From: a virus
Taxonomy: Duplodnaviria; Heunggongvirae; Uroviricota; Caudoviricetes
Length of the DNA: 64,000 bases
IMG/VR virus record: IMGVR_UViG_3300045988_150638
Strand: one strand, 5' to 3'
The translations under genes and the position numbers were made by a program. Shown here piece after piece: positions 1 through 64,000 of this stretch. Positions within the stretch are counted from its first letter, which is position 1, and each line of letters starts with the position of its first letter. The notes below the pieces were generated by a model. That model ran no database searches, was not told the DNA's origin, and worked only from the letters and a program-made list of their open reading frames with translations.

Positions 1-17
1 ATCGAGGAGTTTGCATA

Positions 18-428
18 ATGAATGCGTCATATGCAGTTATTGAAAATGGGATGGTTGTGAATGTCATTGTCTGGGATGGCGAGGCTGAATTCACAGTGCC
101 GGATAATCAGCAGCTCATTAATATTTCTGATATCAGTGAGCAGCCCGGAATCGGCTGGGTGTATTCAGACGGGGGATTTACTGCACCACCCACTCCGGAA
201 CGTTCTCATGATGAACTGGTAGCTGACGCTGAACAGAAAAAACAGTCGCTGATTGATACCGCAATGGCTTCCATTAGTCTTATTCAACTGAAATTACAGG
301 CCGGGCGGAATCTTACGCAGGCTGAAACCACCCGTCTTAACGCTGTGCTGGATTATATCGATGCGGTGACCGCAACGGATACGAGCACTGCACCAGATGT
401 CAATTGGCCAGCGTTCCCGGAGGCGTAG
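18..428 (+). CDS. tail fibre assembly chaperone (Tfa/U-like)
   Basis: 136 aa; C-terminal region has the Tfa-type pattern (LNAVLDYIDAV...APDVNWPAFP); GAGGAG SD upstream of ATG at 18. Confidence 0.5.
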   Translation: MNASYAVIENGMVVNVIVWDGEAEFTVPDNQQLINISDISEQPGIGWVYSDGGFTAPPTPERSHDELVADAEQKKQSLIDTAMASISLIQLKLQAGRNLTQAETTRLNAVLDYIDAVTATDTSTAPDVNWPAFPEA

Positions 429-863
429 TCCATTTAATGAAATATCTGGATCGCTGGAAGCATCGACTGGTTCCAGTGCGTCCGGATAATCGAGCTACAA
501 GTTATCAGATGATTACCGTTCATGCCTCAAGAGTGAGCGCATGCTGCACCCACGCAAATTTAACTTTCATACGACCAGAGTTTACCTATCAAAAGCCTTT
601 TTCACTCTGGTCGTTCAGCCTTTTTTCCACTCGCCTTGTCCTCAAAAATTAGCTCACATCCTGCGCTTTCAAGAGCGTTTCGTTGTAAAGCAGTGTTTTG
701 TTCATTTGTTGATACGCGTACATAGCCTATTAGCATATTTTCTGCTCACTATCGTTATTTATAGCAAGCTGCGGATTTTAATTAACAAAAACCAGTATGT
801 GTGGAAATCACAAAGTACATACCGTTTCCCAATGATATTTAATTCACTATTAAGGAAATAGTT

Positions 864-1145
864 ATGTGTGATTTCACAATAATGCTCCTCTCCATCCTTG
901 GCGGGGTGCATTCGTTTCTGAATGGGGTTCGTGAAAAACGTTACGAAGCGTCATGCAGGCAATTGATGGCCGAGTGTATTGCTGCCGTACTTGCAGGCTT
1001 TATAGGCATGTATTTCGCGGAATATAAGGGTATGGATGAAAGTCTTCAGAATTGCGTGACTATTATTTGCAGCATCAATAACAGGCTCATTCTTGAAAAG
1101 TTACAAAGGATTATCGATTCGTACCTCAATAGAAATGCCTCTTAA
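864..1145 (+). CDS. holin-like small membrane protein, paralog of LydA
   Basis: 93 aa; shares a pattern with the next ORF (LLS.IGG..FL..VR...TI.S.N..ID..LN); AAGGAAA SD before ATG. Confidence 0.45.
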   Translation: MCDFTIMLLSILGGVHSFLNGVREKRYEASCRQLMAECIAAVLAGFIGMYFAEYKGMDESLQNCVTIICSINNRLILEKLQRIIDSYLNRNAS

Positions 1146-1212
1146 GCAACAAATGACCGGTTGAGAAGTTACTTTGCATACCATTACCTCCTGACAACGT
1201 AGGAGGGAACTT

Positions 1213-1542
1213 GTGCTTGACACACAGGAATTAGCTCCAGTTGCTATTGCGCTCCTGCTTTCAGTAATTGGTGGGATAGGCACGTTCCTGATGGATGTCC
1301 GAGACGGTCGCCAGTCTGGCAATTTGTTGGGATTGGTTACGGAGATCTTTGTTGCAGTGACAGCTGGCGCGGTGGCGTACCTATTGGGGCAACACGAGGG
1401 CTGGGAGTTATCAATTACGTACTTAATGGTAACGATAGCCAGCAATAACGGTCATGAGGTGATTTCAGGGATGAAACGAGTGAATATCGATAGCATTCTG
1501 AATGTTCTTACAAGTTTGGTGAAAAAGGGAGGCGGGAAATGA
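1213..1542 (+). CDS. lydA: holin LydA
   Basis: 109 aa hydrophobic protein with GTG start 5 nt after AGGAGGG; first gene of a dar/lysis-type operon; size matches recalled P1 LydA. Confidence 0.55.
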   Translation: MLDTQELAPVAIALLLSVIGGIGTFLMDVRDGRQSGNLLGLVTEIFVAVTAGAVAYLLGQHEGWELSITYLMVTIASNNGHEVISGMKRVNIDSILNVLTSLVKKGGGK

Positions 1543-1982
1543 TTGGCTGGGGTGTATGCGTTCTTGCGTTAGCCTTAGCCGATCGCTATTTGCTAAAACG
1601 CAAGGACATCACGCATTTAGAACTTGGTGATGTGGAAATAAAACCGGGTTTCATCCGGGTGCCGTTCAAATACCGGTCTAAATTCCCGTTTTTGCGCGGC
1701 GCAACGGTCAGATATTGGATCCGCGATGTTCAGAAGCCGACGACAGTGATTGAAGGCGAACAACGTTGTCTGACGTCGACTGAACAGGGCGAAAACAGTG
1801 AATGGTTGTACATACCCACTGAATATATGGGTAAAGGAGAGCGACTGTGGCATTTCAACGTCATGGTTACGCATGGCGACTCGTTCATTAACCCGTTGTA
1901 TCGGATTTTCCCTGTTACTCAGCAAATCCGCAGAAGTTACGTAATAAATCTCGCACAGGATGTGTCAGATGACGAAAAATAA
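1539..1982 (+). CDS. lydB: antiholin LydB
   Basis: 147 aa; start overlaps lydA stop (translational coupling); position after lydA as in P1. Confidence 0.5.
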   Translation: MIGWGVCVLALALADRYLLKRKDITHLELGDVEIKPGFIRVPFKYRSKFPFLRGATVRYWIRDVQKPTTVIEGEQRCLTSTEQGENSEWLYIPTEYMGKGERLWHFNVMVTHGDSFINPLYRIFPVTQQIRRSYVINLAQDVSDDEK

Positions 1983-2571
1983 GTATGCAACGGTCGATTT
2001 TGACCAGGTTAATGAAAAGGGGCTGAAATCCCTTATCGCGGCGATCAATAAAACCGGTGTTACGGTAATTGAGGTTGACTCCAGCAACCGCGCAACAACG
2101 AAAGATGGCGTTAAAGTTAAAACCGCAAAGCTGGTTCTTAACGACGGACAAATTCTTGGCATACAGGTAAACGATACTGGCGATATATCGTCTGTGAAAC
2201 TGAATGGAAAAGCTATTCCTAACGCACAGTTGCCGGATATCAAGACGCTTGGTACCGTCATGGGGCAAGCGGCCCGCAAAAACTCCGCAAAATTCCAAAA
2301 ATCACTGATCGCCAAAGCGAAGCGTGTTGCCAATCCGGTAGACAAGAAACCAGCAGTTAAATCCAACTTTCAGCGCCTGCAAGAGGCAAAACAGCGGAAT
2401 GCTCAGGTGGTTGCCGCTTATAAGTCCGCGCAGAATTCGGTGTCTTTCAATCAACAGCAGATCACTGATTTGCGGGCGAAGCTGGATAAGGAGACGGGCC
2501 GACTCAATAACGAAAAGGCACGGAATGGCGAACTCAAACGTCGTCTTAAGCAACTGAAAGCAGGAAATTAA
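1969..2571 (+). CDS. hdf: Hdf (DarA-associated head protein)
   Basis: ORF 1960-2571; ATG at 1969 preferred (AGGA 9 nt upstream); position immediately upstream of darA. Confidence 0.4.
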   Translation: MTKNKYATVDFDQVNEKGLKSLIAAINKTGVTVIEVDSSNRATTKDGVKVKTAKLVLNDGQILGIQVNDTGDISSVKLNGKAIPNAQLPDIKTLGTVMGQAARKNSAKFQKSLIAKAKRVANPVDKKPAVKSNFQRLQEAKQRNAQVVAAYKSAQNSVSFNQQQITDLRAKLDKETGRLNNEKARNGELKRRLKQLKAGN

Positions 2572-2572
2572 C

Positions 2573-4492
2573 ATGGAACAGTTCAATATCAATAAAGGGG
2601 TGACGATCAAGCCCGGGCTTGACGTGCTTCCCCCGCCAGTGACTGATGATGAATATCGCGCATTAATGTCCGGTGAGGACCGCTATCTGATGACGGAATC
2701 CAACACCCTGGAGGAAATCGAGGCTACGTTCTTCTATGACACGCCGATCCACTGGTGTGCTACGGATTTACTGGAGGCGATTAGTTCTACTCGTTTGCAG
2801 TTACACCGGACCATGCAGGCATTTGTCCGGGCATTGAACCAGAAGCTGAATGGCACCGGAATCTCTGCGGGGAGTGATAAAACGGGGGATGTGGCCCAGA
2901 GCGGCGCGCGCGCGATCGGCGGTGCTGAAATTGGCCGGGCACGGAACGTTAACGGGCTGCCGGTCCTGCCAGCCATTATTCCGCTCAGTGATGGTCAGAC
3001 TATCAGCATTCTGTTTCATAGCCCGACAGCGGAAAACCGGATCACCAATAGCGATACGCTGGTTGCTTTCCAGTTCTTACTGAATAAAAAAGACGTTACT
3101 CACACCGTTGCTCCGATGAGTGGACGTGATATGACGCTGGCGCAGGTCACCATGAAACTTGCCAACCTTGCAGAGAAAAACTCGGCAAAATTCCAGCGTG
3201 CGCAGAAGAAGAAAAAAGCCCTGGTTGATGAAATAACCCAACTACAGGCTGACAGTGACCAGAAAGAGGATGCCATGAGCGACCTCGCGGATCAGGAGGC
3301 AGTGGTAGAAGGGCAGAAGGCAGATCTGGAGCAGAAAATTAACGCGGTCGCCTCGGAAGCGGATTCTCTTTATGAAGAGAATGAGCGTTTGCAGGCGGAG
3401 ATTGATCAGCTCAATCGCACAGGTGGGCGCGATACCATTGCTCCAGTGGCAATAACTGGTGGGCACTCTCGCGCGCTGACGGATCGCCTTGCCAGTATCA
3501 AAAATCGTATGCATATGAACGGGGAAGTGACGCTCAGTAATGGTGCATCAATGAAGCAATTCATTGAGGACGGTGAAGGGTATATCCAGTTAACCGATTC
3601 GGATGGCAGCGTGTACATGATCAAGGCTAAATCCATACAGGGTGTGGATATGGCAGATGCGATCGGCAAGCTGTTTAAAGCCTATAAAGCGGGTAATGTA
3701 TCGGAATACCTGGTCCAACCAGAAGAACATAAACCGGAAAACGTCGAACCTGAACCAGCGGAGGATACCGGTAGCTCTTCGCCTGAACCAGAAGTCTCTA
3801 TAGGTGCATATCGATATGCCCTGCAAATGCGTCCGGCGGCCCCTGGCGCAATACCTGAAGGTAACAAAGCAATTCTGCCGCGCCCTTATGAAGGTGACCC
3901 GTATTATGAATATGCACGCTACGGCATTGCTACTTACGATACCCCGCTTTCTGATCAGCAAATGAGTGAGTACGACCTGAAGTTATTGCCTCGCGAGGAT
4001 TCTTTCGACTTCCTGGCGAAGACACTTACTAATGGTCCATTTGGCAAATATGCACAAAAAGCTCTGGAGCTGGCCACCAGCTCACCAGAAGAGTTCCGCG
4101 TAATGCTGAAAACTCAGTTTCAAAAAACTTTCCCCAATATTGCGTTTCCGGGGGGCGCTGGCACCGAGAAAATGGTGCAGAGCATGATCAATGCATTGCA
4201 GGCCGAAGTCGGTGAGATTACTCAGCCAGAACCGGCCCCGGCACAGCCTGATGAAACGGTTAGCGAAGCAGATGCAGAGGCTAATAAAGCCATTGAATAT
4301 CTCAATAACGTGATGGATATGCAAAGCACTGACATGGCGGAGATCCGTAACGCCCGGGGCAATGTCCGGGAAGCGATTGCAGCCCTTCAGGCTGCCGGAC
4401 GTTTTGAGGAAAACGAAGAGCTGGTTAACGGCGCGGCTCGCCACCTGGCTGATCTGCTGGTAGCAATCCAGAAAGCGGGGGTAGCGGCATGA
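2573..4492 (+). CDS. darA: DarA anti-restriction internal head protein precursor
   Basis: 639 aa, matching recalled size of P1 DarA; followed by ddrA/ddrB in the same operon. Confidence 0.65.
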   Translation: MEQFNINKGVTIKPGLDVLPPPVTDDEYRALMSGEDRYLMTESNTLEEIEATFFYDTPIHWCATDLLEAISSTRLQLHRTMQAFVRALNQKLNGTGISAGSDKTGDVAQSGARAIGGAEIGRARNVNGLPVLPAIIPLSDGQTISILFHSPTAENRITNSDTLVAFQFLLNKKDVTHTVAPMSGRDMTLAQVTMKLANLAEKNSAKFQRAQKKKKALVDEITQLQADSDQKEDAMSDLADQEAVVEGQKADLEQKINAVASEADSLYEENERLQAEIDQLNRTGGRDTIAPVAITGGHSRALTDRLASIKNRMHMNGEVTLSNGASMKQFIEDGEGYIQLTDSDGSVYMIKAKSIQGVDMADAIGKLFKAYKAGNVSEYLVQPEEHKPENVEPEPAEDTGSSSPEPEVSIGAYRYALQMRPAAPGAIPEGNKAILPRPYEGDPYYEYARYGIATYDTPLSDQQMSEYDLKLLPREDSFDFLAKTLTNGPFGKYAQKALELATSSPEEFRVMLKTQFQKTFPNIAFPGGAGTEKMVQSMINALQAEVGEITQPEPAPAQPDETVSEADAEANKAIEYLNNVMDMQSTDMAEIRNARGNVREAIAALQAAGRFEENEELVNGAARHLADLLVAIQKAGVAA

Positions 4493-4854
4493 CACTATCA
4501 GCTATTGAGTTAATGGATCTCAGCGATAAGTTGGATGCTCTGATGTCCAAAGCTGCTACCGCGAGTGGCATGGAGTTGCTGGATATCAGCGATGAAATTG
4601 ACCAGATCATGCAACAGATGGGGTACGGCGCGTCCGGCAGCGGTAGTGGCGAGGAAAAACAACCTTCGGTACATGATGGTGTGCCAAAACTGGTTGCTGA
4701 TTTCCTGGCTGATAAATTCGTCGATCAGAGCACTGATGCATTTATCGGTACGTTACAGGACTTGAGTCAATATGTTGGCACATACATCGACCTGGACCAG
4801 GTTAAACAGCACACGGCGGCATGGATAGCCGCCAACATTAAAGAGGCAGAATAA
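4489..4854 (+). CDS. ddrA: DdrA
   Basis: 121 aa; start overlaps darA stop; position in dar operon. Confidence 0.5.
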   Translation: MTLSAIELMDLSDKLDALMSKAATASGMELLDISDEIDQIMQQMGYGASGSGSGEEKQPSVHDGVPKLVADFLADKFVDQSTDAFIGTLQDLSQYVGTYIDLDQVKQHTAAWIAANIKEAE

Positions 4855-4866
4855 GGCGTAACAGGG

Positions 4867-7854
4867 ATGAGCTTAAGCGATCAGGTGGTAATGGCCACCA
4901 GCATAGAAACGCTGATCGAGCTGCTAAAAAACCTGCCCAATTACGGGCGGGTTTCGTATGTGGTGACAGCGAAGGGAGACGAGGTAAAAACAGCGTTTGA
5001 TATCGTCGATGCCTCAGCTCTTTTGGTATCCAATACTCTGGACGGGAAAATTAACCCTGACTATCCCCAGGAACTTCAGCCGCGCGACCGGACCCGCGCA
5101 TCCAGTCTTCTTCAGGTCAACCAGATATCCAAGGATTTGCGTCCTGCCCAGCTTACCGATTCCGGTTTATCCAGCCATGGCGCGCCGATAATTGGTGAGG
5201 ACAATGCCGTTGAGTCAGGTAATGGACGGACCATGGGGATCATCAAAGCCTATCAGGACGGCAATGCGGATCGGTATCGTGAGTACCTGATTGATCATGC
5301 GACCGAATTCGGCATACGACCTGAAAAGGTTGAATCAATGGCGGCTCCGGTACTGGTGCGCCGCCGGTTAACTAAGGTTGACCGCGTTCAGTTTGCCAAA
5401 GACTCAAATATTTCTGATCTTCAGGAAATGGCAGCCAGTGAAAAGGCTTTTGTTGATGCCGACAGCATAACACCGGCGATGATGGCGCTGTTTAATCCGT
5501 CAGAAAGCGGAGATCTGCTTAGCCGCAGTAATGACGCGTTTATTCGCGGATTCATGACGCAAGTTGGTGCCACACAGGCTGCTGGCCTTGTAACGGAAGA
5601 TGGGCGACCAACACGGCAACTTGTAGACCGTATACAAAACGCGATCTTTGCCAAGGCATATAAGGATGCGCGCCTGGTAAGGATGGTTGCAGAAGAACCT
5701 GATCCGGATATGCGTAATGTTCTGACGGCGCTTAATGCGGCAGCCAATGATTTTGTCCAGATGCAGGCTTTGTCAGGAGAAGCGCACAAGCAGGCTGTGA
5801 CAACTATTGTTGATGGCATTGAGACAGCGGATAGCCTCGATAAAAAGGCGCTGGCGGCATTGAAAGATGCGGTAGACCTGGTAAGGCAATCGAAGGAGTC
5901 AGGCCAGCATATTACCGATGTTATTGCTCAGGGGGATATGTTCAGCGAAACGGCCCCGGAAGTGAAAGCACTCGCGTTGTTTATCGTCGCGAATAACCGT
6001 AGCGCGAAGCGTATGGCCACCGCCTTTAAGTTGATGGCGCAACGTATCAATGATGAGTTACAGCACCAGGGCCAGGCGCTCGGGGATATGTTTGGCGGCG
6101 GCGATGTGTCGTTACAGGATATCCTTCGCCAGGTGTCTCAGGAACTGGAAAACGAAGGCATGCAAGGGATATCCGGCGGTCTTTTCGAGTCCGTTTCCGG
6201 CGGTAGTTACAACGGTGTTGCTCCGTATACCAGTTTGCTATTACATCGGGCATCCGGCATCAAAGACATTATTCATCTGATCAGGCTGCTTTCCCGCACA
6301 GATCCCCAGGATGAACAGCTTGTACAAGTGCTTGCGCATTTTGTTCGAATGCCTGTTGCCGACGTGAAAAAATGGTGCCGATTATTCGGTATCAGCAATT
6401 CGTTACTTCGCGGCTTGTTAAATCACGCATCCTCCCTTGGGCGCGATGGCTTTGATGAGATAGCGCAGGCGATAAAAAACGGAGATATGCCACCAGCTAT
6501 TGACTGGTTTTCCATTCGCCCAACTAGGGTGAAAGCATTCCTTAGCGCGGCGCATACGGCATCACCATTGGCAGAAATGGTTCAGAGGTTGTCGCTCATA
6601 TTCACAGATCATACCGCGTTGGGTGATCTGACTCTTGACGAGATGAAAGAAGCCTCCATTCAGTGGGCCGATCAACAAAATGAGGTTAACTCTGACTTCT
6701 TGCCAGCATTCAGGAAGGCCGTTAGTAAAGCGGATGATGCCCGTGGAATTCTGAAGGCATTTAAGGCATTGCAAAGTCGGGTTAATAAACATGTCGGTGA
6801 TATCGATGGGGTAACGGCGGAAGGCAGGGATATCCTTAAAGAGCACGGCATAACGCCAGAGTTTATTGATGAGATCAGGACTGATATGCAGCGTGAGGTC
6901 GTATCGTCCCTGCAAATCGTAGCCAGAGCGTTGGCGGATGCTAATCCGAAGAGTGCGGCCATTGTTAACCAGGTTATTGGTGATATTGAAGCATCGGAGG
7001 GCATGGGGGCGCTGAAACTCTTCCTTTCGCGAGCGTTTAATCCTAACGGCAATATTCTCCCTGGCATTATTGGTGAGGCTAAAAAGTATGTCAGCGAAGA
7101 AGAACTTGAGCATCTTGACCAACTACTTAAGCGATTCTCATATAACCCGCAGACACGCTGGCAAATGAATCAGCGAAGTATGGGTTCGGTCCACGAGAAA
7201 GTGTTATCTGCCATGAACAGTGCGATCGCCAACTCATCCGTATCTGAAGAAAAAGCTCTTGAGTGGGCCGACTCTTTTATCACGGAAGAAGTGGAAGAAG
7301 CCCGCGCTGGACAGAATGGTGGGATAAACCTGCGCAAGGAACTTGCTGATATTTATCGCCTGACTGGCGGGAAAATATCGACCTTATCAAAGGTGGTTCA
7401 CCACCAGGGAAGGGCATATGCAAATCTAAATGGTGTTGTTGCTGTCAATTTGAACGATGAAAATGCAAGAGCACTGTGGCACGAGCTGGGTCATCATCTT
7501 GAGTACAGTAACCCCGGTTTGTTAGAGAAAGCCCGGTCATTCCTGAAGGCCAATGTTGAAGGGGGTAAGCCATCTTTCGTCAATATCGGTGGGCGTGGCA
7601 AGCCTGAATGGTGCTTCAGATCTCGATTGAGTAATATTTATATGGCGAAGGTATACCCGCCAGTCTCAGTGAGTAACTCCGGGAAAATTCGGCAGAAATC
7701 ACCGACTATTTCCAAAACGTCAGCAACGGAAGTATTCTCTATGGCTCTTCAGTTGTATCATGACAAAGAGGCCGCTGCCGCATCACTGATGAATGGTGAC
7801 GGATTGCTGGAACTGTTATTAGGTGTGGCAAAGGAGCTAAATAATGCAGATTAA
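4867..7854 (+). CDS. ddrB: DdrB
   Basis: 995 aa ORF following ddrA; position and size consistent with P1 DdrB. Confidence 0.55.
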   Translation: MSLSDQVVMATSIETLIELLKNLPNYGRVSYVVTAKGDEVKTAFDIVDASALLVSNTLDGKINPDYPQELQPRDRTRASSLLQVNQISKDLRPAQLTDSGLSSHGAPIIGEDNAVESGNGRTMGIIKAYQDGNADRYREYLIDHATEFGIRPEKVESMAAPVLVRRRLTKVDRVQFAKDSNISDLQEMAASEKAFVDADSITPAMMALFNPSESGDLLSRSNDAFIRGFMTQVGATQAAGLVTEDGRPTRQLVDRIQNAIFAKAYKDARLVRMVAEEPDPDMRNVLTALNAAANDFVQMQALSGEAHKQAVTTIVDGIETADSLDKKALAALKDAVDLVRQSKESGQHITDVIAQGDMFSETAPEVKALALFIVANNRSAKRMATAFKLMAQRINDELQHQGQALGDMFGGGDVSLQDILRQVSQELENEGMQGISGGLFESVSGGSYNGVAPYTSLLLHRASGIKDIIHLIRLLSRTDPQDEQLVQVLAHFVRMPVADVKKWCRLFGISNSLLRGLLNHASSLGRDGFDEIAQAIKNGDMPPAIDWFSIRPTRVKAFLSAAHTASPLAEMVQRLSLIFTDHTALGDLTLDEMKEASIQWADQQNEVNSDFLPAFRKAVSKADDARGILKAFKALQSRVNKHVGDIDGVTAEGRDILKEHGITPEFIDEIRTDMQREVVSSLQIVARALADANPKSAAIVNQVIGDIEASEGMGALKLFLSRAFNPNGNILPGIIGEAKKYVSEEELEHLDQLLKRFSYNPQTRWQMNQRSMGSVHEKVLSAMNSAIANSSVSEEKALEWADSFITEEVEEARAGQNGGINLRKELADIYRLTGGKISTLSKVVHHQGRAYANLNGVVAVNLNDENARALWHELGHHLEYSNPGLLEKARSFLKANVEGGKPSFVNIGGRGKPEWCFRSRLSNIYMAKVYPPVSVSNSGKIRQKSPTISKTSATEVFSMALQLYHDKEAAAASLMNGDGLLELLLGVAKELNNAD

Positions 7855-8152
7855 AATCGCAGCGCCATTAGGCGGAGATGCCATTATCGAATTTGATGAT
7901 AATGAAGAAGTTTCCGGGCGTTTAAGCATTATCTCCGGTGACATTACCGAGGACATGATCGCTGAAGCCATAGCTGGGGCAAATCCCAATAGCTATATGG
8001 GATTCGTTAACACCCTTGATGCTCCCGCAAGTGATGTTCTCCGAACGCTGCATCTTTACGCTGGCTGGTTTGTTGATTGGCCAGCAGTAGATGGTGGCGA
8101 TGAGGACGACGACGATGATTTTGGTGATCATGCAGACCAGATCGTATATTGA
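7844..8152 (+). CDS. hypothetical protein with acidic C-terminus
   Basis: 102 aa; start overlaps ddrB stop; ends just before a strong bidirectional terminator. Confidence 0.4.
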   Translation: MQIKIAAPLGGDAIIEFDDNEEVSGRLSIISGDITEDMIAEAIAGANPNSYMGFVNTLDAPASDVLRTLHLYAGWFVDWPAVDGGDEDDDDDFGDHADQIVY

Positions 8153-8154
8153 AG

Positions 8155-8185
8155 AAATCCCGCCAATCGGCGGGATTTGTTGTTT
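8155..8185. terminator. bidirectional rho-independent terminator
   Basis: stem AAATCCCGCC / GGCGGGATTT with 4-nt loop followed by GTTGTTT; lies between convergent genes ending at 8152 and 8184. Confidence 0.6.
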
Positions 8186-9488
8186 ATGCCAGGCGGGCTA
8201 TGCGTATCTTACAATCATCTAGGTGGATGCGTAGCGCTTCTAAACATGGAGTAAAGTTAGCTGAGAATTTGTCGGACTCACAGGCCAATGCATAAAATTT
8301 TTCAGCCAATTCAAGAGATTCATCCCATATTTTTCGACTTACAAAGTCTGGTAGTGCTGTTTTTCTAAGCTCATTAGATATTGCTCCCCCAGAGCGTGGA
8401 GCAAAACCCATAGGTAACATGTCATAGGCTGGAGCAATATGATATGGGCGTCCGTGGCTACTAATAAACGATAGGTTACCATTATGCATATCGGTATTGC
8501 CTATTAGCAAACCAAAAGACCATAGCCTTGTTGCTATAATAATCGCATCAGGATGGACGCACTTATTTTTTACCAACTCTTTAACCAGCAAGGGCCATGT
8601 TGCTCTTGCATTCCCAACAAATTCTGCATCAAGTGCACGAAGTGAGAATACACCTACCCGACCTAGTTGACCAACACGATCAAATCGGGGAATTTCCAAG
8701 AATCTCTGACCGTTATAATCAAAAACTTCTGTTTCTACCCCCAGAACTTTTAATGCGAGATGTTCAGCAAACAAGAGATCTCTCCAACGCTCACTTATAG
8801 GGGTGTCGTTAGGCGCAGAGAATTTCACTAATACATGTCCACGCTCTGTGAAAGTACAAAATTTGGGTTGTTCACCTCCAGCAGATGAACCGGGCACATC
8901 ACCTTCACCAGCAGCTAAAGCTAATACAGGATATTCACTTTCACGATTAACAGGAACAGGAGGCTGCATCTCTAAAAAATGCGTGCGTGCTTGCTCTCCA
9001 ATTAACAAATTACCAACAACATCATGCCCATGCTTAAGTAAGGCTTTGATCACGTCAGTATCTGACCATTGCTCTGGATTTGAGGGAAGGTTAAGTTCAA
9101 GAGCATATGCTGATGCATATGCTCTTCCAAGGAAGCCTTGTGGACGCATATCAAATAACCACCAAGGTAACCCATCGCTATGCCTGTTATTTTTCCCTTC
9201 CTCAACCATAACATAGCCTTCTGGCCTCACCGGAATGAGAGTACCAAGAACGCAAATACACCCCTCTTCAGTTATACGATAAATGGGGACTGATTCGAAT
9301 CCTCTAAAAGAGTCTCGTAAAGCATATTGAATAGATCTTCCATTTCCGATCCTAACGATTTCATCACCAAGATCTCTTAATGCTCTAGATATCGTTGGTT
9401 GGCTAACACCTAGTCTTTCAACCAATTGTCTTGGTGTCATAGGACCTTGATTGAGCAAATTACGGATTGTTGTTGCATGTATAGCCAT
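8184..9488 (-). CDS. HTH-HipA-like Ser/Thr kinase (YjjJ-like)
   Basis: N-terminal HTH (PRQLVERLGVSQPTISRALRDLG) fused to a HipA-type kinase core (GEQPKF, DMHNGNLSF); ORF extends to 9548 but ATG at 9488 (MAIHATT) preferred; AT-richer than flanks. Confidence 0.55.
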   Translation of the reverse strand: MAIHATTIRNLLNQGPMTPRQLVERLGVSQPTISRALRDLGDEIVRIGNGRSIQYALRDSFRGFESVPIYRITEEGCICVLGTLIPVRPEGYVMVEEGKNNRHSDGLPWWLFDMRPQGFLGRAYASAYALELNLPSNPEQWSDTDVIKALLKHGHDVVGNLLIGEQARTHFLEMQPPVPVNRESEYPVLALAAGEGDVPGSSAGGEQPKFCTFTERGHVLVKFSAPNDTPISERWRDLLFAEHLALKVLGVETEVFDYNGQRFLEIPRFDRVGQLGRVGVFSLRALDAEFVGNARATWPLLVKELVKNKCVHPDAIIIATRLWSFGLLIGNTDMHNGNLSFISSHGRPYHIAPAYDMLPMGFAPRSGGAISNELRKTALPDFVSRKIWDESLELAEKFYALACESDKFSANFTPCLEALRIHLDDCKIRIARLA

Positions 9489-9661
9489 AGTTTTAATTAC
9501 TATTGTGAATAGATTAATGAATAGATTCATGAATGCGTACAATAGCAAGCAAAACGGGAGGTGTCACTAATTTAGGTAAGTTAAAAAGACTTCTTTAAAA
9601 GATGATGACTAGGCGCTTTAACTGCTAGCTGACATAACAATTGGCCATTTGACGTGGAGTT

Positions 9662-9687
9662 CCCCGCCAACTGACGGGGTTTTTATT
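9662..9687 (+). terminator. unidirectional rho-independent terminator (plus strand)
   Basis: CCCCG-8 nt loop-CGGGG followed by TTTTTATT on the plus strand only. Confidence 0.4.
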
Positions 9688-10480
9688 AGTCACTTTCTGT
9701 TTCTTCTGGAATGTTTTCTTGCGGTTCTGTTAATGCAGCACGACACAGGTTCCGGGCATTGGCTATAGCCACACTTTTGACTTCATCCGTCATCGTGCAG
9801 GTAATGTACTGATCGAGTTCTTCAGCACGGATGATGCTTTTGCCAATCAGAAACTGTATTTGCCAGAGCAGATCAGCATCCATAATCAGAATTTCTGCCG
9901 GGCCTTCAGGACCAGCCGGGAAGGAAACATAAGACTGTTTGCCCAGGCCGATAACTCGACAACTTGCTTCAAGAATTGCGCGATTGAGGTCTGACTTTAT
10001 AACGGAAACAGGTTGATTTTCACCTGCGATTACGCCGTTGACATGGATGTGGAATGGCATGTAGCTTGAAATTCGCTCTACTTTCCATACGCCAGCAAGC
10101 GATCCTTCATGCAGCACAATGGGGGTAACCGCGAGTTTCATCTCACCATATAACTGCTGGCAGATAGCTGGATTGCTGAATACATCCAAAGGTTCACACT
10201 CAAACAGCGGCGCAATCTGTATGAGGTCCATCATGGTCATACCAGGGGTACGAGCAGTAATGAATCTGCGCATGCCAGTATCCATTGTGCGCCAGATAGC
10301 TACACCATGCTTTTTGCTCACTTCTTCAGTAAAGCCAAGGTGGCACATGATGGTTTTTTCGATAGCCAGATCAGAGATCGAAACCTTTTCGCCAGGTACA
10401 CCATCATTATTGATGGTCACTTCTACACTCTGGCCATTACGCAGGCGGTATTGAATTGTTTTAGTATTTTGTGCTGTCAT
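9686..10480 (-). CDS. hypothetical protein
   Basis: 264 aa ORF between ssb and the HipA-like gene; no motif recognised by eye. Confidence 0.4.
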   Translation of the reverse strand: MTAQNTKTIQYRLRNGQSVEVTINNDGVPGEKVSISDLAIEKTIMCHLGFTEEVSKKHGVAIWRTMDTGMRRFITARTPGMTMMDLIQIAPLFECEPLDVFSNPAICQQLYGEMKLAVTPIVLHEGSLAGVWKVERISSYMPFHIHVNGVIAGENQPVSVIKSDLNRAILEASCRVIGLGKQSYVSFPAGPEGPAEILIMDADLLWQIQFLIGKSIIRAEELDQYITCTMTDEVKSVAIANARNLCRAALTEPQENIPEETESD

Positions 10481-10577
10481 AGTCTTTTCTCTGCTTAAAA
10501 ACTGATGTATTGCGCCTTCAGGTTGGTTAGGAATGTTTTCCCACCAGCGAAAGCAATATCTCGGGGTGTTCTATTCG

Positions 10578-11066
10578 TTAAAACGGAATATCGTCGTCAA
10601 AGTCCATTGGAGGTTCGTTATTGGCGTTGCCCTGAGGTTTACCGCCACCACTGTATTGCTGGTGGTTTTGAGGTTGGTTTGATTGCCCCCAGCCATTTGA
10701 GGACTGTGAATCGTCACGGCGAGCGCCTATCATTTGCATGGTGCCGCCCTGGCTGACGATAATTTCCGTCGTGTAACGTTCTACACCGGCGTCATCTGTC
10801 CACTTACGGGTTTTAAGTTTCCCTTCGATGTAGACCTGAGAACCTTTTCGTAAATATTCACTCGCAATTTCAGCAAGTTTTCCGAACAAAACGACTTTAT
10901 GCCATTCTGTTTGCTCTTTCTGTTGGCCCGTTTGCTTGTCGCGCCATGATTCATTCGTTGCGATGCTGAGTATTCCGACCGCTCCGCCATTTGGTATATA
11001 CCTGATCTCCGGGTCTTGCCCCAGGGTACCAATCAGGATGACTTTGTTTACACCGCGTTGTGCCAC
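10578..11066 (-). CDS. ssb: single-stranded DNA-binding protein
   Basis: 162 aa; strong similarity to E. coli SSB including the C-terminal [11 protein letters not shown] tail; GTG start; C1 operator immediately upstream. Confidence 0.9.
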
Positions 11067-11085
11067 TTATCTTACCTAATAAAAT

Positions 11086-11102
11086 AAATTAATTAGAGCA
11101 AT
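11086..11102 (-). promoter_or_regulatory. C1 repressor operator (ssb)
   Basis: minus strand reads ATTGCTCTAATTAATTT, 16/17 to the C1 operator consensus. Confidence 0.7.
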
Positions 11103-11126
11103 AATGTATATCTTTGAAACGTAGCT

Positions 11127-11146
11127 AACAAGTGATTTGCATTATC
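11127..11146 (+). promoter_or_regulatory. putative Lpa-dependent late promoter (lyz)
   Basis: AACAAGTGA followed by a -10-like CATTAT; the same 9-mer recurs upstream of prt and of the 49179 block. Confidence 0.3.
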
Positions 11147-11235
11147 CTGTGCCTTCTAAAGGGATCGAGTCAGTCGGTATTGGCTGTGAATGGGTGTTTG
11201 TCCTGGAGCGTAAAAAATTCGCTTATGAGGTCTTT

Positions 11236-11793
11236 ATGAAGGGAAAAACAGCCGCAGGAGGCGGTGCAATTTGCGCTATCGCGGTGATGATTACCATCGT
11301 AATGGGTAATGGCAATGTGCGAACCAACCAGGCGGGGCTTGAGCTGATTGGTAACGCTGAAGGTTGCCGACGTGATCCATACATGTGCCCGGCGGGGGTA
11401 TGGACTGACGGGATCGGTAATACACACGGGGTAACGCCGGGTGTGCGAAAAACCGACCAGCAAATCGCCGCTGATTGGGAAAAGAATATCCTGATCGCTG
11501 AACGCTGTATTAATCAGCACTTCCGGGGCAAAGACATGCCCGATAATGCCTTTAGTGCAATGACAAGCGCGGCATTCAATATGGGATGCAATAGCTTACG
11601 GACCTACTACAGCAAAGCGCGAGGCATGCGAGTCGAAACGTCCATCCACAAGTGGGCGCAGAAAGGGGAATGGGTGAATATGTGTAACCATCTCCCTGAT
11701 TTTGTGAACAGTAACGGCGTGCCCCTGCGAGGTTTAAAGATTCGCCGTGAAAAAGAACGCCAGCTTTGCCTGACGGGACTGGTCAATGAATAA
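11236..11793 (+). CDS. lyz: SAR endolysin Lyz (T4-lysozyme-like)
   Basis: 185 aa from the ATG at 11236 (ORF begins 11137); N-terminal Gly/Ala-rich SAR segment then an E...C...T catalytic triad pattern. Confidence 0.8.
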   Translation: MKGKTAAGGGAICAIAVMITIVMGNGNVRTNQAGLELIGNAEGCRRDPYMCPAGVWTDGIGNTHGVTPGVRKTDQQIAADWEKNILIAERCINQHFRGKDMPDNAFSAMTSAAFNMGCNSLRTYYSKARGMRVETSIHKWAQKGEWVNMCNHLPDFVNSNGVPLRGLKIRREKERQLCLTGLVNE

Positions 11794-12040
11794 ACTCCGG
11801 CAGCTCCGCAGACTTTCGACAATGAAGTTATCGCTGGCAGCGATAGTTTTCGACTCGATTTTCATGGCGGTATATGTGCTTAATGAAACGTGGCCACTGG
11901 AACCGCTATTGTATGCCGGGCTTCGGCTGTGCCTGACATTTTTGAGCATGGCCGCGAGATTGATGCAGCAGAAAGAAACCGCTTCAGATTGTCCACGCCG
12001 CGCGGTGCGCAAATATATGGCACGCAGGCGAAGTCGATAA
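11786..12040 (+). CDS. small membrane protein downstream of lyz
   Basis: 84 aa; start overlaps lyz stop; hydrophobic segment; followed by a terminator. Confidence 0.3.
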   Translation: MNKLRQLRRLSTMKLSLAAIVFDSIFMAVYVLNETWPLEPLLYAGLRLCLTFLSMAARLMQQKETASDCPRRAVRKYMARRRSR

Positions 12041-12051
12041 TAGTTAACGAG

Positions 12052-12079
12052 AACCCCGGCACTCGCCGGGGTTATTTTT
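12052..12079 (+). terminator. rho-independent terminator
   Basis: AACCCCGGC-actc-GCCGGGGTT followed by ATTTTTGG. Confidence 0.6.
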
Positions 12080-12084
12080 GGTGG

Positions 12085-14815
<2,731 letters not shown>

Positions 14816-14849
14816 TTAATTAGAATAATTCGCATCGTGTTTGAACGGA

Positions 14850-14870
14850 ATTTAACACTAGTCACTTGTT
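14850..14870 (-). promoter_or_regulatory. putative late promoter (prt-pro)
   Basis: minus strand reads AACAAGTGACTAGTG TTAAAT: the shared 9-mer plus a -10-like hexamer, about 45 nt upstream of the prt start. Confidence 0.3.
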
Positions 14871-14881
14871 AAGGATTACCA

Positions 14882-17800
14882 ATGAACAAGCTATCTATGG
14901 GGGTGTTTCGCTGTTCAAGTGTCAGCGAAATATTGAAATACATTAGGGCAATAACATCTCACCGAGCGCCGATTAAATACGGCGTGGAAAAGGTGGAAGG
15001 CAAAAGCTATGACCGACTGCGCCGGGAGGCGAATCAGAAGGCGATAGATTTGCTTAATTCGCTGGTGGACGGCGCGACACTGACAGATGAACAGCGCCAG
15101 ATCCTGGCTGGGTACACCGGTGAAGGCGGCATTGGCGGGTCCGTCTCCGAATATTACACACCAAAGCCGATCGCTGAAGGTGTCTGGGAGATCATGAAGC
15201 TCTACGGCGCGGACGTAGGTAACACTCTGGAACCATCGGCGGGAACCGGCGTTTTTAATGAGACAAAACCGGTTGGTACGGTGATGACCGCGACTGAGAT
15301 CAGCAGTGTTTCCGGTCGTATAAACCAGTTGTTACACCCGGAAGACAGCGTACAGATTTCCCCGTTCGAACAGCTGGCTATAAGCACGCCTAACGATTCA
15401 TTCGACCATGTTGTGGGTAACGTTCCGTTCGGCGGTCGTGATAACACACGCAACATCGATAAGCCTTACGCAGAAGAAACGGACATGGGTTCTTACTTCA
15501 TGCTCCGCATGCTGGACAAGATAAAGCCAGGCGGATTCATGTGCGTGATTGTGCCGCCGTCCATTGTTTCAGGTTCAAACATGAAGCGGTTACGCCTGCG
15601 CTTATCCCGTAAAGCTGAATTTCTTGGCGCTCACCGCTTGCCTACCGGTACTTTTGACGCAAACGGGACCAGTACAGTCGTTGATGTGGTGCTGATGCGC
15701 AAACATCCGGCGGAGATGGCTGAGAAAATCCCCCTGGTGGATGAAGGTACTCTTGAATCGGCAAATGTGCTTTGGCCAACGTTTATTTCTGGCAAGTGGT
15801 TTGAAAAGGACGGCCGCCGGTTTGTTCATGGCACTCAGGAGAAGGGATTCCAGGGGCGTATTGAGGTTCGTGCCGACGGGCAGATTGATAACCAGGCTCT
15901 TAAAGCGAAGCTGATTCATCGTTTCGAAAGTCGTATCGACTGGTCTTTGCTCGATATGGCTGAACCGTCACCGACCGCAGATGTTGTTGATGAAGGGGAA
16001 ATGCGCCTGATTAATGGCGTATGGCAAAAATATGCTGGTGGTCGCTGGATTGAAGCTGATGCCGGGAAGGAGCTGAAGATTGATGTTGCCAGTTATGGCG
16101 CGGATAGCTGGGAGGCTCTTCAGCGTAACCTGACTACCACAGAAGGTCGTCTCGGCATGACATTTACCCAGATGGCAAATGTCCGCGATAAGTACACCAC
16201 ATCAATCAGCGACGATATGGTGCAGTTGGTGGACTGGATTAACAGCCAACCTGAAAAATACCGTGAACGCTTGTATCGCGGAGCGATGATTGGCCGGATG
16301 TTAATTGAATATCAGGACATGAAGGCCGCCGGGCATAGTGCTGAACAAATCGAACAGCAGCGCCTTTCTCTGGTATCCCGTTTGCAGGCAGAGATTGACC
16401 GTTTTGGTAACCCCGGTCGCGGTCCGATAGCGAAATTATCGGGGAGCGGTGCGCGCGCCTGGTTTGCTTTCCGTGGTGCAATTAAGCTGGATGGCACTAT
16501 TTCTGACGAGCTGACAGGAAAGCTGGTTACGCATGATTCCAGCGCCAGTTATGACTCCACCAGCTATCAGGACACCCTGCGTTATCTCTATAGCGATCTT
16601 ACCCGCGATCCAATCCAGCTCGATGATTTCCGCCTTGCGTTTACCGGCGAACTGCCAGCCAGTGATGAAGAGTTGCTTAATTTATTGGCCAGCACCCCTG
16701 GTATTGCGGTTTCACCGTATGGCGGGATTGTTCCGTTCGCCCGCGCCACCAGCGGCGACATTAACGAGATAGTGGCTCCAAAACAGGAATTTCTTGCCAC
16801 ACTCCCCGACGGTCCAGTAAAAAACAACGTCCTTAATCAGCTGGCAGCGATCGAAGAGAAGCGCATCAAGACGCCAGCAGAGAATATCCGCTTTAAGCTC
16901 AATAGCCGTTGGTTCGACCGCTCCGTCATTCTGGAGTTTTTGCAGGAAAACGGCTATCCGGATCTGCGCTATGTGCAGTCAGTGCAGCTGGAAGGCGACG
17001 AAATGGTTTCTGACACCTATCACGGTGGTGATGGTCTGTTCGTCGGGCACCGATACGGTGTCGTCCAGCGCAAGGATAAAGAAACAGGCGAGATCCGCTA
17101 CGAGTGGGACCGTAAATCAGGTGAAAACGCGACCGGGTTCCCGGCACAGCTGGAAAAGTATCTCAATGGTGCGCGTATCGGTGGCAAAGATAGCGCGACG
17201 GCGAACGGCTACCGCGAGCAGATGGCACTGCTTGAGGACCAGTTCAATAAGTGGATCAAGACGCACGATCGCTACGATGAGCTGGTTGCCAAATACAACG
17301 ATGTGTTCAATAGCAATATCCCGTATGAACACTCTGGCGATCCGCTTGGGTTGAAGGGATTAAGCGGTAAGCGCCAGCCATTTGATTACCAGAATAGCGA
17401 GGTGCGCCGACTGTCCGAAGATGGGCGCGGCATCCTGGGCTTTGGCACCGGGCTGGGTAAAACCACGACCGCGCTGGCGCTTGAGGCGTTCAACTATGAG
17501 AACGGTCGCTCTACCCGTACTGCGTATGTAGTGCCTAAATCAGTGCTGGAAAATTGGTATTACGAAGCAAAAGAATTCCTGAGTGAAGAGGCATTCAGTA
17601 ACTACCTGTTCGTCGGTCTTGATGTGCTGATGGATGGCGATCAGATTCGCCAGGTGCCGGTGCTCGATGAGAACGGTAAACCTGTTCTTGGTACTGATGG
17701 CACTCCAGTTATGCGCGATGCTCTTAAGCTGGCAGATGAAGCCACTATCACGGCGCGGATGAACGCGATCCCGCACTCAAATTACCGTGCAGTCGTGTTT

Positions 17801-20800
17801 ACCAAAGAACAATACGCCCGCATTCCGCTACGTGATGACACCGTAGATGAGCATGCACAGGATATGCTTTATGACTTCGTTGCCGCCGGGCGCGTAGCCA
17901 GCGCAATGGATTCCGACTCCCACCGCAAAGAGGCCGCGCGTCGCCGGGTATTGTCGGAGTATTCAGATACCGGTACCGAAAAAGCAGAGAAGTATCCGTA
18001 CTTTGAGGATATGGGCTTCGACAGCGTGATTGCTGACGAAGGCCACAACTACCGCAATTGCTATAAAAATGGTCGCGAAGCGTCACAACTGGCCTATCTG
18101 CCCACCAGCGCGGTGGCGCAATCGGCGCGAGATATGGCAATTAAAAACGCGTACCTGATGAAAAAGAATGGCGGGCGCGGGCCGGTTCTCCTGACTGCAA
18201 CGCCAGTCGTTAACACCCCGATCGATGCATACAACATGCTTTCTCATGTTCTGCCGAAGGAATACTGGCAGAACATGGGGATCTACGGTCCTGATGACTT
18301 CGTTAAATTCTTCGGCAAGACCAGGCTGGAAACGGTACAGAAAATCAGCGGTGAAGTTGAAGAAAAAATGGCGCTGGTGGGCTTTGAAAACCTTGATGCG
18401 CTGCGCGGTATATTCCATCGCTGGGTAACGCTTAAAACGGCGGAAGACGTTAAGGATACCGTGGAGATCCCGGAGCTGGACGAACACCAGCAGGATGCAC
18501 CACTTACTGAAGAACAACTGGCGGCGTATGAAGAATTGCGTCAGCAGGCGGAAGCGGCGGCAAAAGCCAACAATGGCGTAACGACCTCGGTCAATGAAGA
18601 CGGCGTGATTGAGCACGAGAAAGCCCGTCCGATCTTCTCAATAATCAGGGATATGGACCGCGTATGTACTGACATGGACCTGTACTATCGCCGGATCACC
18701 TATCGTTTCCTGCCGGAGTATGCCGATGCGGTGCAGCAGCTGGCGGACAGTTTGCCTAAACAAGCCACCAGCGAAGACGACGACAGTGATGATTCAATCA
18801 CGCAGCAATCGCAATACTCCCTGATAGATAAGGGCGAGTTTATTCAGTTGCAGGTTCCGGAAGCGTTCGAGCAGGAAGTGAATAAGCGCCTGGCCAGGTT
18901 TGGCATTGACGAACTGACCGTAACTCACCCCGTTACGCCGAAATACGCGAAGCTGATCGCCACGCTGAAGGAGTTTTTCCCGGAAGGTAAGCAAATCATC
19001 TTCACCGATGAAAAAACGCAGCACCAGAAGCTCAAGCGCATTATCTGCAATGCTCTAAACCTTGAACCTTCAAAGGTGGGGATCCTGAATGCTCAGACGG
19101 TTGCCGAGGCAGGTAAAACCGGTAAGAAACTGAAAGCGGTTAAACCGCCGAAAGAGCTACCGGATGAACCAACAGATGCACAGATAGCGAAATACAACGA
19201 GCAAATGGCTCTGTATGACGCCTATATCGCGCAGCAAAATGAAATGTCGCTGGGCGGGCTGGAAAAGATTGCTGCCGACTTCCAGGAGGGACGGACTCCG
19301 ATCATCATCTGCAACAAAAAGGCAGAGGTGGGTATCAACCTGCATCGAGGAACGACTGACATCCATCATCTGACGTTGCCATGGACACCAGCCAGTATCG
19401 CACAGCGTAACGGTCGCGGTGCCCGAGTTGGTTCCAACCGTGCAAGCGTTCGCGTTCACTACTACTGCGGCAAGGGGTCTTTCGATGAATACCGACTGAA
19501 GACGCTGAAGCGTAAAGCAGGCTGGATCTCCGATATCCTCCGTTCAGATAAGTCAGAAATGGAGAACGCAGACGCCAATGACATGATCGAAATGCAGATG
19601 TATACCGCGAAGGATGACGGCGAACGTCTGGCAATGATGCAGGTTCAAATGGATAAGGCGAAAGCTGCGAAACGCGCTCGCCAGAAAGAACAGGCTACTA
19701 TCGACCTTCAGAACTACATCAAGGCGCAGCACGCAGCTGGCGAGGATGTTGAGGTACTTACCGCTGAATTAGAACGAAGCAAAGCGGAACTTGAAAAGAC
19801 CACCGCCGAGGTAGCTAAATTCAAACAGGCGGCAATGGCCAAGGCAGCGGATAACGCAGACTGGAAGGCCCGCTGGGGGAGTGTCCATCACACAGACCGT
19901 ATGTTGTTAGCACAGTATCGCGCGTCGTTGAAAAGTGCCATTCAGCGCAAGGCTAATATCTCTCAGGCCATCTCCCGCTATGAGAAATTATTGAACCGTA
20001 CTCATAAGGCCGCGACGGATATCAAACGCCTGCGCCCGCTGGTGGAGGATGCAATAAATAAAGGCATTCTGGATGTTGATCCTGATCTGGTTAACCATGC
20101 GAATGAGTTCCTCGTTATCGGCGATCGCTCATGGCGTGTAGGCCAATACTACGATTGTGCCGGTGATATCGTTCGCATTAAGTCGCTGGACTTCGACAGC
20201 CAGCGCGCAGACGTGGAGATCATCTTTACCTTCAAAGGCACCAAATCGGGTAACTGGGATGTGAAGACGCTGGATAAACAGGTTGATGTAACTCCCGATG
20301 AAGATGCTGTTATGCAGAAAATCAGTGGTGGCGTCTCCATCGCCGGGATTAACGACATCATTTCCTGTGACGATTTCTACCGTTTCCAGCAGCGCGGCAT
20401 GATCAAAATCACTGACTCATACGGCGTTCAGACTACAGAGTCAGGCTATAGCATTGATTTTGTTGGTTCCTATACGGCCCCACTGAAGCATGCGGTTTAC
20501 CCGGATCGCCGTGACGGCGCGCTGAAGTCGTCAATTGCAAAATGGGTGCTTGGTATGATGTCGGAAGGGAATAACCGCCAGATCCGTTCGGCAGAAACAT
20601 TCCTGGTTGAATTGTTTGGCTCCAATTATGGCGATGTAATCGCGTCATACGGAGATACGCTATCCCCTGAAGCAATTCAGGAGAAAATAGCGGATGCGAT
20701 CGCAAAAATGCCGGAGAAAACAAGCCAGGGGGCTACTCGTAACGGGGATTCTGAACTTGAAGTCACCAATGCCATTTTCGGAACCCATGAGTTCCGGGCG

Positions 20801-21649
20801 TCAGATTATGAGATCACCACAGCACAGTTTGGCACCATTGGCATTTACAGCAATAAAGCCGAGATCAAGCAGGCAATGGACTCAGCAAGCGCGCGCATCG
20901 CAGCAGAACGGGAAGCCAATCTGAATCATGCAGTCGCCGCACTGACTCAATCGTGGGTAACAGCAATCAGGGAGGCCGCTACCACAGGGAAAATCACACC
21001 TGCAATTGCGGATGTCGTAAACGACGGCTCTAAATTTATGGATGCCTATCAAATGGATGCGGTGCAGTTGCCATCAGCCTATGGCCAACTCAGCTATCGC
21101 ATGACCTACAACCTGGTATCAATGTTTTCCGACCTTGCCATCCTTGGGCTGGTGGACCTTAACGAGGTTACGCCGGAATTGCTCAGCATGCGCAAGAATC
21201 ATGTGGAGATATTGCAGAGAATTAACACGGTTCTTGCCGGGCGCACCGATGAAGAGAAACAGGCCGACGCTGATCGGATAAACCTGGCCCTTGGCAACAT
21301 CACGGAGGAAGAAATTGCCGCCAGAAACGAGAAACAAGAAGAGTTATCATCAATACAGGGTGATGCCACCAGCATAGCTCAGTCTCTTGGTCTGAATTAT
21401 CGCGTATCCACCGCCGACCTGAAGATGATGTACGCACCAAAATTCGCCGCTGGCGAGGTATTTGGGCTTCAGGAAGCCTCAGGCATGAAAGGCGTTCTTT
21501 TCCGTGCGAAAGACGCAATCAAGGCGAAATTCGGCGCTCGCTGGCTGCCAGCGAAGGCGAAGAACAGCGATTTCCCGGGTAACTGGTGGATTATCGAGAC
21601 AAAACACAACGTGGCGGACGTTCTGGCCGTCATCCAACAATACGCATAA
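14882..21649 (+). CDS. darB: DarB anti-restriction protein (N6-adenine methyltransferase-helicase fusion)
   Basis: 2255 aa, matching recalled size of P1 DarB; methyltransferase-like VGNVPFGG, Walker A GTGLGKTT and DEGHN helicase motifs. Confidence 0.85.
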   Translation: MNKLSMGVFRCSSVSEILKYIRAITSHRAPIKYGVEKVEGKSYDRLRREANQKAIDLLNSLVDGATLTDEQRQILAGYTGEGGIGGSVSEYYTPKPIAEGVWEIMKLYGADVGNTLEPSAGTGVFNETKPVGTVMTATEISSVSGRINQLLHPEDSVQISPFEQLAISTPNDSFDHVVGNVPFGGRDNTRNIDKPYAEETDMGSYFMLRMLDKIKPGGFMCVIVPPSIVSGSNMKRLRLRLSRKAEFLGAHRLPTGTFDANGTSTVVDVVLMRKHPAEMAEKIPLVDEGTLESANVLWPTFISGKWFEKDGRRFVHGTQEKGFQGRIEVRADGQIDNQALKAKLIHRFESRIDWSLLDMAEPSPTADVVDEGEMRLINGVWQKYAGGRWIEADAGKELKIDVASYGADSWEALQRNLTTTEGRLGMTFTQMANVRDKYTTSISDDMVQLVDWINSQPEKYRERLYRGAMIGRMLIEYQDMKAAGHSAEQIEQQRLSLVSRLQAEIDRFGNPGRGPIAKLSGSGARAWFAFRGAIKLDGTISDELTGKLVTHDSSASYDSTSYQDTLRYLYSDLTRDPIQLDDFRLAFTGELPASDEELLNLLASTPGIAVSPYGGIVPFARATSGDINEIVAPKQEFLATLPDGPVKNNVLNQLAAIEEKRIKTPAENIRFKLNSRWFDRSVILEFLQENGYPDLRYVQSVQLEGDEMVSDTYHGGDGLFVGHRYGVVQRKDKETGEIRYEWDRKSGENATGFPAQLEKYLNGARIGGKDSATANGYREQMALLEDQFNKWIKTHDRYDELVAKYNDVFNSNIPYEHSGDPLGLKGLSGKRQPFDYQNSEVRRLSEDGRGILGFGTGLGKTTTALALEAFNYENGRSTRTAYVVPKSVLENWYYEAKEFLSEEAFSNYLFVGLDVLMDGDQIRQVPVLDENGKPVLGTDGTPVMRDALKLADEATITARMNAIPHSNYRAVVFTKEQYARIPLRDDTVDEHAQDMLYDFVAAGRVASAMDSDSHRKEAARRRVLSEYSDTGTEKAEKYPYFEDMGFDSVIADEGHNYRNCYKNGREASQLAYLPTSAVAQSARDMAIKNAYLMKKNGGRGPVLLTATPVVNTPIDAYNMLSHVLPKEYWQNMGIYGPDDFVKFFGKTRLETVQKISGEVEEKMALVGFENLDALRGIFHRWVTLKTAEDVKDTVEIPELDEHQQDAPLTEEQLAAYEELRQQAEAAAKANNGVTTSVNEDGVIEHEKARPIFSIIRDMDRVCTDMDLYYRRITYRFLPEYADAVQQLADSLPKQATSEDDDSDDSITQQSQYSLIDKGEFIQLQVPEAFEQEVNKRLARFGIDELTVTHPVTPKYAKLIATLKEFFPEGKQIIFTDEKTQHQKLKRIICNALNLEPSKVGILNAQTVAEAGKTGKKLKAVKPPKELPDEPTDAQIAKYNEQMALYDAYIAQQNEMSLGGLEKIAADFQEGRTPIIICNKKAEVGINLHRGTTDIHHLTLPWTPASIAQRNGRGARVGSNRASVRVHYYCGKGSFDEYRLKTLKRKAGWISDILRSDKSEMENADANDMIEMQMYTAKDDGERLAMMQVQMDKAKAAKRARQKEQATIDLQNYIKAQHAAGEDVEVLTAELERSKAELEKTTAEVAKFKQAAMAKAADNADWKARWGSVHHTDRMLLAQYRASLKSAIQRKANISQAISRYEKLLNRTHKAATDIKRLRPLVEDAINKGILDVDPDLVNHANEFLVIGDRSWRVGQYYDCAGDIVRIKSLDFDSQRADVEIIFTFKGTKSGNWDVKTLDKQVDVTPDEDAVMQKISGGVSIAGINDIISCDDFYRFQQRGMIKITDSYGVQTTESGYSIDFVGSYTAPLKHAVYPDRRDGALKSSIAKWVLGMMSEGNNRQIRSAETFLVELFGSNYGDVIASYGDTLSPEAIQEKIADAIAKMPEKTSQGATRNGDSELEVTNAIFGTHEFRASDYEITTAQFGTIGIYSNKAEIKQAMDSASARIAAEREANLNHAVAALTQSWVTAIREAATTGKITPAIADVVNDGSKFMDAYQMDAVQLPSAYGQLSYRMTYNLVSMFSDLAILGLVDLNEVTPELLSMRKNHVEILQRINTVLAGRTDEEKQADADRINLALGNITEEEIAARNEKQEELSSIQGDATSIAQSLGLNYRVSTADLKMMYAPKFAAGEVFGLQEASGMKGVLFRAKDAIKAKFGARWLPAKAKNSDFPGNWWIIETKHNVADVLAVIQQYA

Positions 21650-21655
21650 CAGGAG

Positions 21656-21673
21656 CGCCCGGTTCGCCGGGCG
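21656..21673 (+). terminator. stem-loop downstream of darB
   Basis: CGCCCGG-ttcg-CCGGGCG hairpin; no clear U-tract, so it may be an attenuator or stability element. Confidence 0.3.
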
Positions 21674-21682
21674 TCGCATAAT

Positions 21683-22123
21683 ATGGCCACACTATCTGAT
21701 ACAATAAAACCGAATAAAACATATCTTGAGGCGGTACTCCGTACAGCGTTGTTAGGAAAGACAGAAGACGAATACGTTGATTTCTTCCTGTCAGGGCTAC
21801 GCGGGCGATTACTGAAAAATCCCCGCCTGTACCGCAGCTATGGTCCATACTGGCCGGAAATTAAAAAATTATTACTGGAGCGCGGTTATGGTAATTTCGG
21901 TCGTCTCGTTGACCGTGACGTTCGCAAAATTTACCGTTATGACCGCCCGGCGCTGACGCTCATAGCTGCGACGCTCTACAGCCAGGAGCGTTTTGATAAT
22001 GGTCAGATATACTCAGCCTGGCATTTACTGCCAGTGCCTGAAGAGGTTGACGACCAGGACTATGAGTTTGAGTCTTACGATTTGGAAGTTGAAGCCTTAG
22101 CACAGGCTGGAGAGAAAACTTGA
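21683..22123 (+). CDS. ulx: Ulx (upstream of lxc)
   Basis: 146 aa; position between darB and lxc as recalled for P1. Confidence 0.4.
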   Translation: MATLSDTIKPNKTYLEAVLRTALLGKTEDEYVDFFLSGLRGRLLKNPRLYRSYGPYWPEIKKLLLERGYGNFGRLVDRDVRKIYRYDRPALTLIAATLYSQERFDNGQIYSAWHLLPVPEEVDDQDYEFESYDLEVEALAQAGEKT

Positions 22124-22368
22124 AAAAGCGATACTACACAGTAAAGCATGGGACGCTACGAGCATTACAAGAGTTTGCTGATAAGCATAACGTTGAGGTG
22201 CGCAGGGAAGGGGGAAGTAAAGCTCTGCGCATGTACCGTCCGGACGGGAAATGGCGTACGGTCGTCGATTTCAAAACTAACAGTGTTCCCCAGGGCGTCC
22301 GCGACCGGGCATTCGAAGAATGGGAGCAAATCATCATAGATAATGCATTGCTCCTGAATGCTGATTAA
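22120..22368 (+). CDS. lxc: Lxc/Bof co-repressor (modulator of C1 binding)
   Basis: 82 aa, matching recalled size of P1 Bof/Lxc; start overlaps ulx stop. Confidence 0.45.
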   Translation: MKKRYYTVKHGTLRALQEFADKHNVEVRREGGSKALRMYRPDGKWRTVVDFKTNSVPQGVRDRAFEEWEQIIIDNALLLNAD

Positions 22369-22376
22369 GTTTGTCT

Positions 22377-22396
22377 AGCCCGGTTAATACCGGGCT
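22377..22396. terminator. bidirectional stem-loop terminator
   Basis: perfect hairpin AGCCCGG-ttaata-CCGGGCT between convergent lxc and the hotspot cassette. Confidence 0.5.
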
Positions 22397-22426
22397 GGTT
22401 TAGACATCTTAAGTGGGTGTTAATTT

Positions 22427-22936
22427 TTAATTATGGTTAATCATATCTAACAGTATTTTTAGCTTCCTGCATGTGTTATCAATATCTTTACATAATATGA
22501 CATCAAGGATGTTTGGTAGTCCTAATACCATATGAGAAATGAAACCCTCGCCAACTTGTAGATTATGGGTAGTCTCATCTGGATTCACGTATTCAATGGT
22601 TTTAGTTTTATTTATCCCATAATCTTTATAACAGATGATTACAGGAATGTTCTTCTGTTCAGCAATCTGCAACTCTATTCCTAGCCCTGTTGATGGAAAA
22701 CTACATTCTGCAATTATTACATCAGATTTCTCAACCATATCTCTGTCCCAAATGTAACAAAGTCTAGATTTGTTACTTTCAGGGCGCTTTGATAATTCTG
22801 GGTCACTATTTATCAAAGCATATTTTACGTTGTTATTTTGAGATAGACCTTTTGCAAGGCTGTGAATCCAATTACTGTACTCATGGAAAATTTCCCTTGG
22901 AACATGAGTTAAAGCGCATGCGATATATATATTCAT
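22427..22936 (-). CDS. nucleoside 2-deoxyribosyltransferase-like (NDT/DNPH1-fold) protein, hotspot cassette gene B
   Basis: 169 aa; N-terminal strand IYIACAL and DVIIAECSFPSTGLGIELQIAEQKNIPVI, which mirrors the NDT catalytic-Glu motif (GLGMELGYALSQGKYVL); ATG overlaps the stop of the upstream gene (TAATG); AT-rich. Confidence 0.6.
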   Translation of the reverse strand: MNIYIACALTHVPREIFHEYSNWIHSLAKGLSQNNNVKYALINSDPELSKRPESNKSRLCYIWDRDMVEKSDVIIAECSFPSTGLGIELQIAEQKNIPVIICYKDYGINKTKTIEYVNPDETTHNLQVGEGFISHMVLGLPNILDVILCKDIDNTCRKLKILLDMINHN

Positions 22937-23976
22937 TAAGAAGCAGACCTTACGTTTGGGATAAGAAATTGGTGTCCAGTAATTTCAGATGAAATTGCAT
23001 CTATAAACTGTGACGGAGATTGTTGAATAAATTCAGCAATAATCCAGTTTTCTTTTTCATTTAGTAACTGTCTTAGCTTAAGTGGGTCATACCGACATAG
23101 CTCACTTAATCGATGCATAGCTGCTAGGGTTATAACCAATGGCGATATTGAAACAGAAGTATGCTCAGATTGATTGTTTTTACGTTTGAGATACCAAAGA
23201 GTCTCTGCGCCATTGATATAGTAAAGATTTCTTCTTATTTTTTGATGAAATTCAGTTAATTGCGGCATGTTGGATGATTGATTTTCATTATAATCAAGTA
23301 ATGATTCTACTGATTTTATTTTGTACTTTTCTCTTTCAAACAATTCGAACGCTGGCGGTAGAATGTCGAAAACTGTGTCGAACCGAAAATCCTTGGATAA
23401 AATCGCAGTGAAAAACAGGCTATTGTCTGACTCATTCAAAACGAACTCAGCATCGATCAGTGGAATAAATATATCATCAGTTACATCATAAGTAAGGCAA
23501 TATGTACGATGAATGTATGGCAATCCAGAAAAAAGGTTTTTTATATTGTACACCCCCTCATGAGAGGTGCCGTCAATATATTTTGAAAAAGACGGAAGTA
23601 TACCCTCATTTTTTATTTTTACTTTTATATCAGATAAGTTATCAATTTGGGCTGCATTTTCACCCCTAGCAACACCATGATGCTGTTTGAAGTTTATATT
23701 GCGAGATGAAAGTAACGCCTTTACTGCATTCATGAATGAATAATAGTGCAAAAGTGGGGCTGATTGGTTGGGTAAACCATTGGCCGCCTGATTAAATACT
23801 TTTGCTTGCTCCCAATAAAAAAGAGCCTCATCTTTTTCGTTTCGCTTTAACCAGAGTTCGACAAAATCCCAATGACTGTATGTAAGTACATTCCTTGCGG
23901 TTAGGTCAGGGTTTAATGATGCTTTATGAGGCTTCATGACCTTGTTCCTAATTTTCAGCGGCTTAATATTCATCAT
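22936..23976 (-). CDS. hypothetical protein, hotspot cassette gene A (possibly YaaC-like)
   Basis: 346 aa; GGAGGA SD 8 nt upstream; AT-rich; LLHYYSFMNAVKALL segment resembles the YaaC-family signature from memory; no catalytic motif recognised. Confidence 0.5.
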   Translation of the reverse strand: MMNIKPLKIRNKVMKPHKASLNPDLTARNVLTYSHWDFVELWLKRNEKDEALFYWEQAKVFNQAANGLPNQSAPLLHYYSFMNAVKALLSSRNINFKQHHGVARGENAAQIDNLSDIKVKIKNEGILPSFSKYIDGTSHEGVYNIKNLFSGLPYIHRTYCLTYDVTDDIFIPLIDAEFVLNESDNSLFFTAILSKDFRFDTVFDILPPAFELFEREKYKIKSVESLLDYNENQSSNMPQLTEFHQKIRRNLYYINGAETLWYLKRKNNQSEHTSVSISPLVITLAAMHRLSELCRYDPLKLRQLLNEKENWIIAEFIQQSPSQFIDAISSEITGHQFLIPNVRSAS

Positions 23977-24005
23977 TGTAATAATCCTCCACCCAAAGTT
24001 ACTAG

Positions 24006-24034
24006 ATTGTAAAATATATATTTTTGTTCCACAA
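24006..24034 (-). promoter_or_regulatory. sigma70-like promoter of the hotspot cassette
   Basis: minus strand TTGTGG -35 and TACAAT -10 separated by 17 bp, about 30 nt upstream of the gene A start. Confidence 0.4.
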
Positions 24035-24066
24035 CAAAAATCTCTATTGGCTACTGACGTAATTAA

Positions 24067-24708
24067 TTATAAATAGTTTTCTTTGCCGGTAAGTAAGCCT
24101 TGAGGAACTCGCTTGTCGGCTAGACATTGGGTTCCGCGAATTATGTTAATCAGAGGGCTTAGTAACGATGTTTCCTGGCGGGCCTCAACTTCTCCAGCCA
24201 TTGCCCTGATGTAGTCGGCGCTTGCAACGTTGTTATATTCCGTTGCGAAGCAGCATAACAACGACAGAACGTGCTCTGTCGTTATTTCGCTCCAGTTGAT
24301 GTTGAAAAATTCATCGCCTTTTTTGTCGTGTTCGGAATCGAAGATGCTTTGGTGGAGGATGTATTTGCCGGATTCTTTGCGCGGTAACTTGATCGCTTTC
24401 TGGCGTTCCAGCTCCTTGTAAATCTGCATTGCTTCAATTAGTACCGGCCTGCCGTTCATGAAGGGATCGCGCAACCTTACACGCTGGCCAACTCGACCCG
24501 TAATAAAGCTGTTTTCCTCTTCCACCAGCACGATAAAACCCTTTTCCTCTTTTTCTCGCAATTCGCGCAGCAGCTGGAGTTCCATATCGCGGCGGCGTTC
24601 AGGGTAGCTGGTCCGCTCAGCCATTATCAACTCGTTGTTGATCCATGCAGCAGTCATTGACGCCGGTTTACCGACGCTCATCGAAACAACGCATATTTTC
24701 TTATCCAT
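24067..24708 (-). CDS. mat: Mat
   Basis: ORF to 24855; ATG at 24708 preferred (AGGGGG SD); position between ref and the res-mod slot as in P1. Confidence 0.45.
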   Translation of the reverse strand: MDKKICVVSMSVGKPASMTAAWINNELIMAERTSYPERRRDMELQLLRELREKEEKGFIVLVEEENSFITGRVGQRVRLRDPFMNGRPVLIEAMQIYKELERQKAIKLPRKESGKYILHQSIFDSEHDKKGDEFFNINWSEITTEHVLSLLCCFATEYNNVASADYIRAMAGEVEARQETSLLSPLINIIRGTQCLADKRVPQGLLTGKENYL

Positions 24709-24897
24709 AGCGCCCCCTATAAAAAAGAAAAGCCACCAGCGGCGGCTTAGCAATACAACTGAAGGTAGCGCCCGGTACTCAGACTGTGCCGTCCATGGAA
24801 TATTTGAAAAGGGATCCATCCGTACCGGGCATGTGATGATTCTGACTGAAGTCACTTGTAAGTTGTCAATTATTTCAGATTAAAAATAATATATTTA

Positions 24898-25458
24898 TTA
24901 GTGCATGATGTTTACCATCTCATAGGCGTCAGCCAGCAACTCCATCTCTGACTTGTTCAGCAAGGTGAATTCTTTCTTGCCTCCAACCACACCATCGGCA
25001 TGAACAGGGACCAGCCAGGGGTATTTTTCTCTTACTTCAGCCGGTGCTGCATGCTGGTGGTGCCATCTACAAAGTGGCAATTGCTTTTTGTGACAACCAG
25101 GCGCGGTACGACCGGAGATATGGTGCAGAGACACCTCTTCAGATATTACTCCATGCATATAGCAGGCAATGCAGGGGAGAGTGCCAAGAGCATTGGCGAT
25201 GGTCCGTTCCTCCGCCGTCGGTGTTCGCCCCTTCAAGCCACGAGATTTTATTTTTACCGCACTTTTCCGCGTTTTGCTGGCTGGTGGGCGCTCTTTCTGT
25301 TTAGCGATACGGCGGTCGATAGAATCCCGCATTTTCTGATATTGCGATTCTCGCCAGGCGGGGTCAGCCAACTTTTCCCGTTGCCGAGCGATCGCTCGTT
25401 CTCTGGCTGCCTTCTGCCACTCGCGGCGCTGTTCAAGTTTTTGTTCGATTGTTTTCAT
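24898..25458 (-). CDS. ref: Ref recombination enhancement function (HNH endonuclease)
   Basis: 186 aa from MKTIEQK, matching recalled Ref size; Cys/His-rich HNH-like C-terminal region; C1 operator upstream. Confidence 0.75.
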   Translation of the reverse strand: MKTIEQKLEQRREWQKAARERAIARQREKLADPAWRESQYQKMRDSIDRRIAKQKERPPASKTRKSAVKIKSRGLKGRTPTAEERTIANALGTLPCIACYMHGVISEEVSLHHISGRTAPGCHKKQLPLCRWHHQHAAPAEVREKYPWLVPVHADGVVGGKKEFTLLNKSEMELLADAYEMVNIMH

Positions 25459-25556
25459 ATGGCAAAAAAAAGGCGGCCTAATGGCCGCCAATGATGTCAA
25501 GGAGTGAAGTAATGGCAACGTCTTCGTAGTTGACAAAAACTGCGACTAAATTATAG

Positions 25557-25573
25557 CAACCAATTAGAGCAAT
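25557..25573 (-). promoter_or_regulatory. C1 operator upstream of ref
   Basis: minus strand ATTGCTCTAATTGGTTG (first 11 positions match the consensus). Confidence 0.55.
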
Positions 25574-25704
25574 GGTAGATATTTTGTTTATCGCGAATCA
25601 CATTTTTTCACTTCAGTACCTGTGTGCTATACTCCTTCTTGATTGATTGGATGCGGAATACAAACCCGCTCTTTTGTGCAGCCTGGCTCCTTGCCAGGCT
25701 TTTT

Positions 25705-26016
25705 TTATTTCATCATGGAAGCTGTTAATGCTTTGGACCTTGCTGAACTGATTGAGAGGGCTTTGTCAACGTGCCCCAAAAATTCGCCAAACTCAGACAT
25801 CACTTTAGCAAAACCGCGCCGTGCTTCTTCCTCGGTGGCATTCAACACGAAATGTTCAGCACTACGCATACTTCTGACAGGGAACGCAACGGATATTGAG
25901 TCAATATCAGGCATTCTATCGCTCAGCTTTACAGTGACAATGACGGCTGGCGACTGAATATTAGTGCTCACTGACAGCACTACATATTTTCCGTCGATGT
26001 TGAAATTCTTTCTCAT
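25705..26016 (-). CDS. cra: Cra (cre-associated protein)
   Basis: 103 aa ORF immediately downstream of cre on the same strand. Confidence 0.5.
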   Translation of the reverse strand: MRKNFNIDGKYVVLSVSTNIQSPAVIVTVKLSDRMPDIDSISVAFPVRSMRSAEHFVLNATEEEARRGFAKVMSEFGEFLGHVDKALSISSARSKALTASMMK

Positions 26017-26042
26017 ATGTCGCCATAAATATCAAAGAATTA

Positions 26043-26059
26043 GAGCAATCATTTACGCG
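26043..26059 (-). promoter_or_regulatory. C1 operator between cre and cra
   Basis: minus strand ATTGCTCTAATTCTTTG. Confidence 0.55.
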
Positions 26060-26066
26060 TTAATGG

Positions 26067-27098
26067 CTAATCGCCATCTTCCAGCAGGCGCACCATTGCC
26101 CCTGTTTCACTATCCAGGTTACGGATATAGTTCATGACAATATTTACGTTGGTCCAGCCACCAGCTTGCATGATCTCCGGTATTGAAACTCCGGCGCGGG
26201 CCATATCTCGCGCGGCACCGACACGGGCACTGTGTCCAGACCAGGCCAGGTACCTCTGGCCAGAGTCATCCTTAGCTCCGTAAATCAATCGGTGGGTTGC
26301 TTCAAAAATCCCTTCCAGGGCGCGAGTTGATAGCTGGCTGGTGGATGATGGCGAGGCAACACCATTTTTTCTGACGCGGCAAAACAGGTAGTTATTCGGA
26401 TCATCAGCTACACCAGAGACAGAAATCCATCGCTCGACCAGTTTAGTTACCCCCAGGCTAAGTGCCTTCTCTACACCAGCGGTGCTAACCAGCGTTTTCG
26501 TTCTGCCAATATGGATTAACATTCTCCCACCGTCAGTACGTGAGATATCTTTAACCCTGATCCTGGCAATTTCGGCTATACGTAACAGGGTGTTATAAGC
26601 AATCCCCAGAAATGCCAGATTACGTATATCCTGGCAGCGATCACTATTTTCCATGAGTGAACGAACCAGGTCGAAATCAGTGCGTTCGAACGCCAGCGCC
26701 TGTTTTGCACGCTCACCGGCATCAACGTTTTCTTTTCGGATCCGTCGCATGACCAGTGAAACAGCATTGCAGTCACTAGGTCGTGGCAGCCCGGACCGAC
26801 GATGAAGCATGTTTAGCTGGCCCAAATGTTGCTGGATAGTTTTTACTGCCAGACCGCGCGCCTGAAGATATAGAAGATAATCGCGAACATCTTCAGGTTC
26901 TGCGGGAAACCATTTCCGGTTATTCAACTTGCACCATGCCGCCCATGACCGGCAAACGGACAGAAGCATTTTCCAGGTATGCTCAGAAAACGCCTGGCGA
27001 TCCCTGAACATGTCCATCAGGTTCTTGCGAACCTCATCACTCGTTGCATCGACCGGTAATGCAGGCAAATTTTGGTGTACGGTCAGTAAATTGGACAT
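26067..27098 (-). CDS. cre: Cre site-specific tyrosine recombinase
   Basis: 343 aa; essentially identical to P1 Cre (MSNLLTVHQNLPALPVDATSDEVRKNLMDMFRDRQAF...MVRLLEDGD); loxP lies about 420 bp upstream. Confidence 0.97.
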   Translation of the reverse strand: MSNLLTVHQNLPALPVDATSDEVRKNLMDMFRDRQAFSEHTWKMLLSVCRSWAAWCKLNNRKWFPAEPEDVRDYLLYLQARGLAVKTIQQHLGQLNMLHRRSGLPRPSDCNAVSLVMRRIRKENVDAGERAKQALAFERTDFDLVRSLMENSDRCQDIRNLAFLGIAYNTLLRIAEIARIRVKDISRTDGGRMLIHIGRTKTLVSTAGVEKALSLGVTKLVERWISVSGVADDPNNYLFCRVRKNGVASPSSTSQLSTRALEGIFEATHRLIYGAKDDSGQRYLAWSGHSARVGAARDMARAGVSIPEIMQAGGWTNVNIVMNYIRNLDSETGAMVRLLEDGD

Positions 27099-27105
27099 TT
27101 AACAC

Positions 27106-27327
27106 TCAGATAATGGTTTTAAGTAAAGTGTACAGGATCGGCTCTGCCTTTACCTGTTTATGGTTCTCGTCATAGAAACGCCAGCGACCGCGCGTGCGTT
27201 CTATTTTCTCTTCACCGCGCGATAATGACAGTTGACAACTATCACGATCAAACCCTTTTGCCCGCCAGTAACCACGGTTTTTCTCAAGCTCAATATGAGT
27301 GGACACTTTAGCAGCTGAATATCCCAT
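27106..27327 (-). CDS. hypothetical small protein between loxP and cre
   Basis: 73 aa; GAGGTG SD 5 nt upstream of ATG; not a gene I recall from P1. Confidence 0.3.
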   Translation of the reverse strand: MGYSAAKVSTHIELEKNRGYWRAKGFDRDSCQLSLSRGEEKIERTRGRWRFYDENHKQVKAEPILYTLLKTII

Positions 27328-27515
27328 TTTTCACCTCTGATTGATTGGTGGTGCTAAGTGCGCTACGCGAAATCTGGAGCACTAACACTGCCAACATTTC
27401 GCAGATTTTACGTAGCGCAACCTTGATCAAATGATCAAGTGATCACTATTTGACCTGTAAGGTATTGAACTGTATGGATTTACAGGTAAATTGATCATGT
27501 TCAATAACCCTTAAG

Positions 27516-27549
27516 ATAACTTCGTATAATGTATGCTATACGAAGTTAT
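27516..27549. other. loxP recombination site
   Basis: exact ATAACTTCGTATA-ATGTATGC-TATACGAAGTTAT; GATC sites nearby. Confidence 0.98.
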
Positions 27550-27592
27550 TAGGTCTGAAGAGGAGTTTACGTCCAGCTGCGCATAAAAATCA

Positions 27593-27609
27593 AGAATTAT
27601 TAGAGCAAT
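27593..27609 (-). promoter_or_regulatory. C1 operator (immC Op99 cluster)
   Basis: minus strand ATTGCTCTAATAATTCT. Confidence 0.65.
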
Positions 27610-27669
27610 AAATTTTGAGAGAAAAATCCCACTCCACCAGCCAAAAACTGGATTGTTTTTCATAGTTGT

Positions 27670-27698
27670 TTGACAATTGCTCTAATAAATTATAGTTT
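27670..27698 (+). promoter_or_regulatory. promoter overlapped by a C1 operator (coi-c1 autoregulation)
   Basis: TTGACA followed directly by ATTGCTCTAATAAATTA (operator at 27676-27692) and a TATAGT-like -10. Confidence 0.65.
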
Positions 27699-27930
27699 TG
27701 CCGCCGTTTCGTAATACGACTTTGGATTCACTATTTAATGTGTCTTCAGCGTTGTAGAGCGGCTCAGAAGGAAATGAGCAAACAGGGAAACCTTATACAA
27801 CGGCATTACAGCTATGCATTGCTCATCTTACACACAGCGCAATGTTGTTAGATTACCCCAGCATGGATCATGGGTGAAACAGTAGGTCAGAGCTTCAGGC
27901 TCTGTGTTGTCAATACAGTGAGGCATAATT

Positions 27931-28140
27931 ATGGCTTTCATTCCACCAACCATCGACGACGTTAGACATTGCTCTAACGCTTTATCTGTAGACCCCGCCG
28001 AAACCGACGCTGCCCGCGCCATTGCTGAACACTACTCAAAGATATCCAATCAGGAGTACCGCATCACCCAAGACGACCTGGATGATCTCACTGACACAAT
28101 CGAATATCTCATGGCCACTAACCAGCCAGACTCACAATAA
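27931..28140 (+). CDS. coi: Coi (C1 inactivator)
   Basis: 69 aa, matching recalled Coi size; directly upstream of c1. Confidence 0.7.
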   Translation: MAFIPPTIDDVRHCSNALSVDPAETDAARAIAEHYSKISNQEYRITQDDLDDLTDTIEYLMATNQPDSQ

Positions 28141-28250
28141 ATGCACTAATAAATCTATTATTTTCGTTGGATCCTTCTATAATGGTGGTCAACAACTCCC
28201 AGTGTAATCCGCTGTGAGTTGTTGGCCATGTCAATTCTGGAGGAGGATCA

Positions 28251-29102
28251 ATGATAAATTATGTCTACGGCGAACAACTGTACCAGGAGTTCGTCAGCTT
28301 CAGGGATCTCTTTCTAAAAAAAGCTGTTGCACGCGCCCAACACGTTGATGCCGCCAGCGACGGTCGTCCTGTTCGCCCGGTTGTCGTTCTGCCGTTCAAA
28401 GAAACGGACAGCATTCAGGCTGAAATTGATAAATGGACTTTAATGGCGCGGGAACTGGAACAGTACCCAGACCTCAATATCCCAAAGACTATTTTATATC
28501 CAGTGCCTAACATCCTTCGCGGTGTGCGTAAGGTTACTACTTATCAGACAGAAGCTGTGAACAGCGTCAACATGACCGCTGGCCGCATTATTCATCTGAT
28601 TGATAAGGACATTCGCATCCAGAAAAGCGCGGGGATCAATGAGCACAGTGCGAAATACATAGAGAACCTGGAAGCAACAAAAGAGCTAATGAAGCAGTAC
28701 CCGGAGGATGAAAAATTCCGTATGCGTGTACACGGCTTTAGCGAAACAATGCTGCGCGTCCATTACATTTCCAGTAGCCCTAACTACAATGATGGTAAAT
28801 CAGTTAGTTACCATGTACCGCTGTGTGGTGTGTTTATCTGCGATGAAACTCTCCGTGATGGAATCATCATCAACGGTGAATTCGAGAAAGCAAAATTTAG
28901 CCTTTATGACTCTATAGAACCGATCATCTGCGACCGCTGGCCGCAGGCAAAAATATATCGCCTGGCAGATATTGAAAATGTAAAAAAACAAATTGCCATC
29001 ACTCGCGAAGAGAAAAAGGTCAAATCAGCCGCATCAGTTACGCGCAGCCGTAAAACTAAGAAGGGGCAGCCAGTAAACAGCAACCCCGAAAGCGCGCAAT
29101 AG
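28251..29102 (+). CDS. c1: C1 repressor of lysogeny
   Basis: 283 aa, matching recalled P1 C1 size; its operator sequence recurs throughout the window. Confidence 0.9.
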   Translation: MINYVYGEQLYQEFVSFRDLFLKKAVARAQHVDAASDGRPVRPVVVLPFKETDSIQAEIDKWTLMARELEQYPDLNIPKTILYPVPNILRGVRKVTTYQTEAVNSVNMTAGRIIHLIDKDIRIQKSAGINEHSAKYIENLEATKELMKQYPEDEKFRMRVHGFSETMLRVHYISSSPNYNDGKSVSYHVPLCGVFICDETLRDGIIINGEFEKAKFSLYDSIEPIICDRWPQAKIYRLADIENVKKQIAITREEKKVKSAASVTRSRKTKKGQPVNSNPESAQ

Positions 29103-29126
29103 TTTCCATCCGGCATGGTTAATGAG

Positions 29127-30611
29127 TTATTCATTAAGCCATGCCAGAGCTTCATCAACCTGCGCTTCGTCTTCGACGCTAAGCACTTCATCTTGGGGAA
29201 CATAGTTCGCCAACATAGCGAAACAATATGTATCCCAATGGTCCGGTGAGTGCAGGTTGAGTTTTTTCTTCATATCTTCCTTTGACATCACCTTCCATTG
29301 ACCTGCGGAATTTATCCCTACCGGTATCTTTGATGCTTCCTCTATAGTCGCAGCCCCCTTATCAAGCCTCATACGCCCTGATTTTACAGCTTCTGCCGCC
29401 TGAATATTCGCGAAAGCGCGCATATCGAAATAAAGGCTTTTATCTTCACGGCTGTGCATCTTTTTACCCCAGCGGATACGCTGGACGGTAATGCCATAGC
29501 GTTCGTACATTAGATCAGCCGTCGATTTCCCCAAGCCATCGCCATCAATAGCTATGGTTATGTTCGGGAACCGTTCTGGGTTACATTCTGCGAAAATCTT
29601 GGCGGCTAACTGCGTTTCTGTAACGTCTGTGTATTCCAGCATACGATAGTTGATTACACGGCGTTTATTTCGCTGGCCGGACACCATCATGATATTAATA
29701 ACGGACTTATCTCGTCCTGTGCCACCAGCAACGTCAACACATGCAACCCAGCCCCATCCTTTGGCAATCTTGACCTTTCGCCGCGTCGCCCGCTCAACCT
29801 CATCACGACCAAGAAGAAAGCCATCTTGAGATTTGGGAAATTCACCACGTACTTTGATCATGTACATGGGGTTATCACGACCGCCATACTCTGCAAGTTT
29901 TGCTCGTATAAATTTTGCATCTACAAGCGGAGATTCTTCACTATTCAGTATTATCGCAGTAAACAATCCATCAGGATTTCCCGGGCGAATAGCTAGTCTG
30001 TGGTGTGAATCGTAGAAATAGCCTGAAGGTCGCGTAGGCTGGGAAAGAAGCAGAATACGGTTATCCTTACCGGTCAGCGCACCTGTTATCACACTGAATG
30101 CTTTATCACTCACACCCGACGCTTCGTCGATGATATACAAGAGATGATCGGCGTGTTCACCAGCCAACGCCTCCTCATTTCCGGGGCGACAGGACTTTAT
30201 CAATATTGTCCAAACACCCTTGCCAGTCACCTCAAAAAAAGACGTTTCTGTAAGAATGAAATACTTCGACAACCACGGGAATCTGCTAACAGCAGTAGCC
30301 CAATTGCTCTTTATGTATTTGAAAATACCATCAAGGACTTGCTGTCTTTTGTTAGCGACCAGAATGACGCGAGCGCCGGGGAAAAACATGATGAAGAGTA
30401 TTGCAATGATACTCGTCATATCCGATTTACCAGTACCATGGCCGGAGGTCACACTTGTCCAACTGCCGTCCTGCTGCGTGGACTCAATGATCTCATCCTG
30501 CTGCCAGGTTGGTGTCTTCCCAAACAACACATCAGCGGCCGCAATCCAGTCATAACGATATAGCGCCACCAGCTCGCGCCAACGTGGGTCCGTTACGCAA
30601 CTTCTGGCCAT
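29127..30611 (-). CDS. pacB: PacB terminase large subunit
   Basis: 494 aa; Walker A-like TSGHGTGKS; follows pacA with overlapping start/stop. Confidence 0.85.
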
Positions 30612-31804
30612 TAATCATCATCCCCGTACAGTTTGCGGGTAACTTCTTCGTCTTCCTCCTCGTCTTCGTCCAGATCCTGTTCAAGCCATGCTTCGTTTGA
30701 TATGCCTTCCGCATCGACATCACCATAACCACCCGTATCGACGATATCGGCAATTTCTTCTCTACGATGCTCAATCCACAATGCCGCATCAGCGCGGCGG
30801 CTGGCGGCCCGTTCTCGCGCGATTTTATCCAGATCTTCAAGTGATGGAGCGCCAGATGCTGTTTGGTTTTCCTCATCATCGGTATTGGTCTTAGGAGCAC
30901 GCAGATCGGCTTTGATTTGCTCCAGCATCAGGGGCGGCACTTTTCCTCCATGCGCCTCGATGAATTCAGCCGCTTCCAGCACTGACCAGTTATTTTCACG
31001 CTTTCGTTCGTATGCCAGCTTAACAATGCCAGCTTGCCCCATAGATAAAGCGTGCTTTTCCGCCTCCCGGCTTTCTTTTCGATAGTTATTCCGGATGCTG
31101 TAAATGGTGTTGATCAGGCTGCTTATCTGCGCGGAACAGCTGTTTAGCATGCTCGCGATACGGTATTCAGGCGGAGTACCTTCATCATCGTCTTTTTGCT
31201 GATCGCGCATTTCCTGCACCAGGCGAATACACGTATCCCTGGCGTTCTCCAGCATAAGGAGATGAGAAAGAGACTTTTCCAGAAGAGTGGTTTCCAGAAC
31301 ATCGGCCCCGGACCGACGCAACATAGCGCGCGCGGCCTTCCGCGCTTCAACGTTATCTATCAGGTAATCGCCAGCTTCGAATTCAAAGCGTTCACCATCA
31401 TCATCCAGGGTGTCGCGTTCCAGGCGATCACGTAAGGTCCGGTGGGCGCGGGTGATCACGTCATGATCATCTGAACGATCATTTATGCGCTTATTTTGGC
31501 GCTTCGCATTCTCGACTGCGGCACTGACAACGGCATTAACTCTTTGTTTTTCCGCTGTTTCAGCCGCAATGTGATCACCTGCATGTTGATCATTAGAGTG
31601 ATCAATGATCATGCTTTTTAGAGGCTTCCTGACTGGCTTATTTGGCTTGCGGCTGTCCGCTGTCCTGGTGTCTTCTTTGAAGGCACGGAGATAACGACGT
31701 GCGGTATTAGGGTTAAGATTAAACTCGGCGGCATACTGTGCGATGGTGTAACCACCATCTCGCGCCAGGCGAGCAAAATTCTTCTTGTGATCGTCCCAGG
31801 TCAC
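30611..31804 (-). CDS. pacA: PacA terminase small subunit (contains pac)
   Basis: 397 aa; the pac hexamer cluster lies inside its 5' part. Confidence 0.85.
31453..31611. other. pac packaging site
   Basis: seven hexamers of the TGATCA/CGATCA (Dam GATC) type in two groups (31453-31481 and 31572-31611), as described for P1 pac. Confidence 0.8.
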
Positions 31805-31889
31805 TTATGCTTCCTTTCGTAAAAACTCTTTTTGACGCGAGGGTAACGAAAGTCACATGTCAAAAGGCCCGGAACGGGCAAGCAATCAA

Positions 31890-32342
31890 TCAGATACGTG
31901 CGGATGTGGCATTACCGTAATGACGGTGCTGACGGGCTACCTTATTGAAAAGTTGACGCGCCATTACCCAAGGCTGGTGTTCCCGGCGTTCCTTTTCGTC
32001 CTGCGTCATATAGAGTTCGTTCTGGAGTTTTTCATCAAACCGGCGCGGCGCGCGGCTGCGGCGAAAGAATTCAGGATTCAGAGAGTGGATCTGAAATCTA
32101 CGTGGGCGTGTACTGTCATCAATCAAAACAGACGAATACTTAGACACAGCGATAGCCTTTAAGCGCAGATAAACATCGCGCTTATCGACATCCAGATGCG
32201 GGTATTCCTTTTCAAGAATTGCTGCGAGTTCTTTCGCTGATAGAAGAGATTTAGTGCGGATCATGTAATCCGCAATCTCGTACGATGTTATTCGTGAGTG
32301 ATTTATTTCCATGAAGTGGCGTCCCTGCCAGTTAAGTAACAT
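31890..32342 (-). CDS. lpa: Lpa late promoter activator
   Basis: 150 aa ORF downstream of a C1 operator and upstream of pacA, as in P1; start may be the internal MEINHS. Confidence 0.55.
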   Translation of the reverse strand: MLLNWQGRHFMEINHSRITSYEIADYMIRTKSLLSAKELAAILEKEYPHLDVDKRDVYLRLKAIAVSKYSSVLIDDSTRPRRFQIHSLNPEFFRRSRAPRRFDEKLQNELYMTQDEKERREHQPWVMARQLFNKVARQHRHYGNATSARI

Positions 32343-32412
32343 CCTGTCACCTACTGATTAGCCCATGTCAACTAATCAACGTGGAATATAATACCCTCGA
32401 TTAAATAAATAG

Positions 32413-32429
32413 CAATACATTAGAGCAAT
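32413..32429 (-). promoter_or_regulatory. C1 operator upstream of lpa
   Basis: minus strand ATTGCTCTAATGTATTG. Confidence 0.6.
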
Positions 32430-32430
32430 T

Positions 32431-33474
32431 TTATCTAACACTCGACGAATGACTTGTGATAACGCCCACTCCAAGCGCGTAATCAAAGAACAATCGTTGA
32501 TGCATCGCCAACCTACCGTGCGTCTTCTCCCAATTATCGCGGTCACGCTCAATATCACGCTGGCATGACTGGCACAGAGGAATTGCGTAAATGTCATGCG
32601 CGCATAATCGACTATGACGAACGATATAAGGCGTAATGTGAGCGCCAGCTCCCGCAGCTCCACACCCACAGCACGGACGGGAAGCAACAAAGTCCATGTA
32701 CTCAGGTAATTTTAGCGATCGCAGTTTTGGTATTTTGAAATGCGCCATGCCAGGGTCGGAGTCAACATCCACAGGGCATACTTTTGCACGCATCGGCGCG
32801 GCGCGTTCTTCCATCATCTGAACATATGCTGTAGCGCGATCGTCATACGGGCGAATATCCGCCTCTTTCAGAGGTCCGCTATCCTGCGGAGTAGCCTTCA
32901 TCTTATTTATTGATATGCGGCAGACTTCTTCCGGCATCAGGTGCATCATGTTGCGCATGAAAGCCCACCAGCACAGCTCCTGAATACTTAAATCATGGCT
33001 ATTTGAAAGGCCCATTTCCTGACGGGCGACATCCAGTATCCAGTTAACGCGATTATTGTGCAGCGTTTCTTTCAGCTCATTAAAACCACGCATCCGGTAA
33101 TGGTTATCGTGATGCCAGCACAACAACACCGCGCTATTGTCTCGTTCTGCGTGGACAATATGGTTGTCACACCAGCTACGATCTGTGGCCTGGCATTGCC
33201 CCTCTTTCCTGCGCAACCACGCCACCAGCGAGTCAATTCCACCAATACGGCGAAACAGTTCATCGCTGTTAAAAAACGGCTGCAACGCCTCATTTGTTGC
33301 CATGGTTTGCTCGGTAACAACGAGGCCGTCTTCCATGTGCTCGATTAACTCACGCGGCACCGGCTCCATAATAAATTTACGGCCAGCCTCCACCAGCTTT
33401 CTGACCTCCTGATCCACTTTGAACGTGGCGAGGCCAAGCTCTTTCTGTACAAAGGGAGTAATTACGGCTTTCAC
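32431..33474 (-). CDS. pdcB: PdcB (post-doc protein)
   Basis: 347 aa; Cys-rich segment; position downstream of doc/pdcA. Confidence 0.45.
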
Positions 33475-33501
33475 ATCACACCTTTCATCACTGATTGGGC
33501 T

Positions 33502-33681
33502 TTATCTGCTGCCCGGCATTCTCTGTTTAAGCGCAACCATTTCCTGACGGCATAACACAGCAATAGCGGTCCTGACTCCAATTTGCTTACCAACCAGGTA
33601 TTGCTTTACCTTGCGGCGACTCACGCCATCAAGAAGCATCTTTAACGCTTCACGGGACAATTTGTTGTATTTGCGTGCCAT
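33502..33681 (-). CDS. pdcA: PdcA
   Basis: 59 aa from the ATG at 33681 (GGAG SD); immediately downstream of doc. Confidence 0.35.
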   Translation of the reverse strand: MARKYNKLSREALKMLLDGVSRRKVKQYLVGKQIGVRTAIAVLCRQEMVALKQRMPGSR

Positions 33682-33685
33682 TAAT

Positions 33686-34066
33686 CTACTCCGCAGAACC
33701 ATACAATCTACGTAACGTGTCGGCGACAGAAGATACAGATATCTCGCCAGTCGCAGCGCCTACAGTAAGGTCTGCCAGTTCAGGTGAATCAAATACCTGC
33801 ACCCCGTTACGGCGTAGAAATAACAGCGCACTGTTTAGCGCGGTACGCTTATTGGCATCATTGAATATATGCCCTCTCGCTGTAGCCACCAGGTAGGTGG
33901 CGGAGACTTCGAAAAGGTCGGTGATCTCTTCGTAGGCAACTCTGGCCTGAACTCTCCCGATAATAGCCTCTGCCCTACCCGGATCTGACATTCCCGGCAG
34001 GCCGCCGTAGCGGTTTATATTCGCATCATGAAGCGCAATAAGTTCTTCCGGTGATATATGCCTCAT
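33686..34066 (-). CDS. doc: Doc toxin (death on curing)
   Basis: 126 aa, Fic-fold Doc as in P1; follows phd. Confidence 0.9.
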
Positions 34067-34287
34067 TATCGGTTAACCAGTTCCTTGTTGGTGGAGTCCA
34101 GGGTGTCAAACAGGGATGCAAATTCAGCATCCAGCGCCGCTTTTTTGTAGGCTTCGAAAGTAGCCTTGCTGACAATTACTGCTGGCTCACGGCCTCTGCG
34201 GGTGATTTCAACCTCTTCCCCGGCTTCAACATTGTTGAGCACTTCAGAAAGGTTGCCGCGCGCGGTACGGAAGTTAATGGATTGCAT
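34066..34287 (-). CDS. phd: Phd antitoxin
   Basis: 73 aa from [40 protein letters not shown] (ORF extends to 34293). Confidence 0.9.
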
Positions 34288-34359
34288 AAACACCTCGTGT
34301 ACTCGTTATGTGTACACAATTATAAACTTCACAGGCATAAAGCACCAGCACTTTGCAGC

Positions 34360-34749
34360 TTAAATAACCGGACAATCATCAAACTCCCCACTCCGGGCAT
34401 CATTGATGACATGAGTGATCACACCAAAAACAGCATTACTACCCGTGTAACCATCGTCATCTACTGGTAACGCCTCTTTCTTCCCGGTGCTTAAATCCTC
34501 CAGGTGCTGGCGCGGATACTTTCGGTATCTCTTTATGCGATATTCACCCTCCATAGCGCACACAAGCAGAGAACCATCAACCGGAGTAAGCGAGGAATCA
34601 ACCACCAGCAAAGCACCCTGCAATATTCCCTCACGGTGATGGCTATCAGCTGCCCGCATGAAGTAGGTCGCTGAAGGATGTCTAATTATCTGCTGATCAA
34701 GAGAAATTCGGCTTTCAACATAATCCGCCGCAGGAGAAGGGAAGCCCAT
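34360..34749 (-). CDS. humD: HumD (UmuD' homolog)
   Basis: 129 aa with a LexA/UmuD-type peptidase core; LexA box upstream. Confidence 0.85.
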   Translation of the reverse strand: MGFPSPAADYVESRISLDQQIIRHPSATYFMRAADSHHREGILQGALLVVDSSLTPVDGSLLVCAMEGEYRIKRYRKYPRQHLEDLSTGKKEALPVDDDGYTGSNAVFGVITHVINDARSGEFDDCPVI

Positions 34750-34767
34750 AGCGTTTTACCTCAATGA

Positions 34768-34787
34768 TACTGTTTATTCATACAGTA
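34768..34787. promoter_or_regulatory. LexA (SOS) box upstream of humD
   Basis: TACTGTTTATTCATACAGTA (CTGT-N8-ACAG) about 20 bp upstream of the humD start. Confidence 0.75.
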
Positions 34788-34872
34788 TACATTGAAAAGG
34801 CATAGTTTGTGAAAGCGGGGTTTGTAGGCGCGCCACGCTGGGGGCTAATCACATTTCTCCCCCATCTTGCCG

Positions 34873-35145
34873 TTATTTTTTTGGTGCATCCTCGTTCTGA
34901 TACACCGGATCGCTCCCTTTTGGCAACCGGAGGCTTAACTGCCGATAGTGCCGTAACCGTTCCATGAAATAGGTGCGCAGATTCTCTGGTTGCTCGCGGG
35001 CTACCTGTTCAGCTATGACAGGTATGTTCAATCGCTCTTTGTACGCCACACCGCTGGCAGCCAGATCAACGTTAACCTTATCCCGTTCTTCCTGACTTTT
35101 AGCTGCAATATTCCAATCGTGCATATCAAATCCCATCCAGAACAA
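34873..35145 (-). CDS. hot: Hot (homolog of DNA pol III theta)
   Basis: similar to E. coli HolE across [36 protein letters not shown]; true start probably an internal Met. Confidence 0.7.
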
Positions 35146-35573
35146 TTGCGTAACGACTATTATTTAACCAGCAAAGTAACTTTTAATTTTTTTTCTTTTC
35201 CCATTGATTTTTGTGCACAGCTTATCTGCCTTGCCGTGCGCAGAATCAACTTTTTTCTTCCTGATTTATCCACAAAGTTATGCACTTGCAAGAGGGCCAT
35301 TTTCTAAATATTGTGATGTTTCACAAATGAAATGAATTTTGATTAATGAAGATAAGGAGAAAATTTGAGATGCAATCATGACGTTAATAGATAGGGTCTG
35401 CATTACAGACCCCATCCGCATCAAGGAATTAGCCGTTCCCTGATGTTGTTCCGAAAACATGTGCCGTAAGCTCACGTTAACGACTTTCTTTCACCGAATC
35501 CAACTATATAGGGGTTGGGTTTCTACGTCAACGTGAGCAAGTGCTCCTTTACATTTGACAAGGAACCACCTTA

Positions 35574-35711
35574 ATGACTGCTTTTTTTCAGTTCCTGAGT
35601 GCATTTTTAGATGCGCCTGTTATTAGCCAGATTCTGGCGATCATCCTCATCATCGTTTTGATTTTGCTTTTAAGGTCAGTAAAAAATGGAATTATGCACT
35701 GGCTTACTTAA
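35574..35711 (+). CDS. small hydrophobic peptide (45 aa)
   Basis: MTAFFQFLSAFLDAPVISQILAIILIIVLILLLRSVKNGIMHWLT; single TM segment; weak SD. Confidence 0.25.
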   Translation: MTAFFQFLSAFLDAPVISQILAIILIIVLILLLRSVKNGIMHWLT

Positions 35712-35785
35712 TGTTCAGTGAAACATTAAAATCTCCTTGATGTGGAAACAATCATTTTCTGTATGTGCTGGTGGGTACCTGTAGT

Positions 35786-36148
35786 TCAGCTTTCGTTGGC
35801 ATTTAACTTCGTCTTTGCTTTCTCCACCAGCAACTTCCAGATGCCTATTTCATTAGCAGCCGCCTTGATGGCGGCATAAAAAGCATCTTGCTGATCGTAA
35901 CGCTGAATCTGTTTTTTCAGTTTTGCCTCCACCAATTTAATTTCATTACGTGCTTTCTGAAGCCGCAGCGCCGCCCGGTTACGTCTGTTCTTGTATAGCG
36001 CGTTAATCTCTGATAATTGCTTTAATTTACCAGCCTGACTGCGGATTATCGCCTCTCTGACTTCTGCCGTGCGTCTCATCTGATCTCTTAAGAGTTCACC
36101 GTTTTCGATAATTCTTTCAAGGTGTTTGATGTGATCTGCAACTCTCAT
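35786..36148 (-). CDS. hypothetical coiled-coil protein
   Basis: 120 aa; last gene of a long minus-strand early operon. Confidence 0.4.
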   Translation of the reverse strand: MRVADHIKHLERIIENGELLRDQMRRTAEVREAIIRSQAGKLKQLSEINALYKNRRNRAALRLQKARNEIKLVEAKLKKQIQRYDQQDAFYAAIKAAANEIGIWKLLVEKAKTKLNANES

Positions 36149-37077
36149 ACTTCACCCTCGCTTGTATCGCCAGCATCCACCAGCGGCAATAAAGCCCTGG
36201 CCATCTTATGAACCAATAGTGCATCAATAATGCCAAGCGTATGCCCCGGCTTAATGTTTAATGCCGCCTCAAGGTGACACCTTTCCAGGCCACTTTTCTC
36301 GGCTTGTTTATGATGATCTGGTGTAATAACGTCGCCCAAAACACGGCTAATTCTTTCTCGTAATTGCTGGGTGCCAGCACACTTGATCGCTGTATCGTGG
36401 AGACGGTTAACCAGTTCGCGATAAACATGCGGCTTAATTCGGATACGTTCACCGGTGACGCCCTTTCCTGGTGCTGGCACCGAACTATCCGGAATGTCCG
36501 GATAGTTGCCAGCCTCGTAAGCTACCCGCAGCCAGTGCATGAATGTTTCAGTGGACACACAACCACAGTCCACATCGATTTTCCCGCGTTGCTGTTCCAG
36601 CCATTGCCCAAAATCCAACCTGTAAGTCTTACTTTCAAGTTCATCACCATTGAACTCGACTTTCTGCGACGCTATGAGAGCTGATTCGTATTGTTCGCGA
36701 GTGACAACTGACTGGTATTCATCGCTATCAAGGTCACCAATTGGAAGCTCAATCTCACAACAAAAATTGCGCCCAAAGAAAGTGTCTTTTTTGTGGTCTG
36801 AGCCAAAAGCAAAAGTCGCGCATGGTGCCATTAAATTGACACTGGGTAGGTAACAATAACTCATTCCATCAGGCCACCCGCCGCACTTAGGCAGCTCCTT
36901 CACTAACAAGTCGATAAGCTTCATTTTTTTATCATCTTTGCAAGCCGCCAAAGCCATTTGGGCAAGTGCCAATACTTCATCTGCCGTATATCCAGCACCG
37001 TGACCATACATTTCGATACGGGAAATAATCTCTGATATACGCTCTTCAGTGATTCTGGTCATTTCTTTTTGCGCCAT
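36145..37077 (-). CDS. hypothetical protein
   Basis: 310 aa; overlapping start/stop with neighbours. Confidence 0.4.
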   Translation of the reverse strand: MAQKEMTRITEERISEIISRIEMYGHGAGYTADEVLALAQMALAACKDDKKMKLIDLLVKELPKCGGWPDGMSYCYLPSVNLMAPCATFAFGSDHKKDTFFGRNFCCEIELPIGDLDSDEYQSVVTREQYESALIASQKVEFNGDELESKTYRLDFGQWLEQQRGKIDVDCGCVSTETFMHWLRVAYEAGNYPDIPDSSVPAPGKGVTGERIRIKPHVYRELVNRLHDTAIKCAGTQQLRERISRVLGDVITPDHHKQAEKSGLERCHLEAALNIKPGHTLGIIDALLVHKMARALLPLVDAGDTSEGEV

Positions 37078-37433
37078 TTCTTTTCACATTCCTTAGTCCA
37101 TTTTTCAATGTTCATTTTGGCAATATCAGTCATTCCATCACCTAAGAAATACTTTCTCCGGTACGTCTTGCACTTAAACCACACTACAACAGCCACCAGC
37201 CAGAAAATAAAAGGCCATACAGCAATACCAACTCCAGCCGCGATAAAGCCCAATAGCCATAAATGAAGCTCTCCAACTTCTGTTTGCGGCAATATTCTTA
37301 AAGAATTAAGCAGCAGACTGAAGGAATAGTCGTATGCATTGGCGGTATAAGACATGCAATCCATATAATTAAAGTCATAGCCTGCGGCTGCCGCCCATAA
37401 TGGGCGGTCAAGAAAATGTTTTAGTGTCATCAT
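37059..37433 (-). CDS. hypothetical membrane protein
   Basis: 124 aa with hydrophobic segments. Confidence 0.35.
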   Translation of the reverse strand: MMTLKHFLDRPLWAAAAGYDFNYMDCMSYTANAYDYSFSLLLNSLRILPQTEVGELHLWLLGFIAAGVGIAVWPFIFWLVAVVVWFKCKTYRRKYFLGDGMTDIAKMNIEKWTKECEKKWRKKK

Positions 37434-37439
37434 ATAAAT

Positions 37440-37829
37440 TTAAGGTTCAGACCAGTTATCTTCAATAGCAATGCTTAATCTTTGTAGCCATTCTGCTAAT
37501 TTCAGCATTGCTTCTCTTTCGCTTAAACCACGCGGGAAATCATCAAGCGCAATTGTTGGCTTGAAGTTCCCAAAATTATCCATTTCAACGGTCAGATTTT
37601 GCTCCAGCACGGTATTCCTTACGCGGCTATTGTGCCGAAGCAAATATACTGAACGTGATTTATTGGTTTTGTGGTCGAGCTGATATTCGGTAAGTATCAT
37701 CTGGCTTTTGCCATGACTATTACCTCTCCACATACCTACCTCACTTAATAAAACAACTCCATGCGTAGTTGATGATTTTTCCCCACGTAATATAAATCTG
37801 CACTCCGGCAGTAAAACCAAAGCCAACAA
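37440..37829 (-). CDS. hypothetical protein
   Basis: 129 aa ORF in operon context. Confidence 0.35.
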   Translation of the reverse strand: MLALVLLPECRFILRGEKSSTTHGVVLLSEVGMWRGNSHGKSQMILTEYQLDHKTNKSRSVYLLRHNSRVRNTVLEQNLTVEMDNFGNFKPTIALDDFPRGLSEREAMLKLAEWLQRLSIAIEDNWSEP

Positions 37830-37911
37830 TTGCTGAAAAAATCAAAGCATTTACTTTTGACATTATAAATTTTCTCTCGGCGTCGTAGGTGATAGCACCA
37901 TAATTGATAAT

Positions 37912-38163
37912 TTAGTGAGTTAGCAGTTCCATTTTTTGGATGATTTCCGCATGAGCATCATCGTTATCAACACTTAAATCGTTTAATGCCTTTCGCACTA
38001 CATCAACTTCTTCTGGTTGGAAGAAGTCATCTCGGTAGTCACCAAATAGAACCGAAACAAGCCTGCCACCAGCAACATCAAGATTGGCGCTAACAGGTGG
38101 CTCTTTGCCATCCTCAAATTCGACTACAAAAGTTATTTTTCCCATCGTTACCACCAGCGACAA
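37912..38163 (-). CDS. hypothetical protein
   Basis: 83 aa ORF in operon context. Confidence 0.3.
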   Translation of the reverse strand: MSLVVTMGKITFVVEFEDGKEPPVSANLDVAGGRLVSVLFGDYRDDFFQPEEVDVVRKALNDLSVDNDDAHAEIIQKMELLTH

Positions 38164-38227
38164 ATTGAATACAAACCCAGTGCTGCCGCCATCACAATTC
38201 CTACCGTTGCGAATGCTTCAGGCCAGC

Positions 38228-38806
38228 TCATTGACCTGCCTCCTGGGAAGGTTCTGGTAGCAGCATCCAGAACAAGGCGTTCCCTAACCAGGATAAAGTG
38301 CCGTCGCTCAACTCCACGTATTCCCCTTGCACCTGTCCTGCCATATACTCACCGTGCTTTGAATAAATTAAAATCCAATCATCTTGAGCGGGCATTCGCT
38401 CACTACAGCTTATCCAACCATCCGGAGTTACCGGAGAGTTGCCATTCACAAGGTCAGCTCGAACATATAGCGTGTCATCATGGTGCTGATTGTGGCTGCA
38501 CCACGTTAATTCGCTTAACTCGCCATTTTCTGGCCATACTCCAGCCGTTTGCAGCCAGATATGGGCTGGCGCATCCTGGCAAGGTGTATTAACTGGAAAC
38601 TTGTAAGTTTGGCTTACAGGTTCTGCACTATCAGCTTCGCGCCGCTTCTGTAGCTCTGCTGCCATCGCTCTCACGACTTCAACTGGTGCCCTTGCAGCAA
38701 ACTCTATGTTGGTGATCAGCTCATTAAGATATTGCTCGCCTGGATACTGTTTCTTATCGGTTATAGTGGTCATATCACTCTCCTTTTCCCTGAAGCATAG
38801 CGGCAC
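38228..38806 (-). CDS. hypothetical protein
   Basis: 192 aa ORF. Confidence 0.4.
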   Translation of the reverse strand: MPLCFREKESDMTTITDKKQYPGEQYLNELITNIEFAARAPVEVVRAMAAELQKRREADSAEPVSQTYKFPVNTPCQDAPAHIWLQTAGVWPENGELSELTWCSHNQHHDDTLYVRADLVNGNSPVTPDGWISCSERMPAQDDWILIYSKHGEYMAGQVQGEYVELSDGTLSWLGNALFWMLLPEPSQEAGQ

Positions 38807-39371
38807 GGCAGGCGTTCCAGCCTCTCACCTCTGCAATAGCGGCAACAGCATCGACCGCGTACATGCTAAGAGGATTAGGCATTGGTTTTTCTTCCGGTAC
38901 TACTGGAACGAGGGGAGCGGCGTAGACCTCAATAATTCCATTATCAATAGGCCATTCTCCATCCTTGAGGTAGTCACTTGTGCCGTCAACTTGCTGTTCT
39001 GCAATGTGGAATGCACCTATTGGTTTTGCTTCCAGCGATGCCAGAGCAATTCGTGCCAGTTCTTCCGCTTCTTCTGCTGGCAGTACAACGTTGCTACCAG
39101 GTCCGTATGTTTCGCGCCACTGCTTGATTGTCAGCAGTCGCTCTTTGGTTATAGTGGTCATGGGTTTTCCATCCGCCATCTCTTCATCGGTTTCCCATAA
39201 AACTCGCGCCTGCCCCTCACAGACTTGAATGACTCCGCCACGACCGCAGGAGTTGCACTTAACGGCATCGTCATCCCACAAGGCGGTTTCATTTCCGCGA
39301 GCTGTTTTGACCGTGTGTGATTTATTCCCGCAGCGGCATTTGTTGAGCCAGTCAATAGTGAAAGTTTTCAT
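38775..39371 (-). CDS. hypothetical Cys-rich protein
   Basis: 198 aa; CxxC pairs near the N-terminus. Confidence 0.4.
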   Translation of the reverse strand: MKTFTIDWLNKCRCGNKSHTVKTARGNETALWDDDAVKCNSCGRGGVIQVCEGQARVLWETDEEMADGKPMTTITKERLLTIKQWRETYGPGSNVVLPAEEAEELARIALASLEAKPIGAFHIAEQQVDGTSDYLKDGEWPIDNGIIEVYAAPLVPVVPEEKPMPNPLSMYAVDAVAAIAEVRGWNACRAAMLQGKGE

Positions 39372-39667
39372 GATGCCTCTCCTTTACCCGCTGCTTTCGC
39401 CTGCTCTTTAGCAAGTCGCTCCGCTTCTCTGAAATCCCAATCCACTCGATGTGCTATATCAATTGCAGAGCGCACGGTTCGCTCAATTAGCGTATCCAGA
39501 TTGTCAATTGTCATTGCCATATCTGGATTGCGAGATAAAATCTCCGCCCTCTGAATCTGCCAGTTGTTGCAGGTTTCAAGTAATGAGTTAGCCATATCAC
39601 TCTCCTTTAGTGCGCAAGTGGTTTTTCCAGCGGTTTTGCGCCGCGCTGGGCTTTTTGCAAAAACCAC
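39368..39667 (-). CDS. hypothetical protein
   Basis: 99 aa ORF. Confidence 0.35.
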   Translation of the reverse strand: MVFAKSPARRKTAGKTTCALKESDMANSLLETCNNWQIQRAEILSRNPDMAMTIDNLDTLIERTVRSAIDIAHRVDWDFREAERLAKEQAKAAGKGEAS

Positions 39668-39792
39668 AATCCATCATCCCGTAATATTTCATCAACCCCA
39701 TCCGTCGGTTGCTGAGTCTCACCCACTGCCAGACGCCAGGAGCGTTTCTACGAACTAACAGAATCTTTGCTTTACGGTTGTTGGTTGCCATA

Positions 39793-40413
39793 TCACTCTC
39801 CTTTGATGCGAATGCCAGCTGCGCTTGCTGATTCTTCATATGCGCGTTTAGCAGCGTTAAGGATTGCTGCCAGTGGCGTATAGCCGCCATCCATTCGGAT
39901 TGTGTTGTGGATGCCAGCCATTGTGTTGCGCAATTTTCTGTGGCTAGCAGACAGTTCTGCAATGCGCTTCTCTGCGGCTTCCAGCTTCTCGCGCATATCG
40001 TCAACGTACTCGACCAGAGAACGGCCAGCAGGAATTTCGCACTCCTCGACCAGTTGGAAGTAGATATCAGCTGCGGCCCGTGTGTTGCTATGCCTAGCGT
40101 CGCCCATCTCACCTTCACGAAGAGCATCGCGTTCGGCGGTAAGATTGGCTATTTTGCTGTCTTTGCCTTCCAGCTCAACGCGAAGCCTCCCTACCGTTAG
40201 CGCAATTTCCTCGTTCTCCTGGTCACGGCGTTTGATGTATTGCTGGTTTCTTTCCAGTTCATCCAACAATGCCAGCGCGATATCTGGCGAAAAGTGCTTC
40301 ATAAAATCGTTAAGCGCATTAATTCGCTGATCGAAAGGCATTACAGGTGCTTCACCAGCAATTTTTGTTTTTTCAGCGATTTCACGAAGCTTTTGATAAT
40401 CAATCTTGCTCAT
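39793..40413 (-). CDS. Ea22/Ead-like modular protein
   Basis: 206 aa; N-terminus MSKIDYQKLREIAEKT shared with two paralogs downstream. Confidence 0.45.
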   Translation of the reverse strand: MSKIDYQKLREIAEKTKIAGEAPVMPFDQRINALNDFMKHFSPDIALALLDELERNQQYIKRRDQENEEIALTVGRLRVELEGKDSKIANLTAERDALREGEMGDARHSNTRAAADIYFQLVEECEIPAGRSLVEYVDDMREKLEAAEKRIAELSASHRKLRNTMAGIHNTIRMDGGYTPLAAILNAAKRAYEESASAAGIRIKGE

Positions 40414-41111
40414 TGGATGACTCCTTTACGAAGCTGTTCGGCGATATCTTCGAGAACGCCATCAGAGAATGAACGGTCAAAATCGCCTTCCGGCGCATTG
40501 GCCATAAACTCAGTAGAGGTAAGAATCATCCGGGCAATATCCGCAGCGTTCTTCGCAGTATCATCAATAAAACCAGCTTTCCAGGCTGCCAACATTCTGT
40601 TCGCCACAAAATAAGCGCCTTCCTTGCGTGCTTCAGTCTTCACTTCAGCTAGAAAAGCATCGGTAGCTGGAGTTTCGCTGTGGTGCAGGGCATCGTTGAT
40701 AATCATTGCAGCAACTCCGGCCTGCCCTGCATCCGTGACCGACACATGCTCAAGAGTTACGGCCATTGCGTGTTTCAGCCCGGCGTTCTCTGCCACCAGC
40801 GCCGCGAGATTAGTCTCAAGCTCTGCAATTCGACACATAGCATCAATATTTGTGTCCTCCAGGCACTTAATTTCACCAAGCAGCTCCAGTGCAACCTTTG
40901 GGTTGAACGCGGCAACATGACGAGCGTTGTTCTCTGCATTTTTCTGTCCATCAAAGCCGGTCCATTTGATAACGTCTTCACATCGTTCATCACCGGGCGT
41001 GTGCACCGCATAAGTACCAGTCTCCGTCGAAATAAATGCGACCCATTCGTCTGGTGTTGCCTTTTCTGCCGCCTCACGCAGTACCTGATAGTCAATTGTC
41101 ATTCTCGCCAT
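40410..41111 (-). CDS. Ea22/Ead-like modular protein
   Basis: 233 aa; shares the N-terminal module and the ETPATDAFLAEV / AEQLRKG segments with the 41740-42513 ORF. Confidence 0.45.
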   Translation of the reverse strand: MARMTIDYQVLREAAEKATPDEWVAFISTETGTYAVHTPGDERCEDVIKWTGFDGQKNAENNARHVAAFNPKVALELLGEIKCLEDTNIDAMCRIAELETNLAALVAENAGLKHAMAVTLEHVSVTDAGQAGVAAMIINDALHHSETPATDAFLAEVKTEARKEGAYFVANRMLAAWKAGFIDDTAKNAADIARMILTSTEFMANAPEGDFDRSFSDGVLEDIAEQLRKGVIQ

Positions 41112-41743
41112 CCTTCACAGTTGTAATCACTACAGCCTTCAAAATCATATGGGCTGTACTGCCAGGTTATTTTTCCGCAATGCGGACAATTCCAACGCAC
41201 CTTCCCGCTTCGCGACTTCTTTCTTCTGTTCTGCTCTTCCAACCAGTCAGGCATGACCAAACCTGCGCCCTGAACCATTGTTCTGCGGTTAAAGTTATTG
41301 ATATTGAACGTCCGGCGCTTTGCTGAATCAGCAATGGAAAATGGCAACCAAACTATTCCTGGTTCGTTTTTGTTGGCGACGCTAAAGATGGTCGCTTTAC
41401 TGAAGTCATCTGTTGGCAATCCACCGTGTTGAAGCCAGTAAACATCGTTGCCGTTCCAGCTACCTTTTTTGTAGGCCACATACGCAGTGCAATCTGGCTC
41501 AATCAGGTTTTCTGTAGGGATGTACTGGCAATCAACGTGCCACACAGCCATTGCATCCACGCTATCAGCGCAAACAGGCTGATCGATATCTCGACCACAA
41601 TTCCAGGCTTTTTGGGCTTCTTCCAGCGTGTAAACATGAGCGCGATCGATATTAGAACTGTAACCATTGCCGTTATGGCAATGGAATGAAGCGTTATTAC
41701 CCACAGTTTCACGCAAGCACATCATGTAAAAGCGGTTATTCAC
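41099..41743 (-). CDS. hypothetical Cys-rich protein
   Basis: 214 aa; C-terminal CPHCG...C...C zinc-ribbon-like pattern. Confidence 0.4.
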   Translation of the reverse strand: MNNRFYMMCLRETVGNNASFHCHNGNGYSSNIDRAHVYTLEEAQKAWNCGRDIDQPVCADSVDAMAVWHVDCQYIPTENLIEPDCTAYVAYKKGSWNGNDVYWLQHGGLPTDDFSKATIFSVANKNEPGIVWLPFSIADSAKRRTFNINNFNRRTMVQGAGLVMPDWLEEQNRRKKSRSGKVRWNCPHCGKITWQYSPYDFEGCSDYNCEGWRE

Positions 41744-42513
41744 TGGCTGCCTCCTTTGCGAAGCTGGGCAGCAAAGTCAACTAACCACTCAGTCATTTCA
41801 ACCTTCCCTACCAGGTCTGAACCAGGGTGCATACAGCAATCACTCTGCGCCGCTTTGAAATCCTTACACTCATATTCTTGGGCCACCAGATTTTTTGCAG
41901 CTTCTATAGCAGCATCCACCCCCTGCGCCCGGACTTCAGCCAGGAAAGCGTCGGTGGCTGGGGTTTCGATATTAGGCAGAAGCGCATAATCGCAAATCGT
42001 ATCGATCGCAGGATCACAACAGTCATCCTCGTTGCGTGGTCGTTCGCCAACCTTCGTTGACGATTGCATGATGATTCCCCAGCAAATACTATCGACCTCT
42101 TCGCTCCATCCATCGCAAGCATCACCGCGATAGTCGTCGATTGCAGCCTCAGCCGATTCGATAGCTTCCTCAGCAGTTTTGTGCCATTCGAAATTATGCT
42201 CAGAGCCATATGAGAAATATGAATGTCCCGCCTTCAGCCCCGCATTCTCAGCAGCCAGCGCCGCGCACTTGGCCTCAAGAGCGGCAACCACTTCCTGATG
42301 GTCTTTGTACTTAACGTATGAGCCGGAGATGTCATCACCTTCGGTGTTTAGCCATGCGTCATTGCAATTCACTGCGTAGGTTCTGATGCTCATGCTGATG
42401 CTCTCCCGCCTCTGACAGACGCCAGGCCAGTCAATAAAGTATCCGCAATGCCTACCCTCAGACGTGCGCGCAGGATAAATGCCGTTATGACCGGCAAAAT
42501 ATATGCTACCCAT
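41740..42513 (-). CDS. Ea22/Ead-like protein with a displaced N-terminal module
   Basis: 257 aa; the conserved N-terminal module is in another frame (42390-42572), separated by about 100 bp of extra sequence. Confidence 0.4.
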   Translation of the reverse strand: MGSIYFAGHNGIYPARTSEGRHCGYFIDWPGVCQRRESISMSIRTYAVNCNDAWLNTEGDDISGSYVKYKDHQEVVAALEAKCAALAAENAGLKAGHSYFSYGSEHNFEWHKTAEEAIESAEAAIDDYRGDACDGWSEEVDSICWGIIMQSSTKVGERPRNEDDCCDPAIDTICDYALLPNIETPATDAFLAEVRAQGVDAAIEAAKNLVAQEYECKDFKAAQSDCCMHPGSDLVGKVEMTEWLVDFAAQLRKGGSQ

Positions 42514-42558
42514 TCATCTTGCGTTGCCTGTTCCGCCGCCTCGCGCAGTTCTTGATAG

Positions 42559-56701: not shown

Positions 56702-56704
56702 GGC

Positions 56705-56812
56705 TTACTGTTTCCTGAGTGCTTCTATGACGCCAGCAATACCGCCTACAACTATGCCAGCAATGACAACGAGAACAATTGGATGCTTGTCAGCAAAATC
56801 CCAGAAGCCCAT
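56705..56812 (-). CDS. small membrane peptide (35 aa)
   Basis: MGFWDFADKHPIVLVVIAGIVVGGIAGVIEALRKQ; AAGGA SD; ATG overlaps the stop of the upstream 54-aa ORF. Confidence 0.35.
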   Translation of the reverse strand: MGFWDFADKHPIVLVVIAGIVVGGIAGVIEALRKQ

Positions 56813-56976
56813 CACTGATCCTTAGAAGCTGTTTTTAATATCGGCCATACCAATGTTACAGCTACTGCTACCAACGCCCCGTCGGATAAAACCGACAGGA
56901 TTGTGCTGGTGAAATCCACCAGCACAGATAGCACGAGAAAAACCAAAGCCAGAATTAGACGTGCTTTTATAACCAT
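56812..56976 (-). CDS. small membrane protein (54 aa)
   Basis: hydrophobic; ATGA overlap with the TerB-like gene stop (translational coupling). Confidence 0.35.
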   Translation of the reverse strand: MVIKARLILALVFLVLSVLVDFTSTILSVLSDGALVAVAVTLVWPILKTASKDQ

Positions 56977-57400
56977 CAGATATACTGTTCCAGTGGCAAT
57001 TGAAGAGCCTGGGCAATTTTCTTCAATTGCTCCTGCTCTTCTGCCCCAATGCCATCCTGGTCAGCAATATCAATGCATAGGCACAGAACATCTACCGCAT
57101 CATTAGTTCCAGACACGTCAGCCAGTTCACGTAAAGCCTGGGCATTCGCTCGGCGCGGCGAGGCTTCATATTGAGCGCGAATATTGGCGCTCATCTGGGC
57201 AATTTCACCGGAGAACGGCGCAAAGGCAGGAAGTGCTGCAATGGTTTTTTCCAATACTGCAATTTCTTTCGCATCGCAGGTGCCGTCAGAGTATGCAATG
57301 GAATATGCGCCCAGACAGTCGCTTCCACCGCATCACGGTTTTCCATCTTCTTGACTCCGCCAGCCGCTTTGCGGAATTTCTTTTTGAGAATGCCGAGCAT
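56976..57400 (-). pseudogene. TerB-like (tciA-like) gene with apparent -1 frameshift
   Basis: N-terminal part in the frame starting at ATG 57400; the TerB-like body (IAYSDGTCDAKEIAV...IDIADQDGIGAEEQEQLKKIA) is in another frame with no in-frame ATG; frames meet near 57310-57320. Confidence 0.4.
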
Positions 57401-58131
57401 TTATTAACCTCATTACTGGTTGGGAAATAAGGTTGCGGTGCCGGGTGCCTCCCGGTGTCCTTTAGCTGGTTATCCACCGTGGACGGGGAAATAAGGAGAA
57501 ATAATGGACAGATATAACCATTTCCCCGCGTGCGCTTAGCCGCATTCACCGCAACGGAAAGAGCATTCCTGGTGGACCTGTAGATTGGGATATGAACCCG
57601 TTACAGGAGAATGCTCTTACCTGTTACGTGCTCCGTTTCGTGGAGCTAACGGCGGGTGATCGGGCCGCACCAGACTGGACTTATTTCAGCGTTATGCTCA
57701 TGCCAGAGAATCAAACTGTGATGGTCGGTGCTGAACTCCGACACAGGGTTGTAGCAAGCCACGCAAAGCGCGCACTACTGTAGTTGCGGCACATCAGCCT
57801 GTGCATTCACCACAATGTTGAGAACACTGGTTGTCACGCTGCAACGCAACATTTATTCGTAGATTGGGATATGACCCCGTTACGCCAGTGTTCTCAACGT
57901 TGTAGTGCCGGTTACGGTTCCGGCCAGGCCTCTTCCTCAACGGGGTGTTCTCCATACGGACTACCGTTTATTGGTCGTTCCTGCGGTTTATGTTGTGAAG
58001 CCAGATGCTTATCTTCTGGTTGCTTCAAAGAGCTGCACTTCATCACAACGGTAAGGGTACTTCGTAGGGATTCGAACCCTCTGCCAAGCTCGGCGATCTC
58101 CGACGTCGCAAAATACCCTTACCTGTTGTGC

Positions 58132-58207
58132 TGGTGCCGATTAACGGACTCGAACCGCTGACATCCTGCTTACAAGGCAGGCGCTCTACCAACTGAGCTA
58201 AACCGGC
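58132..58207 (-). tRNA. tRNA-Thr (anticodon UGU)
   Basis: 76 nt cloverleaf with 7-bp acceptor stem, anticodon loop CUUGUAA, T-loop TTCGAGT, 3' CCA. Confidence 0.85.
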
Positions 58208-58209
58208 AT

Positions 58210-58285
58210 TGGCGATGGTGGATGGATTTGAACCATCGACCCGTTGATTAACAGTCAACCGCTCTAACCGCTGAGCTACACCATC
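58210..58285 (-). tRNA. tRNA-Asn (anticodon GUU)
   Basis: 76 nt cloverleaf; anticodon loop CUGUUAA; T-loop TTCAAAT; 3' CCA. Confidence 0.85.
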
Positions 58286-58940
58286 ACTTGCCGGGTACGT
58301 CTCCGGCGAGGGCTTCCACCTCCGTATGCTTTTCGGCGCACCGCGCCCTGGCTGCAATTCGGTAACAGGGGATGCACAACCCTGGCTTCCAGCGTGATTA
58401 GCGCCTTCAGCATGACGGGATATACCCGTAAATTCGTGGAACTGTACCCAAAGTGCTGTTAAGCACCGCTGTTACGCTGAAAAGAAAACGCAACAGGAAA
58501 GGACGCTGACCAACAGATGGCCCCTTCTCGTTCATCTGGTTAATCACACCAGCGCCCTTACCTGTTGTGCCTCCCCGTTCCCTAATACACAGACGGGGAC
58601 ACTCTGCGGTCGATTTTTTTGACGGGGGACGACTCATACCCCGTGGCATCTGGTTTCTTAGGCCGCTACCATCATCAGATCATCGTTTGCATTTACTTTA
58701 ATGGTCAGTTTCTAAACCGCCGCAAAGTCGCTAACCATGACGAAAACCCTGAAAAAAACGCCCACCCGAAGATGGGCAAACTGGAAGCTCGTAACGCACT
58801 TCGGCGTTGCCACTTAGGCGCATGGTCAACCTGGCAACTCGGTGGTTTGTCTGGGAGGACTAGGCCCAGCCATGCTTACCGCCGCGCCTGTCGCGGCTAA
58901 CAGCTAAATCGCTCTATAAATCACGATTCATTGAGGCGAT

Positions 58941-58968
58941 ATTACACTAATAAATTTATTAGAGCAAT
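58941..58968. promoter_or_regulatory. bipartite overlapping C1 operator (Op72-like) controlling the tRNA-ban operon
   Basis: plus strand ATTACACTAATAAATTT (15/17) overlaps by 6 bp a perfect minus-strand ATTGCTCTAATAAATTT (17/17), forming a near-palindrome. Confidence 0.7.
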
Positions 58969-60977
58969 ATACCCAAAACGTCATGAGCTACACCTCGAGT
59001 GTCCCCCTTACAAGACACAGAACGTCTGGCAAAAAGATGTTCCACTCTGAAGCCACTGTCATGATAAAGCTCTCTGATGTTTGGCGCGCCACTGTTAGTA
59101 ATGAGAACCTTTGCACCTCGACGATGAGCTTCCGTCAACAGAGATACCAGGCGTTTTTGCTCTTCAAACTTAAAGTCATGACCGGAATAGTTCGTGAATC
59201 CCTCTGTATTTGGAAGCGGTTCATACGGCGGATCGCAAAAGATGACATCTCCTTCTCCGGCAGCTTCAATCACCGCTGCAAAATCACCGCATACAAACTC
59301 AGACCGCCCTTCCGCACCGAGGAAGGCTTCCATCTCCTGTAATGGGAAATACGGAGTTTTATACTTCCCATAACCGACATTGAACTCACCGGCCTGGTTG
59401 TAACGCGTCAATCCGTTAAAACAATGTCGGTTCAGGAACAAAAACGCCGCTGCGCGATGTAAATCATCATAGACTTGTTTGTTAAACGCATTCCGTACTG
59501 CCAGGTATCCTTCCTGTGTGTTGTAGTCCTGGAAGAAACGATGTGCCAGAGTGATAAGTGAATGCGCCTCGCGTTGCAGAGTCTTGTAAAAGTTAATCAG
59601 GTCAGCATTCACATCATTTAGCAGATTTTCCTGGTATCCGGCATTCATGAAGACAGCTCCGCCACCAACGAAAGGTTCAATCAGGCGCTTCCCTTCTGGC
59701 AAATAGCGAAAGATTTGTTCCAGAACACCAAATTTTCCACCAGCCCATTTGAATATGGACCGTTCGAATTCTGCCGCTGGTTTAACTTTTCGCTCTTTTG
59801 TTTCACGCCCTTCATTCTGCCGACATGCAGCCTTGGTTATCCGCTCGCCAATCCAGCGCATTACTGGTATCGCCATACTATTGCCGATCGCTTTGTAACG
59901 CGGTCCGTCAGCTGCAAGCATTGCGGCCTCTTCTTCGTTCAAATCAGGAGAGTTTTTGCGAAGGTATGCCAGTTCATCTGAAGAAACTTTTTTACGCTTT
60001 TCCGTAGGGATCAATGTATGTCCATCAGGAAAACCTTGCAGCCTTTCACATTCGACAGGGGTAAGACGGCGCATTCTACCGTCGCCGAGCAATACAATTG
60101 GTGCTTCATGGTTACATGTCAAAGTTGGTGCCGAATTATCGGTTTTTATCTCAGCCCCTCCTTGCCCATGTGCCATGGCAACTATGTTTGTATCATCGCA
60201 AGATCTGATAGCGATGTCTGAAGTATATCTGGTAGTTTCCTTCCCCTCGCCTCTGCTCGGCGCAATATTCCGGCGCACGCCTTCGAACTCAAAAAGTACC
60301 GTTGCGGGATCGAGGTCTGTTCGAGCACTTGCGACAACAAACACGCGTCGGCGTCGTTGTGCCACTCCGAAGTATTGGGCATCAAGGATTCTCCAGGCCA
60401 CCTTTCGCTGCGGTCCATAAATACAACCACACTGCGGCCACTTTGGAACATGGCAACCGGTTTTGCCATCCCACCGCCAGAACGCGTTGCTTTTTCCTGA
60501 TTCAGGTCGATCACCTGGTTCAAATGGCACATCTTCTCCAGCCAATCCAGCAAGGAAACATCCGAAGGCGTTATCTGCCGATGACAAGACTCCTGGGACA
60601 TTTTCCCAGACGATAACGGCTGGTTTGAGAAATGACTCAGCCCGTTTGTCGTCAATTGCATTTGCAAGCTCCACATACTTTAAAGTTAGCGCGCCACGCT
60701 CATCATCAAGCCCACCACGTAATCCCGCGATACTGAATGCCTGACAAGGTGTTCCCCCGACGAGCACATCAGGGGATTCGATTTCCCCAGCCAGGACTTT
60801 TTTGGCAAGTTTTGTCATGTCGCCAAGGTTGGCGACATGGGGCCAGCGGTGCGCAAGAACGGCAGATGGAAAAGACTCGATTTCAGCAAACCACACCGGA
60901 CGCATACCCAACGGTTCCCAGGCAATACTCGCGGCTTCAATTCCACTGCAAACAGATCCATAGCACAGCTCTTTCAC
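58959..60977 (-). CDS. dmt: Dmt bifunctional DNA methyltransferase (C5-cytosine plus N6-adenine)
   Basis: 672 aa; N-terminal C5-MTase motifs ([19 protein letters not shown]) and C-terminal Dam-like motifs (FKWAGGK, DPPY). Confidence 0.85.
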
Positions 60978-61879
60978 TGCTTAGCCTCTCCACCAAGGGC
61001 ATTTACCAGAGCATCAACCAGGCACGAAATTTCACTGGTCAACAGGAAGAAATCTGCGTCCAGTCGCTGCGCAACATCTTCACTATCAATATCAGAGTTC
61101 TGCTCAAGCAATTCATCCGCAAATTTGACGCTGGTAAGGCTGAAGTTATGGTCCAGTGTAAATTTAATGCGGTTCTGCCAGTCGAGTGCCAACTTAGTGA
61201 CGCGCTTGCCAGCTTCCAGGTGTGTGGATATTTCATCACTTCCCAAGTCCTGCTTTTTCACTCGGGCAATACCGCCATCCTCAAGCACTGCCTTAAGTTC
61301 TGCCGCATCCCCCATTTGAAATCCCTGTGGAGCACTACCATCACGTACCCAGTCGGTCAGCGTTAATTCAATGGGATTTTCAACACTTAGGGGAACAACA
61401 GGAAGAGAACCCAGAGATTTACGCATAAGCGCGAGCATATCCTCTGCCTGCCGCGCGCTGGCATTGATATAGATACGTTTAGTTGAACCGTCGTAGATCG
61501 CCTGGATAACAGAAAACTTTGAAAAAGCCCGTGGCAGAAGAGAATGCAGAACTTCGTCTTTCAGGGAGTCCTTCTCTGTTTTCTTCAGTTTACGCGCTTG
61601 TTCTTGCTCGAGTTTTTCAATTTTTTCTTGAATAGCTCGCTGGATAACCGGCGGGGGAAGAATTTTTGTTTCGCGCTTTGCTTCAACAAGGATAAAACCA
61701 TTTCCATGCATAGCGATAACTTCGGAATTATCACCAAATGGAGATACAAAACCGAACTTGGCCATATCCTGACTACCGCATGGCGTGAAAAGGATCATTT
61801 TCTTTTTATCTTCTAAGTCGGTCAGATCCGCCTCACGAGAAAGTTTATAAATAGTAATGTTTTTCCAGTGCTTAAACAT
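60974..61879 (-). CDS. hrdC: HrdC (RdgC homolog)
   Basis: 301 aa from the ATG at 61879 (ORF extends to 61993); collinear with my recollection of E. coli RdgC ([13 protein letters not shown]..., [30 protein letters not shown]). Confidence 0.85.
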
Positions 61880-62228
61880 GTTGTAACCCTTGAATATCAA
61901 CCACAGAAAGCTCGTTTTTGTAGAAAAAGGCCAGGTTGAGGCACCCCCTAGTTTGAGCGTATGAGCTGGGACCAATTTCGTTCTTCCAGACAAATGGCTT
62001 CAAATCCGTACGGCGAAGCATAAAAACGCGATTTGTTCCGCTCTGATTCCCAATGAGGCAAAAGCCTTCTTTCACCTTGATAGCCTGCAAGTTGTCGAGT
62101 TCACCGCTGGTTACACGGCTATCGAACTCTTTGCGGCTTATTAGCTCCATCTGCATCTGACGACTCCAAACAAATACCCATTGAAGGGCGATGGCTGAAT
62201 GGTACCGAAAACACGACATAAAAAACAA
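61872..62228 (-). CDS. uhr: Uhr (upstream of hrdC)
   Basis: ORF upstream of hrdC; a C1 operator overlaps the ORF 5' end, so the true start is probably an internal Met. Confidence 0.35.
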
Positions 62229-62244
62229 TATTTATTAGAGCAAT
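62228..62244 (-). promoter_or_regulatory. C1 operator upstream of the uhr-hrdC-dmt operon
   Basis: minus strand ATTGCTCTAATAAATAT (16/17). Confidence 0.65.
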
Positions 62245-62324
62245 AATGCAATAGTTAACACCATGTAGACCACAAGTAACCTAAGTTAAAATAACGAAAA
62301 CCAGAGCAAATAATTGGTGATGAC

Positions 62325-62609
62325 GTGGCAAGTATTGCAACAAAAGACAGCATTTGTTCGGGGCACGGAGGATTCCCATCCAGGCCTCCTGTAGAGAGTG
62401 AACCACTACTTAAAGTCAACGGAGTCGAAGTGTTAGTTGATGGTAAGCAATATGCACAGCATACCGATGGAAACAGTACGCACGGTGGGCAAGCTATATC
62501 AACCAGGGCATGGTTTACCGTCAATGGTAAAGGGATCGTATGCGTTGGTGACCCTGTTTCATGCGGATCTACCGTAGCGTCCGGAGACGGCCTGGTTCAG
62601 GTAAGTTAG
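62325..62609 (+). CDS. PAAR-like small protein
   Basis: 94 aa with GTG start; Gly/Cys pattern (CSGHGG...GDPVSCGSTV) reminiscent of PAAR spike-tip proteins. Confidence 0.35.
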   Translation: MASIATKDSICSGHGGFPSRPPVESEPLLKVNGVEVLVDGKQYAQHTDGNSTHGGQAISTRAWFTVNGKGIVCVGDPVSCGSTVASGDGLVQVS

Positions 62610-62617
62610 GAGATATC

Positions 62618-63406
62618 ATGCTGGAAAAAGACTACCAGTTATCCGCATATAAAAAATTGGCCGCCGCCGGTGGGATGAAAACACCTGGTGCCATAACATC
62701 GGCACGAAACAGTGCTAACACAGCAAAACTGCTTGCAGAAGAATTGACCGGATTAATTCTGGATACAATTGTCTATCCCGACACTATTACCAGCTATGTT
62801 TCAACGATCAGAACAACCACAACCGGCTTAACGAACATTGGAGAACTGACAACTAAGCACGCGGACCTGTTGGCTGGTTATGCAGATCTGTCAATGCTGC
62901 TTCAACTCGATATTGGTTGGGAGGTTTACTGCCGTGCTAATGAGCGAGAAGTTTCAGAACTGCCGATCTCTATTGCCATTGGTGATGTGAATATTACTAA
63001 ATCGCTTGAGGACGCTGTTAACGCGCTTAATACATCAAGTTTAGTCGCTGCTATGGGGGAGATTAACCAGACCCTTAACACTGGCTCAGGAAGCTCGTCA
63101 AGCTCTGGTTCAGGCGGCGGCACTGCCACTCCCCCACCAGCACTAACAGAAGAGCAAATTGAATCTCTGAAAGTAGCAACTGAACAGTTTGGGGTTGTTT
63201 TCAACCAGACAACAGCGCCCACAACTGCGTTACAACAGCAGTATGAACGAGCGAATGAAAGCGCCAACGTAGCCATAACTGCTTATAACCATGCTATCGG
63301 TACCGCGCTTGCGGAAGCATCAGCAAATAAGGTCAGCACAGCCAGCGCAGTTGCCGCTTTGGTTCCTGATTCTGTTCTTGATGAATTAAACAAAGCGGCA
63401 CAGTAA
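62618..63406 (+). CDS. hypothetical protein
   Basis: 262 aa from the ATG at 62618 (GGAG SD); Ser/Gly-rich linker. Confidence 0.4.
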   Translation: MLEKDYQLSAYKKLAAAGGMKTPGAITSARNSANTAKLLAEELTGLILDTIVYPDTITSYVSTIRTTTTGLTNIGELTTKHADLLAGYADLSMLLQLDIGWEVYCRANEREVSELPISIAIGDVNITKSLEDAVNALNTSSLVAAMGEINQTLNTGSGSSSSSGSGGGTATPPPALTEEQIESLKVATEQFGVVFNQTTAPTTALQQQYERANESANVAITAYNHAIGTALAEASANKVSTASAVAALVPDSVLDELNKAAQ

Positions 63407-63445
63407 CAAAGGACTTCATTGATAATTTTTCTTCAGGAGGAAGAC

Positions 63446-63868
63446 ATGTCATTCTTTTCTACGTTAAAAACAGCTTTGTCTTTGAAGGAGAAACTTGCTG
63501 CTACTGGTGTTCTTGTTCTGATTTGCGCACTTGTTGGTGCTGGGTTTGCATGGGAACGTCATCAGCTAAAGCAAGCCATGGAGAAAATTGGCAGTCTTGA
63601 TCAGGCTGTTAAGGAACGTGATAAGTCAATAATGGATCTTAACCAGACCATTGAGACGATGAACAAAGCAGAGCAACATTTCCACAGCCAGGAAGTGAAA
63701 AATGAATCAGAACAAGCCAAATATGCTGACAGGCAAATGGAACGAAAAGCTGAAGTTCAGAAACAACTGGTTGCGGCGGGTAATGTTCGCCAGCGCATTC
63801 CTGCTGACACTCAGCGGTTGCTCCGGGAGTCGATCAGCGAATTTAACGCCGACGCCGACAAAGGTTAA
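63446..63868 (+). CDS. Rz-like inner-membrane spanin
   Basis: ATG after AGGAGGAAG; N-terminal TM helix, coiled-coil, and C-terminal VAAGNVRQRI resembling lambda Rz VAAGRRRLHI. Confidence 0.45.
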   Translation: MSFFSTLKTALSLKEKLAATGVLVLICALVGAGFAWERHQLKQAMEKIGSLDQAVKERDKSIMDLNQTIETMNKAEQHFHSQEVKNESEQAKYADRQMERKAEVQKQLVAAGNVRQRIPADTQRLLRESISEFNADADKG

Positions 63869-64000
63869 CCACCCTGCCCCCAAAAGTGCATTTATGTGCA
63901 GGATGCCAGAGTTTAGCAGTGAATATTTTGATGATCTGCCAGCCTATATCCTTGATACAGAAACGATGCTGATGGGGATTAACAGGAAGAATCGCAACGT
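63783..64000 (+). CDS. Rz1-like outer-membrane lipoprotein spanin (partial, runs off window)
   Basis: embedded in the +1 frame of the Rz-like gene: MFASAFLLTLSGCSGS lipobox signal followed by a Pro-rich segment (TPTPTKVNHPAPKS); no stop before the window end. Confidence 0.4.
   Translation, partial: MFASAFLLTLSGCSGSRSANLTPTPTKVNHPAPKSAFMCRMPEFSSEYFDDLPAYILDTETMLMGINRKNRN

Follow-up and report, generated by a model that had tools for sequence, protein, structure and literature searches.

Among described two-component spanins, those of phages P2, lambda and T4 offer the nearest comparisons for the genes considered here. In P2, lysB and lysC overlap by 146 nt, and lysC belongs to the canonical lysis cassette, Y(holin)-K(endolysin)-lysA-lysB-lysC. 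In lambda, Rz is a type II inner-membrane helical protein and Rz1 an outer-membrane lipoprotein that is read in the +1 frame and lies wholly inside Rz. The spanin genes of T4, PseT.3 and PseT.2, are separated from each other and are unlinked to the T4 endolysin and holin genes. For phage P1 itself, SpaninDB types the spanin genes as 'ovl', with gp064 as the i-spanin and gp063 as the o-spanin (Kongari 2018, PMC6139136 supplementary file 2). The same resource gives gp064 as 140 aa, of which 104 are periplasmic, with one Cys in the transmembrane domain and none in the periplasmic part. It gives gp063 as 110 aa, 71 of them in the mature form, with one Cys in the periplasm; LipoP places the cleavage at residue 39, and this 39-residue signal is flagged as 'too long' (PMC6139136). 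The two genes, ppfA (gp064) and mlp (gp063), have also been listed as putative, partly overlapping P1 spanin genes, in an operon that is linked neither to lyz/lydD/lydE nor to lydA/lydB/lydC (Bednarek 2022, PMC9025707); that paper credits their identification to Summer et al. (2007). Both are among the 21 most conserved genes in 77 P1-like phage-plasmids (PMC9603915), the RefSeq product label for mlp is 'Rz-like spanin', and several GenBank records of P1-like phages name the pair Rz/Rz1. The Introduction of PMC9025707 labels ppfA the o-spanin and mlp the i-spanin, the reverse of what the sequence features indicate; we consider these labels to be swapped, because PpfA has a transmembrane helix and Mlp has a lipobox.

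The DNA that we analyzed is a stretch of 64,000 nucleotides (the window). Positions 63300-64000 have 98.9-99% DNA identity to phage P1 (NC_005856.1 63388-64088, minus strand), and the last 700 bases match P7, SJ46, RCS47 and other P1-like phage-plasmids similarly, identifying the window as a P1-like phage-plasmid. P1 records annotate ppfA and mlp at the matching stretch (NC_005856.1 63354-63942), and the first-pass annotation's suggestion that the lipoprotein might correspond to P1 mlp is borne out both by the P1 annotation and by the 99% DNA identity. PpfA is 99-100% identical to the PpfA proteins of P1-like phages. At ppfA/mlp the window differs from the P1 reference only allelically, by one residue in PpfA (I45 in P1, M45 in the window) and two in Mlp (S7 to N7 and V32 to A32), whereas elsewhere it carries other cargo. 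The neighbors dmt, hrdC, uhr, upfC and upfB are common to P1 and the window, with upfA and oriR following beyond the window; according to the P1 annotation, the plus-strand cluster upfC-upfB-ppfA-mlp-upfA adjoins the plasmid origin oriR/repA. We consider it highly probable that the region is P1 ppfA/mlp and that it encodes an overlapped two-component spanin pair. None of this is new, the dispersal of the lysis genes included. Feature coordinates are collected in Table 1.

Table 1. Features of the ppfA/mlp region and positions of the other lysis genes in the window.
Feature	Position	Strand	Basis or remark
Shine-Dalgarno AGGAGG of ppfA	63435..63440	+	5 nt upstream of ATG; sequence, agrees with SpaninDB SD for P1 gp064
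ppfA, predicted i-spanin, 140 aa	63446..63868	+	translation; TAA stop 63866-63868
PpfA single N-terminal transmembrane helix, ~residues 17-36	63494..63553	+	Kyte-Doolittle, AF2
PpfA heptad-repeat (coiled-coil-like) periplasmic segment, ~residues 41-79	63566..63682	+	shuffle test, AF2
Shine-Dalgarno AGGA of mlp	63690..63693	+	8 nt upstream of ATG 63702
mlp, predicted o-spanin lipoprotein precursor	63702..64000	+	99 of 110 codons in window
ppfA (frame 0)/mlp (frame +1) dual-coding overlap, 167 nt	63702..63868	+	gene coordinates
Mlp internal Met28 codon, start in the first-pass annotation	63783..63785	+	not conserved
Mlp lipobox L-S-G-C	63810..63821	+	regex; LSAC in JK004; SpaninDB LipoP
lydC	864..1145	+	tblastn of P1 proteins, 98-100% identity
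lydA, holin	1213..1542	+	tblastn of P1 proteins, 98-100% identity
lydB, antiholin	1539..1982	+	tblastn of P1 proteins, 98-100% identity
lyz, P1 SAR endolysin	11236..11793	+	tblastn, 100% identity to P1 Lyz
lydD, putative holin	11786..12040	+	ORF, P1 annotation; downstream of lyz
lydE, putative antiholin	11890..12105	+	ORF, P1 annotation; downstream of lyz

The Rz-like protein carrying VAAGNVRQRI that the first-pass annotation had described, with a transmembrane helix and a coiled coil, is present as the 140-aa PpfA, and the structural part of that description was upheld by several measures. The Kyte-Doolittle maximum over 19 residues is 2.35, at residues 17-35, and the 16 residues at the N-terminus hold three K/R and one D/E (net charge +2), a charge pattern in keeping with type II (N-in/C-out) topology. 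Of the other 104 residues, 36% are charged and none is Cys. An AlphaFold2 (AF2) model built from the single sequence predicts helices at residues 4-116 and 120-138, separated by a break at R117-I118-P119, with a mean pLDDT of 81 and values of 83-95 across the heptad segment. The a/d heptad score of PpfA is 0.78, compared with a shuffle mean of 0.50, and was reached by 1.45% of 2000 shuffles. PpfA therefore has the features of an i-spanin: a single N-terminal transmembrane segment, a predicted N-in/C-out orientation and a mainly helical/coiled-coil periplasmic domain. In profile searches it matched phrog_89 'Rz-like spanin' (1.2e-25, covering positions 3-137 of the 143 in the profile) as well as two other Rz-like PHROGs, gave no match to the Pfam lambda Rz family (PF03245, Phage_lysis) at E <= 0.1, and scored 19 bits (E 0.0013) with the P2 LysB equivalog TIGR03495, for which the cut-off is 92.75 bits.

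Mlp, in turn, has the features of an o-spanin. Its lipobox (LSG|C, found by regex) places the predicted lipidated +1 residue at Cys40 and a Ser, not an Asp, at +2, the form expected of a signal peptidase II substrate, and since Ser occupies +2, sorting of Mlp to the outer membrane is predicted. Mature Mlp has 71 residues, including six Pro, four of which lie within the first ~22 residues, while its C-terminal half is conserved and not Pro-rich; the Pro-rich tail attributed to the protein at first pass is accordingly real for those ~22 residues and does not extend over the rest of the mature protein. Cys66, the sole further Cys, is conserved in Cronobacter phage JK004 (L002) and aligned with a Cys of P2 LysC. 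At least one periplasmic Cys occurs in 507 of 528 known two-component spanin systems (Kongari 2018), and in this pair it is supplied by Mlp, PpfA having none. Mlp matched phrog_30284 'Rz-like spanin' over its full profile (6.5e-79, positions 1-110 of 110) and phrog_456 'Rz-like spanin' at 2.7e-5, and scored 14.7 bits with NF038368 (P2_Rz1, the LysC equivalog), the cut-off of which is 27 bits. A strictly filtered six-frame lipobox scan of the window revealed no other convincing candidate for a spanin or lipoprotein, although P1 plp was possibly missed by it; the sole other lipobox match was a doubtful one at 50905.

The arrangement of the two genes is that of a two-component spanin, as they lie on the same strand and overlap, with mlp in the +1 frame of ppfA [(63702-63446) mod 3 = 1]. 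An open +1 frame within the Rz-like gene had been noted at first pass, and we find it to contain MFASAFLLTLSGCSGS and to be open from ATG 63702 through the end of the window. What could not be sustained is its description as the classic embedded Rz/Rz1 architecture: ppfA ends at its TAA (63866-63868), and mlp runs past 64000, extending 166 nt beyond the ppfA stop. The pair is overlapped, as are P2 lysB/lysC, because the mlp frame continues past the end of ppfA. It had also been proposed that the sequence be extended beyond the window to find the stop, which proved unnecessary for ppfA; for mlp, judging from the 110-aa P1 gene, the stop falls 34 nt past the position corresponding to the window end.

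To compare the locus with its relatives we used a set of 83 P1-like loci (55 distinct DNA sequences), of which 80 were obtained by scanning IMG/VR (97-100% identity) and three by scanning GTDB genomes (96-100% identity). Neither scan yielded relatives in other genomic contexts, all being near-identical P1-like elements, and tblastn against phage records returned only P1-like phages and JK004. In JK004, PpfA and Mlp are 59 and 64% identical to the window proteins, respectively. All 83 P1-like loci keep the mlp frame open (108-118 aa), as does JK004. In the part of mlp downstream of ppfA, the differences from JK004 fall at 22, 11, and 43% of mlp codon positions 1, 2, and 3, whereas in the overlap they follow the ppfA codon phase, a pattern that fits a loosely constrained N-region of the Mlp signal peptide. 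DNA identity to JK004 is 75% in the overlap, 72% in the mlp-only part and 65% in the ppfA-only part, and Mlp hardly varies between the P1-type proteins and JK004 at the lipobox, at Cys66 and throughout its C-terminal half. Judged by this pattern of substitution, both frames are under selection.

Several of these records have irregularities at the locus. The JK004 homolog of mlp (4260..4592) is a full 110-aa lipoprotein ORF that is unannotated and overlaps gene_25 by 164 nt, the record annotating only its last 44 codons (gene_24, 4458..4592), and several P1-like GenBank records have no mlp CDS. One of the 83 loci has ppfA truncated to 66 codons with the mlp frame intact, and another has an altered, longer Mlp C-terminus (118 aa); both could be either natural variants with a defective spanin or errors of sequencing.

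Kinship with the described spanins proved to be uneven. Mlp and P2 LysC are 37% identical over 68 residues (BLASTP, E 1e-7), in an alignment that takes in the signal peptide, the lipobox Cys, a TPTP/APTP Pro-rich linker and the cysteine of a C-x-MP motif, and Mlp has in addition a 23-residue N-terminal extension. By this similarity Mlp is homologous to P2 LysC but outside the NF038368 equivalog. P2 LysB, by comparison, has no BLASTP pairwise similarity to PpfA, and the P2 and P1 pairs differ further in that the latter is unlinked to the other lysis genes. With lambda Rz/Rz1 the pair shares its predicted topology and, by analogy, a predicted mechanism; the differences are that mlp is not contained within its partner gene and that lambda Rz has two periplasmic Cys where PpfA has none. 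The short local resemblance of PpfA VAAGNVRQRI to lambda Rz VAAGRRRLHI was considered as evidence of kinship with lambda Rz and rejected, the BLASTP E value of 0.26 not being significant. The T4 proteins resemble the P1 pair in that the i-spanin PseT.3 has no periplasmic Cys and the o-spanin PseT.2 is longer and has structure in its C-terminal part (PMC6139136), and differ in that PseT.2 has two periplasmic Cys and Mlp one. On these comparisons PpfA belongs to the broader Rz-like PHROG and Mlp is distantly related to P2 LysC, so that the pair is assigned to the functional class of two-component spanins and not to the lambda Rz or P2 equivalog families. As these searches gave close homologs only in P1-like phages and JK004, it was the similarity to P2 LysC that we used for lysis-cassette context.

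Two of the alternatives that we weighed concern the mlp reading frame. The first is that the +1-frame ORF is open merely by chance, in and after ppfA, and is not translated, and the frequency with which gene callers miss mlp, leaving a fragment or nothing in JK004 and several P1-like records, would be in keeping with this. Against it are the retention of the open frame throughout the 83 P1-like loci and also in JK004 despite only 59-64% protein identity, the mlp-phased substitutions downstream of ppfA, the conservation of the lipobox and Cys66, and the homology of Mlp to P2 LysC, which together make a chance frame extremely improbable. A further point against it, the conservation of ATG 63702 and its Shine-Dalgarno sequence (present without exception in the 83 P1-like loci and also in JK004), bears equally on where translation of mlp begins. 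The start chosen at first pass, ATG 63783 (MFASAF...), is an internal codon, Met28, 81 nt downstream of the conserved ATG, and a start there or at TTG 63771 would give Mlp a short, classical signal like that of P2 LysC. That the N-terminus of P2 LysC aligns from Mlp residue 24 onward, that initiation at TTG 63771 would produce MRRVMFASAFLLTLSG|C, a textbook 16-residue lipoprotein signal, and that the 39-residue signal was flagged as overlong in SpaninDB all lend this alternative some appeal. The downstream codons are not conserved, however: JK004 has Arg in place of Leu24 and Phe in place of Met28, and three of the 83 P1-like loci have Val instead of Met28. Neither codon is preceded by a clear Shine-Dalgarno sequence, and with initiation at 63783 the signal would be 12 residues long and would lack positive charge. 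The in-frame start-type codons of JK004 are the ATG equivalent to 63702, which follows AGGAGGTGA, and a GTG without a Shine-Dalgarno sequence, and both the P1 annotation and SpaninDB use the upstream start. A downstream start is therefore unlikely, though it keeps more weight than the other alternatives discussed here, and ATG 63702 is supported as the start of mlp. The question touches the start codon only and leaves the spanin reading unaffected.

The other alternative concerns function, namely that Mlp acts alone, as a prophage lipoprotein whose role lies outside lysis, such as superinfection exclusion or lysogenic conversion in the manner of lambda Bor or T5 Llp, and PpfA an unrelated membrane or periplasmic protein, both being expressed from sigma-70 promoters in the plasmid prophage. 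The P1 annotation does place only predicted sigma-70 promoters (P1ppfA and P2ppfA) upstream of the pair and no Lpa-type late promoter. Consistent with this, a motif derived from LPlyz (AGTGATT-N5-TANNNT, with at most one mismatch) had no match between 62000 and 63446, though eight in the whole window, against 3.8 expected; a generic scan for sigma-70 promoters and terminators performed at chance level. The genes also adjoin the plasmid replicon, far from lyz, and their knock-down by CRISPRi was scored as non-essential in P1vir, with plaques persisting and an EOP of 1.3/1.2 for ppfA and 0.24/0.19 for mlp (PMC10695390). We regard the CRISPRi result as weak evidence against a spanin, because it comes from knock-down on plates; lambda Rz was scored as essential in the same study (PMC10695390), an outcome that could reflect polarity on the late transcript. 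Opposing a role outside lysis are the gene order, an i-spanin-like gene followed by a lipoprotein gene, and the +1 overlap, which are a spanin signature and so support the spanin reading, together with the similarity of Mlp to P2 LysC, a member of a lysis cassette, and the match of PpfA to a large Rz-like PHROG at 1e-25. Work on lambda has established that spanins are inert while the cell wall is intact, and expression in the lysogen is consequently no contradiction of a spanin role. We judge a non-lysis function for the two proteins to be improbable, and the proposal at first pass that they form a spanin pair gains from the PHROG matches, the Mlp-LysC similarity and the listing in SpaninDB.

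If PpfA and Mlp act as do the spanins of lambda and P2, Mlp would be lipidated, cut by signal peptidase II and Lol-sorted to the inner leaflet of the outer membrane, where it would probably dimerize via its single conserved periplasmic Cys66, and PpfA would be anchored in the inner membrane, its helical domain projecting into the periplasm. Binding between the conserved C-terminal parts of the two proteins would then produce a complex spanning the periplasm through the peptidoglycan mesh. Destruction of the wall by the LydA holin and the Lyz SAR-endolysin, both encoded elsewhere, would free the PpfA-Mlp complexes, which would fuse the inner and outer membranes and complete lysis.

The lysis genes of the window fall into three loci (lydC-lydA-lydB, lyz-lydD-lydE, and ppfA-mlp). 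The separation from lyz, put at about 52 kb at first pass, is 51.7 kb by our measurement, and ppfA/mlp lie 61 kb from lydA. That the lysis functions are dispersed, as had been remarked from the sequence, is correct, the pair being unlinked from lyz, and has already been reported (PMC9025707).

Features elsewhere in the window were also noted. In the place of IS1 (insA) and isaB is a 454-aa ORF (8184..9548, minus strand) that carries a winged-helix HTH at its N-terminus and, C-terminally, a kinase domain resembling that of HipA (Pfam HipA_C, 3.2e-15). Searching the window by tblastn with the P1 IsaB and InsA proteins gave no match, and the ORF looks like alternative cargo of a toxin- or defence-like kind. 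Between lxc and ref/cre, where reference P1 has EcoP1I res/mod, are two adjacent ORFs (22427..23976, minus strand) encoding a YaaC-like protein of 346 aa (Pfam, 1.4e-45) and a protein of 169 aa that weakly resembles nucleoside 2-deoxyribosyltransferase (1.8e-4, below the cut-off). PADLOC returned no match for these ORFs, which may be defence cargo in the P1 variable region. The dmt ORF (58959..60977, minus strand) has C5-cytosine and D12 N6-adenine methyltransferase domains and encodes 672 aa, compared with 754 aa (2265 nt) in the P1 reference, ~82 codons fewer. Three tRNA genes on the minus strand were identified with Rfam between dmt and the upstream genes (56629..56701, 58135..58207, and 58213..58285); P1 too is known to have tRNA genes there. 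The first gene of the plus-strand cluster containing ppfA/mlp, upfC (62325..62609, +), encodes a PAAR-motif protein (Pfam PAAR 8.5e-6, just under the gathering score; phrog_281, 2e-30) for which the P1 record notes similarity to T4 gp5.4. UpfC is likely a tail-spike tip protein, sharing an apparent operon with the spanin genes.

There is a slim chance that the PpfA-Mlp complex is not a dedicated late lysis function, being expressed from sigma-70 promoters, also in the plasmid prophage, along with the rest of the cluster upfC (PAAR spike-tip-like)-upfB-ppfA-mlp-upfA. This would explain why plaque formation remained intact under knock-down, and if true P1 would open the outer membrane in a redundant way or, alternatively, the trans-envelope complex would have some other use, such as envelope remodelling in the lysogen or an entry-related role. 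For the overlapped spanin pair that we favor, the significance is small beyond correct annotation. The locus is an example of how overlapped o-spanin genes go missed or mis-started in annotation, and P1 is a model phage with lysis genes scattered over at least three loci, in the description of which the spanin is a small gap.
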